NCBI GenBank assembly: GCA_009773515.1
Contig: WSXX01000023.1
Location: 3,971 to 67,970 of the forward strand
Reading direction: 5' to 3'
Length of the DNA stretch: 64,000 nt
Source of the DNA: Bacteroidota bacterium
GTDB taxonomy: Bacteria; Bacteroidota; Bacteroidia; Bacteroidales; Lentimicrobiaceae
In this document: piece by piece, positions 1 to 64,000 of the stretch
Numbering within the stretch: position 1 is the first letter of the stretch
Layout: the number at the start of each line of letters is the position of its first letter
Program-made: the position numbers and the translations under genes
Notes under the pieces: generated by a model
Database searches by the model: none
Told to the model about the DNA's origin: nothing
What the model saw: the letters and a program-made list of their open reading frames with translations, nothing else

Positions 1-2
1 CC

Positions 3-803
3 AAAAAACTGGCAAGCTATGCCGATTGCTATGTAAATGATGCCTTCGGAACAGCGCACCGTGCACACGCTTCAACTGCATTGGTGGCTGCATACTTCCC
101 TGATGACAAATTATTTGGTTATCTGATGAATGCCGAGGTAAGCAGCCTGAACAAGGTGCTGAAGGAAGGCAAAAAACCTTTCACCGCTGTGTTGGGTGGA
201 GCCAAAGTTTCAGGCAAAATCCAAATCATTGATCATTTGCTCGACAAGGTTGACAACTTGATTATAGGTGGTGGGATGATGTTTACATTCATCAAAGCCA
301 TGGGTGGAAAAATCGGCAACTCGCTGGTTGAAGAAGATCTGCTCGAACTGGCGCTCAACACCCTCGAAGGTGCAAAATTACACGGAGTGAATATTATACT
401 TCCGGTCGATGCAATAGCAGCCAATGGTTTTGCCAACGATGCCGATACCAAACTGGTTAAAGCCGGTGAAATTCCTGAAGGCTGGATGGGTCTTGATATC
501 GGACCTGAATCTGTTGCTTTGTTTGATAAAGTACTGATGAACTCACAAACCATATTGTGGAACGGACCAATGGGCGTTTTTGAAATGCCAAGCTTTGCTG
601 AAGGCACCATTCAGGTTGCCAAATCCATTGCCAATGCAACCCAAAAGGGAGCATTTTCGCTTGTTGGCGGAGGAGACTCTGTTGCTGCCGTCAACAAGTT
701 TAAACTTGCTGATAAAGTCAGCTACGTAAGCACTGGCGGAGGCGCTATGCTGGAGTCAATCGAAGGTAAAGTCTTACCGGGTGTAGCTGCAATCGAAGCA
801 TAA
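3..803 (+). CDS. pgk: Phosphoglycerate kinase, 5'-truncated by the window edge
   Basis: Frame is open from base 3: [48 protein letters not shown] are PGK motifs. Confidence 0.96.
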
Positions 804-864
804 GATTGCTTAGTATTTGCCTGGTTAAAAAAAAGGCAAAACTGAATATTATTGGAATTCTTTT

Positions 865-895
865 AAAACCTCTGTGCATTTGTGCAGAGGTTTTT
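865..895 (+). terminator. Rho-independent terminator after pgk
   Basis: AAAACCTCTG..TGCA / TGCAGAGGTTTTT stem followed by a T-tract. Confidence 0.6.
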
Positions 896-1037
896 AATTT
901 GCTGTCATTTTGCTCTGGCTATCTCTCAAGTCTGATTGGAAAATAAAAAGCCTGAAATCTTCACTTCACTTTTGTGTATCAGCATTAATTCTTGTAGGTT
1001 TGATCCGGAATTTGATTCCCTGAAAAAGCTGTAAATT

Positions 1038-3692
1038 ATGCGAATTCTCTTCGTTGCCCTATTGCTCACAATATCCGGCCTTCATGCCAGAAGTCAGGTT
1101 TACAAAAACCCGGAAGCTCCCATTGATTCAAGGGTAAACGATTTATTGAGCCGAATGACTATTGAAGAAAAATTCTGGCAACTCTTTATGCTTGTGGAAG
1201 ACTGGAGTCTTGATAAAAGCCGGTATTCAGAAGGAGCTTTTGGATTTGAAGGTGGTGTTGCTGCAGATAATGCAAACACAGCCGGCCAGATGATTCAGAT
1301 TGTAAGCGGCGAAAAAGCTGCTGAAATGGCCAAATTGATCAATCGGGCTCAAAAACATTTTATTGAAAACACCCGTTTGGGCATCCCGATTTTGCCGTTT
1401 GATGAAGCTTTACATGGACTTGTAAGGCCGGGAGCCACTGCATTTCCGCAATCCATTGGCCTGGCCGCAACTTTCGATACAGCGCTGATGCATAGCGTTG
1501 CCGCAGCCATTGCCATCGAAACAAAAAGTCGCGGAATAAGGCAGATTCTTTCGCCTGTAATAAATATTGCCGGCGATGTGCGCTGGGGCCGCGTAGAAGA
1601 AACCTATGGCGAAGATCCGTTTCTTGCTGCTGAAATGGGTGTTGCATTTATTTCGGAATTTGAAAAACGAAACATCATAGCCACCCCGAAACATTTTGTT
1701 TCAAACTATGGTTCGGGCGGGCGCGACAGCTATCCCATACATTACAACGAACGCTACCTCAGAGAAATTGAGCTACCTCCTTTTGAAGCTGCATTCAAAC
1801 GCGGTGGTGCCCGTTCGGTGATGACATCCTACAACTCACTGGATGGGAGCCCATGCACTGCCAACGACTGGCTGCTCAACCAATTGCTGAAAAATGAATG
1901 GGGTTTTACCGGATTTGTGATTTCAGATGCCGGAGCAACCGGTGGCGCCAATGTTTTGCATTTTACGGCTAAGGACTATCAGGAGTCAACCGAAAAATCA
2001 ATAAACAATGGGTTGGATGTGATATTTCAGACGGCTTTTGAACATTATCCACTTTTTATCGATGCTTTCAGTTCGGGAAAAATCCCAGCCGCTGTTATTG
2101 ACAGCGCTGTGGCCAGGGTTTTACGGGCAAAGTTTCAATTGGGACTTTTGGAAAATCCGTATGTTGATCCTGCTGAAGCTGAAAAAACCAATGGCTCTGC
2201 AAAACACCGTGAAATTGCAATTGAGGCAGCCCGAAAATCGATTGTTCTGCTGAAAAATCATAATAATATCCTGCCATTGAATTCAAATCTGAAATCCATT
2301 GCAGTTATTGGTCCGGATGCAATGGAAGCCCGTTTAGGCGGATATAGTGGTCCGGGGAACAATAAAATCTCAATTCTGGATGGCATTAAAACCCTGATTG
2401 GCGACAAAACTCAAATCCACTATGCCAGAGGATGTGAGCGGGAAGTTGTTCATTATCAAACTATTCCTTCAGCATATTTGACTACCGAAGAAAACGGGAA
2501 ACCGTTCTCAGGCTTGACTGGCTCCTATTTCAGCAACATCAACCTTTCCGGAAAGCCAGTCTTTGTCAGAACCGATAAGCAGATTAATTTTCAGTGGACC
2601 TTATTTTCTCCTGACTTTGAAAAGCTGAACTATGATTTCTATGGCGTTCGCTGGGAAGGGAAACTAAAAGCACCTGCATCGGGAAGTTTTAACTTAGGAA
2701 TTGAAGGAAATGATGGTTATAAACTTTATATCGACGGTGACTTACTGATCGACAACCAATTATTTACAGGGCACAATCTTAAAACAACAACTTTCAGTTT
2801 CACCGAAGGTCAGGAATACAACATCCGCATCGAATATGCCGAACCTACCGGCAATGCGTGGTTCAGGCTGGTTTGGGATTTCGGCATACCAGATCATTAC
2901 GAAAGTCAATTTAACGAAGCTATTGACCTTGCTTCTGAAAGTGATCTGATTGTAATGGTTGCCGGCATTAACGAAGGCGAATTTCAGGACAGGGCGCTGC
3001 TGAACCTTCCGGGAAATCAGGAAGAAATGATTCAAAAACTGTCTGAAACCGGAAAACCTTTAGTGATAGTTGTGGTTGGAGGAAGCGCTATTACCATGAA
3101 TAACTGGCTGGATAAAGTGGATGGGATAATATACGCCTGGTATCCGGGAGAAGCAGGTGGGCAGGCTGTAGCAGAAGTTTTGACCGGCAAATATAATCCG
3201 GCTGGACGGCTACCGATAACTTTTCCAATGCATGAAGGTCAACTACCATTGGTTTACAACAGCAAACCCACCGGCCGTGGCGATGATTACATCAACTTAA
3301 GCGGACAGCCACTTTTCCCTTTCGGATATGGGCTGAGTTACACAAGCTTTGCGTACCAAAATCTGACAATTTCAAAAGCAAATGAACCCGATTTGTTTAC
3401 GCTTAGTTTCAGCCTGACCAATTCCGGAAAAACAAAAGGCGAAGAGGTTGTACAGCTTTATATCCGTGATCTTTTTGCGTCGGTTGCCCGTCCAAAAACG
3501 GAACTAAAAGCATTTAAGCGCATCGGGTTAAAGCCGGGTGAAACAAAGCAGGTTGAATTTCAGATTACTCCTGAAATGTTACAGATGCTTGATATCAACC
3601 TGAAAAAAGTGGTGGAACCGGGCGATTTCAGGATTATGATCGGGGCTTCATCAAAAGACATAAGGCTGAATGGAACATTGAGGGTTGAGTGA
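1038..3692 (+). CDS. Secreted GH3 beta-glucosidase/xylosidase with PA14 insertion and C-terminal Fn3-like domain
   Basis: Signal peptide; RWGRVEETYGED, KHF and nucleophile region VISDAG; PA14-like GLTGSYFSN...INFQW; GEEVVQLY. Confidence 0.9.
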   Translation: MRILFVALLLTISGLHARSQVYKNPEAPIDSRVNDLLSRMTIEEKFWQLFMLVEDWSLDKSRYSEGAFGFEGGVAADNANTAGQMIQIVSGEKAAEMAKLINRAQKHFIENTRLGIPILPFDEALHGLVRPGATAFPQSIGLAATFDTALMHSVAAAIAIETKSRGIRQILSPVINIAGDVRWGRVEETYGEDPFLAAEMGVAFISEFEKRNIIATPKHFVSNYGSGGRDSYPIHYNERYLREIELPPFEAAFKRGGARSVMTSYNSLDGSPCTANDWLLNQLLKNEWGFTGFVISDAGATGGANVLHFTAKDYQESTEKSINNGLDVIFQTAFEHYPLFIDAFSSGKIPAAVIDSAVARVLRAKFQLGLLENPYVDPAEAEKTNGSAKHREIAIEAARKSIVLLKNHNNILPLNSNLKSIAVIGPDAMEARLGGYSGPGNNKISILDGIKTLIGDKTQIHYARGCEREVVHYQTIPSAYLTTEENGKPFSGLTGSYFSNINLSGKPVFVRTDKQINFQWTLFSPDFEKLNYDFYGVRWEGKLKAPASGSFNLGIEGNDGYKLYIDGDLLIDNQLFTGHNLKTTTFSFTEGQEYNIRIEYAEPTGNAWFRLVWDFGIPDHYESQFNEAIDLASESDLIVMVAGINEGEFQDRALLNLPGNQEEMIQKLSETGKPLVIVVVGGSAITMNNWLDKVDGIIYAWYPGEAGGQAVAEVLTGKYNPAGRLPITFPMHEGQLPLVYNSKPTGRGDDYINLSGQPLFPFGYGLSYTSFAYQNLTISKANEPDLFTLSFSLTNSGKTKGEEVVQLYIRDLFASVARPKTELKAFKRIGLKPGETKQVEFQITPEMLQMLDINLKKVVEPGDFRIMIGASSKDIRLNGTLRVE

Positions 3693-3758
3693 GGGGAAAA
3701 AGGCAAATAATTTTGTCGTATAGTTAAGGTCCCGGTTGGGAATACTAAAATTAAAAAA

Positions 3759-4075
3759 GTCCTTCGTTCCGATAGCTATCGGAACCGCTACCAATGACAG
3801 ATTGTTCGTTTTATCTCCTTAATCAGGATTACATTGATTTAAAAAATCAATTGTTTAGTCCTGCGACTCCGCTCAGGATGACATTGTAAATGATTGATTG
3901 TGAATGTATTAAAAATAAACAACGCTAACCTAACACGAATGTCACACTGAGCGAAGTCGAAGTGTTTTGACGCTTGATTTAACTGCCATCTCCGCATTAA
4001 GCTCAATTTTTTTTTGAGTGCAAACTCAGGATGACTGTCAGTCTGAGCGGTTCCGATAGCTATCGGAACGAAGAC
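3759..4075. repeat. Cluster of five REP-like units (BIME-like); two carry the palindrome GTTCCGATAGCTATCGGAAC
   Basis: Units matching TGTCANNCTGAGCGRAGTCGAAG(G/T/A) at 3759-3799(-), 3858-3883(-), 3940-3964(+), 4024-4035(partial -), 4036-4075(+); palindromes at 3766-3785 and 4050-4069. Confidence 0.85.
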
Positions 4076-4150
4076 AAATTTTCTTAACTAAACGGCATTA
4101 ATATTACCCTTAAATAATTTCGTGTAATTTTTGCCCGATTGCAACTAAAC

Positions 4151-5833
4151 TCATTCTCCTTTCCAATCACCGTTTTCTTTAATCAGTTCAACCAATGCTT
4201 CAACTGCTTCTGATTCCGGCACACCCCGTTTCACGGGCACTTTACCTTTGTAAAGATTTACCTTACCATTTCCTGCACCTACATAACCATAATCGGCGTC
4301 AGCCATTTCGCCTGGCCCATTTACAATACAACCCATTACACCAATTTTCAGACCTTTAAGATGACCCGTGCGGGCTTTCACTTGCTGAAGTGTTTCCTGA
4401 ATGTTGAAAAGCGTGCGTCCGCAGGATGGACAGGCAATAAATTCGGTCTTCGAAATTCTCATGCGTGTTGCCTGAAGCAATCCAAAACCAATCCGGATAG
4501 CATCTGATAATGGAACTTCAGTGGCATCCATACAAATTCCGCTTCCAATTCCGTCAATCAGCAGATTGCCAGGATTCAGGCTGTTTTCAAGCAACATTTC
4601 TTGCGTAGAATTACAAACAACCGGCGATTTGAGAATCAAAGGGTTTTTCAGCTCATTCTGAAATAATGCTTTGTCCAGCATTCTGAGTTTATCTGCGCCC
4701 GCTTCAGCCAGAATGACCATTGCCGGATTCGTGCTGAGTTGAGAAAGAAGACCATGAAGTTTATCGGCAATCATTGCTTCGTCAACATTAAGCATCTCAG
4801 AAATTAGAGGACTAACATTATTCTCTTCATCAGCAATAAAATATTGTCCGTTTTGACGAATCAACACGGCAACAGGATTTTTACCTCCGATAATCCCGCA
4901 GGCTGAGGTTTCTCTGCAGTAATCGGTTTCGCGGCTTACCAGAAGATCAGGGCGAATCATCCGAACTATTTCACCCTTTTCGTTTAACTGATGAAATCTA
5001 TCCGCAATAGCATTGGCAACCGGCAGTTCAAATTCAGGATCTTCGGTAAGCGAAACACGGATGGTATCTCCGATTCCGCGCGCAAGCAAAGCGCCAATTC
5101 CGGCAACTGACTTCAAACGACCATCTTCTCCATCGCCGGCTTCGGTAACGCCAAGGTGCAGAGGATAATTCAAACCCTCAGCCATAAGTTTTTCTGCAAG
5201 CATAAGATATGCCGAAACCATCACCCTGACATTGCTCGACTTCATCGACAAAACCAGGTTATGAAAACCTTGTTTGTGACAAATGCGGGTAAACTCCAGC
5301 GCTGACTGCACCATTCCTTCGGGAGTATCGCCATAGCGATCTACAATCCGCTGACTCAGCGAACCGTGATTTACGCCTATGCGGATTGCGGTTCCATATT
5401 CCTTACAAATGGAGAGAAGCGGAGCCAGGCTTTTCGAAATTTTCTCAAGCTCAGCTTCATATTCTGAATCTGAATAATTTAGTTTGGCTGAGTTTGGCCT
5501 GTCAACATAATTGCCGGGATTAATTCTGACTTTCTCCACAATTCCGGCAGCTATTTCAGCAGCTTCAGGGCTGTAATGGATATCTGCAATCAGTGGGACA
5601 TTATATTTAAGGGCTTTAAGCTGACCTTTAATCACCTGAAGATGTGCAGCTTCTTTTGGCCCCTGAGCGGTAATGCGAACCATTGCACTTCCGGCTTCTA
5701 TCATTCGTATTGCCTGATCAACCGTAGCCCTGGTATCCATGGTGAGGGTATTGGTCATGGATTGCAGGCAAATCGGATTGTTTCCTCCGATTTTAAGCAT
5801 ACCGATTTTTACTTCCAGAGAGTGATAGCGCAT
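4151..5833 (-). CDS. ispG: 4-hydroxy-3-methylbut-2-enyl diphosphate synthase, long Bacteroidota form
   Basis: QSMTNT, ADIHY, RINPGN, RIGVNHGSLS, HLGVTEAG, CPSCGRT, MGCIVNGPGE; start moved to the ATG of MRYHS (5833). Confidence 0.95.
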   Translation of the reverse strand: MRYHSLEVKIGMLKIGGNNPICLQSMTNTLTMDTRATVDQAIRMIEAGSAMVRITAQGPKEAAHLQVIKGQLKALKYNVPLIADIHYSPEAAEIAAGIVEKVRINPGNYVDRPNSAKLNYSDSEYEAELEKISKSLAPLLSICKEYGTAIRIGVNHGSLSQRIVDRYGDTPEGMVQSALEFTRICHKQGFHNLVLSMKSSNVRVMVSAYLMLAEKLMAEGLNYPLHLGVTEAGDGEDGRLKSVAGIGALLARGIGDTIRVSLTEDPEFELPVANAIADRFHQLNEKGEIVRMIRPDLLVSRETDYCRETSACGIIGGKNPVAVLIRQNGQYFIADEENNVSPLISEMLNVDEAMIADKLHGLLSQLSTNPAMVILAEAGADKLRMLDKALFQNELKNPLILKSPVVCNSTQEMLLENSLNPGNLLIDGIGSGICMDATEVPLSDAIRIGFGLLQATRMRISKTEFIACPSCGRTLFNIQETLQQVKARTGHLKGLKIGVMGCIVNGPGEMADADYGYVGAGNGKVNLYKGKVPVKRGVPESEAVEALVELIKENGDWKGE

Positions 5834-5951
5834 GTGATCGGGTTTTTCAGCTGAATTATAGCACAAAAGTAAGGTGTTTATCACTCTGACAATGACAGAT
5901 AATTCCTTTTATCGTGCATTTAGAATTACTTGGTTTAGAATTGATCGTTTT

Positions 5952-5989
5952 TTCCTTCGTTCCGATGGCCTATCGGAACGAAGTGTTTT
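5952..5989. repeat. Collapsed REP pair: two REP tails joined by a palindrome variant
   Basis: TCCTTCG-TTCCGATGGCCTATCGGAA-CGAAGTGTTTT; 12-bp stem with 5-nt loop; both tails match REP ends elsewhere in the window. Confidence 0.65.
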
Positions 5990-6155
5990 TGATTCAATTT
6001 CCCTCTGTCAACTCATATTTCCTGAATAATTTCCTGGTCAATTCAATTTTTGTTGCAGCAGGAAATAAAGAACATTTATTTTGTACATTAGCCAAATATA
6101 ACAGGTCTATCACTTATTTTGAAATTCATCTGCCTTATCCCCAAAAACCAGCACA

Positions 6156-9100
6156 ATGTCAGTAAAAAAAAACCGCACAGGCCAGATACTTATAATTCTT
6201 ACGGCCCTGATCTTTTCATGTTCAACACCCGGTTCCCTGAAATTAGAATCCACCAATTTTGAAGGCCAGATTGACCCGTTTCAAAATCTGGAATTCACTT
6301 TTAATCAGGACCTTGCCCCGGATTCGCTGATTGAAAAATGGGATACAACGGCTTACATAGCTTTTGAGCCATCAATAAACGGGCGGTATAAATGGGTCGC
6401 TCCCGCAAAACTGGTCTTTATTCCATCGGTTCCTTTTGCACCAAATACCGATTATCGGGCTGTTATAAATAAGGAAATCAGCCGGTTTGCGACAAAACCA
6501 CTGAAAGCAGAACAAGAAGAAATACTATTTCACACGCCCTACCTTACCATTGAGCGCACAAACGCTTACTGGGGTCTGAGCGAAGGAGATAAAAATCTGG
6601 TTCAACTCAGGATGAATGTAGTTTTTAACTACCCGGTTAACCGCGATGATATACGCAAATACCTGAACATCAAAATAAAAGATCAGACAAAAGGATTCGA
6701 TATAATTGAGGCAAGCAATTCCAATACCATTGAAATTGCAATTCCAACCACAAACAAAGATGATATAAATGGCGATCTGAATCTGTTGTTACTCAAAGGC
6801 ATGAAATGTATAGGATCAAGCAGGGCACTGCCCGAAGATCTGAATTTTAATGTTCCGGTTCCTCCCCGCGACCGCCTTGAAATCAGCGATGTAGCTACTG
6901 AGTTTCAGGATGGCGAAGGAATTATCTTTGTTTTTACCTCACAGCCTGTTGTAGAAAAAGGCCTGAAGAACCTCATAAAAATAGAACCGGAAGTCGATTT
7001 CACGGTTGTTACAATCGGAAACGGGTTTAAAGTTACAGGAGGTTTCGCCGACGGACAATCATACGACCTGAGCATCTCAGGAAAACTGAAAGGTATTTTT
7101 GGTCCTTCACTTGACAGCGACTTCAAACAAGCTGTGACCTTCGGAACCCTTCAGCCATACCTTGCCTTCAGCGATCAGAACAGCCTGTACCTTACTTCAC
7201 AAGGGTCACGAAATTTAGGGTTAAGTCTGATAAATATCCCAAAACTAAGAATTACAGTTTTCAAGGTATTCGAAAACAATATTCAGCACTACATGCGCAG
7301 CGGAAAAAGCTGGGACTGGCATTATGAAAATGATGAATACTACGATTCGTATGGATATAATCTTGATGAGAATTTCGGGAAGGTAATAAGTACCCGTGAA
7401 ATCGATACCCGTTCGCTACCCAAAAAAGGAAACCTTCGCCTGCTCAACCTTAAACCCGAAGAACTTGAGTTATCATCCGACATGAAAGGCATTTATCTTA
7501 TTAAAGCTGAATCAACTGAAAAACAATGGCTTAGTGACGTACAAATGGTTTCGGTTTCAGATATCGGGCTTATTGTGAAGCAAGGTGCAGACGAGGTATT
7601 GGTTGCAGCAAGATCCATTGCCACAGCTCAGCCCATTGAAGGTGTAAAAATCAGATTCTTCAGCCGCAGCAATCAGATGATTCACGAAGCAAGTACAGGA
7701 AGCGATGGAAATCTGATTTTCAAAGACATTAAAAAAACAGCGCCGGGTTTCGACATTTCAATGATTTCAGCAAGGAAAAACGAGGATTTCAATATACTGC
7801 TTTACGACAGATCCTCCATCGAAACCTCACGCTTTGATGTTGGCGGAAAACGCACTTCGGGACAAATTTATGATGTGTTTATCTATGGCGACAGAAACCT
7901 TTACCGCCCCGGTGATTCGGTGCATTGTAATGCCATCGTAAGAAGTTTTGCATGGGAAACAATTCGTGATATTCCGGTAAAATTCAGGGTAATCAGTCCC
8001 GATGGGAAAGATTTGCTGATCAGAAGAGCCCAACTTAATTCAAATGGTGCGGCTCAGCTGAATTTTGCACTTTCTGCATCCGCACTCACCGGCTCATATA
8101 TGGTTGAGGTACTTTCAGGCAACGATGTAATGCTGGGAAATTATCGCATCTCTGTAGAGGAATTTATGCCGGACCGCATTAAAGTGGAAGCAATTCCCGG
8201 CAAAACAACTTACAAGCCGGGTGAGATTCTTTCAGTGAATATCACTGCCAGCAACCTTTTCGGACCACCGGCCACCAACCGGAAAGTAGAAAACGAATTA
8301 AGAATCAGCCGTAAAGCATTCTATCCGAAAAAGTTCAGCGAATTCAACTTCTTTGTTAAAACGACATCTGAAATTTATTTCGAAAATCAGATAAGTGAAG
8401 GCATAACCGATGCCAATGGCAAGTTTCAGCAGGAGTTTGCACTTCCTGATTTTGAGCAGATCGGCCTATTGGATGCAAAAGTATTTACCACTGTTTTTGA
8501 CGAAACCGGCCGTGCTGTGAACCGTTTTTCGCAGGTTGAAGTTGTTACTCAGGATGTTATGCTGGGCATCAAACACTTGCCGGGATGGGTAAGTACCCGC
8601 AAACCTTTGTCGGTGAGCCTGATTGCCATCAACCGACAGGAAACTCCGGTAAAGGCAAAAGCAAGAATAGAGGTGGTTCATCTGAAATGGGAAACGGTGC
8701 TGGAACGCAATTATGGACGTACCAGTTATCGCTCACAAAAGAAAGAAAGTGTTGTAATGTCACGGGAAGTATCAATAGCCCAATCTGGTTATAGTTTTCA
8801 GTTCAGCCCCCCGACTTCAGGTGAATATGAAGTGAGAATAAGCAACGAAAAAAGTTCAAATTATGTTGTTTCCGGATTTTACGCTTATGGCTGGAGCGAT
8901 TTCGGGTCGTCAGCCTTTTTTGTAAACCGCGAAGGTGAAATTGGAATAGAAACAGATAAAACGCAATATAAACCGGGTGAACATGCAAATATTCTGTTTA
9001 AAACTCCCTTTGAAGGCGAATTGCTCGTTACTGTTGAACAGGACAGGGTACTTGAATATTACAGTTTGAAAGCTGATGCTTCAGGAGCAAGTATGAAACT

Positions 9101-11558
9101 GAAAATCAGCGATAAGCATCTACCCAATATTTACATCAGTGCCACGCTGATCCGTAAAAACGATCAGTCGGGTCTTCCGCTGACTGTTGGCCACGGCTAT
9201 GCCAGCCTGAAAGTTGACAATCCCAACCACAACCTGATAGTCAGTATTGAGGCTCCATCAAAAATCAGATCAAAAACCAATCAGCAGATCAAAGTTAAAA
9301 CCTCGCCCGGAGCTGAAGTTACTTTGGCTGTGGTTGACGAAGGAATTTTACAGATTACCTCCTATCCTACCCCCGATCCGTACAACTGGTTTTATGGAAA
9401 AAGGGCGCTTGAAGTCCGGTCATATGATCTTTTTGATGAACTGTTCCCGGAACTGGGGAGCCAGTCATCAAGCGGCGGAGATGGGGGCTTCGATCTGGGC
9501 AGCAGGTTGAATCCACTCACAAGCAAACGTGTTAAACTGCTTTCATTATGGAGTGGTATTCAAAAAGCCAATTCCTCGGGCGAAGTAACATTTAATGCCT
9601 CCATTCCTGCGTTTTCGGGTGCTGTAAGAATAATGGCTGTAGCTTACAAAGGCAATCAGTTCGGATCATCACACAAAGAAATGAAAGTGGCAGACCCGCT
9701 GGTTATCAGCAGTTCACTGCCTCGGTTCCTCAGTCCGGGCGATATTGCCGAAGTGGTGGTTACCCTGACAAATACAACATCTAAACCACTGACAGCATCG
9801 TTAAAAACAATGACCTCAGGCCCGGTTTCTGCCGGAAAATTCGGCGATGCATCAATCAGCATTCCTGCAAACAGCGAAGTTCAGACATTGTACAGGCTTA
9901 CGGCTGAAAATGCAATCGGACAGGCAAACATTAAAGTTCAGGCAAGTGCTTCAGGTGAAACCTTTACCGACGAAACCGACATAACGGTGAGGCCGGCGGC
10001 TACACTTGAAAAATCAGCCGTCTCAGGCACCATCAAAGCCGGCAGCAAAATCACACTCAAGTCAGAAGAAAAGTTTCTTGAAAGCACAGCTAAATCTACT
10101 TTATTACTTACCCGTTCACCTGCAGGACGTTATGCCAAAGACCTGAGCAATCTGGTGAATTATCCTTACGGTTGTCTGGAGCAAACCATTTCGGCTGCAT
10201 TTCCGCAGATTTACTTTTCTGATCTTGCAAAAATGCTAAAGCAGGACCAAAATGCAGTCAGATATAATACGGCCGAAAACATCAATGCAGCAATTCTGAA
10301 AATTTCAGCAATGCAGCAATATAATGGAGGTCTTGTCACCTGGCCCTCAGGCGGTGAAGTCAGTTGGTGGACAACCGCTTATGCCGGAAACTTCCTTTAT
10401 GAAGCAGGAAAAGGCGGATATGCTGTTAATCAGGCTGTTGTAGATAATATTCTGAGGTTCCTTACCGAAAAGGCAAAACAAAAGCCTTCAACTGAATACT
10501 ATTACAAAACCGAAGGAAGCAACGCATGGCAGAAAAGAGTTCAGGCAAACCGTGAAATTTTTTATTCACTTTATGTGCTTGCGCTTAATGGAAAACAGCA
10601 TCTGCCCACGATGAATTATTACAAAGCCCGAACCGATGAGATGAGCCTTGACAGCCGCTATATGCTGGCCTGTACTTATGCTTTGGTGGGTGACTCGAAA
10701 AGCTTCCAGTCCTTACTTCCAAAAACGTGGTTACTTTCTGAAGAAGCAATGGTAGAAACCGGAGGAGGTTACAGTTCACCACTCCGCAACAAAGCCATTG
10801 CATTATATACGCTGCTGAATGCAGACCCTGACAATCAGCAGATTGCTGTAATGGCAAGGCAGGTTGGTGATATGTTAACCACAAAATCGTGGATATCAAC
10901 TCAGGAACAGGCTTTCTCAATGCTTGCCCTGGGCAAACTTGCAGGACAAGTTTCCAATGATAAAGCTACAGCACAAATAGAAGTCGCTGGACGCAAAACG
11001 GCTTCATTTACCGGAGAAGACCTGATTTCTAACCTTACCGGACAAACTGCAACCATTACTGCTGGTGGCTCCGGAAGCTTATTCTATTACTTTGAAACAC
11101 AGGGAATTCCTGCTGTAAACTCTGACAGGGAGGAAGACAATGTGCTGGTGGTGAGAAGGAGGTTCTTCGACAGAAGCGGCAAAGCGGTGAACAGTTATGA
11201 ATTTAAACAGCATGAACTCCTGGTTGTGGAACTTACACTGAATACAACCGACAACAGCCTGATTGACAATGTGGTAATAACCGATATGCTGCCTGCATGT
11301 TTTGAGGTGGAAAACACCAGACTTACTGCCGAACGGGAAATGGAATGGACCAAAAACAGATCATTTCCACAGCACATCGATTTCCGCGACGACCGGGTTA
11401 ACCTTTTTACTCAGGCTGACGGACAGTCCAGAAAGTTCTATTACATGGTAAGAGTGGTTGGAAAAGGAACTTTCAAACATGGTCCGGTGAGCGCGGAAGC
11501 CATGTACAACGGACTTTTCTATTCATATTCAGGTTCTGCTACAGTTACAGTGAAATAA
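6156..11558 (+). CDS. Bacterial alpha-2-macroglobulin (YfhM-like) lipoprotein
   Basis: 1800 aa; lipobox-like IFSC; MG-domain DRNLYRPGD; thioester motif YPYGCLEQ; C-terminal DMLPACFEVEN/RDDRV. Confidence 0.92.
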   Translation: MSVKKNRTGQILIILTALIFSCSTPGSLKLESTNFEGQIDPFQNLEFTFNQDLAPDSLIEKWDTTAYIAFEPSINGRYKWVAPAKLVFIPSVPFAPNTDYRAVINKEISRFATKPLKAEQEEILFHTPYLTIERTNAYWGLSEGDKNLVQLRMNVVFNYPVNRDDIRKYLNIKIKDQTKGFDIIEASNSNTIEIAIPTTNKDDINGDLNLLLLKGMKCIGSSRALPEDLNFNVPVPPRDRLEISDVATEFQDGEGIIFVFTSQPVVEKGLKNLIKIEPEVDFTVVTIGNGFKVTGGFADGQSYDLSISGKLKGIFGPSLDSDFKQAVTFGTLQPYLAFSDQNSLYLTSQGSRNLGLSLINIPKLRITVFKVFENNIQHYMRSGKSWDWHYENDEYYDSYGYNLDENFGKVISTREIDTRSLPKKGNLRLLNLKPEELELSSDMKGIYLIKAESTEKQWLSDVQMVSVSDIGLIVKQGADEVLVAARSIATAQPIEGVKIRFFSRSNQMIHEASTGSDGNLIFKDIKKTAPGFDISMISARKNEDFNILLYDRSSIETSRFDVGGKRTSGQIYDVFIYGDRNLYRPGDSVHCNAIVRSFAWETIRDIPVKFRVISPDGKDLLIRRAQLNSNGAAQLNFALSASALTGSYMVEVLSGNDVMLGNYRISVEEFMPDRIKVEAIPGKTTYKPGEILSVNITASNLFGPPATNRKVENELRISRKAFYPKKFSEFNFFVKTTSEIYFENQISEGITDANGKFQQEFALPDFEQIGLLDAKVFTTVFDETGRAVNRFSQVEVVTQDVMLGIKHLPGWVSTRKPLSVSLIAINRQETPVKAKARIEVVHLKWETVLERNYGRTSYRSQKKESVVMSREVSIAQSGYSFQFSPPTSGEYEVRISNEKSSNYVVSGFYAYGWSDFGSSAFFVNREGEIGIETDKTQYKPGEHANILFKTPFEGELLVTVEQDRVLEYYSLKADASGASMKLKISDKHLPNIYISATLIRKNDQSGLPLTVGHGYASLKVDNPNHNLIVSIEAPSKIRSKTNQQIKVKTSPGAEVTLAVVDEGILQITSYPTPDPYNWFYGKRALEVRSYDLFDELFPELGSQSSSGGDGGFDLGSRLNPLTSKRVKLLSLWSGIQKANSSGEVTFNASIPAFSGAVRIMAVAYKGNQFGSSHKEMKVADPLVISSSLPRFLSPGDIAEVVVTLTNTTSKPLTASLKTMTSGPVSAGKFGDASISIPANSEVQTLYRLTAENAIGQANIKVQASASGETFTDETDITVRPAATLEKSAVSGTIKAGSKITLKSEEKFLESTAKSTLLLTRSPAGRYAKDLSNLVNYPYGCLEQTISAAFPQIYFSDLAKMLKQDQNAVRYNTAENINAAILKISAMQQYNGGLVTWPSGGEVSWWTTAYAGNFLYEAGKGGYAVNQAVVDNILRFLTEKAKQKPSTEYYYKTEGSNAWQKRVQANREIFYSLYVLALNGKQHLPTMNYYKARTDEMSLDSRYMLACTYALVGDSKSFQSLLPKTWLLSEEAMVETGGGYSSPLRNKAIALYTLLNADPDNQQIAVMARQVGDMLTTKSWISTQEQAFSMLALGKLAGQVSNDKATAQIEVAGRKTASFTGEDLISNLTGQTATITAGGSGSLFYYFETQGIPAVNSDREEDNVLVVRRRFFDRSGKAVNSYEFKQHELLVVELTLNTTDNSLIDNVVITDMLPACFEVENTRLTAEREMEWTKNRSFPQHIDFRDDRVNLFTQADGQSRKFYYMVRVVGKGTFKHGPVSAEAMYNGLFYSYSGSATVTVK

Positions 11559-11560
11559 AT

Positions 11561-12583
11561 ATGGACATTGACTATTTGGAATTAAGTAATGAACTTAAGC
11601 TTTGGTTGCTGCTGTTTCGCAGCGATCTGTTTCAGCAACCATGGCTTTTTATCTTCATTGCCTGGCTATCAACTTTCGTGATAAGTGGATTTTTCATCAG
11701 ACCCGTTAGTCTGATCGGAAAATCTTTAGAAAAAAAGAAACCAGGGTTTGTCAGCATTGTAATATCAAGTCTGTTTTTATCCTTAATTTCCGGGCTTTTC
11801 AATACTTTGGTTCCATACATTGTAACCGTATGGTTATGGATATTTCTGCTGCCTTTTATCATAAGCCTGCTTACCGGAGTTTTTTATTATTTAATCAACA
11901 GAAACAATAAAATACTCCATAATTCAATTGCCATTTTTACGGCCAATTTTTACATTGAAGCCGATAAATCTATTTTGCAAGGAATAAAACAGGTATTGCG
12001 AAGGCAAATCTGGGAGCAACCACAAACACTGATCGGGCATGGAATAGGTCAGGTGCTGAATAGCACAGGTTTTATTACGGGCGTTGCGCTGAGCGACGGA
12101 ATTGCAGTTCTGTCAGGAAACATACCACTGGCCAATGGCGTTTGCTTTGGCTCCTATATTCTGGTAACAAGCAGATACTCAGGAACTGACACACATCTTG
12201 ATGTTTCGGAACGCAACTCTTATATGATGGTACTTATCAGACATGAGCTGGGGCACACCATTCAAAGCCGTTTCAGTGGGCCGCTCTATCTGTTTAAATA
12301 CGGAATTCCGAGTGCCATGAGTCAGGGCTGGACAGAAAAAGATGCTGAATTCAGATCAGACCGATATCTGCTGATCAATTACGGGCTTCCACCGGTTTTT
12401 TCATCCTATCAGAAAGATCACCGTCCGGCAAATGCCGGGACTGCTGCCTACTTACTGATGTTGATCGTTATGATCTGGGGAGCCTTTTGGGGCGCTACTG
12501 CCGGTTTTTTTGGCGCTTATCTGTTTGTAGCCGGTATCATTGCACTTTTTAATCTTGGCAAACTACAAAACAAGATTCTTTAG
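11561..12583 (+). CDS. Membrane protein with an HExxH (RHELGH) putative zinc-peptidase domain
   Basis: Several N-terminal hydrophobic helices, RHELGHTIQS...WTEKDAE, C-terminal TM pair; starts 2 nt after the A2M stop. Confidence 0.6.
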   Translation: MDIDYLELSNELKLWLLLFRSDLFQQPWLFIFIAWLSTFVISGFFIRPVSLIGKSLEKKKPGFVSIVISSLFLSLISGLFNTLVPYIVTVWLWIFLLPFIISLLTGVFYYLINRNNKILHNSIAIFTANFYIEADKSILQGIKQVLRRQIWEQPQTLIGHGIGQVLNSTGFITGVALSDGIAVLSGNIPLANGVCFGSYILVTSRYSGTDTHLDVSERNSYMMVLIRHELGHTIQSRFSGPLYLFKYGIPSAMSQGWTEKDAEFRSDRYLLINYGLPPVFSSYQKDHRPANAGTAAYLLMLIVMIWGAFWGATAGFFGAYLFVAGIIALFNLGKLQNKIL

Positions 12584-12888
12584 AAAACCAATTGAATATC
12601 ATATCTGAAATCATTGTTGTCCGGGGAAAGTTTCGAATAATATTCCAAATGACTGATATTGCTGCTCTTTGACAAAAGTTGTAGAACAGTACCGTACTCT
12701 ATTAAATATGCCACCAATGCACTAAATCACCAAAAATCACCAATTTAATTAATTCATTTTGTGTATTTTGGAGTCTTGGAGATTTTGTGGCAAGAATCTT
12801 TTCGATTATTACCGGACAATATTAATCTGAAATCAAAAAAAAGCCCCGTTCCGAAAAACAGGGCAACATCTTTTTTAGTGAGAAACAA

Positions 12889-13386
12889 TCAGAAAGGCCA
12901 GAACTGGTTGTCGTACCAGATATCCTCTTTCAGTTGTTCATTAAGTTCATGCAGCACCTTGTGGTGACCTCTTTCCCAATCGGCAAGCCACGAAAAAAGT
13001 TCCTTTTCATTCGGATCAGTTGCCGCTGCAGCTTGTTTCGAATAAACTTCAATGGCTTTGGTTTCCATGTCGATGGCTGCAGAAATGGCTGCTGCTTCGA
13101 AACTTGCCGCTGAAATCTGTTTTTTGATATCGCCCGACAAAATCTCATCAACAATCCCGGCATCTGCTTTCAATTCGATCTTGTCAAATTTCTGATTCTT
13201 ATTGTAGTTGGCAAATTGCTTCGACAGAAACTCAACATGAGTCTGCTCTTCTTCAGCCATCATTGTAAAAATCTTCTTTACGTCTTCGCTCTTGGTTTGC
13301 TGAGCAACCATTTCGTAAAAAGCTTTCCCGCGCTTTTCCATCAGAATGGCGGTTTTTAAAATCTCATTTGATTGTGTATTTTCCAT
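12889..13386 (-). CDS. Ferritin-like/rubrerythrin-family diiron protein
   Basis: Duplicated E..ExxH pattern (MEKRG...EEEQTH; METKA...WERGHH). Confidence 0.85.
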   Translation of the reverse strand: MENTQSNEILKTAILMEKRGKAFYEMVAQQTKSEDVKKIFTMMAEEEQTHVEFLSKQFANYNKNQKFDKIELKADAGIVDEILSGDIKKQISAASFEAAAISAAIDMETKAIEVYSKQAAAATDPNEKELFSWLADWERGHHKVLHELNEQLKEDIWYDNQFWPF

Positions 13387-13507
13387 TTTATTTGAATTTT
13401 ATTTGTGTGAAAGTCGAAGCTCGGAGCGATGTACAAACCTACAAAATTTATTTCTAGAAAAACACTTATGGCTTTAAGAAAGTTTTCGCCGCGGGCATAT
13501 TAATCTA

Positions 13508-13515
13508 TAAATTTG
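13508..13515 (+). promoter_or_regulatory. Bacteroidota -7 promoter box
   Basis: TAAATTTG matches TAnnTTTG, 45 nt upstream of the kinase ATG. Confidence 0.5.
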
Positions 13516-13560
13516 CAATTCCGGCCTTAATGTCAATGGTGTGGCTTTGTTTAAAAATAA

Positions 13561-14976
13561 ATGAAGGATAACTCAAACGTTTTAAGGGAATTGTTTCGCA
13601 GTTGGAGTGGAGAAGAATCCATAAAAGCTGAAGAATTGCCCGCATCCGGCTCTGACCGGAAATATTACCGTATCAACAGCCGCGAAACTCAGGCTATTGG
13701 CGCCTGGAATAATGATCTGAATGAGAATCAGGCATTCATCAGCTTTGCAAAACATTTTATTTCTCAGGGGTTGCCCGTTCCTGAAGTTTATCTGGCCGAT
13801 GATTCCGGCAAATACTATCTTCAGTCCGATCTGGGCGATGCCACACTTTTCTCCATGCTCGCTGAGGAAGGTTTGACTAACCATGTTAAAGACATTTACC
13901 GGCAGGTAATTCACTGGCTTCCCCGGTTTCAGATTGATGGAGCCAAAGGCCTTGACTTCTCAGTATGTTATCCCCGCGCAGCATTCGATAAACAGTCGAT
14001 GATGTGGGACCTCAATTATTTTAAGTATTATTTTGTCAGGCTTTCGGGGCAGGGATTTAACGAACAGGGGCTTGAAGATGATTTTACACGCCTTACCAAT
14101 TTTCTTTTAGAAGCAAAGAATTCATTCTTTTTGTATCGCGATTTTCAGTCACGAAATGTGATGATCGTCGGAAACAGACCCTATTTTATTGATTTTCAGG
14201 GTGGAAGACAAGGGCCTTTGCAATATGATATTGCTTCGCTTTTATTTGATGCCAAAGCCAACCTGCCCAACGATTTCAGAGAAGAACTGCTAAAACTGTA
14301 CATCTCTGAAGCCCGCACACTCACCGACTTTGATGAAACTGAATTCCTGAAATACTATTACGGCTTCGTACTGATCAGAATACTTCAGGCGCTTGGAGCT
14401 TATGGTTTCCGGGGTTTTTATCAGAAAAAGGAACACTTTCTGCAAAGCATTCCATACGCACTCGATAACATTGAATATCTGCTCAAGCATCACCATCCTG
14501 AAATTGATTTTCCGGAACTGGAAAAACTGCTGCGATCATTTACCCAAAGCGAACACCTCAGAAGCTATGCAAAACCCGGGTTAAAAGTAAAAATCAGCAG
14601 TTTCTCCTATAAATACGGAATACCCGAAGACAAAAGCGGCAACGGCGGTGGATTTGTATTCGATTGCAGGGCTTTGCCCAACCCGGGTCGTCTTGCTGAA
14701 TATCAGAACCTAACCGGCAAAGACAATTCAGTAAAGCAATACCTTTCAGCGCAAAGCGAAACCGGTTTATTTCTTGCCAGCGTCTATTCAATTGTTGATC
14801 AGGCTGTTGAAAATTATATCAACCGGGGTTTTGAAAACCTTATGGTGAACTTCGGATGCACCGGAGGTCAGCACCGTTCGGTTTACTGTGCCGAACAACT
14901 ATCAGCACATCTAAACAAAAGGTATCGATTAAATATCGTTCCCGATCATACCCAAAGCAATTCGTGGCCCGGGTAA
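13561..14976 (+). CDS. AmgK-like anomeric MurNAc/GlcNAc kinase fused to a RapZ C-terminal-like domain
   Basis: SGSDRKYYR, RDFQSRN, IDFQG phosphotransferase motifs; C-terminal SFSYKYG, FVFDCRALPNP, GCTGGQHRSV. Confidence 0.8.
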   Translation: MKDNSNVLRELFRSWSGEESIKAEELPASGSDRKYYRINSRETQAIGAWNNDLNENQAFISFAKHFISQGLPVPEVYLADDSGKYYLQSDLGDATLFSMLAEEGLTNHVKDIYRQVIHWLPRFQIDGAKGLDFSVCYPRAAFDKQSMMWDLNYFKYYFVRLSGQGFNEQGLEDDFTRLTNFLLEAKNSFFLYRDFQSRNVMIVGNRPYFIDFQGGRQGPLQYDIASLLFDAKANLPNDFREELLKLYISEARTLTDFDETEFLKYYYGFVLIRILQALGAYGFRGFYQKKEHFLQSIPYALDNIEYLLKHHHPEIDFPELEKLLRSFTQSEHLRSYAKPGLKVKISSFSYKYGIPEDKSGNGGGFVFDCRALPNPGRLAEYQNLTGKDNSVKQYLSAQSETGLFLASVYSIVDQAVENYINRGFENLMVNFGCTGGQHRSVYCAEQLSAHLNKRYRLNIVPDHTQSNSWPG

Positions 14977-15108
14977 AAACCCTTCGCCTTTTCTTTTGTT
15001 TATGTTTTTTTGAAGGAGTACAATTGTTCGGTCAGTAAAAAATGATTTACTTGTTTTTATCACTTAACGATTCTGCCAAATTCTGAAATTCAATAAAACA
15101 AAAGACTG

Positions 15109-15237
15109 ATGAGCAAAACCATGTGCGAAAAAGGTAAAAAGGGAGAAAAAGACACCGGTGAACCACGCTTTAAATGTAAAAAATGCGGTGCACTGGTAAA
15201 AAAAGAAAAACAGGTATGCAAGCCTAAAGAAATGTAA
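15109..15237 (+). CDS. 42-aa Lys-rich Cys4 microprotein, absent from the ORF track
   Basis: Hand translation MSKTMCEKGKKGEKDTGEPRFKCKKCGALVKKEKQVCKPKEM; co-directional, ends 9 nt before the next ATG. Confidence 0.6.
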   Translation: MSKTMCEKGKKGEKDTGEPRFKCKKCGALVKKEKQVCKPKEM

Positions 15238-15246
15238 ACTTTCAAT

Positions 15247-15636
15247 ATGGACTTAACAACTGGCTCCTTCAACATTGAAGAATTCAAATCACAAGAGGAG
15301 GTCATCAGGCAAACAGTCAACCAGATTATTAAAGATTTTGCCATGTTCGGCATGGATGTGGAATTCCCGCCCGACATGAAAATGGTGTATCCCCATCTTT
15401 TTAGTCAGCTTGAGATGCATATTTCGGGTTTACTTACCAGAAATGTTCAAAAACTTTCAGCCTTGTTATATCAGATAGATATCCCTGAAATACAGATAAT
15501 TAAATCATGGGAAGAGCATCCTGAATTCACGCATTCGCAGGTGATAACCGAACTTGTAATTTACAGAGAACTCAAAAAAGTGGTTTTCAGGAATTATTAT
15601 AAACATTACAAACTTAAAGATGAGGACGGAGAATGA
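15247..15636 (+). CDS. Hypothetical 129-aa helical protein
   Basis: ORF overlaps the downstream gene by ATGA; LLYQIDIPE...RELKKVVFR looks protein-like. Confidence 0.6.
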   Translation: MDLTTGSFNIEEFKSQEEVIRQTVNQIIKDFAMFGMDVEFPPDMKMVYPHLFSQLEMHISGLLTRNVQKLSALLYQIDIPEIQIIKSWEEHPEFTHSQVITELVIYRELKKVVFRNYYKHYKLKDEDGE

Positions 15637-16358
15637 AAGCCATGATTCTGGCGGCAGGACTGGGAAGCCGGCTCCGACCCCTTACCGATAACCGTCCAAA
15701 AGTACTGCTCAGTGCCGGGCCTTACACATTACTCGAATTTGCCATCCGAAAGCTGAAAGCCGCCGGATTTGATGAACTTATTATAAATGTACATCACATG
15801 GCGCCTATGGTTGTGAGCTATCTTGAAGATAACCACAACTTTGGCTGCAACATCAGAATTTCAGACGAAACAAACGCCTTGCTCGACACCGGAGGCGGAA
15901 TTTCAAAAGCATCCTGGTTTTTTGACGATGGCAAACCGTTTCTCGTTTACAACGCAGACATTGTCGGTGATATGGATCTTGCTGAGTTTTACCGTCAACA
16001 TACAAAAAACAATGCCTTGGCAACCTTATCCGTAAGAGATCGAAAAACAAACCGATACCTGGTTTTCGATTCAGAAATGAGGCTATGCGGATGGGAAAAT
16101 ACCGAAAGCGGTGAAAAACGGATGGCATTTCAGGAAACGGAAACCCGGGCCTACCCTTTCAGCGGAATCCACATGATTGATCCGAAGATATTTGCTTTTA
16201 TGGATAAAGGCAAATTTTCCATTATCGACACCTATCTGGCGCTGGCAAATGATCATCTGATCAAAGGATGGGTTGACAAATCACAACTCTGGGCCGATGC
16301 CGGTAAACCCGACAGCCTTGCAAAAGCAGGAGAAATAGCTACACAGATTAAATTCTGA
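15633..16358 (+). CDS. MurU-like sugar-1-phosphate nucleotidyltransferase
   Basis: MKAMILAAGLGSRLRPLT..PK, LDTGGG, YNADI; clustered with the AmgK-like kinase. Confidence 0.8.
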   Translation: MKAMILAAGLGSRLRPLTDNRPKVLLSAGPYTLLEFAIRKLKAAGFDELIINVHHMAPMVVSYLEDNHNFGCNIRISDETNALLDTGGGISKASWFFDDGKPFLVYNADIVGDMDLAEFYRQHTKNNALATLSVRDRKTNRYLVFDSEMRLCGWENTESGEKRMAFQETETRAYPFSGIHMIDPKIFAFMDKGKFSIIDTYLALANDHLIKGWVDKSQLWADAGKPDSLAKAGEIATQIKF

Positions 16359-16618
16359 TGAATGTGCTGTTTTTTCAGCTTTGTTCCCTGATCACATTGA
16401 TTAATCCTGTTTTTCTTTTTCCCGAACTATACTCCGTTGATAAAAGTGCTAAATTTATCCTCTTGAAATATGCCGGCATTCCGTAATATCGGGAAAGCAG
16501 CCCAATCAAAAAAATTACCAGAACAAGAATACCTGATATTCAGGATTATAAATCTTTGCCGGAATATTTACACAGGAAATCAATCTAAATGACATCGGCA
16601 TACCGAACTCCATAAAAA

Positions 16619-19486
16619 ATGAATAAACCTTTTCTCGAAAGCCTTGCAGAACACATCCTGAGCAAATATCAAGGCGAAGGCAACCGTTTATGCGTGGTGA
16701 TGCCCAACCGCAGGGCCGGACTTTTCCTCAGGCAATACCTTTCGCCTGCAGATGATAAACCCATTTGGGCTCCTGCGATATTTTCAGTGGAGGATTTTGT
16801 TGCACATGTCAGCAGTTTTGCCATCCCCGATCCTCTGGTTCAAATGTCGGCACTTTACAAGGCACATTGCGAAATAAACGGAACCAAATCGCTGCCATTC
16901 GACGATTTTATAGGCTGGAGCAAAGGTCTGATCCGCGATTTTGAAGAAACCGATCAGTACCTGATTGATCCGGCATCACTTTACGGTCATTTGTCAGAAA
17001 CCAGGGCACTTTCTCTCTGGAACCTCAATGAGCGACCACTTACTGAGTTTGAGCAGAACTACCTGCAGTTTTTCCGTTCATTGCCGGAATACTATCGCAT
17101 TTACCGTGAAATATTGACCAGCCAAAACCTGGCTTATCATGGAATGGCTTGCAGAATGCTGGCTGAAAATCCCGTTGAATATCTGCTCACACCAGATTGG
17201 AACCACATAATTTTTGCAGGCTTCAATGCCATAACTCCGGCTCAGCTTAAAATTTTTTATTACCTGATTGCTTCAGGAAAAAGCGAAATTCAATGGGATG
17301 CCGATGCATATTACATCAATAATCCCGATCAGGAAGCCGGTCGATTTCTGCGCAAACATCTGAAAGATCAGAATTTAGGAAAACCAAACGAAATCAGCGA
17401 TTATTTCGGAACAACAGCCCGCAACATAAAGATTGCCGGAGTTCCGCGTCAGGTGGGGCAAACCATGCTGGCCGGTAGTTTAATTTCGGAACTGATCACA
17501 ACCCATGGCCCGGAAGTCCTGACCAAAACCGCTGTAGTTCTGGCCGATGAATCATTGCTCATTCCTTTGCTGAACGCCATTCCACCCGAAGCCGGGCAGT
17601 TTAATGTCACCATGGGTTATCCTTTGATGCAATCGCCGGTGTTTACTTTGTTTGACGGCATTATTGAAATGCATATAAATGCTTCTGCAGGCCGGTCAGC
17701 TGACTACAACGCATTTTACCATAGAAACCTGACTCAGGTGTTGCAGCACAGCCATATGCATTTTCTGGCAAAACATCAGCATATCGGTGAAGTTCTGAAA
17801 CTCATCAGGGCTTCGAAATTGTCATATATCGGGCTCAACGACCTTTCAACCATCAGCAGCAACAACTCATTTATGAAAGTTGTAAGGCTGATTATGCAGA
17901 AAACTTCAACAGTTGCCGAACTGATTCATCTGCTTCAGCAGATAATTGCAATGATGAAAGCATCGCCGGGCAGTGAAAATAACACTGAAAATCAGCGAAA
18001 CAGTGCTGAAACGGAAATACTCTTTAACCTTGCGGTAATCCTGAATAAACTGGAGACACTTTCAGCCGATGCCGGACTTATTGGTTCTCAGCGCACTCTG
18101 CGCAACCTTTTCAGGGAAGCTGCAATGTCGATGCCTGTTGCATTTTATGGTGAACCACTTAAAGGAATTCAGGTGATGGGATTGCTTGAAACCCGAACCC
18201 TCGACTTTGAAAACATCATATTACTTTCGGCAAACGAAGATAAACTGCCTTCCGGTAAAAGCTACAACAGTTTTATACCGTTTGATATCCGCAGAGAGTT
18301 CGGAATGCCGACACATCAGGATCAACAGGCGGTGTATGCTTACCATTTCTATCGGTTAATGCAACGAAGCAGCAATATCTGGCTCATTTACAATTCAGAA
18401 GCAGATGATTTAGGTGGCGGAGAAAAAAGCAGATTTATCAGCCAGATTTTACACGAATTGAATGCCTACGGTTCGATGAATACGCTTACTCAGCTTAGTC
18501 CGGTGATGGACTCTCTTTTTAAGCAACGAGCCGCATTTGTCATTGAAAAAGATCAGATTGTACTTGACAGATTGCTTGTTCTGGCAGATAATGGTTTATC
18601 GCCAACCACAGTTAACCAATATCTGAACTGCTCCATGCGCTTTTATCTTGGCACAGTTCTGGGGCTTGGCGAAACCGAAGAAGTAGAAGAAACCATTGAT
18701 TTCAGAACACTTGGAACAGTTGTTCACGAAGCACTTCAGCATTTCTACGAAAAGTACAAAGGAAGTTTCCCTTCTGCAGCCGAATATCAGCGCTTTCTGA
18801 AACAAGTACCTGAAGCAGTTTCGGCAGCTATGCAAAAACATTATCCCGGAGGAGACACAAAAAACGGCCGGAATCTGTTGATTGTAAAAGTAGCTGAAAC
18901 CTGGATAAAAAGGTTTCTTGATCTGGAATCTGAACAAGGGTATAATCCTTCAGCCGGCGACCACATGATTGCAGTTGAAGAAAGGCTTTCTGCTTCGCTC
19001 AACATTGCCACTTCATGGAAAGGCGATGTGAAAGTAAAGCTGAAAGGATCGGCCGATCGCATTGACAGGGTGAATGGGCTTACCCGGGTTATCGATTACA
19101 AAACCGGCAAAGTTGAGCAGAAAGAACTGAAGAAGAACCCCGAAGAACTGTTCATCAACGACAAAGATGTATTTCCTGAAAAGGCATTTCAGCTTTATTT
19201 TTACCTGCTGATGGCTTCACAAAACGATAAAATCAGTCAGAACACGGAAACACTCACTGCCGGCATTATAACTTTCCGTAAACTAAGCGAAGGATTTCTT
19301 CCTTTGATTACTGATGGTGCCACCACCAGTGAATCCATCACAAAATTTGGAAACCTGCTTGCAGGCCTGATAGAGGAGATTTTCGACCCGTCCATCCCAT
19401 TTACCCGCACTCCATTTGAAAAACGATGTAATAATTGCATCTTTAAGGTAATGTGCAACCGCGATAAAAAAGAGGGAGCGTGGTAA
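16619..19486 (+). CDS. AddB/RexB-like PD-(D/E)xK nuclease with Fe-S staple
   Basis: PNRRAG, QVMGLLETR, SPTTVNQYLNC, KGSADRIDR..IDYKTG, C-terminal CNNC..C. Confidence 0.8.
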   Translation: MNKPFLESLAEHILSKYQGEGNRLCVVMPNRRAGLFLRQYLSPADDKPIWAPAIFSVEDFVAHVSSFAIPDPLVQMSALYKAHCEINGTKSLPFDDFIGWSKGLIRDFEETDQYLIDPASLYGHLSETRALSLWNLNERPLTEFEQNYLQFFRSLPEYYRIYREILTSQNLAYHGMACRMLAENPVEYLLTPDWNHIIFAGFNAITPAQLKIFYYLIASGKSEIQWDADAYYINNPDQEAGRFLRKHLKDQNLGKPNEISDYFGTTARNIKIAGVPRQVGQTMLAGSLISELITTHGPEVLTKTAVVLADESLLIPLLNAIPPEAGQFNVTMGYPLMQSPVFTLFDGIIEMHINASAGRSADYNAFYHRNLTQVLQHSHMHFLAKHQHIGEVLKLIRASKLSYIGLNDLSTISSNNSFMKVVRLIMQKTSTVAELIHLLQQIIAMMKASPGSENNTENQRNSAETEILFNLAVILNKLETLSADAGLIGSQRTLRNLFREAAMSMPVAFYGEPLKGIQVMGLLETRTLDFENIILLSANEDKLPSGKSYNSFIPFDIRREFGMPTHQDQQAVYAYHFYRLMQRSSNIWLIYNSEADDLGGGEKSRFISQILHELNAYGSMNTLTQLSPVMDSLFKQRAAFVIEKDQIVLDRLLVLADNGLSPTTVNQYLNCSMRFYLGTVLGLGETEEVEETIDFRTLGTVVHEALQHFYEKYKGSFPSAAEYQRFLKQVPEAVSAAMQKHYPGGDTKNGRNLLIVKVAETWIKRFLDLESEQGYNPSAGDHMIAVEERLSASLNIATSWKGDVKVKLKGSADRIDRVNGLTRVIDYKTGKVEQKELKKNPEELFINDKDVFPEKAFQLYFYLLMASQNDKISQNTETLTAGIITFRKLSEGFLPLITDGATTSESITKFGNLLAGLIEEIFDPSIPFTRTPFEKRCNNCIFKVMCNRDKKEGAW

Positions 19487-19489
19487 ATA

Positions 19490-21001
19490 TTACTTCAAAT
19501 GCAGCCAATCAGGCGCAATATCTGCATCAATGCCAAACACCACATCACCCCAATAATACATCATCAACATAATAACCACAGCACCAACAAGATTTAGAAA
19601 CAGTCCAGATCGGGCCATTTGAGCCACGCTAATCCGCGATGTTCCAAATATAATTGCATTCGGGGGTGTTGCCACAGGCAGCATAAAAGCCATTGATGCT
19701 GACATTGTTGCGGGTATCATCAGTAAAAGCGGATTCAAATTTGAACTGATGGCAACTCCAGCCACAATTGGCAGGATCATTTCGGTGGTTGCGGTGTTGG
19801 ATGTCAGTTCAGTCAGAAAAGTCATTACCAGGGCAACAACCAGAATAATCAGCATCGGGTGCAATGCGGTTAATCCGGCAAGATTTTCACCAAACCACAA
19901 TGAAAGTCCTGATTCTTTTATTCCAGTAGCAAGTGCGAACCCTCCACCAAACAGGAGAAGAATCTGCCAGGGAAGACCAGACGCAGTTTTCCAGTCGAGC
20001 AGCGTTTTACCTTTGTGGTTACGCGAAGGAATCAGGAAAAGCACTACGGCCATAAAAATCGCAACCGTTCCATCGTTTATAAAAGTACTTTGAGGAAAAA
20101 TACGTGACCATCCGGGAATGACTAAATTGCCAAAATCAAGATCAACCCTGAGCAACCAGAGCAATGCGAGAAGAAGAAAGATCCAGGCAACCACTTTCTG
20201 CTCAAAATCAGCCTTACCCATCTCTTTTAATTGCAGATGGAAAGTGTTTTTGTCAATAGCCACCCATTCACCTTTGGTTGGCCTGAAAACAAAAAACAGG
20301 AAAGCCCATGTAATAGCAAAAAGAATCAGCGAAACAGGAAAGGCAAAAATCAGCCAGCTTGAGAATGATATTTCAGGAGCCAAAGGGAAATATATATGAA
20401 AAATACGAATAAATGAAAGATTTGGCGGGGTTCCCACCAGGGTTGCCATGCCTCCGATCGAAGCACTGTAAGCAATGCCGAGCAACAATCCAACACTGAA
20501 TTTGCTGTTTCCTCCATTGTTCATAAAATCGTCAAGCTGCTTAATGATTGACATTGCAATTGGCAGCATCATCATTACAGTCGCGGTGTTTGAAATCCAC
20601 ATTGAGAGGAAAAAAGAAGAAATCATAAATCCCAGGAGAATGCGCGCCGGGCTGACACCCGTAACACTAAGTATATTGAGCGCAATTCGCCTGTGCAGAT
20701 TCCAGCGTTCCATGGCCAAAGCCACCATAAAACCACCCATAAACAGAAAGATCACATCATTAAAGTATGCAGATGATACATCTTTGCCGTTCATGATGCC
20801 AAACAGCGGAAAAAGGGCAACCGGGAGTAAGGACGTTACAGCAAGTGGCACCGCTTCGGTGATCCACCAAACAGCCATCAGCAGTGCAACACAGAAAGTA
20901 TAGGTAACCTGAGGTTTACCGGGAACAAAATCCGCAAACAGCAAAATAAAAAGAATGACTAAAGGAGTAATCAGGAAACTAATAATTTGCTTGAAATTCA
21001 T
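19490..21001 (-). CDS. SLC13/DASS sodium:dicarboxylate-type symporter
   Basis: WISNTAT, GTPPN, ELTSNTAT, MLPVATPPNA motifs; multiple TM helices; ATG at 21001. Confidence 0.9.
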   Translation of the reverse strand: MNFKQIISFLITPLVILFILLFADFVPGKPQVTYTFCVALLMAVWWITEAVPLAVTSLLPVALFPLFGIMNGKDVSSAYFNDVIFLFMGGFMVALAMERWNLHRRIALNILSVTGVSPARILLGFMISSFFLSMWISNTATVMMMLPIAMSIIKQLDDFMNNGGNSKFSVGLLLGIAYSASIGGMATLVGTPPNLSFIRIFHIYFPLAPEISFSSWLIFAFPVSLILFAITWAFLFFVFRPTKGEWVAIDKNTFHLQLKEMGKADFEQKVVAWIFLLLALLWLLRVDLDFGNLVIPGWSRIFPQSTFINDGTVAIFMAVVLFLIPSRNHKGKTLLDWKTASGLPWQILLLFGGGFALATGIKESGLSLWFGENLAGLTALHPMLIILVVALVMTFLTELTSNTATTEMILPIVAGVAISSNLNPLLLMIPATMSASMAFMLPVATPPNAIIFGTSRISVAQMARSGLFLNLVGAVVIMLMMYYWGDVVFGIDADIAPDWLHLK

Positions 21002-21164
21002 AGGCTGCGGATTAGTCTCAGTCAATTCTGAATAACAAACTTACAGGAAATAATTATAATTTACAAGCGGAAAGGGAATATGATTATGTGTTTGACTGAC
21101 AACTTTATAGGAGTGCTATATGAGTCCAATAAATTACTTTCAGAGATAATATAGCAAAATACTA

Positions 21165-21411
21165 TGGCAAGTATTTGAACCTTCAGTTTATATCAAAAAA
21201 AAAGCCCCCTTCTGGGAGCTTTAAGCGGACCGGACGGTCTCGTCAATCAAATAATTGACGAGAGAACCCGTCTCGTCACCAGTGACGAGATGACAGGCAC
21301 GTATTCTAACCTTCAGTTTAGATCAAAAAAAAGCCCCCTTCTGGGAGCTATAGCGGACCGGACGGTCTCGTCAATAAATAATTAACGAGATGACAGGCAC
21401 GTATTCTAACC
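21165..21411 (-). repeat. Tandem tRNA-Asp-derived pseudo-copies with hairpin insertions, each followed by a terminator-like hairpin
   Basis: Copies at 21353-21411 and 21225-21311 share GGTTAGAATACGTGCCTGTCA and CCGTCCGGTCCGC with the tRNA; remnant near 21165-21188. Confidence 0.88.
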
Positions 21412-21675
21412 TAAATCCCCTTTACTTTGAGAAAGGTATGAACTTGCCAGAATTTCAATTGAACGACGATTCAGTTTCTTGAGCCGTTTCTCTTCAATTA
21501 ATGCCTCTCGTTTGGTTTCAAACTCTTTAAGATAAACCAACTTCCAGGGTCCTTTACCAGCCGTATAATGGCTCAACTCATTATTGTGTTCCCACAAACG
21601 ATGTACGGGGTCATTTGAAAAACCCTTATAGTAAACGTCAGAAATTGCAGAATAGATGATGTAAGTATAATACAT
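21406..21675 (-). CDS. Small stand-alone GIY-YIG nuclease
   Basis: YTYIIYS..YYKGFSNDPVHRLWEHN..YT..GPWKLVYLKEF..ALIEEKRLK; ATG at 21675. Confidence 0.85.
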   Translation of the reverse strand: MYYTYIIYSAISDVYYKGFSNDPVHRLWEHNNELSHYTAGKGPWKLVYLKEFETKREALIEEKRLKKLNRRSIEILASSYLSQSKGDLG

Positions 21676-21678
21676 AAT

Positions 21679-21707
21679 AAAAAAACCCCACATAACTGTG
21701 AGGCTTT
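21679..21707 (-). terminator. Terminator-like hairpin between tRNA-Asp and the GIY-YIG ATG
   Basis: AAAGCCTCACAGTTATGTGGGGTTTTTTT on the minus strand. Confidence 0.6.
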
Positions 21708-21710
21708 AAG

Positions 21711-21784
21711 CGGACCGGACGGGACTCGAACCCGCGACCACATGCGTGACAGGCACGTATTCTAACCAACTGAACTACCGATCC
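21711..21784 (-). tRNA. tRNA-Asp(GTC), CCA not encoded
   Basis: GGATCGG/CCGGTCC acceptor stem, D-loop GGTTAGA, anticodon loop CTGTCAC, T-loop TTCGAGT. Confidence 0.95.
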
Positions 21785-21818
21785 ATTTTTTTAAAGAACT
21801 TATTCTCGATTGAGACTG

Positions 21819-21826
21819 CAAATATA
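21819..21826 (-). promoter_or_regulatory. -7 box of the tRNA-Asp promoter
   Basis: TATATTTG on the minus strand; tRNA-Asn has an equivalent TAATTTTG at 51787-51794. Confidence 0.55.
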
Positions 21827-21926
21827 GAGACTTTTTTAAAACAACAAACAATTGATGAAAATTTTTTTTCAGTCGATAGTTTGAGCAGAATTAAGCCGGA
21901 AAGTGCCAGTTAAAAACTGTTACCGG

Positions 21927-22823
21927 CTACTTCCCATCCACAATAATTGAAGCCGGTTTTTTAGCATCCATAAAAATCAGCTTGGCATTTGGTGAAGTGG
22001 CAATGGCTTTGATCATTTCGTATTGAAGCTGCTTATCGCTGAGGCCGGTACTCAGAATGGTCTGGTAGTCAGCAATTCCTTGAGCTTCAACCCTTTTTCG
22101 CTCGGCTTCCTGCTTTTCTTTTTGCAATACAAAGGTCATTTTCTGAGCTTCCTGTTCGGCATTGATTTTTGATTCAATGGTTGTCTTTACCGATTCAGGC
22201 AGGGTAATATTTCTGACCAGAAGTTGCTCCAGCTCAAGTCCACGGGCTTTAAAATCTGTTTCAATGGATTTAAAAATTCTGTCCTGAAACTCATCTCTCT
22301 TTGTTGAATAAAGCGCCACAGCATCATAATATACGGCATTGTCCCTGATTTTTGTGCGGCAAAGCGGCCTCACAATGGTATTTTTATAATCTGTTCCTAT
22401 TTCCTTAAGAATCCGGGGAGCTTCGGATGATGTTACTTTATAAAGAACGGTCAGATCAATCACCACCTCCAATCCATCGGCCGAAAGAACACGGATGGCA
22501 TCATCGCTGGCTTTGTCACCTTCATCATTTATGCCTGACATGGTATAATTTTGTGTCCGGATGTCAAAAGTGACCACTTCAACCAATGGGTTTATGATAT
22601 TCAACCCACTCTCAAGTGTCTTGCTGCTTACTTTTCCGAAAAGTTTCTGCACGCCAACCTGACCGGGTTCAATCTGATAAATTGCCGAAAAAATTACACC
22701 AGCCAGCACAAGCAGAACTCCGGCAATCTTAACAATCCCCAAATAAGGTTTCAGCGGAGTTTCAGCTTTAGCCAAAGCAAAACCAATAATAAGAAGTACA
22801 ATTCCAAACAAAATAGCTGCCAT
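21927..22823 (-). CDS. SPFH/prohibitin (band 7) family protein
   Basis: N-terminal TM pair, QIEPGQVGV..LFG, LVRNITLP, coiled coil KINAEQEAQKM. Confidence 0.9.
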   Translation of the reverse strand: MAAILFGIVLLIIGFALAKAETPLKPYLGIVKIAGVLLVLAGVIFSAIYQIEPGQVGVQKLFGKVSSKTLESGLNIINPLVEVVTFDIRTQNYTMSGINDEGDKASDDAIRVLSADGLEVVIDLTVLYKVTSSEAPRILKEIGTDYKNTIVRPLCRTKIRDNAVYYDAVALYSTKRDEFQDRIFKSIETDFKARGLELEQLLVRNITLPESVKTTIESKINAEQEAQKMTFVLQKEKQEAERKRVEAQGIADYQTILSTGLSDKQLQYEMIKAIATSPNAKLIFMDAKKPASIIVDGK

Positions 22824-22948
22824 AATTCAGAGATTTTTTTCTTGTAAAGATATAAAAAGGCAGATCAGTAAATAAATAATTCGTACTTTTTACAAGCGAA
22901 AGCGAAACAACCTCTAAAGATAAGTGTTAATGTTAAAAATGGATAAAA

Positions 22949-23575
22949 ATGGATGATTTCAATATTAAGGCAACGAAATTCAGACTCAATGACTTTGAAG
23001 CGAACCGCCAGCATTTCGAAATGCTGGGGCGCCAGCAGAATCCGCACACACTCTTTATTGGTTGCTCCGATTCCAGGGTTGTCCCTTCGCTTATCACCCA
23101 ATCTGTTCCCGGTGAACTTTTTATTGTGCGCAATATAGCCAATCTGGTTCCGCCTTACCGCGAATCGGGCGAATACCTCGCCACCACCTCTGCTGTTGAG
23201 TATGCGGTGCAAATACTTAATGTTAAAAATATTATAGTCTGCGGGCACTCCAATTGCGGAGGCTGTGCAGCTTTATATCAGGCCCCCAAAGACCTTGAAA
23301 AAATTCCGCACACCCGCAGGTGGCTTGAACTGGCCATGCCTGTGAAAGAAAAAGTGCTCAAAATGGTTCCCGAAACCGATCATGCTGCCCGCGAATGGCT
23401 GACAGAACAGGTAAATGTTGTAGAACAGCTTGGTCATTTGCTGACATATCCGTATATTAAGGAGCGTGTTCAGGATGGGAGTATCCGGATTTTCGGATGG
23501 CATTACATTATCCCTACCGGAGATATTTATCAATACGACAAAGACTCTGGGCAGTTTGATCTGCTTGGCGGATAA
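22949..23575 (+). CDS. can: Beta-class carbonic anhydrase
   Basis: FIGCSDSRV, VRNIAN, CGHSNCGGC zinc-ligand motifs. Confidence 0.92.
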   Translation: MDDFNIKATKFRLNDFEANRQHFEMLGRQQNPHTLFIGCSDSRVVPSLITQSVPGELFIVRNIANLVPPYRESGEYLATTSAVEYAVQILNVKNIIVCGHSNCGGCAALYQAPKDLEKIPHTRRWLELAMPVKEKVLKMVPETDHAAREWLTEQVNVVEQLGHLLTYPYIKERVQDGSIRIFGWHYIIPTGDIYQYDKDSGQFDLLGG

Positions 23576-23662
23576 AAAAGATCTGCCAATCAAAGACATT
23601 CGGTTTAACCGGAAAGCCAATTTGCACACCTTATCAACTTTCACTTACTTTGCCCGAAAAAA

Positions 23663-24895
23663 ATGAGGGCATTCCCGGTCTTATTTATTCTGCTTACATC
23701 GCTTATAATTAATTCATTACAAACTTCAGCACAGGAAACATCCACGCCTTACAAACTTACTGTAAGCGGTTTTGTGCGTGCCGATGCCATTTTCGACAGC
23801 CGTCAGGTGGTGGAGGCCCGCGAAGGATTTCTGCTGTTTTTCCCGAAAAAACCTGAGTACGACAAAAGCGGACGTGATATAAATGCCCATCCATCGTTCA
23901 ATCAATATGCAATGACAACGCGCCTTACAGCCAAAGCAACCGGACCCGATGTGCTTGGCGCGAAAATATTCGCCCTGATTGAAGCAGACTTTACCGGAGC
24001 ATCCAATATTGAGAACAATAGTTTGAGGCTCAGGCATGGATACATTTCGATGCAATGGACCAAAACCCGCCTTATGCTCGGACAATACTGGCATCCGCTT
24101 GACCTGCCTGAAATGATACCAAATGTTCTTTCGTTGAATACCGGCGCTCCTTTTCACTCTTTCAGCCGACAACCTCAGGTGCGGATTGATTACAAAACCG
24201 GGAACCTTAATCTGGTGGCTGTGGCTGCTGCTCAGCGAGATTATGTTAATTCAGGACCGGCCGGAAGCACTTCAATATATCTGCGTAACAGTGTGATTCC
24301 CAATCTTCACGCTCAGGTTCAGTATAAAAAAAATGGCATTTTTGCCGGTGCAGGTATAGACTATAAAATGCTCACTCCAAGCCTGGTAACTGATAGTTTG
24401 TACACAGGAAATGTTACCCTGAATAGCCTTTCCTATACCGCTTTTTTCTCTGTTTCCAGAGAAGGTTTCTCCCTGAAAACTCAGTATGTTTATGGTCAGG
24501 CATTGAATGATCACCTGATGTTGGGTGGTTTTGCTCTTGCAGAAACTGAAGCCGATTCTGACAGCAGACGTTATACAGCGCTGAACCATCATTTTGTTTG
24601 GATGAATGCTTCGTACACCATAGGCAAATGGATGCCTTCGGTTTTCGCGGGATATACTTTCAACGCAGGAGCTGATGAAATGGCCTCAGCGCAGGTTTAT
24701 GCCCGCGGCGCCGACATTGCTTATGTTTACAGGTTCGCCCCCATGATCACTTTCACTACAGGCAAATTCAGCCTGATTGGCGAGGTGGAATATACTGCTG
24801 CTGCGTATGGCGAGAATACCGATAAGTTAAGGGTAATAAACACCCGTGAAACAGGAAATTTCAGAATCGGACTGGGAGCTGTTTACAGCTTTTAA
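23663..24895 (+). CDS. Outer-membrane porin, DcaP-like
   Basis: Signal peptide, [29 protein letters not shown], terminal Phe. Confidence 0.65.
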
Positions 24896-25152
24896 ATACT
24901 TGCAGGGTTTTCAGCAAGCAACCAACGGAAAACACCTTCTGCTTCCTGTCGTGAATCCCCGCAAAATTCCATTTCAGGTTTAAACCCGATACAAACTGCC
25001 GGCCTTTCGGGTTTCCCGAAAAGTTTGCAATTCAATTCCTCATCCAGCTGAATGCAGGGAACCATAGCCGGTTTACCGTCAGGCATTCCGGGAATGGACG
25101 AACTGATGGATGGGTAAATGCAACAAACGGCGCAATGAGAACGGCAGATCAT
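24892..25152 (-). CDS. YkgJ-family cysteine-cluster protein
   Basis: [29 protein letters not shown]; ATG at 25152. Confidence 0.7.
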
Positions 25153-25260
25153 TTTCAGGATGAGATTTTTATGGCGCAAAGGTAAATAAACTCAGGGCAA
25201 ATGAGGATAAATACCAATTTGCCAGCCAACAGCACTGCATTTGCAATGATTCTAAATAAA

Positions 25261-25280
25261 AAAGGGGCCTGAGCCCCTTT
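25261..25280. terminator. Terminator after pckA
   Basis: AAAGGGGC-CTGA-GCCCCTTT with an upstream A-run. Confidence 0.7.
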
Positions 25281-25283
25281 CAA

Positions 25284-26918
25284 TTAAAGTTGTGGTCCGG
25301 CTGCAACCAAGTGCTTGCCTTCGTCGTTGTCGGTGTATTTCGCAAAATTATCGATAAACCTTTTAGCCAGGTCTTTGGCTTTTTCGTCCCAAACAGCTGC
25401 TGAAGGATAAGTATCTCTTGGGTCGAGCACGGCAGGATTTACACCATGCAGATCGGTTGGCACTTCCAGGTTAAAGTAAGGAATCATTTTGGTAGGTGCA
25501 TGATCAATTGAACCATCAAGAATGGCATCAATAATGGCGCGGGTATCCTTGATGGATATACGTTTACCTGTTCCATTCCAACCGGTATTTACCAGATAGG
25601 CTTTTGCACCAGCACTTTCCATACGTTTTACCAACTCCACACCATATTTTGTGGGATGCAGGGTAAGGAATGCGTTTCCAAAGCAAGCCGAGAAGGTTGG
25701 CTGCGGAGTTGTTACTCCACGCTCAGTGCCGGCAAGTTTGGCGGTAAATCCTGAAAGAAAATGATACTTTGTCTGATCAGCGGTAAGCTTTGAAACCGGA
25801 GGTAAAACGCCGAAAGCATCAGCGGTAAGGAAAATAACCTTAGTGGCATGTCCACCCTTTGAAATGGGTTTTACAATGTTCTCAATGTGATAAATGGGAT
25901 AGGAAACACGGGTGTTTTCGGTTTTGGAAGCATCGGCAAAATCAATGGTTCCATCAGGAAGTACAACCAGGTTTTCGAGCAAAGCATCGCGGCGGATGGC
26001 ATGATAAATATCCGGCTCATTTTCTTCGCTCAGATTTATACACTTGGCATAGCAACCTCCTTCGAAGTTAAAAACACCATCATCATCCCAGCCATGCTCA
26101 TCATCGCCGATAAGTGCGCGTTTGGGATCAGCTGAAAGTGTGGTTTTCCCGGTTCCTGAAAGTCCGAAGAAAATAGCAACATCACCATCTTTTCCCATGT
26201 TGGCTGAGCAGTGCATTGATGCGATATTTTTAAGCGGCAGGTAATAATTCATCATTGAAAAAATACCTTTTTTCATTTCACCGCCATACCAGCTGCCGCC
26301 GACAATCTGAACGCGCTCGGTAAGGTTGAAGGCAACAAAATTCTCTGAGTTCAAACCCTGCTCCTGCCATTGCGGGTTTACGGCCTTGGCACCGTTGATG
26401 AGCACAAAGTCCGGCTTGAAATTCTCAAGTTCTTTGTCGCTTGGGCGGATAAACATATTTTTTACAAAATGAGCCTGCCAGGCTACTTCCATGATAAAAC
26501 GAACGCTGAGGCGCGAATCTGGATTGGCTCCTGCAAAAGCATCAACGACATACAGTTTTTTGTTGGACAACTGCCTGCTGACGATTCCTTTGAGATGTGC
26601 CCAGATATCGGGTGTGATGGGTCGGTTGTCATTCTTCCCGATTGTACTCCACCAAACGGTGTTTTCGCTTACCGCATCGTGTACAATGTACTTGTCCTTT
26701 GGTGATCGTCCGGTAAAAATTCCGGTATCAACCGAAACTGCTCCCGTTTTAGTGAGCACACCACGCTCAAAGCCTTCAAGCGAGGGATCCATTTCATGCT
26801 CAAATAACTCTTCGAATGAAGAATTGTAATAGATTTTTTCAACATTGGAAATGCCGTACAGAGAAAGATCTATCGACTTCCCTTTTAAGGTAAGAACATT
26901 GTCAGACAGGTTGGCCAT
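25284..26918 (-). CDS. pckA: Phosphoenolpyruvate carboxykinase (ATP)
   Basis: [44 protein letters not shown]. Confidence 0.97.
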
Positions 26919-27140
26919 CAGAATTGTGTTTTGATTATAAGTGGTTGGTTGTATTGATTCATCTAAATATGATCGATTGCCCCATAGGGTCTATTGCAAT
27001 CGATTGCAAAAGTAATAATTTATTGTAAATCCAACATTCATATTTAATTTTTTGATTTTGAAATTAAAGTCAGCTAGACTTAAGGGGAAAAGAAAATATC
27101 ATACTGATGGCTGAATAGTGCACTATTGTAAGGAAAAACG

Positions 27141-27166
27141 AAAAGGCTACCCGTTGGCAGCCTTTT
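27141..27166. terminator. Terminator after ppdK
   Basis: AAAAGGCT(A)CC..GG(C)AGCCTTTT. Confidence 0.65.
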
Positions 27167-27192
27167 CAGTTATCTGATTGAAGAAATAAGAA

Positions 27193-30006
27193 TTACTTCT
27201 TTTTCGAAGCTTTTTTCCCTTTTCCTTCGTCTTTTTTTGCTTTTTTAGCTTTAGCTGATGATTTTGCAGCAGCTTCTTCCTTAATTGCAGCCTGAGCAGC
27301 AGCCAAACGTGCGATGGGCACGCGGTAAGGTGAACAGCTAACGTAGTTCATTCCAACGGTATGGCAGAATTCAACCGATGAAGGCTCTCCACCATGCTCT
27401 CCGCAGATACCTACTTTAAGGTTTGGACGGGTCATACGGCCACGATCAACACCCATACGTATCAACTGACCAACACCTTCCTGATCAAGAACCTGGAAAG
27501 GATCGTGTTTCAGAATACCTTTGTCAAGATAAACTGGCAGGAACTTGCCGGCATCGTCACGTGAATAACCAAAGGTCATCTGGGTAAGGTCGTTTGTTCC
27601 GAATGAGAAGAACTCAGCTGATTCAGCAATACGGTCAGCAATAAGGGCTGCACGTGGAATCTCGATCATGGTTCCTACCAGGAAGTCGATTTTTTCCTTG
27701 CGCTCAGCAAAAACTGTTGCAATGGTATCGCGAACGATTTTTTCCTGCAACTGCATTTCCTCAAGGGTACCGGTAAGCGGAATCATAATTTCAGGAATAG
27801 CTTTTATGCCTTTTTTCTTGAGGTTCAGCGCTGCTTCGATAATGGCACGTGCCTGCATTTCTGAAATCTCAGGATATGTATTTCCAAGACGGCATCCACG
27901 GTGACCCAGCATTGGGTTAAACTCTGCCAGATCGTGAACTTTCTGTTTCACTGCTTCAACAGAAATGCCCATTTCTTTGGCCATTTCAAGCTGATTTGCT
28001 TCTTCGTGAGGAACAAACTCATGTAAAGGAGGATCGAGCAAACGAACAGTAACCGGAAGATCCTGCATTGCTTCGAAAATTCCCTCGAAATCAGAACGTT
28101 GAATCGGGAGAAGTTTTTCGAGACCTTTGCGGCGGCCGGCTTCGTCGTCGGCCAGAATCATTTCGCGCATTGCTTTGATACGGTCGCCTTCGAAGAACAT
28201 ATGCTCGGTGCGGCAGAGACCAATACCCTGAGCGCCAAAATTACGGGCAACTACTGAATCGTGTGGTGTATCGGCATTGGTGCGGACAAGCATGCGTGAG
28301 TATTTGTCGGCCAGTTTCATCAACTTTCCAAAATCTCCGCTAAGTGCTGCATCCATGGTTCCGATTTTTCCATCGTAAACCTCACCGGTGCTGCCATTCA
28401 GAGAAATCCAATCACCTTCTTTAAATTTAACGCCATCAATTACAAGCGTGCGGGTTTTATAATCAATCTTAAGTGAACCGGCTCCTGAAATACAGCATTT
28501 ACCCATTCCGCGGGCAACAACTGCTGCATGTGAGGTCATTCCACCGCGTGCGGTAAGAATACCTTCGGCAACATTCATTCCTTTAAGATCCTCGGGTGAT
28601 GTCTCGATACGAACCAGAATTACTTTATGTCCTTTTTCAACCCATTTCTCAGCTTCGTCGGCAAAGAAAACTACCTGACCTGTGGCAGCACCTGGAGAAG
28701 CAGGCAAACCTTTGGCAAGAATTTTCGCTTTTTTAAGTGCAGCGGTATCAAATACCGGGTGCAGAAGTTCATCAAGTTTTGCAGGCTCGCAGCGAAGAAT
28801 GGCTTCTTTTTCGGTGAGGATACCTTGTTTCAGCATGTCCATGGCAGTTTTTACCATGGCAGCGCCGGTCCGTTTACCGTTACGGGTCTGAAGCATCCAG
28901 AGTTTACCATCCTGAATGGTGAACTCAAGATCCTGCATATCGCGGTAGTGATCTTCAAGCTTCTGCTGAATTTCCATAAGTTCAGCATAAATAGCCGGCA
29001 TTGCTTCTTCGAGTGAAGGGAACTTTGCAGCACGTTCTTTTTCAGTAACATTGGCAAGTTTTGCCCAACGTTTTGAACCTTCTTTGGTGATTTGCTGAGG
29101 AGTGCGGATACCTGCAACCACGTCTTCGCCCTGAGCATCAATAAGGTATTCTCCGTTGAAGATATCTTCTCCGGTTCCGGCATCGCGGGTAAAAGCAACA
29201 CCAGTTCCTGAATTAAGACCCATATTTCCAAAAACCATAGCCTGAACATTTACGGCAGTTCCCCACTCAGCAGGAATGCTGTTGAGTTTGCGGTAATATA
29301 CAGCACGTTCGTTCATCCAGCTGTCAAAAACTGCAGTAATTGAACGCCAGAGCTGCTCCCATGGATCAGCAGGAAAATCGTGTCCGGTAACTTTCTTAAC
29401 AGCTTTTTTGAAGCGTTTTACAAGTTCTTTAAGGTCGGCAACGGTAAATTCGGTATCAAGTTCAATGCCTTTCTCTTCTTTCATGTGTTCCATGATTTCT
29501 TCGAAAGGATCTATATCTTCTTTTGATGCAGGTTTCATTCCAAGTACCACATCGCCAAACATCTGAACAAAACGGCGGTATGAATCCCATGCAAAACGCT
29601 CGTTGCCTGATTTTTTGGCTATGGCTTCAACAGCTTCATCATTAAGACCAAGGTTTAATACTGTGTCCATCATTCCGGGCATAGAAGCACGTGAACCTGA
29701 ACGTACGGATAGAAGCAGCGGATTTTTTTTATCTCCAAAACCTGATCCCATAATTTTTTCGACATACTTAACAGCAGCTTCCACTTCTGTCTTGATCATG
29801 GCGATGGTCTTTTCACTGCCAAGATTATTATAGTCGGTGCACACTTCGGTAGTGATGGTGAATCCCGGAGGTACCGGAACCCCGATCAGGTTCATTTCGC
29901 AGAGGTTGGCACCTTTGCCACCAAGCAGATTCTTCATACTGGCGTCACCTTCGGCTTTCTTGTTTCCGAACGTATAAACCGATTTTCTGGTCTTTTCTTT
30001 TCCCAT
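27193..30006 (-). CDS. ppdK: Pyruvate, phosphate dikinase
   Basis: LLGGKGANL, SVRSG..SMPGMMDT, GGMTSHAAVVARG, FSFGTNDLTQ, GICGEHGG. Confidence 0.97.
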   Translation of the reverse strand: MGKEKTRKSVYTFGNKKAEGDASMKNLLGGKGANLCEMNLIGVPVPPGFTITTEVCTDYNNLGSEKTIAMIKTEVEAAVKYVEKIMGSGFGDKKNPLLLSVRSGSRASMPGMMDTVLNLGLNDEAVEAIAKKSGNERFAWDSYRRFVQMFGDVVLGMKPASKEDIDPFEEIMEHMKEEKGIELDTEFTVADLKELVKRFKKAVKKVTGHDFPADPWEQLWRSITAVFDSWMNERAVYYRKLNSIPAEWGTAVNVQAMVFGNMGLNSGTGVAFTRDAGTGEDIFNGEYLIDAQGEDVVAGIRTPQQITKEGSKRWAKLANVTEKERAAKFPSLEEAMPAIYAELMEIQQKLEDHYRDMQDLEFTIQDGKLWMLQTRNGKRTGAAMVKTAMDMLKQGILTEKEAILRCEPAKLDELLHPVFDTAALKKAKILAKGLPASPGAATGQVVFFADEAEKWVEKGHKVILVRIETSPEDLKGMNVAEGILTARGGMTSHAAVVARGMGKCCISGAGSLKIDYKTRTLVIDGVKFKEGDWISLNGSTGEVYDGKIGTMDAALSGDFGKLMKLADKYSRMLVRTNADTPHDSVVARNFGAQGIGLCRTEHMFFEGDRIKAMREMILADDEAGRRKGLEKLLPIQRSDFEGIFEAMQDLPVTVRLLDPPLHEFVPHEEANQLEMAKEMGISVEAVKQKVHDLAEFNPMLGHRGCRLGNTYPEISEMQARAIIEAALNLKKKGIKAIPEIMIPLTGTLEEMQLQEKIVRDTIATVFAERKEKIDFLVGTMIEIPRAALIADRIAESAEFFSFGTNDLTQMTFGYSRDDAGKFLPVYLDKGILKHDPFQVLDQEGVGQLIRMGVDRGRMTRPNLKVGICGEHGGEPSSVEFCHTVGMNYVSCSPYRVPIARLAAAQAAIKEEAAAKSSAKAKKAKKDEGKGKKASKKK

Positions 30007-30280
30007 TGTTACTTAGGTTTTATAGGATTTAGGTTAATATTATCAAGGCTTGATTTTATGCAGGTTAGCCCCGCCTTAACGCGGGTGCAAAGGTACAAAA
30101 AAATATTTTTTCTTTGATGTTGAAAATACAAACGGAATCAAAACCATGAAATGGAGGTCCTTTTAAAATAAAAAGAGTTCATCGCCCTGTCTTTTCAACT
30201 ATTCATAAAATATTTTTCTGCGAATAACTCTCATTGAATAATTAATATTTTTATAACAATGTTGATTCTCAAGTATTAAA

Positions 30281-30673
30281 TCAATAAGACAAAAGGTTTT
30301 CAATTTCAATTATAAGCTTGTCGGCCGCTATGAGCATCGATATTACATCTTCTTTATCGAAAACAACAAAATCATCGTAATCGCCGGTTTGCCTCATGTC
30401 AAAGATATCTGAAAAGAATTTTCCACTCTCTTTGGGTATAATTCCGGTTTTAATGAAATGTAATCCAAACATTTGCCTGACACCTGAATGGGTAGTTGCA
30501 TTAATATTATGCTTCAGCAACAAAGCACTTACTGAATAAAAGCAAGCGTAATAGATCCGGTTGACAGCCGTATTCCATAACTCGTTTTCCACATGAAGGT
30601 GAATTTCACCAAGGGTTTCTTTAGCCCGGGTTAAACGGTATTTGATCAAATCTGATTTATCAGCAAAACTCAT
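30281..30673 (-). CDS. HEPN-domain protein, partner of the adjacent MNT
   Basis: AVNRIYYACFY, THSGV...F..HFIK, RQTGDY; 4-bp overlap with the MNT gene. Confidence 0.85.
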   Translation of the reverse strand: MSFADKSDLIKYRLTRAKETLGEIHLHVENELWNTAVNRIYYACFYSVSALLLKHNINATTHSGVRQMFGLHFIKTGIIPKESGKFFSDIFDMRQTGDYDDFVVFDKEDVISMLIAADKLIIEIENLLSY

Positions 30674-30987
30674 AAAATGATTCCTTCATTTTTAATATTC
30701 TCGTAAAAAGGAGTTATAAAATGTTTTGATTCCCATTCGGGTTTGGTCAATACAATTGGGCTGATAATGACTCCTGTTTCAAATTCTATATCATACAACG
30801 GGTATTTGATCTTTTTGACATCTTCCCTGCTAAGATTTGCTTTATCCACCAGAATCAGAATATCTATATCCGATTCCTGGTGTTGTTCAGATCGGGCATA
30901 GGATCCATAGAGGATAAGAGTAGCTCCGGGGGCTGTTGAAGTTACTGACTGTCTGATAAGTCCGATAATATGATCACTTTTGGTCAT
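30670..30987 (-). CDS. Minimal nucleotidyltransferase (MNT)
   Basis: LYGSYARS....SDIDILIL; FYENIKNEGIIL. Confidence 0.85.
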   Translation of the reverse strand: MTKSDHIIGLIRQSVTSTAPGATLILYGSYARSEQHQESDIDILILVDKANLSREDVKKIKYPLYDIEFETGVIISPIVLTKPEWESKHFITPFYENIKNEGIIL

Positions 30988-31131
30988 GAAGCAAAGTTAA
31001 GCATTTTTATAGCCTACTTTCCAAAACTGTTTACTCTTTTGTTCATTCAGACACACTTGCATACAATAACCATTCTAAAAAAAAGCCGGTATTTATCATC
31101 CCGGCTTTTTCTTAACGCATATGCTGATAAA

Positions 31132-32106
31132 TTACCTGCGATAACCCATAATGTATTCATCAAGTTCTTCAATGCTCGACTCGAAGGTAAAAGCATCGTT
31201 TAAACGATAATAATTGCCGATATCAAATGTGTAGCCGTAGGCATATTTAGCCAGATCAAGACGGGTATCTTCGAAAGTAAAGAGAAGCATAATTTCTTTT
31301 ACCTGATCGCTGAGCAGACAATTGGAAGCAATTACCTGTTTGGCAATTTTTAGTTTGGTATCGTCAAATGATTTGCTTTCGATGGATTGTTTAACACCCT
31401 GAAAATCGCCGGGATGCATAGGATAAGCACAACCAATAGGTCCATTGTAACCCGGCAAAACATAAGCCTGCTGAGCTGGTTGCTGATGAGTAGGTTCATA
31501 TCCGCCTGAAGTAGTGGTGGTTGAGTAAGTGGTAGTTGTTAGTGAAGTAGTTACCTGTGAGCCGGAAGGCAGCATACCCCCCACGTTGATATTCATATTT
31601 ACGCCCAGTTCCGGGTCGTTAATGTTTACGCCCATTGAAACATTGCCCTGAGGATCGCCATACGATTCAGTGTAAGTGGTGGTGGTTTGTGTAACTGTGC
31701 CTGTGGGAGCTGGCTGACTGTGATAAACCACAACCTGCTGTCCCGGTGCCGGCGGAAGCGCCTGATGAATCGGCACTTCGTTCATCCAGCGGAGAACATA
31801 TTCGTTTTTCTTGTTTTTTGTGATCACAAAAGTAGTTTCGGTGCCCTGGTTAAACATCAGATTTTTATCCAGCTCTCCCAGATTCGGATCATCAAATATT
31901 ACCTTCAGTTTATAATTTGGCGCAATCAGATCGGTAACCTTTACATTGGTTTCCGGAGTGGTATTCTGTCTGATTCCATTCAGGATTACGGTAAACCGTT
32001 CGCCCTGTTCACTAAAAAAAATAAGGTTGGTGTAAACCTGTGAAAAGGCATTCGATGAGAAAGCCAGGGCTGCAAGCAACAGCAGCATGGGTAGTTTTCT
32101 TTTCAT
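31132..32106 (-). CDS. Secreted protein with a Thr-rich linker and C-terminal DUF4476-like domain
   Basis: Signal peptide MKRKLPMLLLL (ATG 32106); SKSFDDTKL..FTFEDTRLDLAKYAY..D..NY. Confidence 0.7.
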   Translation of the reverse strand: MKRKLPMLLLLAALAFSSNAFSQVYTNLIFFSEQGERFTVILNGIRQNTTPETNVKVTDLIAPNYKLKVIFDDPNLGELDKNLMFNQGTETTFVITKNKKNEYVLRWMNEVPIHQALPPAPGQQVVVYHSQPAPTGTVTQTTTTYTESYGDPQGNVSMGVNINDPELGVNMNINVGGMLPSGSQVTTSLTTTTYSTTTTSGGYEPTHQQPAQQAYVLPGYNGPIGCAYPMHPGDFQGVKQSIESKSFDDTKLKIAKQVIASNCLLSDQVKEIMLLFTFEDTRLDLAKYAYGYTFDIGNYYRLNDAFTFESSIEELDEYIMGYRR

Positions 32107-32319
32107 GTTGTGATGGTTGGATTGATAGGTATTTGAATTTGGACTCAATGTGTTTTGTAAAATACTTTTGCTTTTATCCCGGGAACGGCAAAAAGTAATT
32201 CTTGAACCGGGTTTCAAATATAATGCCAACGAACATCTGTCAACCACGGGGCTGATAATTTATATTGGTTATAAATAAGTGCGTTTTTATAATCAGAAAA
32301 AAAACGGCAATGCGGGCTT

Positions 32320-33018
32320 CTATAATTCAATCTTGCCCACCTGCCCCATTACCCTGAGGATGTTCTGTTGGCGGCGCTGAATATAAGAAGAGGGTTTTGC
32401 CGGGCTCCATCGGCGTGGGTTTGGAAGAACCGCGGCAATAAGAGCTGCTTCGCTTCGGGTCAGGTCAGAAGCCGGTTTTCGGAAAAACTTCTGCGAAGCC
32501 ATTTCTACTCCATAAATACCATCGCCCATTTCTATAACATTCAGATAGACTTCCATAATCCGGCGTTTGCCCCAGAATATTTCGATAAGCCCGGTAAAAT
32601 AGACTTCCAGACCTTTGCGCAGCCAGGTGCGATCGGGCCAGAGAAAGACATTTTTAGCTGTTTGCTGCGATATTGTGCTTGCGCCAAGCTTGCGTTTGCG
32701 CTTTTTGTTGAGTTCTCTGGCTTTTTTTACTGCTTCAAAATCAATACCGTGGTGCTTTTGGAAATTATTATCCTCCGAAGCAATTACTGCCCTGGGCATA
32801 TTGGGCGAAATATCTTCCAGTTTTACCCAGTCGCGTTTCATACTCATTTTTTCGCCTTCGGATATCTGTTCTGCCACACGTATCAATTGAAGCGGTGTAA
32901 CCGGTGGCCGGACAAAACGGTAAACAATGGTTACAAAAATGGTGGAAATAAAAAAGAAAAACACGGCAAATCGTATGATCCTGAAGATTTTTCTGAAGAT
33001 TTTCCGGGTAACCGCCAT
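32320..33018 (-). CDS. mtgA: Monofunctional peptidoglycan transglycosylase
   Basis: ASEDNNF..HHGID, GASTISQQTAKN, RKGLE, EVYLN, AAVLPNP. Confidence 0.93.
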   Translation of the reverse strand: MAVTRKIFRKIFRIIRFAVFFFFISTIFVTIVYRFVRPPVTPLQLIRVAEQISEGEKMSMKRDWVKLEDISPNMPRAVIASEDNNFQKHHGIDFEAVKKARELNKKRKRKLGASTISQQTAKNVFLWPDRTWLRKGLEVYFTGLIEIFWGKRRIMEVYLNVIEMGDGIYGVEMASQKFFRKPASDLTRSEAALIAAVLPNPRRWSPAKPSSYIQRRQQNILRVMGQVGKIEL

Positions 33019-33099
33019 ATCAGTAAAAGGGTAAATTTTGTTGCTGCAAACTTAGGAAGAAAAAAAATCCCGTCAATAATAAATTGAAGAATGAGTTCA

Positions 33100-33328
33100 G
33101 GATTTCGGATATCGGATTGCAGATTTCGGAATGCAAGGTCACCAGATTAATCTTTACCTTTGCCAGATTGCGGATTGCGGATGCCGTAGGTCGGATGTCA
33201 GAAGCCGGAGGTCGGAAGTCAGAAGCCGGAGGGCGGAGGGCGGAGGTCAGAAATCCGAAATTAGAAATTACTTGTCTCGGGAGCGCGAAGCGATAACGAG
33301 TGAAATTAGAAATTAGAAATTGGAAATT
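33100..33328. repeat. Heptamer-repeat mosaic (RGATTKC, GKCRGAR, GAAATTR) with a 28-bp core
   Basis: More than 20 seven-base units; TACCTTTG -7 box at 33155-33162; core TTGTCTCGGGAGCGCGAAGCGATAACGA at 33272-33299. Confidence 0.85.
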
Positions 33329-34162
33329 ACCCCAACCCTCTTCCCCGTTGATCTTCAGCTCTGCAGTCTTGCCAGCGGCAGCAGCGGAAATTGTTATTAT
33401 GTTGGGAGCAGTTCCGAAGGCGTTTTGGTTGACTGTGGCATCAGCGCCCGAAGAATCAGAAAAATGCTCGAGGAATTAGGCCCCGGGCTTCCCGGAATTA
33501 AAGCTATTCTGATTACACACAATCACATCGATCACATCAGCGCGCTTACCCGTCTCACCAAAAAGCACCGGATTCCGGTATATTGCACCGAAGGAACCTG
33601 GAAAGGAATTATGCGTAACCGCATGACCTTTGATGCCGACCCGCTGATGTACCATCCTTTGAAATATTTTGAACCATTGCAGATCGGAGCGCTGAGAATT
33701 GAGGCTTTCCCAGTTTCACACGATGCCCATGAAGCTACCGGATATCATTTCAGGGCTTCGGGCAGAAACCTCACCATAGCAACCGACCTTGGCGTTATCG
33801 GAGATCATGCAGCCCATTATCTCAAAAATTCGGATGTAATGGTGATAGAATCAAATTACGACGAAGAAATGCTTTTTACCGGTCATTATCCCGAACATCT
33901 GAAGCAACGCGTACATGGTTCGATGGGGCATATGTGCAATGCACACACCGCTGAATTTCTGGCTGATAACTATCATTCAGGCATTTCACACATTTTGTTG
34001 TGCCACCTGAGTGCAGAAAATAATACTCCTGAAATTGCTTTGCAAACTTTTCACAACACCTTCAAAAACAAAGGCATTCAGCTTCACGCCAATACTGTAG
34101 TAAAAGCACTTCCCCGGGGAAACAGGTCGGAAGTATTTATCCTTAGCGGAGAACAATCATAA
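33320..34162 (+). CDS. MBL-fold metallohydrolase, YycJ/WalJ-like
   Basis: SLASGSSGNC, VDCG, THNHIDH, SHDA, ESNYD, HLSAENN; the only usable start is TTG. Confidence 0.85.
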   Translation: MEITPTLFPVDLQLCSLASGSSGNCYYVGSSSEGVLVDCGISARRIRKMLEELGPGLPGIKAILITHNHIDHISALTRLTKKHRIPVYCTEGTWKGIMRNRMTFDADPLMYHPLKYFEPLQIGALRIEAFPVSHDAHEATGYHFRASGRNLTIATDLGVIGDHAAHYLKNSDVMVIESNYDEEMLFTGHYPEHLKQRVHGSMGHMCNAHTAEFLADNYHSGISHILLCHLSAENNTPEIALQTFHNTFKNKGIQLHANTVVKALPRGNRSEVFILSGEQS

Positions 34163-34209
34163 TCTATATGGTCACAAATTATAAATCAATGTCGTTTAGT
34201 TAAAAAAAA

Positions 34210-34258
34210 GTCTTCGACTCCGCTCAGACTGACAGTCATCCTGAGCGGAGTCGAAGGA
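34210..34258. repeat. Inverted REP doublet between convergent genes
   Basis: GTCTTCGACTCCGCTCAGACTGACA+GTCATCCTGAGCGGAGTCGAAGGA. Confidence 0.85.
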
Positions 34259-34295
34259 TACTTTTTTATTTTATATTTTAATACGGGAAAATTTT

Positions 34296-35885
34296 CTACC
34301 AGTCGTAATACCGGTTAAACAGCGTTGACCGCAATCCAAACCATACCCAGGTTGTTTTACGGTCAAACTTATCGGATGATTCACTGCGAAGGGTAAGTCC
34401 GGCGCTCAGCTGAAGGTTGGTCGCAGGATTCACCAGCCATCCCACTTTCAGGTCGTGTTGCATCAGGTGGGTTTTTAATCCCTGAGCAATGGTATTGCCA
34501 AATTCATTGACGTAAGTGTTGTAAGAATTAAAGATATTGTAACCGAAATTAAGACCGGCAGTATCGGCTCCGTAAGTACTGGCAACAAATTTATAATCAA
34601 ACATCCAGCGCTGCAGGCGGTATGAGGCAATCATCACGCCTTCCCTGAAATTTGCTCCTCTGGGATGTGCAAGCGGCTGACTGTAATGACCGTAATTCTG
34701 CAAAGAAACATTATGAGCATAGGTATATGGCCTCACGTGGTTATACTCGGCCTGAACATTCAGGTTTGAAACACCGAACAAATCAAAGGCCTTGCCTCCC
34801 AGCTGAAAACCGTGTTTGTTTGCCCACCATCCATCGCCTTTACGCACATGCTCCAGTTTAAATTCGTCGAGAATAATCTGAGCAAAAAGGATATACTTTT
34901 TTTGGATGGTAAAGCGCATACTTCCTCCCAAAAGAACATTATCGGGTGAAGAAAGCGAAAACTCAACCGGGCGATAAAAAATTACCGGATTCAGATAATT
35001 AACATCAAAACCTCTTTGCCCGGTGCTGTCGGCTGCTTGCCAGATAACCGCCTCAAAAATGCTGAGATTGAACCAGTCGGTTACATTCCAGCTCAGGTGA
35101 TGCATGGTAGCATATTTCTTATTCCAGGGAGTCCATGATCCTCCGCTTTTTGAGAGTTCCTGAAACTGAGTATAAAGGTTGGTATATTGTAATTTCCAAA
35201 CCTTGGTATTGATCATCAGATAAGGATAATTGAATGCTGCATCAGAGAGCAGCAGCGATCTGTAGCCGTCGCCAATAAAATTTTTGCCGTGCCCGAATCT
35301 GAAGTCGAAATACTTTGACGGGGTGTAAACAAAATGTCCTTCGGCAAAAGCATAATCGAATCCGGTTTCTTTAAATCGTTTGATAAAAGCCTGTCCGGGA
35401 ACCACCGCCAACTGGTTGGTAATGCTATCAATCCATTTTGGGAAAACGGCCTGACTTTCGTAAAAAGCAGTGTGAAAACTGAATTTCTGCCCTATGGTAC
35501 CATCGGCTCTGAAGCCACGGGTATTTACCCAGGTATTCCGATCGGCTGAAAGTTCGCGACCCAGTTCAAAACTTACCAATGGATCTATAATAAGGTTAAA
35601 ATCAGGATTATGCACCTGCAATAATGATTCACTGAACAACTTGCGCCCCAGCCATGAGGTTGAACGTTTTCCGGGAAGTGGTTTCAGGTCGCTATAAAGC
35701 AGGGTATCACTTTTGTAATCAATAAGCAGCGGCCAAACCGAATGTAACTTCCCTTGAGAGAGTAATTCTTTTTCGTAGGTCAACCTTAACCCTTGCTCAA
35801 AACTTACCGCCACAGGTTGGGCTATTAAAGTCAGGTTGAAAAATAAAATTGGGAAAATGGCGAAAAGAAACCGGTTAATATTCAT
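34296..35885 (-). CDS. Outer-membrane beta-barrel, RemB/Wzi-like
   Basis: Signal peptide, GHGKNFIGDGYRSLLLSD, DNVLLG, VRPYTYAH, aromatic C-terminus. Confidence 0.6.
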   Translation of the reverse strand: MNINRFLFAIFPILFFNLTLIAQPVAVSFEQGLRLTYEKELLSQGKLHSVWPLLIDYKSDTLLYSDLKPLPGKRSTSWLGRKLFSESLLQVHNPDFNLIIDPLVSFELGRELSADRNTWVNTRGFRADGTIGQKFSFHTAFYESQAVFPKWIDSITNQLAVVPGQAFIKRFKETGFDYAFAEGHFVYTPSKYFDFRFGHGKNFIGDGYRSLLLSDAAFNYPYLMINTKVWKLQYTNLYTQFQELSKSGGSWTPWNKKYATMHHLSWNVTDWFNLSIFEAVIWQAADSTGQRGFDVNYLNPVIFYRPVEFSLSSPDNVLLGGSMRFTIQKKYILFAQIILDEFKLEHVRKGDGWWANKHGFQLGGKAFDLFGVSNLNVQAEYNHVRPYTYAHNVSLQNYGHYSQPLAHPRGANFREGVMIASYRLQRWMFDYKFVASTYGADTAGLNFGYNIFNSYNTYVNEFGNTIAQGLKTHLMQHDLKVGWLVNPATNLQLSAGLTLRSESSDKFDRKTTWVWFGLRSTLFNRYYDW

Positions 35886-35974
35886 GTCAGTCTGGTTTAT
35901 ATGCAAATATTATGATAAAAAACCGTCATTAGCTAACTTTTAATAATCAGCTTATGAGCGAAAAACAAAAATTA

Positions 35975-37888
35975 TTATGCCGGTTTGTCGAGAGACTGAT
36001 ACTCAGAATTGTTCGACTTAAATTCAGGGACAATTCTCTTTAGTTGTGCCACCACTTCAATCCTGTCGTAGGTATTGAAAGAATCCTGCAGGTCAAGAAA
36101 CATTGCTTCCACTTCTTCCGGGGGATAATGACAAACCTGAGCTATTGTTATTTTAGGGTGATGGGTTGGCAGGTTATTTTCGCCGCTGGTGAGTAACTCC
36201 TCAAAAAGTTTTTCCCCGGGCCTCAGACCGGTGTAAATAATATTGATGTCTTTCCCGGGCTTTAATCCTGAAAGGCGGATCATTTGCAAGGCAAGGTCAT
36301 TGATTTTTATTGGTTTGCCCATGTCGAACAAAAATATTTCACCGCCCATTCCCATCACTCCGGCTTCAAGCACCAGCTGGCAAGCTTCAGGAATGGTCAT
36401 AAAATAGCGGATAATATCGGGGTGGGTTACAGTAACAGGCCCGCCTGAAGCAATTTGTCTTTCAAAAAGAGGGATAACCGATCCGTTAGAGCCAAGAACA
36501 TTGCCAAAACGAGTGGTAATAAAAGCCGTTTTGTTTCCCGGCCGGAGGTTAAGACTCTGAATATAAATTTCTGCTGTTCGTTTGGTGGCACCCATAACAT
36601 TGGTAGGATTTACCGCTTTATCGGTTGAAACCATAACAAATCTGGTAACCCTGTACCTTAAGGCTGCATCTGCGACAATCCGTGTGCCGAATATATTAAC
36701 TCTGACGGCTTCAAACGGATTACTCTCCATTAAAGGAACATGTTTATAAGCTGCCGCATGATAGACCATCTGGGGCCTGTAAAGCCTGAATAAACGTTCA
36801 ATTGTTTCCCGGTTGCTGGTATCTCCCACCACAAACTCAAAGCGTGAAGTCATTGCCGGAAAAGCTTTTATCAGCTCCTGCTGAAGATCGTAGAGTGGTG
36901 ATTCTGCCTGATCAAGAAAAATAATCCGTGCGGGGTGCAGATTGCACAATTGCCGGCTTATTTCACTGCCAATACTCCCTGCTGCACCTGTTACCAAAAT
37001 GATTTTATCTCTCAGTTCTTCCAGAACATGCGTCATATCAAGCTTGATGGGAGCCCGCTGAAGCAAATCTTCAATCCTGACTTTATTAAGTTGTTTGAGA
37101 GAAAGCTCGCCATTTATCCAACTGCTTGCCGGAGGAATTTCACGTACAACCACTGCAGCCTGCGATATCAGATCTGCAATAAGTTCCCGCTTTTCTTCGG
37201 GTGAGATATTCTGAACCGAAAAGATTACATCTTTTACTTTAAAGCGGTCGAGAAATGCTTCATTTATCATCGAAGGCGGATACACAGTTACTCCCTGCAT
37301 TACTTTTCCATGCATCAGCAGGTTATGATCCAGAAAACCAATAACCTTATACCCTGAATCTTTATCGGCATTGATTACGCTAAGGGTGGTTAATCCTGCT
37401 TTTCCTGCACCATAAATCAATACATTTCTGCGGGGAATACCAGAATGGGAAAATGAACTGAAGAGGATTTTAATAACCATTCTTGTTGTGAGCAACAAAA
37501 AAAGACCCGAAAGCAGGTAAATGATCAGAATGGAATGAGGCAATGCAGGAAACCGGCCCTTCCCAAATGTTGCATTTGCCATATTCAGTACGAACATTAT
37601 AATACCCAACAGGAATATGCTTTTGCCTAACCGGATCACATCCTCAAGACTTGTATGGCGAATTATGCCTGCATAAGGCTTGAAAATAAGAAAACTTACA
37701 AGCGCCACTATAAATGAAACGGCAAGATGAAACCACATCTGACTAACCTGACCATCGGTGAGAGAAAAGTTGAACCTCAGCAGATAGGCTGCAATCAGAG
37801 CCATGGAGAGCAATGTCAGGTCTTTCAACAAAATGACCCACCGCGAAACAAAATGATGAGCGAGTGAATGAAAGATTTTATGTATCAT
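35975..37888 (-). CDS. CapD/WbpM/PglF-type membrane UDP-GlcNAc 4,6-dehydratase
   Basis: Four N-terminal TM helices, IYGAGKAG, TGAAGSIGSE, HAAAYKHVP, STDKAVNPTNVMGATKR, RFGNVLGS. Confidence 0.9.
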   Translation of the reverse strand: MIHKIFHSLAHHFVSRWVILLKDLTLLSMALIAAYLLRFNFSLTDGQVSQMWFHLAVSFIVALVSFLIFKPYAGIIRHTSLEDVIRLGKSIFLLGIIMFVLNMANATFGKGRFPALPHSILIIYLLSGLFLLLTTRMVIKILFSSFSHSGIPRRNVLIYGAGKAGLTTLSVINADKDSGYKVIGFLDHNLLMHGKVMQGVTVYPPSMINEAFLDRFKVKDVIFSVQNISPEEKRELIADLISQAAVVVREIPPASSWINGELSLKQLNKVRIEDLLQRAPIKLDMTHVLEELRDKIILVTGAAGSIGSEISRQLCNLHPARIIFLDQAESPLYDLQQELIKAFPAMTSRFEFVVGDTSNRETIERLFRLYRPQMVYHAAAYKHVPLMESNPFEAVRVNIFGTRIVADAALRYRVTRFVMVSTDKAVNPTNVMGATKRTAEIYIQSLNLRPGNKTAFITTRFGNVLGSNGSVIPLFERQIASGGPVTVTHPDIIRYFMTIPEACQLVLEAGVMGMGGEIFLFDMGKPIKINDLALQMIRLSGLKPGKDINIIYTGLRPGEKLFEELLTSGENNLPTHHPKITIAQVCHYPPEEVEAMFLDLQDSFNTYDRIEVVAQLKRIVPEFKSNNSEYQSLDKPA

Positions 37889-38280
37889 ACGTTTATGCTT
37901 GACCTTTATTTCTATCAACAATCAAATCTGATAAAAGTATGCAAAGTTATGCAGTTTTTTGCTAGTATCATCCCGTGTTTTTGTAAAGAAATTGTTATTT
38001 TCAATCGCAATGCATTTGAAATTCAGATTATAAATATTTTTAAAAACATTCGTAGCACCAAAATACACAGACCGCGTATATTCATTTAATAATCAGCATC
38101 ATACAAGCGCCCATATGGGTTGGAATCTTACATGTAAACTTTTATTACGAAAACAGATGTGTTAATTTATTTAACAATGCATAAAATAAATTAATTGAAT
38201 GCTGATTTCAGTTCCTTAGCGTATGCTTCTATGAGTCATATATTTTCATATTTTTGCCTTTCATCTTCCAAAAATAGCAC

Positions 38281-39576
38281 ATGAGCGAAACAAGCAGCAA
38301 CAAAACCGGATTCAAATCCTTTCCGCGAAACTTCTGGACTGTTATTGTAATGGAGTTCTTTGAAAGAGGCTCTTATTACGGGGTTATGTCTGTTTTATCG
38401 GTTTACCTTGTTATGTCAACCAGCGAAGGCGGATTGGGCTTTTCGAAAGAAGGTGTTGGTGTAATCAAAAGTACCATTACCCCCTTGCTTTACCTGCTGC
38501 CCATTCTTTCAGGTGCACTGGCCGATCGTTTCGGATATCGCCGGACTTTGATGATGGCTTTTGCAGTAATGAGTGCCGGTTATTTTCTCACCAGTCTTTC
38601 CACTTCTTACAGCCTTGTTTTTCTGAGTCTTATACTTATGGCAATTGGTGCAGGTTTTTTTAAACCTGTAATTTCAGGCTCAATAGCCCGTGTAACCGAT
38701 GAAAACAATTCAGGACTCGGCTTTGGAATTTTCTATTGGTCTATCAACCTTGGCGCATTTATTTTTCCGCTGATTCTGGTGCCATACCTCAAAGGCATAG
38801 GCTGGAATTATATTTTCATTATGGCTGCCGTTGGCACAGGTTCAATGCTTTTACTTAACATTTTTGTCTATAAGGAGCCACCCCGCCCGGCCAACACTAA
38901 ACCGCTTTCAGAAGTACTGAAAGGCATAATTCTGGTGCTTAAAGACTACCGCTTTGTGCTGATGATAGTGATTTACAGCGGCTTCTGGATTCTCTATTTT
39001 CAAATGTTCGACACTGTGCTCTGGTACCTGAAGGATTATATGGACATGACTCCTGTAAATAATGCCATAAACAGTTTTCTAAGGCTCTTTGTAGAGAATG
39101 CAAACTGGAAATTTGACGCTGAACACGTTACAGTAATCAATGCAGGAGCCATTATTGTTCTGCAACTGCTTGTTTCGTCGCTGGTTAAGAAAACCCCTGC
39201 CCTGCCAACCATGATTGTTGGTATCGCATTGGGAACATTAGGTATGGGTATTCTGGCAATTTCTACTTATGCATGGGTATTTGTTGCAGGGCTTATTATC
39301 TTCTCTATCGGTGAAATGACAGCACATCCTAAATTTATTTCCTACATCGGGCTTATCGCCCCTCCTGACAAAAAAGCGCTGTATCTCGGCTACTCATTCC
39401 TTTACGGAGTGATTGGCAGCGGAATAGGCGGCATTCTTGGTGCTACACTTTACGTTAAGTTTGTTGATGATATGGGACGGCCGGGAATTTTATGGTTCAT
39501 CTTCAGTATGATCGGCGTTGCTACAATCATTGGGTTACTGCTGTTTAACCGATATCTGAAACCAAAACAAGGTTAA
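38281..39576 (+). CDS. MFS transporter, peptide/POT-like
   Basis: EFFERGSYYG, GALADRFGYRR, FYWSINLG; about 12 TM helices. Confidence 0.85.
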   Translation: MSETSSNKTGFKSFPRNFWTVIVMEFFERGSYYGVMSVLSVYLVMSTSEGGLGFSKEGVGVIKSTITPLLYLLPILSGALADRFGYRRTLMMAFAVMSAGYFLTSLSTSYSLVFLSLILMAIGAGFFKPVISGSIARVTDENNSGLGFGIFYWSINLGAFIFPLILVPYLKGIGWNYIFIMAAVGTGSMLLLNIFVYKEPPRPANTKPLSEVLKGIILVLKDYRFVLMIVIYSGFWILYFQMFDTVLWYLKDYMDMTPVNNAINSFLRLFVENANWKFDAEHVTVINAGAIIVLQLLVSSLVKKTPALPTMIVGIALGTLGMGILAISTYAWVFVAGLIIFSIGEMTAHPKFISYIGLIAPPDKKALYLGYSFLYGVIGSGIGGILGATLYVKFVDDMGRPGILWFIFSMIGVATIIGLLLFNRYLKPKQG

Positions 39577-39625
39577 GGTTAAGGTTAAGGTTAAGGTTGA
39601 GGTTGAGGTTGAGGTTGAGGTTGAG
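39569..39625. repeat. Hexamer tandem repeat (AAGGTT)5(GAGGTT)4
   Basis: Read directly; contains the MFS stop codon. Confidence 0.9.
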
Positions 39626-39747
39626 AAAACCTCCGCTTCAACCTCATTCTTTTTCAAAGTTTTCAAACCTGAAGGTATTTTTATAAATTTGCGCCTCTGC
39701 TGAAAATGAAGCATTAACAAAGGAAGTTCAAAAAATAAAAATACAAC

Positions 39748-40965
39748 ATGAAAGGTTCAATTGCAATACTGGCGGGCGGTGGTCCTGCTCCAGGAATTAA
39801 TTCGGTAATCGCTTCGGTTGCCAAGGTTTTTTTGAAAGACGGATACCGTGTTATTGGTTTGCACGAAGGGTACAAAACCCTGTTTACTGATGAACCAAAT
39901 ATGATTGTTATTGACTTTGTAATGGCCGACCGCATTCACAATCAGGGAGGTTCGGCGCTTATTATGAGTCGCCACAAACCCAAAGACCAGGATTTTAACA
40001 CCAAATTTTTTGTCAATAACAATGTAAAACTGCTGGTAACCATAGGCGGCGACGATACTGCATCAACCGCAAACCGCATATCCAAATATCTGGCAACCAA
40101 CAACATTAAAATACAGAACATTCACGTTCCAAAAACCATCGACAACGACCTGCCCCTGCCCGACGGAATTCCTACTTTTGGATATCAGAGTGCAAAACAG
40201 GAAGGCGTTCGCCTGGCAACAACTGTGTATGAGGATGCACGTACCAGCGGAAACTGGTTTGTGGTGTCAGCCATGGGCCGCGAAGCTGGTCACCTTGCTT
40301 TCGGTATTGGAGCTGCTTGCCACTATCCCATGATCATCATTCCTGAAATGTTCAATAAAGTTGAAGTTACCTTCGATCGCATTCTCAGACTGATTATTTC
40401 ATCGATGATAAAACGCAAAATACTGGGCATCAGCTATGGCGTGGCAATCATCAGCGAAGGGGTTTTTCACTTTATGACCGACGAAGAAATTACCTCCACA
40501 AAAATTACTTTTACCTACGACGATCACGGCCACCCCGAACTCGGAAATGTGAGTAAAGCACACATTTTTAACCTGTTGATGCAGGAAAGGGTCAAGGAGC
40601 TGAATCTTAACATAAAAAGCCGTCCGGTTGAGCTTGGTTACGAACTGCGTTGTGTACAGCCCATTGCTTTCGATATGCTCTACTGTGCGTTGATGGGCAT
40701 TGGAGTAAAACACCTTTTCGATCAGGGGCTTACCAGTTGTATGGTGGTGAGCGGTCCGAATGGCGATATCAGCCCGCTTTACCTCAAAGATGTTGAAGAT
40801 GAATTCGGCAAGGTAAAACCCCGTCTGGTAAATATGGAAGGTCAGAAATCAAAAATGGTATTCGACGACAGCCTTCAATATATTGAACCAGCCGATTATG
40901 AAGCTGCGAGAAAGTATGTGCCTGATCCTGAAAATTATGATTTCAGGAAGATTTTGAAATGGTAG
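39748..40965 (+). CDS. pfp: Pyrophosphate-dependent-type phosphofructokinase
   Basis: GGGPAPG, GGDD and PKTIDND (the PPi-type Asp/Lys pair), MGR. Confidence 0.85.
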   Translation: MKGSIAILAGGGPAPGINSVIASVAKVFLKDGYRVIGLHEGYKTLFTDEPNMIVIDFVMADRIHNQGGSALIMSRHKPKDQDFNTKFFVNNNVKLLVTIGGDDTASTANRISKYLATNNIKIQNIHVPKTIDNDLPLPDGIPTFGYQSAKQEGVRLATTVYEDARTSGNWFVVSAMGREAGHLAFGIGAACHYPMIIIPEMFNKVEVTFDRILRLIISSMIKRKILGISYGVAIISEGVFHFMTDEEITSTKITFTYDDHGHPELGNVSKAHIFNLLMQERVKELNLNIKSRPVELGYELRCVQPIAFDMLYCALMGIGVKHLFDQGLTSCMVVSGPNGDISPLYLKDVEDEFGKVKPRLVNMEGQKSKMVFDDSLQYIEPADYEAARKYVPDPENYDFRKILKW

Positions 40966-41001
40966 GACCCTGACAGGCTTTTAGCCTTTTGAATAAATCA
41001 T

Positions 41002-41042
41002 AAAAGACCTGACAATTCGAAAAAAGACTTGTCAGGTCTTTT
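41002..41042. terminator. 14-bp stem hairpin/terminator after PFK
   Basis: AAAAGACCTGACAA / TTGTCAGGTCTTTT. Confidence 0.65.
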
Positions 41043-41154
41043 TTCGATGAATATTTTGGGGGGATGTTCATCGTGTTTTACTCTGACTCTTCTTTCGACA
41101 TACTCAGAACAGGCAGCAACCAATGAACGGCCTTGCATCTTTTGATTTGCAAAA

Positions 41155-41183
41155 CCTTCCAGGTTGGAAGAAAACCTGGAAGG
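41155..41183. repeat. 11-bp inverted repeat after the thiolase
   Basis: CCTTCCAGGTT / AACCTGGAAGG. Confidence 0.55.
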
Positions 41184-41204
41184 CTTTATCCTGAGTTCGT
41201 CTCT

Positions 41205-42449
41205 TTAGTTTTTTTTAAAAACAATAGCCACCACCGTGCGATCGTCACCACCCATATTTACGGTGAGGCCATAAGGGCGATCGGCAGGAATGTTAATTTG
41301 TGAATTACCTGCTTTGCCGGTCAATTGCTCCCATATGGTAACTGCCTGATGCACTCCTGTGGCTCCTGTGGGATGTCCCCAACCAATAAGTCCACCGGTT
41401 GTGTTTACGGGAATTTTTCCATCACGGGCTGTGTGGCCTTCAATTACAAAATCAGCACCTTTGCCTTCAGGAGCAAGTCCGATGGCTTCCATACCCAGGA
41501 TTCCTGCAATGGTAAAACAGTCGTGGGTTTCAACGGTTGCCAGATCGGCGGGAGTAATTCCTGCTGAAGTCAGGGCTTGCTTTACGGCATGGGCAACGGT
41601 AGTGAGGCGGGTCAGATCTTCAGGAAGCGCGGTTATGTCATCGGCCGCATGGCCAATACCAACCACCTCAACCGCATCAGAAACGGAAACACCACAACGT
41701 GTCAGACCTTCTTCGCTCACAATGGCTATGGCTGAAGCGCCATCAGATACCTTTGAGCAATCAAATACATTCAGGTGATCGGTGAAAGAACGCGGACTTG
41801 GCTCCATCAGACCCTGGGCCTCCAGATCGGCAGTTTTATTATCAAATTCCTGAGCAGTGGGGCAAAGACGGGCATTCTCAATGGCATTTCTATACCATCT
41901 GGCGAAAGCCTTGCGTGCTTTTTCGCGGCCAACCTTCTCAAAATATGCCCCTGCCCTATCGCTGAACTGACCGGGAAAGAAATAAGCTTGTCCATCCTTG
42001 CGGCGCTGAAACCATCCGGCACCGGCAAGGATATCGGCACCATAAATTGCTTTAACTGTATTCTGAACTTCAATGCCTAAAGCCAGAACAACCTCGGCAG
42101 AACCCGAAAGCACCGATTTGATTCCGGAAACCAGCGCCAGTCCGCCGGAAGCGCAGGCACCCTCAACACTGATGGAAGGTTTGAGGCGGAGCTGCGGATC
42201 TATCATCCCGAGAAAAGCACCCAGATGTGCCTGTTTGTTGAAACGTGCAGCCATAAAATTACCGACCACGCCTTCATCAACTTTTGCTGCACCTCCAATC
42301 TGCGAAAGCGTTCCTTGTCCTGCCTCTTTGAGGTAATGCTCTAATCCCGGCCGTTCCTTTTTGGGATTAAACTCCTTGCGACCGGTTCCCATAGATACAG
42401 TGTTGTATCCGGCAATCATATATATTTTCTTGTGTGGTTTCATTTGCAA
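41205..42449 (-). CDS. Thiolase, SCP2-type
   Basis: EGACASGG, ETHDCF, GHPTGATG. Confidence 0.88.
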   Translation of the reverse strand: MQMKPHKKIYMIAGYNTVSMGTGRKEFNPKKERPGLEHYLKEAGQGTLSQIGGAAKVDEGVVGNFMAARFNKQAHLGAFLGMIDPQLRLKPSISVEGACASGGLALVSGIKSVLSGSAEVVLALGIEVQNTVKAIYGADILAGAGWFQRRKDGQAYFFPGQFSDRAGAYFEKVGREKARKAFARWYRNAIENARLCPTAQEFDNKTADLEAQGLMEPSPRSFTDHLNVFDCSKVSDGASAIAIVSEEGLTRCGVSVSDAVEVVGIGHAADDITALPEDLTRLTTVAHAVKQALTSAGITPADLATVETHDCFTIAGILGMEAIGLAPEGKGADFVIEGHTARDGKIPVNTTGGLIGWGHPTGATGVHQAVTIWEQLTGKAGNSQINIPADRPYGLTVNMGGDDRTVVAIVFKKN

Positions 42450-42455
42450 TTCAGG

Positions 42456-43796
42456 TTATTTAACAACGAAATCATTTACAGGCCCATAAGCATGGAAAAA
42501 CCCGGTAAGCATTACGGTATTCACATCATCAGCAGAACGGGCAACGCCATCACTCACGAGCTTAAGACCAATTTCGCGACTGTTCCGCGCATAGGAAAGG
42601 GCAATGGCTGCACCGCGCTTACCCAGATTTCTGTAGGCTTCGAAGGCTTTCGCGGCCAAAGCATCCTTTTCAGGAGATTTAACCAGATTTTTCCATGGCA
42701 AAACTTCGGCCGGAAGCTCACCAAGCCATGCATCTACCCTCGCAGCAAACGCAGCAACCGGCACATATTCTCCGGTTTCAGGATTACAAACCTCAACGAC
42801 TTTCCCCTTTTCATATTTCAGGAAACCATTTTTCTGACTTCCATCGGCATATTGCCCTCCTTTTACACCTTTTGCGAAAAGCACATCAAGCATGGGGGAA
42901 TGCAGTTCCTCGTTGCTCATGTAAGGATTCATAACATTCATGATGAACCGGACCACATCCACACCAACATAGTCGATGAGCTGGAAAATACCCATCGGAC
43001 GCATCAGAAAATCCTGCGTAATGCGGTTAACGGCGTAAATTGCTTCATGAAGCGGCATTTCACTTTTCAGACGGAGGGCTTCATTTATGCCATACAATGC
43101 ATCGCGCATAAAGTGGCCGTTGCCGATAAAGCCTGCAATATCGTTGGAATGCACCACCACCTTGTGCATGTTTTTTGCAAGTTGAAGCGCAAATTCAGTG
43201 ATTTCATTATTGTTTTCGGGAATGGTAATCAGCTCCACCAGTTTTTGAATGGCCGGAGGATTGTAAAAGTGAAAACCAAGCACCCGCCCTTCAAGCGCAG
43301 CAGATTCGTTTAAACCTCCGATGGGCACCGAAGAGGTGTTGGTAAAAAACCATGGTTTATTTGGGTTATTTTCGTTGATCTGCCTGAAAAGCCTGATTTT
43401 AAGATCGGCATTTTCGCTTACGGCTTCAAAAATCAAAGTGCTGTCGTAAGCAGCTTCAATTCGTGTGCCCGGCCTGATCAGCGACATTACATCTGCGATG
43501 TAGGCTTCAATGATTTCGCTGTTTTCAATCAGGTCTTTGCGGCCGGCATACATTTTTCGCAACAACACGGTCTTTTTCTCAGCAGCTTTCAGCACCTGCG
43601 CCCTGATGTAAGCCATCAGTCCCGGCAATGCCGACGAGGTAACATCTACGGCATTTACCACAAAATGTTTGTCTTTGTTTTCGGGTTTCAGCATATGGTC
43701 GGCCACTTCAAGCGCAGAAAGCAGCAGAATGCCGCTTCCCATCTTGCCTGCTGCGCCCAGCACGGTAATGTTGGTTAGTTTTTCGGTATAATCCAT
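42456..43796 (-). CDS. 3-hydroxyacyl-CoA dehydrogenase family protein
   Basis: GAAGKMG, EAVSEN..LK, TNTSS, GFHFYNPP, GFIGN, PMGIFQLIDYVG. Confidence 0.85.
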   Translation of the reverse strand: MDYTEKLTNITVLGAAGKMGSGILLLSALEVADHMLKPENKDKHFVVNAVDVTSSALPGLMAYIRAQVLKAAEKKTVLLRKMYAGRKDLIENSEIIEAYIADVMSLIRPGTRIEAAYDSTLIFEAVSENADLKIRLFRQINENNPNKPWFFTNTSSVPIGGLNESAALEGRVLGFHFYNPPAIQKLVELITIPENNNEITEFALQLAKNMHKVVVHSNDIAGFIGNGHFMRDALYGINEALRLKSEMPLHEAIYAVNRITQDFLMRPMGIFQLIDYVGVDVVRFIMNVMNPYMSNEELHSPMLDVLFAKGVKGGQYADGSQKNGFLKYEKGKVVEVCNPETGEYVPVAAFAARVDAWLGELPAEVLPWKNLVKSPEKDALAAKAFEAYRNLGKRGAAIALSYARNSREIGLKLVSDGVARSADDVNTVMLTGFFHAYGPVNDFVVK

Positions 43797-43839
43797 TTTA
43801 AGTTGGTGTTTATCGGTATTTTAAAGTCTTTAGTCTTTA

Positions 43840-43926
43840 GAAATTGGAAATTAATTGTCTCGGGAGCGTGAAGCGATAACGAAAGAAATTAGAAATTAGA
43901 AATTAGAAATTAGAAATTAGAAATTG
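43840..43926. repeat. GAAATTR heptamer array with the same 28-bp core as at 33272
   Basis: Two units, core TTGTCTCGGGAGCGTGAAGCGATAACGA at 43855-43882, then six units. Confidence 0.88.
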
Positions 43927-43927
43927 G

Positions 43928-44698
43928 CTATTCCCAAACCGGTTTCCTTTTCTCCAGAAACGCTTTCATTCCTTCTGCGCCTTCGTTCCCGAAAGGATCA
44001 CCAAAGTGCTGTTGTTCCAAAGTTTCCGCAACTGAATAATTCATTTCAAGTCCTTTACGGGTTACCTGTTTAACAAGTTTTACGGCGAGCGGACCTTTGG
44101 TTGCAATCAAGTTAGCAAGTCTTCGTGCTTCATCAAGCAGTGCTTCGGGTTCAGTAACTTTCTGAACCAAACGCATCTGCAGGGCTGTGGCTGCATCTAT
44201 CACCTCACCTGTGGTAAGCAGATACAATGCATCGGCCAGATTGGTTAAGCGGGGAAGTCGCTGTGTACCGGCATAACCGGGAATTAGTCCAAGATTAACT
44301 TCGGGCTGACCAAACTTTGCATTGGATGATGCAATCCTGAAATCGCAAGCCATTGCAAGTTCCATTCCTCCCCCTAGCGCAAAACCATTGATGGCGGCAA
44401 TCACAGGAAATGGCAAGGCCGACAAACGGTTAAAAACAGCTTGTCCGGTTGCTGAAAATGCCCTGCCTTCATCAGGCGACATATTTACCATTTCAGCAAT
44501 ATCGGCACCAGCCGCAAAAGCCTTGCCTTCGCCGGTAATTATCAAAGCGCGAATGGTTTTATCATCCTGAACGGACGAAATAAAGGAATCCATTTCGCTG
44601 AAAAATACTGAATTTAAAGCATTTAGTGCTGACGGACGGCTGATGGTCAACAGCATTACAGGCCCCTCTGCCTGAGGTTTCAGAATTGTGTAGTTCAT
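43928..44698 (-). CDS. Enoyl-CoA hydratase (crotonase)
   Basis: RPSALNALN, AFAAGADI, AINGFALGGGMELAMACD, GQPEVNLGLIPG. Confidence 0.92.
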   Translation of the reverse strand: MNYTILKPQAEGPVMLLTISRPSALNALNSVFFSEMDSFISSVQDDKTIRALIITGEGKAFAAGADIAEMVNMSPDEGRAFSATGQAVFNRLSALPFPVIAAINGFALGGGMELAMACDFRIASSNAKFGQPEVNLGLIPGYAGTQRLPRLTNLADALYLLTTGEVIDAATALQMRLVQKVTEPEALLDEARRLANLIATKGPLAVKLVKQVTRKGLEMNYSVAETLEQQHFGDPFGNEGAEGMKAFLEKRKPVWE

Positions 44699-44869
44699 TT
44701 AAAATGAAGCTTGGTTTATTGTTTAACTCTTAAACATACCTGAATCCAAATGGTTCAACAAAAAATGGATGGGGCAGCGTTTTGGCAGCGGGGCAGGGAT
44801 TCCGGCGAAACTTTCCGGAAGGTGAGTGCAGAAAAGAGGTTTTGGGCTTGCAGCTTGCGTTGCAGGCTT

Positions 44870-45475
44870 TTACACCTCCATTTTTTTTAGGTAACTGATT
44901 GCTTTACAATCTGCTGAATCGCATTTAAATGCAAACCAGTCGATCAGGCTGAGTGCAAAATTATGGTCTAGCATTTCAACCGGCACAGAAGAAATAAAAT
45001 GTGTGAGTTTCTGGTTGGCTTTTTCGGGGTCAATTGCCGATTTATCATCCTTTCGTGAGATGCGCAGAAAAAGCAGTTCCTTGATTTCCACATCCACCAG
45101 GCCCGGTTTCGACGAAACGTAAATGTAAGCAACCCGGGTATTTTTGTATCGGGTGCCACTGAAGAAGGATAAGAATTTCAGAAAAGATGTCTTAGATATT
45201 CTGCGGCTTGATGAAAAAATATTCAGGTGGTTTCCCAGGTGTGAATCTTTTGACCGGCCATCAATTTTCCCAAAAGCAGCGCGTGTTTCAGCGGGCAATT
45301 TGTTTACCCTTTCGGTAAGATGGTATAACTCTTCGAGAAAAGCATTGTATCTGACAGCAATTTGCGTGTAATTGTCAGAGACTTCCTGCCGTTTTCTATT
45401 GACAAGATTCGCTTTCTCTGCTGCTTTCCTTTCCGGATTGTTCCGTTGTTCTTCTTCGTCGAGCCAGTGAGACAT
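44870..45475 (-). CDS. Hypothetical protein, 201 aa
   Basis: ATG-initiated ORF filling the gap; no motif recognised. Confidence 0.55.
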   Translation of the reverse strand: MSHWLDEEEQRNNPERKAAEKANLVNRKRQEVSDNYTQIAVRYNAFLEELYHLTERVNKLPAETRAAFGKIDGRSKDSHLGNHLNIFSSSRRISKTSFLKFLSFFSGTRYKNTRVAYIYVSSKPGLVDVEIKELLFLRISRKDDKSAIDPEKANQKLTHFISSVPVEMLDHNFALSLIDWFAFKCDSADCKAISYLKKMEV

Positions 45476-45528
45476 AAATGATTAATTAAAAAGCAAACCT
45501 ACATGAATTAATGCTAATATACAAATAC

Positions 45529-46383
45529 TTAGGACTTGTCATTCGTTTCAAATTCTTTAAGTGTCTTACCATGCTTGGTTTTCCATTCTGTTAGTCCGTT
45601 TGCGTTGCGTCCCATTACAATAACAGCCGCTGTCGATGGACTGCTAAAGATGTAATCATCTGAAAATTCAAAGTATTCACCTTTATAAACAAGCACTCCT
45701 TCATCAATTAGTTTTTGTCTAAATGTGATGAAGCTTGGCGTCATAGAATTTACAATTGTTGCTGCTGCTTTAGAGTTTCTAAAAACAACAAAACCGTCAG
45801 ACGACGGTTCGCCTTGTCCGTCTGCACCGCGAGCCGCGTTGATATAAAATGTTTCTTGTTTTCGTTTAGGTTTAAATTCTCTTTTCTCATCAAAAACTTT
45901 ATGGCCCAATGTATTAACAAGCATTTTTATATTTTCAATAAATTCTTCCATTTCAGCTCTATCTGATTCCGAAATTGATGATTGAGTCGGAATTATAAAA
46001 TTGTCAACATTGTATCGCTTGGCAGATTTTGCAATGTCGTGTAGTCGGTTTTCTAAATATTTGATATGAGCTTTGTTAAGGTTTTCATCTTTGCTAATAA
46101 ACACAATTGCTTCGTTCCAGAAGTCTTTTTGTGTCAATTGTTGATTTAGTCGCTTTAGAATTGATTCAGCTTCTCCAATATAAACTTTGTCTTTTCCTTC
46201 ATCGTCTTTGCCAAATAGCAAGTAAACCCCCGTGCTTGTCAGGTCTTCACGGTCAGTGCATTCCTTAATATTGATTCTGGGAATTTTATATGCCTTCCCC
46301 GACCAGTTTGAAAGCTCGCAACTCATCCGTCCGTTTGGGTCTCCGTCTATGAGAAATATTTTTATTGTCTTACCAAATTTCAT
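45529..46383 (-). CDS. GIY-YIG nuclease with C-terminal DUF4357-like domain
   Basis: GVYLLFG..VYIGEAE..RL..Q, IKYLE; FSSPSTAAVIVMGRNANGLTEWK; ATG at 46383. Confidence 0.85.
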   Translation of the reverse strand: MKFGKTIKIFLIDGDPNGRMSCELSNWSGKAYKIPRINIKECTDREDLTSTGVYLLFGKDDEGKDKVYIGEAESILKRLNQQLTQKDFWNEAIVFISKDENLNKAHIKYLENRLHDIAKSAKRYNVDNFIIPTQSSISESDRAEMEEFIENIKMLVNTLGHKVFDEKREFKPKRKQETFYINAARGADGQGEPSSDGFVVFRNSKAAATIVNSMTPSFITFRQKLIDEGVLVYKGEYFEFSDDYIFSSPSTAAVIVMGRNANGLTEWKTKHGKTLKEFETNDKS

Positions 46384-46398
46384 TTTTAGTAGTATATC

Positions 46399-46598
46399 GT
46401 TTAACAATGAGGCATATGGCAAAGGAATTTCTCCACCGTTTCAACACAAATGTATAAAGAAAGTAGCTGAACTTAATACAGCGTAAAAAATTAGATGAAG
46501 TTGCAGAGCAATAAAATTTTTATTAACCATTTTGAGGAGGTAAGCTTAAGGATGCCAAACCGGGTGATGCTTACTGCACATATGCCACTTTATTACCT
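46399..46598 (-). other. attC-like recombination site
   Basis: AGGTAAT-5nt-GGCATATG(T)GC ... GCCATATGCC-5nt-GTTAAAC; extra T in the left arm; upstream stop codon lies in the R''-like box. Confidence 0.45.
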
Positions 46599-47135
46599 TG
46601 CGTTTTCCCTTAATATTCTGTCAATTTCCAAATTGTCAAAAAATATTGTAATCCATCCTTCAAGGCTGAATTTGAAGTTAATTAATTCATCTTCCTTTTC
46701 TTCAAAGTCCATTGAGCCAACTAAAAACCTGTTGTTAAAACTCAATTGGAATTCAATATAGTCCGGAATATAAAGCTGCTGATCCCCCTCTACTTCAAAA
46801 ACTGACCACTGAATATTAATGTTCTCAATCTGTTGTCTGATAATATTTTTCCAGAAATAATCATTTTTGGTTTCCAGTTTTTGAGGTTTATCTCCGGTGA
46901 AAAGTGTTTCAAATCCGGCGAAGGCAATATTATGAAAATCATATTTTGAATCCCACCCGAAACAGAAATATTCATTATTGTCTAACCGGAATTCAATACC
47001 TCCGTCAACAATTTGCCTGTCACAATCTTTAATATCATATTGTTGTGTATTTACATTATACAAATTGACCTCTTCTATAACGTTTCCGATAAGTCTGGAT
47101 TTCAGCAGATTCTCTATTTGTTCTTTGGTTTCCAT
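46593..47135 (-). CDS. Hypothetical acidic protein, 180 aa
   Basis: AT-rich ATG ORF ending inside the attC-like site. Confidence 0.6.
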   Translation of the reverse strand: METKEQIENLLKSRLIGNVIEEVNLYNVNTQQYDIKDCDRQIVDGGIEFRLDNNEYFCFGWDSKYDFHNIAFAGFETLFTGDKPQKLETKNDYFWKNIIRQQIENINIQWSVFEVEGDQQLYIPDYIEFQLSFNNRFLVGSMDFEEKEDELINFKFSLEGWITIFFDNLEIDRILRENAR

Positions 47136-47183
47136 ATGAAGTTCAATGGTTTAGCAGTTGTCCGGCTTAAGTGTGGTTGTTTT

Positions 47184-48299
47184 TCAAAATCTATAGAATA
47201 ATTCTGTACTAATCAGGTTGTTATCAAACTTAGTTAATAGTTTTTTATCTTTCTGGTACGGACAGTAGTGATAGTTAATTCCTATGCCAATATAACTCTT
47301 TCTAAAGACGGGGGTCATAGCTGACAACCCCAATGAAAGATGAATTGTTTCAATATCATGGTATTTTTTCTCCTCTGAGTTTTTTTTATCTTCGGATAAG
47401 CCAGTGCTCACAGATTCTAATCCAATTCCAAATTTTGGCATTAAAATCAATTTTTTACTTTCATAGATTTTATAGCCAACCAATGCACCAAGGAATAAAG
47501 TGGTTTCTGAATTTACATAGTTAGTATCACCCATTGCATAATAATTGAAGTGATCATCATTAATATTAATCCTTATCTTAAATCCGAGTTCCACAACTAA
47601 TTTATTTCTTAACGGACTGCTGAAAGTGAATCCTATAACAGGAGAATATGAAAACACATCTTGAGAACTGATCGGCTTAAAAAAACCTGTGTACACTGCA
47701 ATTCCCATCCAATGATTGCTGTAAGTTCTGTATTTATCATTCAAATACTGCTTTATATAACTATCACTATATTCTGATTTTTTTATCTCAGTATCAAATC
47801 CTTCAATGTCACCTGAAAACAAAATACAAATCAACTTTTCATCGGGAATTAGGGAATCTGTTCGTAAAAGATTAGTTGCTTCCTCCATTAACAGAGAATC
47901 GATTTTATGTCGCAATGGCACATAACCATAATATGCCTTGTTATCGGAATAAAGGTACCCATAGTTTATTCTTTTAGAATCTGCTATCCTGTTTCTTAGC
48001 ACATACTGAAAGTGATTCTCAAAATATGTCTGAACAGAAGTTATCACTGGTTCTTTGTCTATGATATTTTTAAGAACAATCAGTCTTTGTGTAAATTCTG
48101 AAATGCCACATAACTTTATCCAATCGTTACCGATTATCTCTAAAGAATCAAGTTTGTTATCTTCAAAATCATCTGAAAGTTGATTTATGGTTAAAATGGT
48201 CATTCTTTCACAATCAGGTAATTCATTTGAAAATATCCTGCTCTGTCCGAATGATCCTATCCAAAAGAATACCAATATAATTGCTAATCTTACCTGCAT
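47184..48299 (-). CDS. Secreted protein with a C-terminal outer-membrane beta-barrel-like domain
   Basis: Signal peptide, alternating C-terminal strands, terminal YRF. Confidence 0.6.
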   Translation of the reverse strand: MQVRLAIILVFFWIGSFGQSRIFSNELPDCERMTILTINQLSDDFEDNKLDSLEIIGNDWIKLCGISEFTQRLIVLKNIIDKEPVITSVQTYFENHFQYVLRNRIADSKRINYGYLYSDNKAYYGYVPLRHKIDSLLMEEATNLLRTDSLIPDEKLICILFSGDIEGFDTEIKKSEYSDSYIKQYLNDKYRTYSNHWMGIAVYTGFFKPISSQDVFSYSPVIGFTFSSPLRNKLVVELGFKIRININDDHFNYYAMGDTNYVNSETTLFLGALVGYKIYESKKLILMPKFGIGLESVSTGLSEDKKNSEEKKYHDIETIHLSLGLSAMTPVFRKSYIGIGINYHYCPYQKDKKLLTKFDNNLISTELFYRF

Positions 48300-48396
48300 A
48301 AATGTTTGATTTAAAGTAGTTTCAATTTAATAATTTCTAACCATCAACCGAAGTCATGAGCTGCCATACATCACAAAACCTTCTGTAGATGCGAAT

Positions 48397-48419
48397 GCCG
48401 GAATTTTTGATAAATGTAC
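48397..48419 (-). repeat. 23-bp promoter-like repeat, copy 1
   Basis: GCCGGAATTTTTGATAAATGTAC; one mismatch to 49694-49716. Confidence 0.6.
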
Positions 48420-48560
48420 AATTATTTTTAACCAGGATCTCCGTGTAGGTTTTTAGTTTGAGATTGGACCGCGCTGGATCGTTTATTCAAAAATAAAGTG
48501 AGTTCAATATGGAGTGTTTGAAGGGTTCTTTAGCTTAAATTGCGAAGAAAGCAGCCTCTC

Positions 48561-48932
48561 TTATTCTACAATAATTACCAGCTTACAGATTTCTAATTTC
48601 TCTTGTAGCCATGGTCGTCCAAAAGCATATTCGAGCAGGAAAGTGCCTGTTGTCAATCCTGTGTATTCATATGTGTAAATGTATTTCCCTCCTTTTGGGC
48701 CATGTCCTTCCTTTAACACTATATTTTTCAATTGAATTGCCACTTGAGTAGAATCAAAATCATTCGGAAGATACCAAACATAGCCTGTACCCGGCGAGAA
48801 CTCAAATACTAATTCAAAAGATTCCAGCACACTGATTGTTTTGGAGATTGTAGTATCAGATTGAATCAAATGCTGACTCAGTCCGATTGAACTTATTAGT
48901 AAAAATGAGAATATTGTTATGACATTTTTCAT
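48561..48932 (-). CDS. Chagasin-like (I42) cysteine protease inhibitor
   Basis: Signal peptide, SPGTGYVW (NPTTGY-like), GGKY, FGRPW. Confidence 0.7.
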   Translation of the reverse strand: MKNVITIFSFLLISSIGLSQHLIQSDTTISKTISVLESFELVFEFSPGTGYVWYLPNDFDSTQVAIQLKNIVLKEGHGPKGGKYIYTYEYTGLTTGTFLLEYAFGRPWLQEKLEICKLVIIVE

Positions 48933-48963
48933 GAAAGTCAGGTTTTGTTTGGTTTATCCTACT

Positions 48964-49635
48964 TTAGTCAACTAATTTAAATTCAAAGTCTTTAGTTAAT
49001 GTTTCCGCTTCACAATCAACACCATACTTTTTTAAAAGAACACCAAATCCATTTAATGCATCAACAACAGCCTTATCACAGTCAATTGACAGAGATTTGG
49101 TTATCGAAATATTTGAAATGGAGCAATCTTCATGCGTTTGATAACTTGCTATAACTGTTCCTTGCAATCCTGCTTCAATTGCACTTTTTGGATAACGAGG
49201 ATAGATATAAAAAATTGGAGGAAGTTTCTTTTTGCTATCAAAATCAAATCTTTCAGTTACCATACCTTTTTCTTTTGATGTTAGCCAAATCCCGACTTTT
49301 TGATCATTCAGGTATTGGCCTTTTATCTTGAATTCCCTGGGTTGTGAGTATTCAACCCATTCTCCATCTTTTTTTCCATTTTTATAAACACATCTTAGTT
49401 TTATGTAGTCATCTGTTTTAAAAGTCTGTTTCCTTATCAGTTTGTCAACATTTCCCGGTGCTTTAAAATACGAAACATATTCACCATGTTTTGTCTTTCC
49501 ATCTGATTTAAGAACAGCGTAGCTTTCGTAAACCTGTTTAGAGCCTTTGAATTTTTTTATAACCAACTTTGTCTCCTGACAGATTGCTGCCAAAGTCCAG
49601 ATTAATGCTAATGATATCAGAAAGAAGTGTTTCAT
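48964..49635 (-). CDS. Secreted protein with MORN-like repeats and a TonB C-terminal domain
   Basis: KHGEY, KKDGEWVEY, KVGIW; PRYPKSAIEAGLQGTV..CDKAVVDAL; ATG at 49635. Confidence 0.65.
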   Translation of the reverse strand: MKHFFLISLALIWTLAAICQETKLVIKKFKGSKQVYESYAVLKSDGKTKHGEYVSYFKAPGNVDKLIRKQTFKTDDYIKLRCVYKNGKKDGEWVEYSQPREFKIKGQYLNDQKVGIWLTSKEKGMVTERFDFDSKKKLPPIFYIYPRYPKSAIEAGLQGTVIASYQTHEDCSISNISITKSLSIDCDKAVVDALNGFGVLLKKYGVDCEAETLTKDFEFKLVD

Positions 49636-49693
49636 GGTATAACATATTTCGACCAAATATTCACAATTAATTTAATCATCAACCATTCCGGCA

Positions 49694-49716
49694 GCCGGAA
49701 TTGTTGATAAATGTAC
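49694..49716 (-). repeat. 23-bp promoter-like repeat, copy 2
   Basis: GCCGGAATTGTTGATAAATGTAC, overlapping the palindrome ATTCCGGCAGCCGGAAT. Confidence 0.6.
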
Positions 49717-49899
49717 GAACTTCCTTTGAATTTAGAATCTGACAATAATGTCAATTTATATGATATCCAGAAGGGAAAAAAGGACAAAACTATCACTCTG
49801 CTAAATTGACATTTTATCTGACATTGAAAATATTCGTAACTTTAGCATCATCTATCACTGATAGTTACACAAATTACTTCACAGATCAAAGTTAAAATC

Positions 49900-51552
49900 A
49901 TGACAAAAAAAACTGTTCTTCGTGTTGCGCTTTATGCAGTGCTGATTATTGCAGTCATAGTCGTGGGTTTGCAGTTAAGCTTTAGCTTTTACTTCAATAA
50001 AAAAATAAAAACCGATTTGCAGAAAGAAGTAGTAAGCCAGAGTCAGGGTGAATATCAGTTGAAGATTGAAAATCTGAGCACAAATATTTTCAACCAGTCT
50101 ATCTATTTAACTGATTTTCTGTTAGAACCTGTCAATATCATTGATTCTACATCCCCAAAATATTATGCATCAGCAAGTAAAATAAGCCTGGTGAATTTTA
50201 AATTATTCGCATTTCTGTTAAGAAAGGAATTAATTATTTCCGGCATGGAACTGGAAGATCCTTCCGGAAATATTTTCAGAAACAGCGCAACAGATACCAG
50301 CGAATCGAAAGAGAGTAAAAGAAAATTCTCGATTTATAGTCTGATCAGCAAGCACATCCATTCATTGCAGATTAAAGATATCAAAATCAGCAATGCCGAT
50401 ATAATGATTTATGATGATTTCGGCGATAGCATTCCATCCATTAACAGCAAAGAGAATGAATTGAAAATTTCAAATCTGCGCATTGACAAATCAGCCGAAG
50501 AAGCAGGCAGATTATTTTTGGCCGATACCGTTAACCTCGTCATTAATAAATTCGCTTATAACACCAGCGACGGGCTATATTCCATTCACGTAAAACAACT
50601 TTCGGCATCGTACAGTGATTCAACGCTGATGCTGGATTCCTGTGAGCTTATTCCCAATTATTCCAAGATAGAATTTGCCGGTAAAGCCGGAAAGCAAACT
50701 GACAGGTTGAATATCTCCGCAGAAAGCCTGAATTTCAGCAGCATGGATGTTAAACAGTTTTTCGAAAGAAACTGGTTTATTGCCAGAACTTTAAACATCG
50801 ACACCCTCTTCATTTCTGCTTTCCGCGACAAAAATGACCATAGAATCCCGGTACTTTCAAAGTCGGTTCAACAGCTTTTAAAAGGAATTCCGTTTTATAC
50901 AATAATTGACTCCATAAATGTTAACGATGCAGAAATCTTTTATGAAGAGATAGCAGAGGGATCGTCTGCTCCCGGCAAGGTTTCATTCAATGCCCTGGAT
51001 GCAACCATAACCGGGTTTACCAGCGACTCAACCTTATTTTCGGAATACAATGTTTTGCAGTTAAACGCTACCTGCCGATTTATGAACAAAGGGAAATTGA
51101 AAGCGCAATATAGTTTCCCTTTAAATACTGATAAAATGGTATTTGACTGTTCAGGAGAGTTGGTTGATATGCCTTTGCCGGAAATTAATTTAATACTTGA
51201 GCCAGGTGAGAATATTTCTATTAAGGATGGGTTCGTCGAATCCATGAAATTTTCATTTCATGCCAATGAAAACGCTTCTCAAGGGGAAATGGAAATGCGA
51301 TATCACCACCTTAAAATAGAGCTATTGAATAAAAAAGATGGCGAAGCCGGGTTGGTGCAAGATGTCCTTTCATTTCTGGCCCATCAGTTTGTTATAAAAG
51401 AGGAGAATCCTTCACCAGGCAAAGCAGTAAGAATCACCAAAATAAGTTATCCCAGAGACCCAACCCGGTTTATTTTTAACTATTCGTGGAAGTCATTGTT
51501 AAGTGGAATTAAGCCTACCATTGGGTTGCCTGAAAAATCGAAGAAGAGATAA
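49900..51552 (+). CDS. AsmA/DUF748-like envelope protein
   Basis: N-terminal TM anchor, beta-rich repeats, C-terminal FNYSWKSLLSG. Confidence 0.6.
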   Translation: MTKKTVLRVALYAVLIIAVIVVGLQLSFSFYFNKKIKTDLQKEVVSQSQGEYQLKIENLSTNIFNQSIYLTDFLLEPVNIIDSTSPKYYASASKISLVNFKLFAFLLRKELIISGMELEDPSGNIFRNSATDTSESKESKRKFSIYSLISKHIHSLQIKDIKISNADIMIYDDFGDSIPSINSKENELKISNLRIDKSAEEAGRLFLADTVNLVINKFAYNTSDGLYSIHVKQLSASYSDSTLMLDSCELIPNYSKIEFAGKAGKQTDRLNISAESLNFSSMDVKQFFERNWFIARTLNIDTLFISAFRDKNDHRIPVLSKSVQQLLKGIPFYTIIDSINVNDAEIFYEEIAEGSSAPGKVSFNALDATITGFTSDSTLFSEYNVLQLNATCRFMNKGKLKAQYSFPLNTDKMVFDCSGELVDMPLPEINLILEPGENISIKDGFVESMKFSFHANENASQGEMEMRYHHLKIELLNKKDGEAGLVQDVLSFLAHQFVIKEENPSPGKAVRITKISYPRDPTRFIFNYSWKSLLSGIKPTIGLPEKSKKR

Positions 51553-51687
51553 AGGGAAAAATAGCCGGGGAATTGATTGTATTGAAAGTTCTTTGGTGTA
51601 TTTGGGTATATACTTAGGTTTGTATGTTAATTTGTATGTCGTAAAAGAAAAAAGCCACTCACAATTTAATGTAAGTGGCTGATTTTC

Positions 51688-51764
51688 TGGCTCCCTCTGC
51701 TGGACTTGAACCAGCGACCCTCTGATTAACAGTCAGATGCTCTAACCAACTGAGCTAAGAAGGA
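51688..51764 (-). tRNA. tRNA-Asn(GTT) with encoded CCA
   Basis: TCCTTCT/AGAGGGA acceptor stem, TCTGA-CTGTTAA-TCAGA anticodon arm, T-loop TTCAAGT. Confidence 0.95.
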
Positions 51765-52038
51765 ATGCTTCCCCGAATTGGGACTGCAAAATTAAGCATA
51801 AAAATAAAATAAACAAGTCTTATCCAAAAAAAAATGAAAAATTCTATGAAGTGCTTGTTTATACACCTTCTGAATGGACTACCAAATCAGTTAAAGCAGA
51901 TTTACTTGCAAGTTTAAATGCGAATTCTCGTTCACAATAGTTGTATTATTTCCTGTTATTTCCCCTTGTTTAAAACCCTCCTCCCACGCTTATTAATCTG
52001 CACTTTGTCCTTACCTTTGCACTTCCAAACCTGATGTA

Positions 52039-53001
52039 ATGAATGCACTTACCCAATTAAAACAGCACACCCGCGTGGTGGCCGATACCGGTGATTTTGA
52101 ATCTATGAAAGCTTACCTTCCGGTAGATGCAACCACCAACCCATCATTGATTTACGTTTCGGCTAAAGATGAAAAATACCGTCATCTTGCAGCCGCTGCT
52201 GCTGCCGAAGCTAAAAAACTCAGCAACGACCCTGCAGTTCAGCTTTCACTTTGTCTCGACAGGGTGGCTGTGAATTTCGGCCTCGAAATATTAAAAATTG
52301 TCCCGGGAAGGGTAAGTACAGAAGTTGATGCACGCCTTTCGTTCGACACTGAAGCTTCTGTTGCCAAAGCCCGGGAGTTGATCCGTTTGTACGAAGCTGC
52401 GGGCATCGATCGCAACCGCATTCTGATTAAAGTTGCTGCAACATGGGAAGGCATTAAAGCCGCCGAAGTACTCGAAAAAGAAGGCATTCATTGTAACCTT
52501 ACCCTGCTTTTTTCAAAAATTCAGGCCATTGCCTGTGCCGAAGCAGGGGTAAAACTTATTTCTCCGTTTGTTGGCCGTATCCTCGACTGGTATAAAAAAG
52601 AGCAGAATTTTAATTCAGCCGATCCCAACGAAGATCCGGGCGTAGTTTCGGTTACTGAAATCTTCAATTATTACAAAAAGTTTGGCCACAATACCGAAGT
52701 TATGGGTGCCAGCTTCCGCAACAAAGGCGAAATTACCGCGCTAACCGGTTGCGATTTGCTCACCATTGCTCCTTCACTGCTTAAGGAACTTGAGGAATCA
52801 AACGAAACCCTTGAGTTGAAACTTGACGCGTCAAAAGCTACAGGTATGGATATACAGCGTATCAACGCCGGCGAAAAAAACTTCCGCTGGCTGATGAACG
52901 AAGATGCAATGGCTACTGAAAAACTGGCAGAAGGTATCCGTAAATTTACCATCGATCTGCTGAAACTTGAAGATTTCCTGAAAAAGGAATTTCTTTCATA
53001 A
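52039..53001 (+). CDS. tal: Transaldolase
   Basis: [44 protein letters not shown]; TACCTTTG box at 52012-52019. Confidence 0.96.
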
Positions 53002-53201
53002 GTCCAAGACCAAAAAGACAGGATCAACAACCTGATCCTTAAATAATTTCCGGCCTTCACTATATTTTTTACTTTTGCAGGCCCAATGATAAATCCGTAT
53101 CCTGAAAAGGATTATGATTTTCAACATCGGGAAACCATACAATTACCGCCTGAAACTGAGGGCAGGTCATTTCGCTTAAATCATCTTAAACAAATAAAAA
53201 T

Positions 53202-54125
53202 ATGAGTTTAGTTATTGTCGGCACCGTAGCTTTTGATGCCATTGAAACCCCTTTCGGGAAAACTGATAAGATACTGGGTGGTGCTGCCACTTTTATCGGA
53301 CTTGCAGCCGGAAAACTTAATGTTGATGCAAAAATTGTTTCCGTTGTTGGCGGCGATTTTCCTAAGGAATACCTCGACCTTTTAAACCAGAACGGCGTTG
53401 ATACTTCAGGTATAAAAATTATTCCTGACGGGAAAACCTTTTTCTGGGCTGGTCGTTACCACAACGACATGAATACCCGCGATACCCTCGCCACCGAGTT
53501 GAATGTGCTGGCCGATTTCAGCCCTGTTGTGCCTGAATCATACAAAGACTGCACGTTTCTGATGCTTGGCAACCTCACCCCTCAGATTCAGAAAAGTGTG
53601 ATTGAGCAACTGCCTGTGAAGCCGAAACTCATTGTAATGGATACCATGAACTTCTGGATGAACTCCGCATGGGACGATCTTATTGAGGTGATCGGCATGG
53701 TTGATGTGCTCACCATCAACGATGAGGAAGCCCGTCAGCTTTCGGGTGAATATTCTTTGGTGAAAGCTGCACGCAAGATCATCGCCATGGGCCCGAAATA
53801 TCTGGTCATTAAAAAAGGAGAGCATGGCGCTTTCCTGTTTAACAAAGACAGTGTATTCTTCGCCCCTGCCCTTCCGCTCGAAGAAGTGTTTGACCCAACC
53901 GGTGCCGGAGATACTTTTGCCGGAGGATTTATCGGTTATCTGGCCAGAACAGGTGATATCTCGTTCGATAATATGAAACGTGCCATTATTTATGGTTCTG
54001 CCATGGCTTCGTTTACTGTTGAAAAGTTTGGTACTGAAGGACTTCAGGCACTCAACAACGGCGATCTGAACGACCGCATCAGGCAATTCTCAAGCATGGT
54101 GCAATTTGACATTGATCTTGATTAA
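53202..54125 (+). CDS. PfkB-family sugar/nucleoside kinase
   Basis: GTVAFD, LGGAAT, VIKKGEHG, DPTGAGDTFAGG. Confidence 0.9.
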   Translation: MSLVIVGTVAFDAIETPFGKTDKILGGAATFIGLAAGKLNVDAKIVSVVGGDFPKEYLDLLNQNGVDTSGIKIIPDGKTFFWAGRYHNDMNTRDTLATELNVLADFSPVVPESYKDCTFLMLGNLTPQIQKSVIEQLPVKPKLIVMDTMNFWMNSAWDDLIEVIGMVDVLTINDEEARQLSGEYSLVKAARKIIAMGPKYLVIKKGEHGAFLFNKDSVFFAPALPLEEVFDPTGAGDTFAGGFIGYLARTGDISFDNMKRAIIYGSAMASFTVEKFGTEGLQALNNGDLNDRIRQFSSMVQFDIDLD

Positions 54126-54270
54126 GCTCCCACCATAAATCCGTAATAAAATGAATAACTCGTTGTTAGTCAGGGCTTGACTTGATTGTGCCCTGTTTTT
54201 GCTAAACGTTCGCTTTCAATAAGTCAAACCCTGGCTTGCGGAATTAAGCTCACAAAAAATAAGTTTGCAG

Positions 54271-54301
54271 AACCGCGGGCATCAGTCCGCGGTTTTTTTT
54301 T
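54271..54301 (+). terminator. Rho-independent terminator
   Basis: AACCGCGG-GCATCAGT-CCGCGGTT followed by a T-run. Confidence 0.75.
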
Positions 54302-54304
54302 CAA

Positions 54305-54440
54305 TCCCCACCCGATTGGCGTCAATACCTCATACTTCATCCGGTATAAAATCAGGCAAGCTACCAATGATTCCGCTAAGCGGAATATAGCCTGACTGCT
54401 GTATATTGCCTTAGAGCCACTCACAACTCAGCAGTGCATT
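54305..54440 (-). ncRNA. Rod-shaped ncRNA, probable 6S RNA (6S-Flavo-like)
   Basis: Nested pairings AUUCCGC/GCGGAAU, GUCAGGC/GCCUGAU, a central bubble, and outer CACUGCUGAGUUG/CAAUCGGGUGG with G-U pairs favouring the minus strand. Confidence 0.5.
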
Positions 54441-54556
54441 CAATCCAGTCTTCATTCCATTTAGCTAATTTTAAGAATAGGTTTTGTTTTTGTGGGGATT
54501 TTTATAACTTTGTCGCCCTTTCAAAAATGGACTATTCATCATAACTAATTAAAAAC

Positions 54557-56692
54557 ATGAAGGTTTACAAAACAAATGAGTTAAGGAATATTGCACTCAT
54601 CGGTGGCGCGAAATCGGGTAAAACGACCCTTTCGGAAGCCATTTTATTTGAAGGCGGCGTAATTACAAGGCGCGGCACCATTGAAGATAAAAATACTGTT
54701 TCGGACTATCGTCAGATCGAGCTGGAGCGACAGAATTCTGTTGCATCCACCGTGATGTATGCCGAACATAACGGGCACAAAATAAATTTAATTGATGCTC
54801 CCGGTTTTGATGATTTTATTGGTGAAGTTGTAGCAGCTCTTAACGTAGCTGACACAGCATTTATGGTTATAAATGGTCAGAACGGCGTTGAAGTAGGAAC
54901 TGAAATCAACTTCAGACAGACCAAAGCCAACAATACTCCGCTGGTATTTCTTGTCAATCATCTGGAGAATGAAAAATCAAGTTTTGAAGAAAGTCTGCGT
55001 CAGCTTAAATCACAGTTTGGCGGTTCAGTAACTCCGCTTCAATATCCTTACAACGAAGGACAGAGTTTTAATTCTATTATTGATATTCTGCAGCAGAAAA
55101 TGCTCAAATATCCTGCAGGTGGAGGAAAAGCCGAAGTGCTTGATATTCCTGCCGATCAAAAAGATAAAGCTGCAGAAATGCTTAGCAGTCTGATTGAATC
55201 AGCTGCTGAAAATGATGAAACCATCATGGAATCATTCTTCGAAAATGGTACACTTACCCCCGAAGAACTGAAAAAAGGACTCAAGCTTGGCATTATGAAC
55301 CGTGGAATGTTCCCGGTACTTTGTGTTGCAGCCAAACCAAATTACGGCATTGATGCTTTGCTCAATTTTATAGTGAATTATATTCCTTCACCCGACGAAA
55401 TGCCGGGCCGCACTACCAAAGAAGGAAAAACACTCACCTGCAAAACTTCTGATTCTCCATCAGCACTGTTCTTCAAAACATCAGTTGAAGAGCATCTGGG
55501 CGAAATTTCATTCTTCAAGGTTTACGGAGGCGAGATTACGGAAGCCATGGACATGGTAAATGGCCTGAACTCTTCAAAAGAGCGCATTTCTCAGTTGTTT
55601 GCCGTTGCCGGTAAAAAACGCGAAAAGCTCGAGAAAGTAGTAGCCGGTGATATCGCAGCTACCATCAAACTAAAGAACGTTCGCACGAATCACACGCTCA
55701 ACTCAGCAAAAAATTCAGGCGACATAATTACCCCAATTAGTTTCCCTGCTCCGAAAATAACCATGGCCATAAAAGCCAAAAGCACTTCTGACGATGAGAA
55801 ACTGGGAACAGCGCTTACCGAATTACAGAAAGTTGACCCCACCATTACCATTGAATACTCCAAGGAACTGAAGCAGATTATTATCCGCGGACAGGGTGAA
55901 CTTCACCTGAACATTGCTAAATGGCACCTCGAGAACATTGAGAAAATTGCCATTGAATATTATCTGCCAAGAATTCCATATCGCGAAACCATTACCAAAT
56001 CGGCAAAAGCCATGTACCGCCACAAAAAGCAATCAGGTGGATCAGGTCAGTTTGGTGAAGTGCATATGCTCATTCAGCCTTATACCGAAGATATGGTTCC
56101 CCAGAAGGAATTTCCAATCCGCGGAACTGAAGAACACACACTGCCATGGGGTGGTAAACTTGTCTTCAACAACTGCATTGTAGGAGGATCAATTGATGCA
56201 CGTTTCCAGCCTGCCATTCTCAAAGGTATTATGGAAAAAATTGAAGAAGGTCCGCTTACCGGTTCATATGCCCGCGATATCGTGGTAAATATTTACGACG
56301 GTAAGATGCACCCGGTTGACTCAAATGAGCTTGCTTTTAAACTTGCCGGACGTCAGGCTTTTAAAGAAGCATTTAAAAATGCAGGTCCTAAAATTCTTGA
56401 ACCGATTTATGATGTGGAAGTTATGGTTCCCGGCGATCGCATGGGAGATATTATGACTGACCTTCAGGGTCGACGCGCCATCATTATGGGTATGGACAGC
56501 GAAGGCAACTACCAGATTGTTAAAGCCAAAGTTCCTCTGGCCGAGATGAACCGCTACTCAACAGCACTCAGCTCCATCACCAGCGGAAGCGGATCATATT
56601 CGCTCAAATTTGCCGAATATGCTCAGGTTCCCGGCGATGTTCAGACAGCACTTCTCAAAGCCTACGAAGAACAGGAAAAAGAAGACGAATAG
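54557..56692 (+). CDS. fusA2: Elongation factor G paralogue, EF-G2-like
   Basis: GGAKSGKT, DAPG and domain IV YRETI/HKKQSGGSGQFG; RGITI replaced by RQNSV and NKxD by NHLE; TAACTTTG box at 54505-54512. Confidence 0.88.
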   Translation: MKVYKTNELRNIALIGGAKSGKTTLSEAILFEGGVITRRGTIEDKNTVSDYRQIELERQNSVASTVMYAEHNGHKINLIDAPGFDDFIGEVVAALNVADTAFMVINGQNGVEVGTEINFRQTKANNTPLVFLVNHLENEKSSFEESLRQLKSQFGGSVTPLQYPYNEGQSFNSIIDILQQKMLKYPAGGGKAEVLDIPADQKDKAAEMLSSLIESAAENDETIMESFFENGTLTPEELKKGLKLGIMNRGMFPVLCVAAKPNYGIDALLNFIVNYIPSPDEMPGRTTKEGKTLTCKTSDSPSALFFKTSVEEHLGEISFFKVYGGEITEAMDMVNGLNSSKERISQLFAVAGKKREKLEKVVAGDIAATIKLKNVRTNHTLNSAKNSGDIITPISFPAPKITMAIKAKSTSDDEKLGTALTELQKVDPTITIEYSKELKQIIIRGQGELHLNIAKWHLENIEKIAIEYYLPRIPYRETITKSAKAMYRHKKQSGGSGQFGEVHMLIQPYTEDMVPQKEFPIRGTEEHTLPWGGKLVFNNCIVGGSIDARFQPAILKGIMEKIEEGPLTGSYARDIVVNIYDGKMHPVDSNELAFKLAGRQAFKEAFKNAGPKILEPIYDVEVMVPGDRMGDIMTDLQGRRAIIMGMDSEGNYQIVKAKVPLAEMNRYSTALSSITSGSGSYSLKFAEYAQVPGDVQTALLKAYEEQEKEDE

Positions 56693-56712
56693 TCACACCA
56701 ACCAACCAAATG

Positions 56713-56745
56713 AAAAAAGCCCGGTCAGTGCCCGGGCTTTTTTTT
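56713..56745. terminator. Bidirectional terminator
   Basis: AAAAAAGCCCGG..CCGGGCTTTTTTTT between convergent genes. Confidence 0.8.
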
Positions 56746-56853
56746 ATGATTTTAAAATTCTAAGGCATTACGCAGGGTTTGAAGCTTTGCTCTGGTGCAG
56801 AAGTGTTTTCAGATTCAATATATGAAGTCGCAGATTTTATATACTGTTAAAAT

Positions 56854-57939
56854 TCAGCCTTCCCAGAACTTATAATCCACATAGCCTTCCGGTCCACGGG
56901 TATAAAAAGTATCAACATCCGGTGTGTTAATCGGAGCATTGGCAGCAATTCTGTCGGGTAAATCAGGATTGGCAATAAACAGTCGTCCATAAGCCACCAG
57001 GTCTGCAATTCCGCTTTCCAGAGCTTCCCGCCCGCTTTCGGGTGTGTAATTGCCGGCGGTAATTAATGTTCCTGAATAATGCTTCCTGAAATGTTTTGCC
57101 ACTTCAGGAATCATATGAGGATGATTTTCAAGTGGTGCCATTGGCTCCACCAGATGCAGATAAGCTATATTTCTTTTGTTGAGCTCTCCGATTACATACC
57201 CGAACAATTCAGCAGGATTCTCGTCGTCCATTCCATATCTGATGTTGGATGGCGATAACCTGATACCCGTTTTTTCATTTCCTATCTCTTTACATATGGC
57301 ATCGGTAACTTCAAGGGTGAATCTGCAACGGTTTTCGATGCTACCGCCATATTGATCGGTTCTGATATTTGATGATGAATGCATAAACTGATCAAGCAGG
57401 TAGGAATTTGCGGCATGAATTTCCACACCATCAAAACCTGCTTTCATGGCATTGGCAGCAGCTTTGCGATAATCTTCAATAACGCCTGCAATTTCACTCA
57501 TTTCTAGTGGCCGTGGCACTTCCATGGACATTTTTCCTTTGGGCGTGGTAATGAAATCTCCACCCGAAATAGCCGATGCGGAAACCGGCAACGCATTTCC
57601 GGGCTGCAACAAAGAGTGTGATACCCTGCCGACATGCCACAACTGCAGAAAAATCAATCCGCCTTTTTCGTGAACTGCTTTAGTAACCAGTTTCCAGCCT
57701 TCCAACTGCTCATCGCTGTGAATACCAGGCGTGTCAATATATCCCACACCTTGCGGTGAAATCTGGCTGGCTTCCGCGATAATCAATCCCGCAGAGGCGC
57801 GTTGTGCATAATATAGCGCATTCATTTCACCCGGGACACCACCTTTTCCGGCGCGGCGGCGGGTGAGTGGTGACATAACCAGGCGGTTTTTCAGGTTAAA
57901 GCTTCCAAGCTGATAGGGCTCAAGTAATGGATTCTTCAT
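56854..57939 (-). CDS. Old yellow enzyme / NemA-like alkene reductase
   Basis: LKNRLVMSPLTRRR, QLWHVGR, GFDGVEIHAANSYLLDQF, GRLFIANPDL. Confidence 0.92.
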   Translation of the reverse strand: MKNPLLEPYQLGSFNLKNRLVMSPLTRRRAGKGGVPGEMNALYYAQRASAGLIIAEASQISPQGVGYIDTPGIHSDEQLEGWKLVTKAVHEKGGLIFLQLWHVGRVSHSLLQPGNALPVSASAISGGDFITTPKGKMSMEVPRPLEMSEIAGVIEDYRKAAANAMKAGFDGVEIHAANSYLLDQFMHSSSNIRTDQYGGSIENRCRFTLEVTDAICKEIGNEKTGIRLSPSNIRYGMDDENPAELFGYVIGELNKRNIAYLHLVEPMAPLENHPHMIPEVAKHFRKHYSGTLITAGNYTPESGREALESGIADLVAYGRLFIANPDLPDRIAANAPINTPDVDTFYTRGPEGYVDYKFWEG

Positions 57940-58049
57940 TGATTGATCTTCTTTGTGGACATAAACTCATTAATGATGACTTTGTTTGGGATTTAAAGCA
58001 AAAGGTGATCAAGATTCATTATAATACACTATTGTTCAGTCTTATAGGT

Positions 58050-58181
58050 TGTCACCCTGAGCGGAGTCGAAGGGCTAAACGATCAATATTCAACATTGTA
58101 ATCATGAACAACTAAAAAGTAGAAACACTCATTTGGATTAGCAAATATTTCTAAAACACTTCGACTACGTTCAGTGTGACA
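58050..58181. repeat. Tail-to-tail REP pair with a conserved linker
   Basis: TGTCACCCTGAGCGGAGTCGAAGGG at 58050-58074 and CACTTCGACTACGTTCAGTGTGACA at 58157-58181; linker TGTAATCATGAA. Confidence 0.8.
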
Positions 58182-58230
58182 TGGATATTTAGGTAAGCTT
58201 TATTCTTTCTATAAACTTAATATCAGAACT

Positions 58231-59178
58231 TTACAAACCATAAATTGCCTTGATCTTTCTAACAATTACATCAGCCATTTTGTAATTAGATTCATGTGTC
58301 CAGCCGGCAATATGAGGCGAAAGAATTACTTTTTTACTTTGTATTAGTCTTCGGAAGGTTTCCGGTAGTTCATCGATTTTCAGGTTTTCAAACGAAAGTT
58401 TTTCATATTCAAGTACATCTAGTGCCGCGCCCAATACTTTGCCATTGTCAATAAAATCCATCAGGGCCTCAGTATCCACACATTGACCCCGGGAAGTATT
58501 GATCAGATACAAAGGTTTCCTGAATTTCGACAGATATTCACGATTCACCAGATTCCGGGTTTCATCGGTTAAAGGAACATGCAGGCTAAGAATATCGGCT
58601 TCGGCAAAAACCTCTTCCATTTGGGTCTCCTTGATAAACAACTCACTGTACCCGGAAATGTATTTGTCATAAGCAATTACGTTTGCTCCAAAGCCACTCA
58701 GCTTTTCAGCGAAAGCGCTGCCCATATTTCCGTAGCCGATAATTGCAACCGTTTTACCATTGATTTCGGTGCCCCGATTGCCTTCTCTTATCCATATTCC
58801 GTTTCTTACTTCGTTATCCACCCTAATAAGGTGATTAAAAAGTGCAAGCAACATACCCAGCGCATGTTCGCCAACGGCATCGCGGTTACCTTCAGGCGCG
58901 TTCAGGCAAACAATTCCCTTTGCAGTGGCATAATTTACATCAATGTTTTCCATGCCTGCCCCTACCCTGCCTATAAATTTCAGATTTGCTGATCTATCAA
59001 GTGCTTCGCGGTCAAGTTTTATTTTGCTCCTTATGATTGCGCCTTCAAAATCAGGAAGCATTTCCAATATCTCCTTTCGGTCATTTCCCGGAGCCCAGAT
59101 ACATTCAAAACCAGCATCTTCAAGTGCCTCGCCCAACCAGGGGTGAGCTGTATCAATAAATAAGACTTTTCTTTTCAT
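58231..59178 (-). CDS. D-2-hydroxyacid dehydrogenase, SerA-like
   Basis: RVGAGMENID, IIGYGNMG, HVPLT, INTSRG, LDVLEYE, PHIAG; ATG at 59178. Confidence 0.88.
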   Translation of the reverse strand: MKRKVLFIDTAHPWLGEALEDAGFECIWAPGNDRKEILEMLPDFEGAIIRSKIKLDREALDRSANLKFIGRVGAGMENIDVNYATAKGIVCLNAPEGNRDAVGEHALGMLLALFNHLIRVDNEVRNGIWIREGNRGTEINGKTVAIIGYGNMGSAFAEKLSGFGANVIAYDKYISGYSELFIKETQMEEVFAEADILSLHVPLTDETRNLVNREYLSKFRKPLYLINTSRGQCVDTEALMDFIDNGKVLGAALDVLEYEKLSFENLKIDELPETFRRLIQSKKVILSPHIAGWTHESNYKMADVIVRKIKAIYGL

Positions 59179-59288
59179 GATAAAAGTATATTGGAACATG
59201 CAAAGGTATAAACTCTGAACCCAACCATCATTGCCTGATGATAATAATATCCCGCAGATCATTTTTCAGGTAACTAAAGTAAGGGGCC

Positions 59289-59370
59289 AGTAAGAGGTAA
59301 AGGCTAAGTTTGAGGATATACTAACCTTAACCTCAACCTTAACCTCAACCTTAACCCTAACCTCAACCTT
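59289..59370. repeat. Eight AACCTY hexamers with a degenerate inverted arm
   Basis: Units at 59323-59370; GAGGTA AAGGCT AAGTTT GAGG just upstream. Confidence 0.8.
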
Positions 59371-59511
59371 TTATTGATAGACTATATTTACAATAACCAC
59401 CTGCTATTTCAAAGGAAAATCGTACTTTTGAATCCCATAAACAGATTTTAATATTAATAATATCTGTTTACTAATCAATAATTTAACACTTTCGTTTGAC
59501 CGATACACCGC

Positions 59512-61929
59512 ATGTGGAATTTATTAGTTAGGTTTATTTTACGAAACCGATTGGGCAACCTGATCGCAATTATTCTTATTACAGCCTTTATGGGTTATAA
59601 GGCAGTAAATGTGCATCTCTCCTACGAAATGGCGCAGATGCTGCCTGCCAGTGATACAACCAGCAAGGCTTACGAAAAGTTTAAAACCACTTTCGGACAG
59701 GACGGCGCTGTCCTGTTTATCGGTATAAAAGACGAAAAACTATTCACACTCAACGAATTTAACGATTGGCTTGAACTTACCGAGAGTCTGCGTCAGGTTG
59801 ATGGTGTTCAGGAAGTGGTTTCAATCGGAAAACTTTACACCCTCGAGAAAAACGACTCAAGCCGCAAATTTGATTTTAAACCACTGTTCGAAAAGAAACC
59901 TGCTAGTCAGGCTGAACTGGACAGCATCCGGAAACTTATTTTTGATCTTCCCTTTTACGATGGGCTGATTATAAATAAAGAATCCAACGCTACCCTGATG
60001 ATGCTGACCCTTGATAAAGAAAGGCTCAACAACAAAAGCAGAATTGATCTGGTTCGCGATATTGAAACAGAAGTAGAGGCATTCAGCAGCAAACATGAAA
60101 TAGATGTTCATTACTCAGGAATGCCCTATATAAGGACCAAAACCATGAAAATGGTTCAAAACGAACTCCTGTTGTTTACAGTTTTGTCAATGCTGATAGC
60201 CTCTATAGTCCTTTTTATCTTTTTCAGATCATTTAAAGCAGTGCTTCTCCCTATGCTGATAGTGGTTATCAGTGTAATATGGCTGATGGGAATTATGGGA
60301 ATTATGGGTTATGAAATTACCATTCTCACCGGAATTTTACCTCCGCTGCTGATCATTATCGGGGTTGAAAACTGCATCTTCCTGCTTAATAAATATCACC
60401 ACGAGTACAGGGAGCACGGCAATAAAATTAAAGCACTTTCACGCGTAGTTGTGCGGACAGGGAATGCTACTTTCCTTACCAATCTGACTACCGCTACAGG
60501 CTTTGCAGCATTTATTATTACAGGGAACAAACTGCTGGTTGAATTTGGAATTGTTGCCTCAATCAACATTATGGTAGTGTTTATACTCTCTATTTTCCTC
60601 ATTCCCATACTCTACAGCTATCTTGCTCCACCTGAGCTCAGGCACACCAAACATCTTGACAACAAATACACGACCGGCATCATCGAAAAAGTAGTGCATC
60701 TGGTGCTGAATCATCGCAAAGCTATTTATATCACTACAGGTATCGGTATTGTTCTTGCCGTAATTGGTATCTCCAAGCTCAAAACCACTGGAAATGTGGT
60801 TGATGATATTCCGCACGGACACCCCATGTACGTTGATTTGCTTTTTTTCGAAGAAGAATTTAAAGGAATTCTGCCATTCGAAATCTCGATAGATACGCGC
60901 AAACCCCGCGGTGTGATGCAGATGTCAACCATACAGAAAATCAGTGATTTGCAGGATACTCTGGCATTGTACCCTGAATTTTCGAAACCCGTTTCAGTTG
61001 CTGAGCTTGTCAAATATTCGAAACAGGCATTTTATAATGGCGATCCTGAAATGTACAGTATCCCGAACAGTCAGGAGCGTAATTTCATCCTGCAGTACCT
61101 GCCTTCGATGAAAAGTGAACGCAAAACCATTCTCAACTCCTTTGTTGATACTTCGATGAGCAAAACACGCATCAGTGTGCAGATGGCAAATATAGGCACC
61201 CGCGATATTCAACGGATAAAAGATGATCTTCAGCCAAAAATCAACTCCATTTTCGATCCCGATAAATATGATGTGGAACTTACCGGAACCAGCATCGTTT
61301 TCCTGAAAGGCACCGACTATCTGGTTCACAACCTGATTACCAGTCTGATTCTGGCAGTTATTGCCATAGCCATATTGCTCGGCTTGTTGTTTACCTCTTT
61401 CAAGATGGTGGTTGTTTCGATGGTACCAAACCTGCTGCCACAGTTGATGACTGCTGCATTGATGGGATTTCTGGCCATAAGCATCAAACCATCTACAATT
61501 CTGATATTCAGCATAGCGCTTGGAATATCGGTTGACAATGCCATACATTTTCTTTCACGTTACAGGCTGGCGCTGAAACACAACAACTGGAACATTAAAA
61601 TCTCAGTGCTTTCAGCTTTGCGCGAAACCGGCTTCAGCATGGTATATTCCTCGATAGTGTTATTCCTCGGATTTGCGATATTTACCCTATCTACCTTCGG
61701 CGGTACACAATCCATGGGATTTCTTATTTCATTTACTTTGCTGATGGCATTGTTTTCCAACCTGCTTTTGCTACCTTCGCTACTTTTGACTTTAGACCGT
61801 CTAATAACAACCCGCAATTTTGAAGAGCCACTGATGGAGATTTTCGAAGAAAACGAAGAAAGTGAGGTTGATGATGAAGAAATGGCAGTTGATGAAGTTA
61901 CAATTCCAGGGAAATCTGATAAACTCTAA
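59512..61929 (+). CDS. MMPL/RND-superfamily transporter
   Basis: Two repeats of TM + periplasmic loop + TM bundle; GVENCIFLL and GISVDNAIHFL. Confidence 0.85.
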   Translation: MWNLLVRFILRNRLGNLIAIILITAFMGYKAVNVHLSYEMAQMLPASDTTSKAYEKFKTTFGQDGAVLFIGIKDEKLFTLNEFNDWLELTESLRQVDGVQEVVSIGKLYTLEKNDSSRKFDFKPLFEKKPASQAELDSIRKLIFDLPFYDGLIINKESNATLMMLTLDKERLNNKSRIDLVRDIETEVEAFSSKHEIDVHYSGMPYIRTKTMKMVQNELLLFTVLSMLIASIVLFIFFRSFKAVLLPMLIVVISVIWLMGIMGIMGYEITILTGILPPLLIIIGVENCIFLLNKYHHEYREHGNKIKALSRVVVRTGNATFLTNLTTATGFAAFIITGNKLLVEFGIVASINIMVVFILSIFLIPILYSYLAPPELRHTKHLDNKYTTGIIEKVVHLVLNHRKAIYITTGIGIVLAVIGISKLKTTGNVVDDIPHGHPMYVDLLFFEEEFKGILPFEISIDTRKPRGVMQMSTIQKISDLQDTLALYPEFSKPVSVAELVKYSKQAFYNGDPEMYSIPNSQERNFILQYLPSMKSERKTILNSFVDTSMSKTRISVQMANIGTRDIQRIKDDLQPKINSIFDPDKYDVELTGTSIVFLKGTDYLVHNLITSLILAVIAIAILLGLLFTSFKMVVVSMVPNLLPQLMTAALMGFLAISIKPSTILIFSIALGISVDNAIHFLSRYRLALKHNNWNIKISVLSALRETGFSMVYSSIVLFLGFAIFTLSTFGGTQSMGFLISFTLLMALFSNLLLLPSLLLTLDRLITTRNFEEPLMEIFEENEESEVDDEEMAVDEVTIPGKSDKL

Positions 61930-61941
61930 AAACCAGCGTTT

Positions 61942-62805
61942 ATGAAAGGAATTATTCTTGCCGGAGGCTCAGGTACCAGACTCCATCCACTCACCCTTGC
62001 TGTGAGCAAACAGTTGATGCCCATCTATGACAAGCCAATGATCTACTACCCGCTTTCGGTGCTGATGATGGCTGGTATCAATGAAATATTGATCATATCC
62101 ACACCACACGACCTCCCACATTTTGAGAAATTGCTCGGTGACGGGAGCTCGCTGGGTTGTAAATTCAGTTACGTGGTGCAACATGTTCCCAATGGACTTG
62201 CCCAGGCGTTTGTGCTGGGTGCTGATTTTATTGGTGATGATGATGCTGCACTCATCCTCGGCGACAATATTTTCTACAGTTCCGGGCTGCAGAACCTGCT
62301 TATGGAATGTCACAAACCACAGGGAGGAATTGTGTTTGCTTATCATGTTTCCGATCCTGATCGTTATGGTGTTGTTGAATTCGACGCTGCCGGAAAAGCA
62401 ATTTCCATTGAAGAAAAGCCCAAACAACCCAAATCGAATTATGCGGTTCCGGGATTGTATTTTTATGACAACAGTGTGGTGGAAGTTGCCCGAAACATCA
62501 AACCCAGTGCCCGTGGCGAATATGAAATTACCGATGTTAACCGGCACTATCTTGAAACCGGAAAACTTCAGGTAAAAGTAATGAGCCGCGGAACTGCATG
62601 GCTCGATACCGGTACATTCGGATCGTTACTTCAGGCTTCACAGTTTGTTGAGGTTATAGAAACCCGGCAAGGACTGAAAGTCGGTTGCATCGAGGAAGTT
62701 GCCTTCCGGATGGGCTTTATTGGCAAATCTCAACTGCAAAGTCTTGCCCAGCCACTGTTAAAAAGCGGATATGGTGATTACCTTATGCGCATTTCTGAAT
62801 ACTGA
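61942..62805 (+). CDS. rfbA: Glucose-1-phosphate thymidylyltransferase
   Basis: [45 protein letters not shown]. Confidence 0.96.
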
Positions 62806-62825
62806 AGCTTCTCAATACTTAAATA

Positions 62826-63800
62826 ATGCTTACAACTGATCAACTTCAGCATAAAATAAAGCAGGCAATTGCCGATCTTCCGGTTTACGGCGAACCCGAA
62901 GGATTATACCAACCCATTGCCTATACCCTTGAACAGGGAGGAAAAAGACTCCGGCCATTGCTTACATTAATGGCAACCCAGACTTTTGGGGGTAATCCGG
63001 ATAAAGCTTTGCCTGCTGCCATTGCCATTGAGATTTTTCACAACTTTACACTGCTTCACGACGATATTATTGATGAGGCTCCGCTCAGACGAGGCCGTGA
63101 AACGGTTTACAAGAAATGGAACATCAACACTGCCATACTTTCGGGCGATACCATGTTTGCCATTGCTTACGGTCAGCTCTGTTCATCTGATACTGAACTG
63201 CTTCCGGCTCTGATGAAGGTGTTTACACGCACCGCCATACAGGTATGTGAAGGACAACAGTACGACATCGACTTTGAAACATCAGGCAACGTAAATATTG
63301 ATGCATACATAAATATGATAAGGCTTAAAACCGCTGTTCTGCTGGCTGCCAGTCTTAAAATCGGAGCAATTACAGGTGGTGCTTCTGAGCAGGATGCCGA
63401 CCGGGTTTACAATTTTGGTGAAAATCTGGGCATTGCTTTTCAACTGCAGGATGACCTGCTTGATGCATTTGGAAACGAGAAAGTATTCGGAAAAAAAACC
63501 GGCGGGGATATCCTTACCAACAAAAAAACCTACCTCTATCTGAAAGCCCTTGAGTGCGCGGATGAAACTGATGCTGCAAAACTAAAACAATTGTACAGCA
63601 CCAGAAATATGAACGATGAGGAGAAAATAAGCAGTGTCCTGGAAATTTTTAAACGTGCTGAGATAGAATCCCATACAGGGAAACTCATTCAGCAATACTA
63701 TGATCTTGCAATATCACAATTGTCACAAATCAAACCCTCGCCTGAAGCCAGAAAGCCTTTGGAAGACATGGCAAGTGCCATGCTGGTAAGGAAGTATTGA
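62826..63800 (+). CDS. Polyprenyl diphosphate synthase
   Basis: GGKRLRP, LLHDDIIDEAPLRRG, GQQYD, FQLQDDLLD. Confidence 0.92.
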   Translation: MLTTDQLQHKIKQAIADLPVYGEPEGLYQPIAYTLEQGGKRLRPLLTLMATQTFGGNPDKALPAAIAIEIFHNFTLLHDDIIDEAPLRRGRETVYKKWNINTAILSGDTMFAIAYGQLCSSDTELLPALMKVFTRTAIQVCEGQQYDIDFETSGNVNIDAYINMIRLKTAVLLAASLKIGAITGGASEQDADRVYNFGENLGIAFQLQDDLLDAFGNEKVFGKKTGGDILTNKKTYLYLKALECADETDAAKLKQLYSTRNMNDEEKISSVLEIFKRAEIESHTGKLIQQYYDLAISQLSQIKPSPEARKPLEDMASAMLVRKY

Positions 63801-63834
63801 GGATGTAATTAAATGATTTCTACTGTAAATAAAA

Positions 63835-64000
63835 CACTTCGACTCCGCTCAGTGTGACATTCGTGTAGTGGCAACATTGATTCTTTGTAATACGCATGTT
63901 ATCATCCATTTACAATGTCATCCTGAGCGGAGTCGAAGGACAACACATTCAATTTTTCACTACCATGTAATCCTGAAAAAGGAGATAATAAGGACATTCT
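63835..64000. repeat. Head-to-head REP pair with both linkers; inverted homologue of about 3800-3968
   Basis: REP at 63835-63859(-) and 63916-63941(+); the reverse complement aligns with the 3.8-kb copy through the linkers (GGATGACATTGTAAATG, ACACGAATGTCACAC, TTATCTCCTT..TCAGGATTACA). Confidence 0.85.

Follow-up and report, generated by a model that had tools for sequence, protein, structure and literature searches.

The 18-nt palindrome P1 (TTCCGATAGCTATCGGAA) is a mini-hairpin module found across the Bacteroidota and no local variant of the REP units in which it lies. On balance, it appears to be at home in one clade of small GIY-YIG genes associated with tRNA genes, and to have spread in the present genome (G000) mainly as the passenger of a MITE. 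The palindrome was noticed in a 64-kb stretch of DNA, the whole of which is called the window below, by a reading made from the letters of that stretch (the sequence-only reading). The observation is confirmed and extends well beyond the window.

The P1 Palindrome and Its Insertion Site

P1 has the core CCGAT-AGCT-ATCGG, and a flanking G and C complete a 20-bp perfect palindrome (GTTCCGATAGCTATCGGAAC), which is present at positions 3766-3785 and 4050-4069 of the window; both copies are perfect, and none is expected from shuffled sequences. In the first copy, the 18-nt insert (3767-3784) stands for ACT between TCCTTCG and CCGCTACCAATGACAG. The second copy stands for AGT between CAGTCTGAGCGG and CGAAGACA in a doublet-type module (4024-4076), and as single-stranded DNA it is predicted to fold into a three-way junction. 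An uninvaded reference is provided by a short element at 34189-34270 (forward strand), whose native doublet reads GTCTTCG-ACT-CCGCTCAG...CTGAGCGG-AGT-CGAAGGA and whose left inverted end (34189-34204) is the only end detected. Its doublet at 34210, with a predicted 16-bp hairpin of -21 kcal/mol, is identical to the reverse complement of 4024-4075 save for the insert, just as the sequence-only reading had it. That reading also described ACTC as the bases replaced; the loss does occur at a fixed site, but the exchange is one of 3 bases (ACT) for 18. An inverted pair of modules at 63835-63940 (forward strand) likewise retains native cores. A search of positions 3500-6200 against Rfam returned nothing beyond one sub-threshold sRNA match.

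Genome-wide, the native core TTCG-ACT-CCGCT, followed by CAG or ACC, occurs 230 times (214 + 16). There are 34 P1-like copies, 32 of them at the repeat core with ACT swapped out, which bears out the proposed fixed breakpoint for this genome. The contexts comprise 23 exact cores, 5 cores with one flank diverged, 4 solo hairpins of the form TTCG-P1-CGAA and 2 copies elsewhere (C38:21247 and C65:13014). All four repeat subfamilies are affected, with native to P1 ratios of 23/5, 62/2, 131/4 and 16/12. A second palindrome, P2 (TCCCGCACGTGCGGGA), takes the place of CGACTCCG in the same core, and its breakpoints differ from those of P1.

These data bear on the explanation first offered, according to which a local GIY-YIG enzyme, that of the gene at 21406 or a different one, would nick GACTC in a hairpin context, after which each REP would gain its palindrome anew by insertion or templating, mostly through independent invasions. 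A breakpoint that is fixed across four subfamilies is in keeping with such nicking; the differing P2 breakpoints within the same core are not.

The Carrier Element

What the sequence-only reading called REPs are modules inside a MITE, so that the insert is indeed nested in another mobile repeat, as had been suggested. This MITE is of the transposase type; its ends are inverted (CAATGTCGTTTAGTTAAG), and 10 bp of the target are duplicated. Matches to the two ends (58 + 57) combine into 31 pairs less than 700 bp apart, and among pairs spaced from 700 bp to 9 kb, setting aside a single one at 1334 bp, none encloses a gene. The size classes follow the exchanges: the basic form measures 119 bp, the P1 form 134 bp (119 - 3 + 18) and the P2 form 127 bp (119 - 8 + 16). 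In the window, both perfect palindromes belong to a composite MITE of 386 bp (3710-4101, forward strand), whose inverted ends lie at 3713-3728 and 4083-4098 and enclose four modules. The outer two carry P1, and the others have the native cores TGCGACTCCGCTCAGGATGAC (3862-3885, forward strand) and GTCACACTGAGCGAAGTCGAAGTG (3939-3966, reversed, on the reverse strand). The orthologue in the nearest relative, G013, is the same element with both palindromes present.

Only 5 of the 34 P1 sites are shared with a relative of ~91% identity. G013 lacks the whole element at 11 of 20 aligned loci, and two of these 11 are cleanly empty (C5:71047 and C46:74292), the 10-bp duplications AAATATGAAC and AATCAGAAAT being present there as single copies. 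Most P1 sites absent from the nearest relative are thus insertions of a whole MITE, a result that weighs against a fresh invasion of each REP and against local nicking.

The palindromes also change in place. At C9:2563, the orthologous MITE carries P1 in G000 and P2 in G013, and at C11:59.1k AGT in G000 corresponds to P1 in G013. The solo hairpin CCTTCG-TTCCGATGGCCTATCGGAA-CGAAG at 5952-5989, for which a 12-bp stem of -13.3 kcal/mol is predicted, is the remnant of a composite element of ~400 bp. The sequence-only reading had taken it for the product of a deletion between two invaded sites, and comparison with the relative agrees: the solo hairpins at C11:55026 and at 5959 of the window are full composites in G013. 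In the G013 orthologue of 5952-5989, which has the same flanks, the left core reads TTCG-TT-CCGCT and the right core holds a P2-like palindrome. Ordinary gene conversion from one MITE copy to another, rather than targeted events, could account for the swaps in place.

The GIY-YIG Gene of the Window

The gene at 21406-21693 (reverse strand) encodes a small single-domain GIY-YIG protein (PF01541 match, 2.0e-14), to which UPF0213 proteins come closest among solved structures, and belongs to a clade linked to tRNA-Asp. An intact tRNA-Asp(GTC) lies at 21710-21784 and two partial copies of it at 21225-21410, all on the reverse strand. In the partial copies, TCTCGTCA..TGACGAGA hairpins stand in place of loop segments (21238-21263, 21271-21290 and 21366-21390). 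This swapped-loop design is also found in G010, G011 and G023. The present genome holds five such hairpins, each within or next to a tRNA copy, and the REPs contain none.

This arrangement separates the gene from P1. GACTC is lost from the tRNA copy at 21225-21311 (native 21723-21727), as had been claimed, but to a different 26-nt hairpin (TCTCGTCA..TGACGAGA) and not to P1. The gene at 21406 groups with the tRNA-Asp genes and pairs with that hairpin, so it is not the enzyme of P1. Nor is GACTC a recognition word, since the bases lost in real tRNAs are AGT, ACT, AAT or AATT after TTCR, that is, T-loop positions 58-60. As the repeat core seems to mimic a T-loop, GACTC itself would be no target. 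The present tRNAs were considered as a source of the REPs and rejected, the best G000 tRNA showing 5-6 mismatches in 20 to its putative 3' copy; with no G000 tRNA matching the repeat tail, the T-loop mimicry rests on ~12 bases.

Two further observations suit the local-nicking explanation, namely the disappearance of the T-loop GAGTC from the tRNA-Asp copy and the presence of these repeats on the flanks of both remaining small GIY-YIG genes in this genome. Set against them are the tRNA-Asp affiliation of the gene at 21406, whose hairpin is never found in REPs, and the loss of AGT, AAT or AATT, rather than GACTC, in other genomes. Local nicking is quite improbable. The sequence-only reading is partly supported: it named the right enzyme class and the wrong gene, and its mechanism was a proposal.

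Pairing of P1 With One Nuclease Clade

The wider link that had been drawn to small GIY-YIG genes and hairpin-swapped tRNA copies holds for a different clade. Its genes encode proteins of ~95 aa, and a P1-type hairpin is present in a copy of the neighbouring tRNA at all 8 loci (L207, L249, L250 with four tandem units, L251, L252, L105, L116 and L136), ~130 bp or less from the gene. The cassettes share one layout, in which a tRNA gene is followed directly by the small GIY-YIG gene and then by a partial tRNA copy with the hairpin, usually between TTCR and CC in place of ANT. At six of the 8 loci, the hairpin replaces the last 3-4 bases of the T-loop. In a small tree, whose rows were hand-picked and included two search seeds, the seven intact genes group as one clade (support 89/85, inner node 95/88) regardless of tRNA or host, and other GIY-YIG clades pair with other hairpins.

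Hairpin-bearing tRNA copies or REPs flank 16 of 19 small GIY-YIG loci, and likewise those at C66 and C15 of G000 and the P1-clade loci. At a tRNA-Met locus, the allele of G000 (C56) is empty and those of G023, G036 and G009 are filled. A native terminator lies downstream of the P1-bearing tRNA-Met copy, and the same downstream terminator is found across empty and filled alleles. The PF01541 matches fall in open frames of 83-125 aa; the small proteins (79-109 aa) consist of the catalytic domain only, with no separate DNA-binding domain. An NCBIfam search of the GIY-YIG proteins returned no family, and in the PDB the closest matches are 1zg2 and 1ywl, both UPF0213 proteins (E 4e-7 to 1e-12). No gene of the P1 clade was found in this genome; with the matching nuclease clade absent, the P1 copies here are probably inert passengers.

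Distribution Across the Bacteroidota

Exact matches to the 18-mer were counted in at least 120 contig stretches of Bacteroidota, compared with ~9 expected by chance in 596 Gb. A literature search for these sequences found no published match. The 129 exact copies have very diverse flanks and mostly lie far from any GIY-YIG gene: only 3 of the 129 sites are beside one, and TTCR precedes only 8.5% of the copies. From these two figures it follows that most copies need another explanation or a long history. That most copies phylum-wide lie outside REPs and tRNA copies goes partly against the sequence-only reading, by a standard that it had set itself.

Such a distribution would suit a P1 that is an autonomous tiny mobile hairpin, moved in trans by a non-GIY-YIG enzyme such as a Y1/HUH transposase, with the GIY-YIG cassettes as one more landing place. 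This genome has 7 Y1_Tnp genes, and several P1-rich genomes have no P1-clade gene (G000 with 32 copies, G044 with 29, G011 with 25 and G013 with 19). However, each Y1 gene has its own REP family, and neither P1 nor the TTCGACTCCGCT repeat was found within 1.5 kb of any of the 7 loci, other REPs being present at each. A search for insertion sequences that end in P1 half-sites was negative as well. Isolated half-sites (TTCCGATAG), considered as an IS footprint, look random or like decayed P1, and no pair of them bounds a gene. The 8 of 8 link to one clade and one position in different tRNAs would, moreover, be an odd coincidence for an independent element. An autonomous hairpin is accordingly regarded as unlikely.

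P1 might also be maintained by host selection, be it as a protein-binding site, a terminator or a structural element, and its position in the REPs would then reflect only the descent of one sub-variant. Across the phylum the stem sequence is conserved exactly, most of the variation falls in the central 4 nt, and some copies cap terminator stems. Selection by the host fits poorly with the variation in copy number within a single genus (0 to 32 per species), with the few sites held in common with the relative, with the presence of P1 inside dead tRNA copies and MITEs, and with the swapping of unrelated palindromes into the same site; this explanation is very unlikely. A preference for hairpin tips was considered and set aside, the effect being weak and the overall rank test not significant: flanking stems of >=5 bp are found at 11% of the 129 sites (3% of controls) and stems of >=7 bp at 5.4% (0.3%).

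The suggested correlation with small GIY-YIG genes exists (rho 0.49 between the two counts) but is confounded; because P1 and GIY-YIG counts both follow genome size (0.55 and 0.59, respectively), it is uninformative. G003, which has four P1-clade genes, lacks exact P1 beyond its cassettes; this, together with the lack of P1-clade genes in the P1-rich genomes, counts against a home of P1 in the cassettes.

Proposed Origin and Implications

For the preferred reading, a home in the nuclease cassettes followed by passage in the MITE, the following course may be envisaged. The home of P1 would be the downstream end of one small GIY-YIG cassette clade, within the partial tRNA copy. The repeat core TTCG-ACT-CCGCT would resemble a T-loop, with P1 at the equivalent position, and P1 may have entered the MITE core once or a few times. 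Its multiplication would then be due chiefly to a ride on MITE transposition and to copy-to-copy exchange at the shared core. Deletion of the interval between two P1-bearing cores could give the solo TTCG-P1-CGAA hairpins, slippage at the hairpin could give TTCG-TT-CCGCT, and other palindromes, P2 for example, would be able to occupy the place of P1.

How the hairpin came to be written into its targets is a more tentative matter. By analogy with the Ssn enzymes, the nuclease might bind its own hairpin in single-stranded DNA and cut loop-like targets, whereupon repair from a cassette-bearing copy would write the hairpin in. A generalization of this scheme, a shade more speculative, is that the Bacteroidota harbour many cognate pairs, each GIY-YIG clade having its own perfect-palindrome hairpin, tRNA-like loops as targets and a hairpin written in with the cassette. 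P1 would then be one escapee into a MITE core that persists and multiplies without its enzyme. Another GIY-YIG clade (C66 type) may in turn have the REP units as its cognate repeat, in which case the hairpin of one nuclease would be nested inside the repeat of another.

Should the pairing hold, the phylum would offer a natural collection of tiny nucleases, every one of them with a separate hairpin of ~18 nt. The record of landings in tRNA loops and repeat cores offers a handle on the spread of very short palindromic repeats. A high copy number can be reached purely as a MITE passenger, and since a short repeat can be multiplied in this way, caution is required when activity is inferred from copy number.

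Comparison With Known Systems

The arrangement shares with REP/REPIN-RAYT systems and BIME mosaics the short extragenic palindromes, the mosaic clusters and a small nuclease-type gene amid its own repeats. However, no Y1 gene lies beside P1 or TTCGACTCCGCT units, and these units belong to a MITE that has inverted ends and duplicates its target. A RAYT link was rejected on these grounds, as the real RAYTs of this genome (5 to 7, among 7 Y1_Tnp genes) have their own REPs. The associated gene differs as well, being a hydrolytic GIY-YIG nuclease that alone is unable to cut and rejoin DNA. No conserved GTAG or CGTC head adjoins the P1 hairpin, whose flanks are TTCG and CCGCT here and variable elsewhere.

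The SDR1-8 repeats of Nostocaceae are reportedly mobile-looking sequences of ~20-27 nt that occur in near-exact copies nested in other repeats, and no enzyme is known to move them. P1 comes from another phylum and is different in sequence. It can be matched with a candidate partner gene, and a T-loop copy of a tRNA provides a defined home position.

Free-standing GIY-YIG genes amid tRNA genes, with alleles that have or lack the gene, recall SegB, a homing endonuclease of the phage T4/T6 tRNA gene cluster (PMC2330249). SegB, by contrast, has a DNA-binding part and no hairpin-swapped tRNA copies, whereas the genes described here encode the catalytic domain only. A mobile element at a fixed place in a palindromic repeat, a parasite of a parasite, is also known from the insertion sequences IS1397, ISKpn1 and the IS1111 type, which target REPs (Tobes and Pareja 2006, cited in PMC3116915). 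These are full insertion sequences of >=1 kb with transposases, unlike an insert of 18 nt for 3 nt.

The closest known counterparts are the Ssn/SRM nuclease-hairpin pairs (Chenal et al. 2025, PMC11893778) and the SRM/NTS/dRS3 repeats. The published SRM motif, HGTCWYN(0-2)YYVSBRHN(0-5)WNVSBRGN(0-2)RNCYNB, which the NTS control passes, fails in the contexts of P1, P2, the REPs and the tRNA-Asp hairpin, and its 11 matches in the genome are at chance level, no more than in a shuffle. The nearest solved structures of the proteins described here are of the UPF0213 type, and tRNA genes, loop-swapped tRNA copies, Bacteroidota and MITE-nested hairpins receive no mention in PMC11893778. P2 (TCCCGCACGTGCGGGA) resembles the dRS3/NTS core TTCCCGCG..CGCGGGAA. 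Ssn genes lie between hairpin repeats to which their nucleases bind (PMC11893778), and both systems combine a GIY-YIG-only protein of ~90-110 aa, a gene flanked by short hairpin repeats, tens to hundreds of such repeats scattered through the genome, and differing hairpins for differing nuclease clades. If the pairing holds, the Bacteroidota genes would extend these recently described enzymes, which are of interest as tools for single-stranded DNA.

Palindromes at the Repeat Core

Two perfect palindromes, GTTCCGATAGCTATCGGAAC, stand at 3766-3785 and 4050-4069 of the window (0 in shuffles), and the sequences given for the palindrome sites in the sequence-only reading match the re-read window. 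Comparison with the native units (34210, 63835) shows the insert, P1, to be the 18-nt TTCCGATAGCTATCGGAA in place of the three bases ACT (AGT on the opposite strand); the G and C adjoining it bring the palindrome to 20 bp. A replacement at a native unit had been described correctly, but as a loss of ACTC; the exact swap is of ACT for 18 nt. At 5952-5989 the variant palindrome TTCCGATGGCCTATCGGAA links CCTTCG straight to CGAAG, and a 386-bp MITE at 3710-4101 has P1 close to each end. Folded as single-stranded DNA, the native doublet forms a 16-bp hairpin, the doublet with P1 a three-way junction, and the solo hairpin a 12-bp hairpin.

The source assembly, G000 (5.03 Mb, 67 contigs, G+C 41%), contains 230 native cores, TTCG-ACT-CCGCT, and 34 P1-like copies. 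The latter lie in the exact TTCG..CCGCT context (23), in the same context with one diverged flank (5), in the solo form TTCG-P1-CGAA (4) or outside the core (2), and the genome-wide count that had been proposed thus places 32 of the 34 at the core or in solos. All four unit subfamilies contain P1 (native/P1 23/5, 62/2, 131/4 and 16/12). The same core also receives a second perfect palindrome, P2 (TCCCGCACGTGCGGGA, 18-22 copies), which replaces CGACTCCG between CTT and CTCAG, and a CCTGCC..GGCAGG type. The presence of all three marks the core as a general exchange point, at which every palindrome type has breakpoints of its own.

The Carrier Element and Its History

The units initially called REPs are modules of a MITE, and the earlier view of P1 as a nested hairpin was right in kind. 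They sit within elements having inverted ends CAATGTCGTTTAGTTAAG (58 and 57 matches, 31 pairs under 700 bp). The basic form (117-120 bp, n=13) includes one doublet with native cores; one 134-bp element (119 - 3 + 18) has P1 and one 127-bp element (119 - 8 + 16) has P2, while longer forms of 270-600 bp contain additional nested modules. Another repeat of ~260 bp (..aatcaatcaaatgctgatcaaagtaaaaatcaaccttagtaac..) is nested in long forms directly after CCGCTACCAATGACAGA (G000 C44:95300-95600, C30:50800-51100, C3:207250-207550, and others).

The nearest relative, G013, shows ~91% identity over this region. It carries the two palindromes of the window at matching positions, and these copies are therefore old. 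Only 5 of the 34 P1 sites are common to the two genomes. At 11 of 20 further aligned loci the whole element is missing from G013; in two of these cases the empty site is clean and a target duplication of 10 bp is seen (AAATATGAAC, AATCAGAAAT). The absences and empty sites indicate that P1 moves inside transposing MITEs, and this carriage, not insertion at cut cores as had been supposed, is probably its main route of spread.

The remaining aligned loci changed in place. One MITE, at C9:2563, contains P1 in its G000 copy and P2 in the G013 counterpart, and the solos at C11:55026 and window 5959 are full composites ~270 bp longer in G013. The counterpart of the window solo in G013 has a P2-like palindrome in its right core and TTCG-TT-CCGCT as its left core, the latter being the product expected from slippage between the CCG triplets flanking P1. 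The reverse case occurs at C11:59.1k (AGT in G000, P1 in G013), where neighbouring linkers differ as well. Either targeted events or gene conversion among MITE copies may account for such swaps.

GIY-YIG Genes and Hairpin-Bearing tRNA Copies

At several loci outside this genome P1 lies in a partial tRNA copy adjoining a ~95-aa GIY-YIG gene. P1 replaces ACT between ggcggg and tgaaccc on either side of the gene (L105) and AAT between gcggg and cgaaccc (L128), occupies the anticodon loop of a tRNA-Met copy (L116), or lies in a tRNA fragment 127 bp off the gene (L136). Among 19 small GIY-YIG loci inspected in five relatives, 13 follow a tRNA gene and include copies of it in which perfect palindromes stand in for loop segments; three have REPs on their flanks. 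In G000, the two small GIY-YIG genes besides the one at 21406 (C66, C15) are flanked by TCGACTYCGCTC-superfamily units. Around the C66 gene (31200-31800) a P1-like weak hairpin, TTCGAT-ttcctat-ATCGAA, stands upstream and a repeat unit beginning within its own core (..taaa, then TCCGCTCAGTGTGAC) downstream, as if the gene lay inside a repeat unit. Two G044 genes (L213, C322; L226, C400) are enclosed by the short inverted repeat taccccgtgagata / tatctcacggggta and appear inserted within another ORF, not beside a tRNA. Tandem cassettes occur in G003, seven at C12:41053-43835 and four at C6:68825-70203, where a tRNA-Met T-arm copy with TCCCGATAGCTATCGGGA closes each unit.

The window's tRNA-Asp copies (21225-21410) have indeed lost the T-loop GACTC, but to another hairpin than P1, TCTCGTCA..TGACGAGA, found five times in G000, always in or beside tRNA copies. 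Outside the tRNA-Asp cassettes it occurs in fragments adjoining tRNA-Gly(ccc) and tRNA-Arg(cct) (G000 C38:59355; C58:30135, C58:30222), loci at which no GIY-YIG gene was detected.

In a small tree, with rows chosen from the loci at hand (two being earlier search seeds) and leaving out additional tandem copies and the pseudogene of G009, the GIY-YIG genes cluster by hairpin type. The clades are tRNA-Asp (TCTCGTCA..TGACGAGA, support 98/94), Asn (TCCCGAAGCTTCGGGA, 97/97), Pro (CCCCGCCACCGGCGGGG, 95/97), Arg (CCTGCC..GGCAGG, 96/89), REP-flanked (REP units, 89/94) and P1 (P1-type hairpin, 89/85, inner 95/88). The window gene at 21406, once the candidate enzyme for P1, falls in the tRNA-Asp clade, with a different hairpin.

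P1-clade genes adjoin tRNA-Met, Leu, Phe and Asn in Bacteroidales and Flavobacteriales. The suspected link to a GIY-YIG/tRNA-copy system is borne out in kind by the hairpin NYCCGAT-NGCN-ATCGGRN, present within the tRNA copy at all eight P1-clade loci examined (G023; G009, with a stop in the gene; G003, with four tandem units; G036; G058; L105; L116; L136). At six of them it stands where the final 3-4 T-loop bases, those following TTCR, would be. G000 has the corresponding tRNA-Met without a cassette, and in filled genomes a P1-bearing tRNA-Met copy is followed by the native terminator; the cassette has thus been inserted, and P1 in the T-loop forms its downstream junction. That the cassettes spread by homing is considered less likely than not.

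The repeat core, TTCGACTCC, resembles a T-loop, and P1 takes the place in it equivalent to positions 58-60. Since real tRNAs lose AGT, ACT, AAT or AATT, GACTC is not the signal it was taken for, and the pentamer common to REPs and tRNA reflects the T-loop consensus. The observation behind that reading is itself solid.

The search for P1-clade genes found none in G000 (best match the 21406 gene, 39% identity) or in the other P1-rich genomes G011, G013 and G044, and G003 has four P1-clade genes and not one exact P1 copy. Hitch-hiking is therefore the best explanation for the high copy number in G000.

P1 Beyond This Genome

When up to one mismatch is allowed, 21 of 61 relatives and 6 of 25 genera contain P1, with 0 to 32 copies per genome. 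Across the genome collection at least 120 stretches contain the exact 18-mer, against ~9 expected by chance, nearly all from Bacteroidota (Flavobacterium, Gillisia, Saprospiraceae, Chitinophagaceae, Bacteroidales, Cytophagales, Lentimicrobium); it is also present in one viral contig. The only match outside Bacteroidota, a Pseudanabaena MAG contig (L140), has flanks near-identical to those in Flavobacterium aurantiibacter (L112) and is probably mis-binned. The flanks differ wholly from genome to genome; TTCR on the left is four-fold enriched, yet present at only 8.5% of sites, and flanking stems are enriched and uncommon. Variation clusters in the central AGCT, consistent with a 7-bp stem and 4-nt loop. 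In a Bacteroidia MAG (L134, position 652) P1 lies between ..gcaaccgcc and cgaaaggtgctaaatcctaccctgag.., a context that resembles part of a structured RNA and may be the stem of a cobalamin riboswitch.

Comparison with Known Systems

RAYT/REP systems offer an analogy only. G000 has five intact Y1_Tnp (RAYT-like) genes (C46:119369-119710, C57:9653-9997, C57:70929-71267, C51:32221-32559, C49:22361-22705), each with its own distinct REP family arrayed on both sides, for example GCCCTGAAAGGGC, GGGCTAAAGCCC and CCCCAGCGGGGCGCAGCG. Tiny nested repeats were reportedly described in cyanobacteria by Elhai in 2008.

Single-domain GIY-YIG proteins (Ssn, cd10448) bind gene-flanking hairpin repeats (NTS/dRS3, SRM) and cut single-stranded DNA beside them (Chenal et al., PMC11893778). 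Membership of the present system in this family is not established, because the published SRM motif has no match among its repeats and UPF0213 proteins are the closest structures solved. The two systems are alike in protein size, hairpin-flanked genes and clade-specific hairpins, and P2 of G000 is similar to the dRS3 core. The involvement of tRNA and the Bacteroidota hosts, neither of which that paper mentions (Chenal et al., PMC11893778), distinguish the present system.

Follow-up and report, generated by a model that had tools for sequence, protein, structure and literature searches.

A hairpin-associated GIY-YIG nuclease cassette behind tRNA-Asp in a Lentimicrobiaceae genome belongs to a tRNA-linked branch of small nucleases

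Directly behind the tRNA-Asp gene of the window, the 64,000-nucleotide stretch of DNA analyzed here, lies a short cassette in which the gene for an 89-residue GIY-YIG nuclease is followed by partial tRNA-Asp copies interrupted by palindromic hairpins. We find that this gene falls within a branch of small GIY-YIG nucleases that is monophyletic and linked to tRNA genes, that the type of hairpin follows the nuclease clade and not the host, and that the cassette behaves as a dynamic element. The nearest precedent is the Ssn family, whose members are single-strand DNA nucleases directed by hairpins (PMC11893778). The pairing of Ssn nucleases with hairpins was already known (2025); what appears to be new is the linkage to tRNA genes of a small-nuclease branch that seems to be related to these enzymes.

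The first-pass annotation of this DNA had described a promoter, a tRNA-Asp, a terminator, an 89-residue reading frame with its TAG stop in a copied D-loop, and two partial tRNA copies, a layout that proved exact to the base. The features are as follows.

21819..21826, minus strand: putative Bacteroidota-type −7 promoter box, TATATTTG, 35 nt upstream of the tRNA, read from the sequence
21710..21784, minus strand: intact tRNA-Asp(GTC) (ARAGORN; Rfam tRNA, 65 bits)
21682..21707, minus strand: terminator 1, cassette-borne, AAAGCCTCACAGTTATGTGGGGTTTT and a T-tract (terminator scan)
21406..21675, minus strand: GIY-YIG nuclease gene, 89 aa, single domain (Pfam PF01541, E = 3e-15)
21352..21411, minus strand: partial tRNA-Asp copy 1, comprising tRNA positions 18-37, the 25-nt hairpin TCTCGTTAATTATTTATTGACGAGA (21390-21366) and positions 62-76
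21325..21349, minus strand: copy of the native tRNA-Asp terminator, AGCTCCCAGAAGGGGGCT and a T-tract (terminator scan, site 21349-21332), identical in sequence to the one terminator that the sister genome G013 has at its empty site
21324-21312, minus strand: spacer GATCTAAACTGAA after the copy 1 terminator
21224..21311, minus strand: partial tRNA-Asp copy 2, comprising positions 18-37, hairpin TCTCGTCACTGGTGACGAGA, positions 50-56, hairpin TCTCGTCAATTATTTGATTGACGAGA and positions 62-76
21192..21222, minus strand: native tRNA-Asp terminator and trailer (terminator scan, site 21222-21201), continuous with the flank common to the empty site
21151..21181, minus strand: old relic, a 16-nt copy of the D-arm and anticodon stem, GGTTCAAATACTTGCC (21181-21166), with the AT-rich hairpin ATAGTATTTTGCTAT
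51688..51764, minus strand: tRNA-Asn with a clean empty site (ARAGORN; comparison with G013)

Sequence comparison shows that the TATATTTG box is kept upstream of tRNA-Asp in relatives, and a census of the 97%-complete assembly identifies this tRNA-Asp(GTC) as the sole Asp gene among its 40 tRNA genes. The ATG of the nuclease, at 21675, lies 3 nt past the T-tract of terminator 1, and its stop codon (21408-21406) is the TAG of the copied D-loop GGTTAGA (21411-21405). By repeat search, copy 1 matches the resident tRNA at 21/21 bases over positions 18-37 and at 14/14 over positions 62-76, and the tRNA stretches retained in both partial copies are identical to the resident tRNA. Copy 2 carries two hairpins: TCTCGTCACTGGTGACGAGA (21290-21271, 20 nt) stands in for tRNA positions 38-49 and TCTCGTCAATTATTTGATTGACGAGA (21263-21238, 26 nt) for positions 57-61, an arrangement shared by the orthologous cassettes of six Lentimicrobium genomes and of Flavobacterium. 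Each of the two copies ends in the same terminator, and the terminator scan as a whole found 5 terminator-like sites against 0.8 expected. The hairpins of the partial copies fold much better than shuffled sequences, with z from −3.9 to −6.3 (−4.2 for the hairpin of copy 1). In an Rfam search of the locus, only the tRNA itself was matched, the remaining matches lying far under threshold.

The extent of the insert emerges from comparison with G013, the closest relative by the flanking SPFH gene (95% protein identity), in which the tRNA-Asp site is empty. In that genome, the tRNA-Asp runs directly into the terminator that follows the partial copies in the window, then into GATATAAACTGAA and a 16-nt remnant. 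Because the native terminator of the empty site stands behind the last partial copy in the window, the insert can be placed between the 3' end of the tRNA and the native terminator, at a length of ≈485 bp. Its only ORF is the GIY-YIG gene, in agreement with the earlier description of a minimal element that has no integrase. Terminator 1 is missing from the G013 empty site and, in the window, takes the place of the native trailer behind the intact tRNA. The tRNA itself is identical in the filled (G000, the window genome) and empty (G013) alleles; the trailer alone differs, and the displaced copy is the one interrupted by hairpins. At the place that matches the relic, G013 reads GGTTTGAATACGTGCC ATAGCATTTTGCTAT. 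Since the 16-nt relic and the AT-rich hairpin are common to filled and empty genomes, they are older than the insert, and the "third remnant" that had been counted as part of the module does not belong to it.

A second pair of genomes, G023 (filled) and G050 (empty), follows the same logic, and G009 retains the cassette terminator and ≈20 degenerate bases of the ORF start, with nothing more of the cassette. At tRNA-Asn, G013 carries two tandem Asn-type GIY-YIG cassettes and then the shared native trailer. Presence and absence are reciprocal between G000 and G013, with the Asp site filled in the one and empty in the other and the Asn site the reverse. The empty sites that the first-pass annotation had proposed to look for in close relatives are present at tRNA-Asp (G013) and at tRNA-Asn (the window). 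We infer gain events from these patterns; precise deletion between tRNA repeats could account for every empty site.

The Pfam GIY-YIG domain spans residues 1-71 of the 89-residue protein, which has no second Pfam domain, and the orthologues range from 79 to 89 residues. The catalytic core of the fold (Tyr, Tyr, Arg, His and Glu) is present. Residues Y5, Y16, G18, R26, H30, N31 and E62 are invariant among 18 diverse relatives, and the dN/dS of the nuclease between genomes is 0.07-0.12. The invariant catalytic residues together with a dN/dS of ≈0.1 establish that the protein is real and under selection. Searches of NCBIfam and PADLOC with the 89-residue protein gave no match, and the nearest PDB relatives by sequence are the UPF0213 entries 1ZG2 (E = 4e-7) and 1YWL (E = 2e-6).

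To judge by its homologues, the position of this gene next to a tRNA is characteristic of the group. Among 66 named loci in public genomes, 55 were evaluable; a same-strand tRNA lies at most 200 nt upstream in 35 of these, and a tRNA lies on either side in 39. The chance expectation is ≈0.08% (40 tRNAs in 5.03 Mb). The prediction that homologues would abut tRNA genes with partial copies is thus strongly upheld (35/55 versus ≈0.08%). In a set of 41 relatives, homologues immediately follow tRNA-Asp, Asn, Thr, Val, Arg and Met genes or pseudo-copies of these, in arrays that reach seven members in some cases. Cultured carriers include Flavobacterium enshiense DK69, F. magnesitis and Chryseobacterium ginsenosidimutans.

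In a tree with two UPF0213 sequences as outgroup, the tRNA-linked proteins all fall into one clade (SH-aLRT 99), which extends over Bacteroidota and other phyla. A separate clade holds longer proteins without tRNA linkage, including those of the two other GIY-YIG genes of this genome, which have neither a tRNA nor a cognate hairpin nearby; one non-tRNA paralogue is flanked by dRS3-like ATTCCTGC..GCAGGAAT hairpins. Within the tRNA-linked clade, subclades track tRNA identity, and the Asp subclade, with members in Bacteroidales and Flavobacteriales, divides along order lines. At the order level, the Asp clade follows host taxonomy, and much of the pattern can be put down to long vertical descent accompanied by losses. 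Transfer between orders had been considered, given that proteins from Flavobacterium show as much similarity as those from within the genus, yet the split of the Asp clade into Bacteroidales and Flavobacteriales leaves it unsupported.

The hairpins of the partial copies share the arms TCTCGTCA/TGACGAGA, and the resulting TCTCGTCA..TGACGAGA palindrome stands where the tRNA would have the 3' side of its anticodon arm and part of its T-loop. In the six orthologous Lentimicrobium cassettes, and likewise in Flavobacterium, the same palindrome stands directly after tRNA position 37. Its five outer pairs are invariant, pair 7 shows a compensatory change from C:G to T:A, and the centre is variable. 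The TCTCGT..ACGAGA type occurs at 24 of the 33 Asp-clade loci, from Lentimicrobium to Flavobacterium, and at none of the 24 loci of other clades. Those clades have TCCCGAT..ATCGGGA and similar types, and this includes the Ala cassettes of Flavobacterium. In some clades, moreover, the ORF runs through the D-arm copy into the hairpin. That the hairpin type co-varies with the nuclease clade, occupies the same tRNA position and is entered by the ORF makes it unlikely that gene and hairpin are unrelated features.

The altered copies had been interpreted as cleavage-immune scars, an idea that fits poorly with hairpins that are all one conserved palindrome following the nuclease clade across bacterial orders. 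Such a palindrome fits the Ssn model of an enzyme whose recognition site on single-stranded DNA is the hairpin itself (PMC11893778). Two other origins were considered and rejected. Derivation of the hairpin from the anticodon loop of tRNA-Asp, with which it has GTCA in common, is at odds with the same hairpin in Arg, Gly and Thr copies, and the partial copies are not simple attL/attR remnants, as tRNA sequence is retained on both sides of the hairpin.

The palindrome is not confined to the tRNA-Asp locus. Three further 5' partial tRNA copies of this genome, two from tRNA-Arg(CCT) and one from tRNA-Gly(CCC), are interrupted by it as well, and none of them has a nuclease gene close by. The hairpin pattern is present in 16 of 39 Lentimicrobium genomes, with almost no matches for the reversed control. 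Approximately 32 of the 36 sites in the genus lie in partial Asp, Gly, Arg or Thr tRNA copies, whose copy number ranges from one to four, and the others fall within a 23S rRNA gene, a group II intron ORF and intergenic repeats. The Asp-clade nuclease is found in 11 of the 39 genomes, all 11 of which have the hairpin. Five further genomes have hairpin copies and no nuclease gene, which indicates that the arrays can persist, and perhaps expand, without the enzyme.

Other palindromes are also seen. Approximately 80 short ones (TCCCG..CGGGA and TTCCGAT..ATCGGAA) are nested in REP-like repeats of this genome, far from GIY-YIG genes. In addition, a 48-nt palindrome with the same TCTCGTCAG ends occurs at contig edges inside a mosaic of intergenic repeats. 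As it sits in this mosaic and no adjacent transposase was found at the C25 copy of G000, we do not tie it to the cassette.

The divergence of the cassette and that of its host are discordant in both directions. Between G000 and G046, the SPFH gene has a dS of 0.45 (95% protein identity) and the nuclease is saturated in dS (69% protein identity); the nuclease is likewise saturated between G017 and G011, for which the SPFH dS is 0.81. The opposite is seen between G011 and G007, with an SPFH dS of 0.85 and flanks at 84% nucleotide identity against a nuclease dS of 0.22 and 94% nucleotide identity. Decay is also apparent: the tandem nuclease copies of G046 are 81% identical and under relaxed constraint, G007 has a frameshift in one of its two copies, and the upstream tRNA of G017 is truncated. 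In a separate case, the arrays of G022 resemble simple tandem duplications. The question of whether the locus would prove invariant across the genus is answered by these arrays, decayed copies and empty sites, which show it to be variable. Discordant dS values could also reflect the differential loss of old tandem paralogues, such as the 81% identical copies of G046.

To account for these features, we propose that the hairpin directs nicking of single-stranded DNA at points between direct tRNA repeats, a process that may drive amplification, loss and exchange of the cassette, and to which we assign about an even chance. The enzyme would be produced through read-through from the strong tRNA promoter. 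Acting in the manner of SsnA, it would recognize its own hairpin in single-stranded DNA and nick beside it, and a nick placed between direct tRNA repeats would provoke recombination. The recombination would amplify, delete and exchange cassettes, would prevent the partial copies from diverging from the resident tRNA, and would now and then seed the hairpin at other tRNA genes. An essential and highly conserved tRNA would give the cassette a promoter, a safe place and ready homology arms, by virtue of which it would persist as a selfish or half-domesticated passenger. One caveat is that a nuclease free of ligase or recombinase activity offers no explained route for placing the hairpin in a new site. 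The original suggestion that the nuclease cuts tRNA-Asp and that repair duplicates it appears less likely than hairpin-directed nicking.

A bolder reading, which we consider rather unlikely, is that nuclease and palindrome constitute a new kind of recombinase-free mobile element. The enzyme would nick single-stranded DNA at its own hairpin, and host replication or repair would copy the hairpin, with or without the gene, into structured, conserved DNA and above all into tRNA genes. If this were the case, the element would survive only where the duplicate keeps the tRNA working, and one nuclease gene, lodged at tRNA-Asp, would have effects in trans at tRNA-Arg, tRNA-Gly, tRNA-Thr and even 23S rDNA.

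Three other explanations have to be weighed against hairpin-directed nicking. Classical homing would involve a double-strand cut in or near a cassette-free tRNA-Asp, followed by repair that pastes in the cassette from a copy of the locus that bears it, with the altered copies as cleavage-immune remnants of the target. The presence/absence polymorphism between sister genomes at exactly the same site of two tRNA loci is compatible with this idea, as are the tandem arrays and decayed copies that a homing cycle predicts, the fidelity of each cassette lineage to one tRNA identity, and the one pair in which cassette dS is below host dS. There is also a precedent in SegB, a free-standing GIY-YIG homing enzyme encoded among the tRNA genes of T4, where it also brings about segmental amplification (PMC2330249, PMC13096335). 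However, known GIY-YIG homing enzymes need a separate DNA-binding domain, whereas this protein has a single domain and 89 residues, and the intact tRNA remains in the filled allele, so that the putative target seems to escape destruction. A cutter specific for tRNA-Asp would also leave unexplained the same hairpin at Arg, Gly and Thr tRNA copies, in 23S rDNA and in an intron ORF, and the hairpin is a conserved, clade-specific sequence rather than a repair scar. We regard homing as improbable on these grounds.

The gene could instead be a passive passenger that borrows the tRNA promoter, its copies stemming from ordinary tandem duplication and from unrelated invading palindromes moved by other machinery. 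The abundance of REP-like palindromes far from GIY-YIG genes, the hairpin-bearing tRNA copies of nuclease-free genomes and the seemingly simple duplications of G022 would all be expected under such a scenario. It is nevertheless a doubtful one, in that the hairpin type changes in step with the nuclease clade from order to order, two cassette clades of a single genus have different types, the hairpin holds the same tRNA position from Lentimicrobium to Flavobacterium, and the ORF of some clades reads via the D-arm copy into it. A domesticated host function is also conceivable, with the enzyme and the hairpin-tagged tRNA decoys limiting recombination or the uptake of foreign DNA at tRNA loci, or with the tRNA-like transcripts serving as small RNAs or processing signals. 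Such a role would suit the strong purifying selection on the protein, the age of the Asp clade and its broad agreement with host orders, the terminator that each partial copy has of its own, and the host-level part of SsnA in Neisseria transformation, which it limits. The distribution is patchy, however (11 of 39 genomes in the genus, with frameshifted and truncated copies), the partial copies have no 5' acceptor strand, and no Rfam family is matched. Furthermore, base pairing in the palindromes stops only 2-5 nt short of the centre, a feature that points to DNA rather than RNA structure, and we give this explanation little credence. Hairpin-directed nicking therefore remains our preferred reading.

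There are thousands of small single-domain GIY-YIG nucleases, a group that was uncharacterized before the description of Ssn (2025), and the Ssn enzymes found outside Neisseria have no known biological role. The branch identified here tags broken tRNA copies with a clade-specific hairpin and turns over faster than the host genome. Lodged at tRNA genes, it offers a natural and easily assayed setting in which to study the function of enzyme–hairpin pairs, and it bears on the question of whether an enzyme that only cuts can drive gene mobility. It also accounts for many odd "pseudo-tRNA" arrays in genomes of Bacteroidota and of the candidate phyla radiation (CPR), and matched nuclease–hairpin pairs could broaden the set of sequence-specific cutters of single-stranded DNA.

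In our literature search on GIY-YIG genes adjacent to tRNA genes, we did not find this arrangement described for bacterial chromosomes, and the cassette shares features with several known systems. The UPF0213/YhbQ proteins (PDB 1ZG2, 1YWL) are of the same size and fold family, but have no described linkage to tRNAs or hairpins and lie outside the tRNA-linked clade. As in the islands and prophages that use an integrase at tRNA genes, the tRNA is left intact and a partial copy of it, displaced, lies at the far end of the insert. Unlike these elements, the cassette has no tyrosine or serine recombinase and measures less than 0.5 kb, and its displaced copy has tRNA sequence on both sides of the hairpin rather than beginning at a crossover. 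The REP/RAYT and IS200/IS605 systems likewise pair a small enzyme gene with short hairpins that are recognized as single-stranded DNA, and their repeats spread in the genome and outlast the gene. Their enzymes are HUH tyrosine (Y1) transposases, which cut and rejoin, whereas GIY-YIG enzymes only cut; the only gene paired with the hairpin here is the GIY-YIG gene, an HUH (Y1) transposase gene being absent. Those elements, moreover, show no tRNA linkage.

A GIY-YIG gene among tRNA genes is also found in phages T4 and T6, in which SegB, the nearest GIY-YIG enzyme associated with tRNA genes, has been linked to the preferential inheritance and segmental amplification of the phage tRNA region (PMC2330249, PMC13096335). 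The presence/absence polymorphism at one site among close relatives is similar to that of SegB-type homing. SegB differs in that it is larger, has a DNA-binding part, cuts double-stranded DNA and is phage-borne, and it has neither a cognate hairpin nor hairpin-interrupted tRNA copies.

The closest likeness is to the Ssn enzymes. SsnA of Neisseria meningitidis (CDD cd10448) is a 94-residue single-domain GIY-YIG enzyme (Chenal et al. 2025, PMC11893778) that binds the hairpin repeats (NTS/SRM) on either side of its gene and cleaves DNA only when it is single-stranded, just upstream of the hairpins (PMC11893778). Its homologues have hairpin variants of their own, and the authors point to an insertion-sequence-like layout; tRNA receives no mention in their paper (PMC11893778). 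The published SRM consensus HGTCWYN(0-2)YYVSBRHN(0-5)WNVSBRGN(0-2)RNCYNB has no match on either strand of positions 21101-21850 of the window, and it is not enriched genome-wide (11 matches versus 13 in a shuffle). The likeness between the two groups is one of size, domain and hairpin, with the tRNA-linked proteins forming a clade apart from the non-tRNA paralogues and UPF0213 in our tree. Similar to the Ssn systems, the cassette combines a single-domain GIY-YIG enzyme of ≈90 residues with a clade-specific hairpin that lies beside the gene and elsewhere in the genome, the base of the hairpin being conserved in sequence and its top variable, and gene and hairpin are arranged like an insertion sequence. 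In contrast to Ssn, a genome has a handful of these hairpins in place of hundreds, those of the window are embedded in partial tRNA copies, and the gene sits inside the tRNA transcription unit.

The hairpin found in the partial tRNA copies of the cassette recurs at other tRNA genes of the same genome (G000). Outside the window, G000:C58:30100-30300 and G000:C38:59330-59480 carry hairpin-bearing partial tRNA copies, with two 5' partial copies lying upstream of the tRNA-Arg(CCT) gene and one upstream of tRNA-Gly(CCC). The TCTCGTCA..TGACGAGA hairpin in these copies is the same as that of the cassette, and it takes the place of ~10 nt comprising the 3' D-stem strand and the 5' anticodon-stem strand. 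No GIY-YIG gene is present near the Arg or Gly copies of G000. Relatives hold 1-4 hairpin-bearing units of this Arg/Gly type.

Arrays of pseudo-tRNA-Val occur in two related genomes, at L034 (G025:C3) and L050 (G003:C12). Only the anticodon arm is exchanged for a hairpin in these copies, either TTCCGTCTTAAAACGGAA or TCCCGACCTGTAAGTCGGGA, and ARAGORN calls them as tRNAs with abnormal anticodon loops. Many of the L034 copies are full length, those of L050 are missing the 5' portion of the tRNA, and up to seven GIY-YIG genes alternate with the copies in these arrays.

At L033, L037 and L038 (Asn cassettes), as well as L032 and L048, which together represent several clades, the nuclease ORF traverses the copied D-arm and continues into the hairpin. 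The C terminus (for example, ..AQLVRVPKLRD) therefore derives from tRNA-derived and hairpin DNA, and a C terminus encoded in this way is conserved in three genomes.

The TCTCGTCATTTATGACGAGA hairpin also lies within an apparent 23S rRNA gene in a Lentimicrobium relative (L145, G010:C78:818-837) and within a group II intron maturase-like ORF (L149, G046:C65:4844-4863), where it supplies an in-frame stop codon. In non-tRNA intergenic DNA at G000:C15:39400-39700, every ~95-nt unit of a short tandem repeat contains a TCTCGTC..GACGAGA-like hairpin, such as TCTCGTCTGAGGACGAGA. A longer palindrome has the same outer 9 bases as the hairpin of the tRNA copies:

G000:C25:1595, C30:74596, C58:138 and C66:8, 48-nt palindrome with ends TCTCGTCAGAAAAG..CTTTTCTGACGAGA

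Its surroundings are a mosaic of multi-copy intergenic repeats, which break the G000 assembly at contig ends.

Two further small GIY-YIG genes were found in G000:

G000:C66:31448-31675, small GIY-YIG gene
G000:C15:53621-53845, small GIY-YIG gene

Their products share 34-35% identity with the cassette protein and fall in a separate clade, one of longer proteins; tRNAs are not near either gene. A member of that clade in a related genome (L046, G028) has ATTCCTGC..GCAGGAAT hairpins on both flanks, an arrangement that corresponds to the classical Ssn-like layout.

Palindromes also replace part of one arm of a REP-like unit:

window 3766-3785, 4050-4069 and 5957-5975, and ~80 sites across the genome, perfect palindromes TTCCGATAGCTATCGGAA, TCCCGATAGCTATCGGGA and TCCCGCACGTGCGGGA
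window 34210-34258, intact REP-like unit

No partner gene for them was identified in G000. These palindromes resemble the hairpins that other clades of tRNA-linked cassettes carry, and also the Neisseria dRS3/NTS core.

Follow-up and report, generated by a model that had tools for sequence, protein, structure and literature searches.

This study suggests that the palindromic hairpins found in broken copies of a tRNA-Asp gene are the signature of a small cassette that resides at tRNA genes and has a minimal GIY-YIG nuclease at its core. Taken as a whole, we regard this reading as reasonably probable, and the individual steps of its mechanism are held with much less confidence. The cassette is made up of a terminator, the gene for an 89-aa nuclease, and a piece of the host tRNA that has a hairpin instead of one of its arms. 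The whole unit immediately follows an intact tRNA gene, and segments homologous to the tRNA mark its boundaries. Empty and filled sites occur in close relatives, the cassette is multiplied in tandem, and many tRNA genes serve as its hosts. The cassette is probably selfish DNA, and its hairpin is most likely the recognition hairpin of the nuclease. No literature on GIY-YIG genes linked to tRNA pseudo-copies was found, and tRNA-adjoining cassettes of such design, which occur in many related bacteria, are apparently undescribed as far as could be found.

The locus was analyzed within a window of 64,000 nucleotides, the term denoting the whole stretch of DNA, and its features are listed in Table 1. 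In the sense of the tRNA, the intact tRNA-Asp gene is followed by a terminator, the nuclease ORF, copy 2, a terminator, copy 1, a terminator, and a remnant of tRNA positions 17-32. The stop codon (TAG) of the ORF falls within the GGTTAG of copy 2. Terminator A is missing behind the tRNA of G013, a relative with an empty site, and is present behind the last pseudo-copy in the relative G007. The hairpin of terminator B' is that of the native terminator of the G013 tRNA, and terminator B is nearly identical to the sequence right behind the same tRNA, with one base different just before the hairpin.

Table 1. Features of the tRNA-Asp locus, in window positions
Feature	Positions	Strand	Basis
Intact tRNA-Asp(GTC), resident target/host gene	21710-21784	minus	ARAGORN; Rfam tRNA model, 65 bits
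Terminator A (CCTCACAGTTATGTGGGG + T-run), arrived with the cassette	21679-21707	minus	sequence
Gene for the 89-aa single-domain GIY-YIG nuclease	21406-21675	minus	ORF list; Pfam PF01541
Partial tRNA-Asp copy 2: positions 17-37, one hairpin, positions 62-74	21353-21411	minus	sequence
Copy 2 hairpin, TCTCGTTA-ATTATTTAT-TGACGAGA (tRNA sense), one arm mismatch	21366-21390		fuzzy whole-genome search; fold
Terminator B' (GCTCCCAGAAGGGGGC + T-run), behind copy 2	21325-21349	minus	sequence
Partial tRNA-Asp copy 1: positions 17-37, hairpin 1, positions 50-56, hairpin 2, positions 62-74	21225-21311	minus	sequence
Hairpin 1, in place of tRNA positions 38-49 (anticodon-stem 3' strand and variable loop)	21271-21290		palindrome search
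Hairpin 2, in place of T-loop positions 57-61	21238-21263		palindrome search
Terminator B, the native tRNA-Asp terminator	21195-21221	minus	comparison with G013
Degenerate remnant of tRNA positions 17-32 (GGTTCAAATACTTGCC), end of the array	21163-21182	minus	sequence; also in empty-site G013

In the sense of the tRNA, copy 1 reads GGTTAGAATACGTGCCTGTCA, TCTCGTCACTGGTGACGAGA, CGGGTTC, TCTCGTCAATTATTTGATTGACGAGA, and CCGTCCGGTCCGC, and the native tRNA-Asp carries CGCATGTGGTCG and GAGTC at the two hairpin positions. The palindrome search returned exactly the coordinates originally predicted for the palindrome TCTCGTCA-loop-TGACGAGA, with a 10-nt loop at 21238-21263 and a 4-nt loop at 21271-21290, and confirmed that the native segment after the anticodon and the T-loop were both swapped for hairpins around an intact CGGGTTC. 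The palindrome was absent from 100 dinucleotide shuffles of the window. The loop of the copy 2 hairpin matches that of the T-loop hairpin of copy 1; copy 2 is thus copy 1 minus the 27 nt (4+8+7+8) between the direct TCTCGTCA arms, which fits the deletion that had been proposed.

The claim that a tRNA gene had been hit and its fold destroyed was not supported in that form, as no working gene was lost: the native tRNA-Asp is untouched, and the two pieces with hairpins are incomplete duplicates, without tRNA positions 1-16, that make up the 3' end of the nuclease cassette. That these pieces do not fold as tRNAs was borne out. Neither was called by ARAGORN or the Rfam tRNA model, both of which called only the intact gene, and only the intact tRNA passed the gathering score of Rfam 15, with sub-threshold chance matches in the copies. 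Folded as single-stranded DNA (ssDNA), copy 1 forms its two hairpins (-18.3 kcal/mol, z = -3.7) and no cloverleaf.

A search of the complete 5.03-Mb genome, the check that had been proposed for the context of the hairpin, recovered five exact hairpins, and all five lay inside partial tRNA copies adjoining an intact tRNA rather than in random contexts. Besides the two at tRNA-Asp, there is one upstream of tRNA-Gly(CCC) on contig C38 and a tandem pair upstream of tRNA-Arg(CCT) on contig C58; in the copies of these last two tRNAs, the hairpin stands in for ten bases, roughly tRNA positions 23-32. The bare 8-mer is not enriched genome-wide (70 observed vs approximately 135 expected), and the spacing from arm to arm ranges from 4 to 13 nt. 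Apart from a C (or a G on the opposite side) beside the palindrome, inspection of the contexts by eye revealed no target-site or microhomology rule at the hairpin junctions. When every tRNA was compared with the genome by BLAST, all near-adjacent partial copies were found to be hairpinned. Only one other partial copy exists, an uninterrupted 48-nt repeat of tRNA-Arg(ACG) that has no hairpin and is located 7 kb from its gene (C57:16245-16292), which is the usual mark of an integrated island (att-type). The same arms occupy precise tRNA positions at three unlinked loci here and in many other genomes, in agreement with the earlier view that the pattern is not drift. A mis-assembly, which would have undone the original prediction, is excluded by the recurrence of the pattern in many independent assemblies. 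A cloning or assembly artefact was likewise rejected; the sequences resembling BsaI and BsmBI sites at two of the junctions arise from the flanks by coincidence, and dozens of independent assemblies show the pattern.

Within the genus, the closest relative, G013, carries a 100% identical tRNA-Asp that is flanked, as here, by an SPFH-family gene and the gene for a DASS-type permease. Directly behind this tRNA stands the terminator GCTCCCAGAAGGGGGC, followed by a spacer and the remnant; because the tRNA runs straight into these elements, the 485 bp at 21225-21709 are present in the genome studied here (G000) and absent from G013. A GIY-YIG gene was identified behind tRNA-Asp in G000, G001, G006, G007, G010, G011, G023, and G045, and also in G017, with an island in between. 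At all nine loci except that of G045, whose contig ends inside the ORF, a hairpinned tRNA-Asp fragment follows the ORF; none of the 17 tRNA-Asp loci of the genus without the gene has such a fragment. Two complete cassette modules are present in G007.

The hairpin after position 37 is common to all tRNA-Asp cassettes seen. Additional hairpins occur in the T-loop in G000, G007, and G011 and in the acceptor strand in G001 and G017, and G023 has no T-loop hairpin; the T-loop and acceptor-strand hairpins are later gains, that of the T-loop being lineage-specific. The element had been predicted to enter one 74-nt gene twice. This holds for the T-loop hairpin, a second acquisition, but not for the hairpin after position 37, which is no fresh insertion but a conserved part of the cassette that is inherited with it across several families of the order.

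A hairpin of the TCTCGTC..GACGAGA type occurred at least once in each of the 11 genomes with a close homolog of the nuclease (E <= 1e-20) and in 9 of the 28 genomes without one, the latter figure being partly at the noise level of the relaxed pattern; related genomes are not independent samples, many loci stop at contig breaks, and the hairpin counts rest on simple patterns. Two observations count against our main reading: G022 (11 hairpins) and G051 (6) have no close nuclease gene in their assemblies, and G013 and G009 have kept hairpinned Arg or Gly copies without such a gene. Arrays with the same arms and no ORF were found at tRNA-Gly (up to four 71-bp units), tRNA-Arg, and tRNA-Thr (four 126-bp units). 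Paralogous cassettes in the genus, with 30-40% protein identity, carry other hairpins, namely TCCCGACT (Val), TCCGCC (Met), and TCCCGA (Asn), and every tRNA species associated with a nuclease of the close clade has the TCTCGTC hairpin. The type of hairpin thus tracks the nuclease lineage and the genome, not the tRNA species.

Across the order, nuclease homologs were identified in 117 of 401 genomes, often in tandem, with seven copies at a 336-bp period in G214 and eight copies in G066. The exact hairpin is patchy; it was found in 7 of 400 other genomes, several of them with multiple matches, compared with 0-1 per genome for a reversed control. Among the matches listed, all from species representatives, it lies in tRNA-Asp, tRNA-Ser, and other tRNA-like flanks of further Bacteroidia MAGs, and in the tRNA-Asp cases a GIY-YIG gene adjoins it. 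We further analyzed 58 loci that were selected by protein homology alone. A tRNA gene lies directly upstream on the same strand at 41/58 loci (Val, Asp, Asn, Pro, Met, Thr, Leu, Ile, and Lys among them), a 13-mer from the 3' part of this tRNA is repeated after the ORF at 31/58, the arrangement is tandem at 21/58, and a TCYCG...CGRGA hairpin is located in the tRNA fragment at 35/58.

The part of the tRNA that is replaced differs among hosts. In a tRNA-Val cassette, a 19-nt hairpin stands in for the complete 17-nt anticodon arm; in a tRNA-Asn cassette, only approximately 10 nt (the end of the D-stem, the 5' strand of the anticodon stem, and the first loop bases) are substituted; and in a tRNA-Pro array, the entire T-arm is swapped. 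The 124 unique hairpins share a 5-bp base of TCCCG or TCTCG and have 28 distinct distal stems, which are always complementary; the stem reaches at least 7 bp in 90 of the 124, compared with approximately 6% expected were only the base fixed. The stem base TCYCG/CGRGA is invariant, the loop varies freely, and the distal stem covaries.

The gene beside the hairpins, to which the original prediction had drawn no link, encodes an 89-aa protein that matches Pfam PF01541 over residues 1-71 (E = 3e-15) and has no further domain. It matched no NCBIfam profile, and its best PDB matches are the uncharacterised UPF0213 proteins 1ZG2 and 1YWL (E = 4e-7), a group that CDD files apart from Ssn, which counts against our main reading. 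No relevant homolog of the nuclease was found in the phage and plasmid collections. The GIY-YIG gene is the sole ORF adjacent to the hairpins, with no HUH/Y1 transposase gene beside them.

The closest known system is the Ssn family of hairpin-specific ssDNA nucleases with its NTS/SRM (Ssn-related motif) hairpins. In Neisseria meningitidis, the 94-aa protein SsnA, a single GIY-YIG domain, binds a hairpin repeat (NTS) only as ssDNA and cuts a few bases upstream of it; the enzyme needs both the sequence and the structure of the stem, ignores RNA and duplex DNA, depends on the catalytic residues Y6, Y17, and E64, and is encoded by a gene that such repeats flank (PMC11893778). Ssn homologs have their own cognate hairpins flanking their genes, and Chenal et al. 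2025 likened the repeat-gene-repeat layout to an insertion sequence, in a report that mentions neither tRNA, tandem arrays, nor Bacteroidota (PMC11893778). A phylogenomic survey of GIY-YIG proteins grouped stand-alone minimal domains with Slx1 and mentioned no tRNA link (PMC1564403).

The protein described here resembles Ssn in being a single GIY-YIG domain of approximately 90 aa with a catalytic Tyr, Tyr, and Glu at similar spacing, a comparison of features made by inspection rather than by alignment to SsnA: Y5, Y16, and E62 are 11 and 46 residues apart, against 11 and 47 in SsnA. Membership on the Ssn side is marked by the cd10448 clade or by SsnA homology, and the likeness here comes from the domain, the residue spacing, and the repeat layout. 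In both systems, the gene stands beside hairpin repeats (20-50 nt in Ssn), although here three hairpins lie less than 190 nt 3' of the ORF and the 5' side has the terminator only; in both, the stem sequence is conserved and different homologs have different hairpins. The tRNA-Asp copy also has a GTCAT-type 5' flank and a C after the palindrome, as in the NTS (CGTCAT-TCCCGCG...CGCGGGAAT-C); on the sense strand, TGTCAT-CTCG...CGAG-A-C here compares with CGTCAT-TCCCG...CGGGAAT-C in the NTS. The GTCA of this flank derives from the anticodon and A37. The present system departs from Ssn in that its hairpins occupy fixed tRNA positions inside partial tRNA copies, that the cassette immediately follows a tRNA gene, shares its orientation, and multiplies in tandem, and that each genome has only 5-11 hairpins rather than hundreds. 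The published SRM search string was not matched at the locus, the best candidate being the sense strand of hairpin 1 with 2 substitutions and the others having 3 or more, and the string is not enriched in the genome (11 matches vs approximately 10 by chance), which counts against our main reading.

By analogy with Ssn, the protein may bind the hairpin in ssDNA and nick a few bases upstream, within the retained tRNA segment. An intact tRNA gene on an incoming chromosome or a sister chromosome could next serve as the recombination partner of the tRNA-flanked ends, an event that would both copy the cassette and regenerate a working tRNA. Because the tRNA target would survive each event, cassettes could stack in tandem. 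The arm swaps, which cut the repeat homology into tracts of 21, 7, and 13 nt here, should shield the cassette from deletion, and a secondary spread of the same hairpin within the genome would account for hairpin 2 and for those Gly and Arg arrays that have no ORF. Since a linked hairpin and gene are co-inherited, their correlation alone is no proof of recognition.

The hairpin also occurs outside tRNA copies. The same arms form the hypervariable tip of helix 45 of the 23S rRNA in G010, where seven species of the genus have seven different stems, and among the matches listed one Flavobacteriia MAG has them at the helix-45 tip as well as at the helix-63 tip; both 23S regions were confirmed by Rfam. 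The arms were further identified in terminator stems and at the tips of long palindromes in other Bacteroidota, again among the matches listed, and in further dispersed repeats, including unrelated ones in G022 and G051. The arrival of the hairpin at rRNA helices and terminators is unaccounted for by the cassette model. These occurrences, together with the absence of a close nuclease gene in G022 and G051, the ORF-less Gly, Arg, and Thr arrays, and the differing positions of the extra hairpins in the same pseudo-tRNA across species, speak for a 20-nt palindrome that is itself mobile, overwrites hairpin tips and arms by some unspecified mechanism independently of the neighbouring nuclease, and shows up in tRNA pseudo-copies only because insertions are tolerated at these places. 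We hold this explanation unlikely, if of some weight, as it is at odds with the association of hairpinned fragments with the tRNA-Asp nuclease loci of the genus (nine loci, G045 being contig-broken, vs 0/17), with the switch of hairpin type between nuclease paralogs, and with very low copy numbers. Moreover, no other candidate enzyme was seen, and the position-37 hairpin was inherited with the cassette across families, not re-inserted. The replacements in rRNA and terminators have no flanking homology to guide them, so a direct exchange of hairpin for hairpin is possible; the minimal nuclease and its hairpin might then constitute a new mode of mobility that swaps the stem-loops of any extrudable DNA, including tRNA arms, 23S tips, and terminators. 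We think this distinctly unlikely. Were it true, such a system would remodel structured-RNA genes, including those for ribosomal RNA, beyond parasitising tRNA genes.

A role at the RNA level, in which a tRNA-like RNA without an anticodon loop acts as a decoy or antidote or, at the 3' end of the nuclease mRNA, as a processing or stabilising element, has little likelihood in our view. Several cassettes would suit it: the anticodon arm is exchanged for a hairpin of similar size with the T-arm and the 3' acceptor strand kept in the tRNA-Val cassettes and the eight-copy G066 array, the tRNA-Asn copy is almost complete, the fragment runs in the direction of the ORF and has a terminator behind it, and the variant TCTCGTCT...GGACGAGA (G006, G022, and G051) would retain a G-U pair. 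However, the copies at the present locus lack tRNA positions 1-16, so neither an acceptor stem nor a cloverleaf is possible, and the ORF-less upstream arrays retain 5' parts of the tRNA only. The stem base is conserved in sequence beyond pairing, the same hairpin stands in both orientations in contexts that look untranscribed, and the indifference of SsnA to RNA also argues against this role. A hammerhead-like core in TGACGAGA was considered and rejected; the required C before UGA is missing.

The copies might also be passive scars of tandem duplication or decayed att sites of islands, with chance palindromes that were kept for blocking repeat-mediated deletion. Their interruption leaves homology tracts of at most 22 nt, shorter than is usually needed for efficient RecA recombination, unequal crossing-over can grow and shrink arrays, and the genome does contain the plain island repeat at tRNA-Arg(ACG). 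Nevertheless, identical arms of 8 bp cannot have originated independently at three unlinked loci and across dozens of genomes, the link to one nuclease family is constant, the position of the hairpin is conserved across families, and the ORF list shows no integrase gene within 19490-22823; the recurrence makes this explanation highly improbable. An integrase-borne island at the tRNA was rejected on the same absence and on the interruption of the repeats by hairpins, and a CRISPR repeat, an integron attC site, or a tyrosine or serine recombinase core was rejected on the arm spacing and the absence of a recombinase gene.

Under our preferred reading of a tRNA-resident nuclease cassette, the locus bears on a class of proteins that are among the commonest unexplained small bacterial genes. 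A first biochemical function for one branch of the minimal GIY-YIG proteins, Ssn, dates only from 2025. The locus and its relatives point to a widespread lifestyle of living in tRNA genes, sparing the tRNA, stacking in tandem, and using a lineage-specific hairpin. They yield testable pairs of small nuclease and cognate hairpin that would be useful as ssDNA tools, the cassettes would account for many peculiar arrays of pseudo-tRNAs and for many contigs that break off in assemblies of Bacteroidota, and the possibility is raised that the same hairpin overwrites rRNA helices.

Several other known systems share parts of this arrangement. Free-standing GIY-YIG homing endonucleases occur in tRNA gene clusters (SegB of phage T4), and in fungal mitochondria such free-standing genes bring along a substitute gene end that displaces the original one (e.g., Allomyces atp6). 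The cassette likewise places a GIY-YIG gene beside tRNA genes, is present or absent at one site among relatives (G000 filled, G013 empty), and leaves the host gene functional with a displaced partial copy downstream. However, homing endonucleases of the SegB/I-TevI type have 200-250 aa or more, with a linker and a DNA-binding domain, whereas the present protein is nothing more than an 89-aa domain. Homing endonucleases cleave double-stranded DNA and stay single-copy because insertion destroys the target; here, by contrast, the target would be regenerated, arrays reach eight copies, and the unit contains a conserved hairpin. The REP/REPIN-RAYT and IS200/IS605 systems also have short hairpins that are recognised as ssDNA, by sequence and structure, by a small enzyme encoded alongside, but these enzymes are HUH/Y1 transposases rather than GIY-YIG proteins, REPs lie outside genes in hundreds of copies, and there is no link to tRNA fragments. 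The small dispersed repeats of Nostoc, reportedly described by Elhai et al. in 2008, are said to be 21-27-nt hairpins nested in repeats or structured sequences whose insertion displaces host sequence; they differ in being cyanobacterial, in having no known associated nuclease, and in lacking the context of tRNA pseudo-copies. The intervening sequences of 23S rRNA at helix 25 and helix 45 are approximately 100 nt long and are excised by RNase III. They resemble the present case in placing a foreign stem-loop at the helix-45 tip with a sporadic distribution, but the insert observed here is a 20-nt hairpin that keeps the helix at its normal size and is identical to the hairpin of the tRNA cassettes.

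The cassette is composed of a terminator, the GIY-YIG nuclease gene, and a hairpinned tRNA fragment. In G017, a member of the same genus, the intact tRNA-Asp is separated from the nuclease gene and the hairpinned fragment by approximately 9 kb (L162 and L005, both on contig C62). This intervening DNA was interpreted as an inserted island; therefore, the tRNA-cassette junction itself may be an integration site. A further repeat of a tRNA 3' end was identified in the genome of the window (G000), that of tRNA-Arg(ACG). This 48-nt repeat does not contain the hairpin and is of the kind that integrated islands usually leave. Additional repeat families in G000, comprising CACGGATTA units and GGGGCGCAGCG palindromes, lie just downstream of a tRNA-Gly gene, and the hairpinned copies of this tRNA are located upstream of the gene.

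The main hairpin also occurs in 23S rRNA. The TCTCGTCA/TGACGAGA hairpin forms the tip of helix 45 in one genus member, G010, and the tips of both helix 45 and helix 63 in a distant Flavobacteriia MAG; helix 45 was different in all other species examined. In the genus members G022 and G051, whose assemblies carry no close nuclease gene, variant hairpins (TCTCGTCT..GGACGAGA and others) occupy the center of other dispersed repeats (L250-L263), namely in GGCAGTTGG arrays and in the context TATATTTCGG|hairpin|CCGAAATATA. In some pseudo-tRNAs, a GC-rich hairpin that is unlike the main hairpin breaks the T-loop. These pseudo-tRNAs contain the main hairpin as well, and one fragment can therefore hold more than one hairpin family.

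G000 has two other small stand-alone GIY-YIG genes, and REP-like hairpin repeats lie on either side of each. This arrangement is the repeat-gene-repeat layout reported for ssnA, the ssDNA nuclease gene of Neisseria meningitidis (Chenal 2025, PMC11893778). The GAGCGGAGTCGAAGG repeat family, which flanks the C66 gene, also occurs in the window. A second palindrome, TTCCGATAGCTATCGGAA, has 39 copies in G000 and is nested within REP units. It is similar to the TCCCGAT...ATCGGGA hairpins that GIY-YIG cassettes carry in other members of the order, and one of the other small nucleases may have it as its cognate hairpin.

Positions of hairpins, repeats, and additional nuclease genes
Feature	Location	Remark
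TCTCGTCA/TGACGAGA hairpin, 23S rRNA helix tip	L168 (G010:C78) 818-837	
TCTCGTCA/TGACGAGA hairpins, 23S rRNA helix tips	L061 (Flavobacteriia MAG JACFND010000051.1) 6215-6234, 6712-6731	
Second palindrome TTCCGATAGCTATCGGAA, core CCGATAGCTATCGG	window 3766-3785, 4050-4069, 5958-5978	
GC-rich hairpin CCCGCC...GGCGGG, pseudo-tRNA T-loop	L009/L010 (G006, G022 tRNA-Arg copies); L196 (G331)	
Perfect 48-nt direct repeat of tRNA-Arg(ACG) 3' end	G000 C57:16245-16292	7 kb from gene
Several further tandem and inverted repeat families	G000 C38:59600-60600	near contig end
Small stand-alone GIY-YIG gene	G000 C15:53615-53833	outside window
Small stand-alone GIY-YIG gene	G000 C66:31460-31675	outside window
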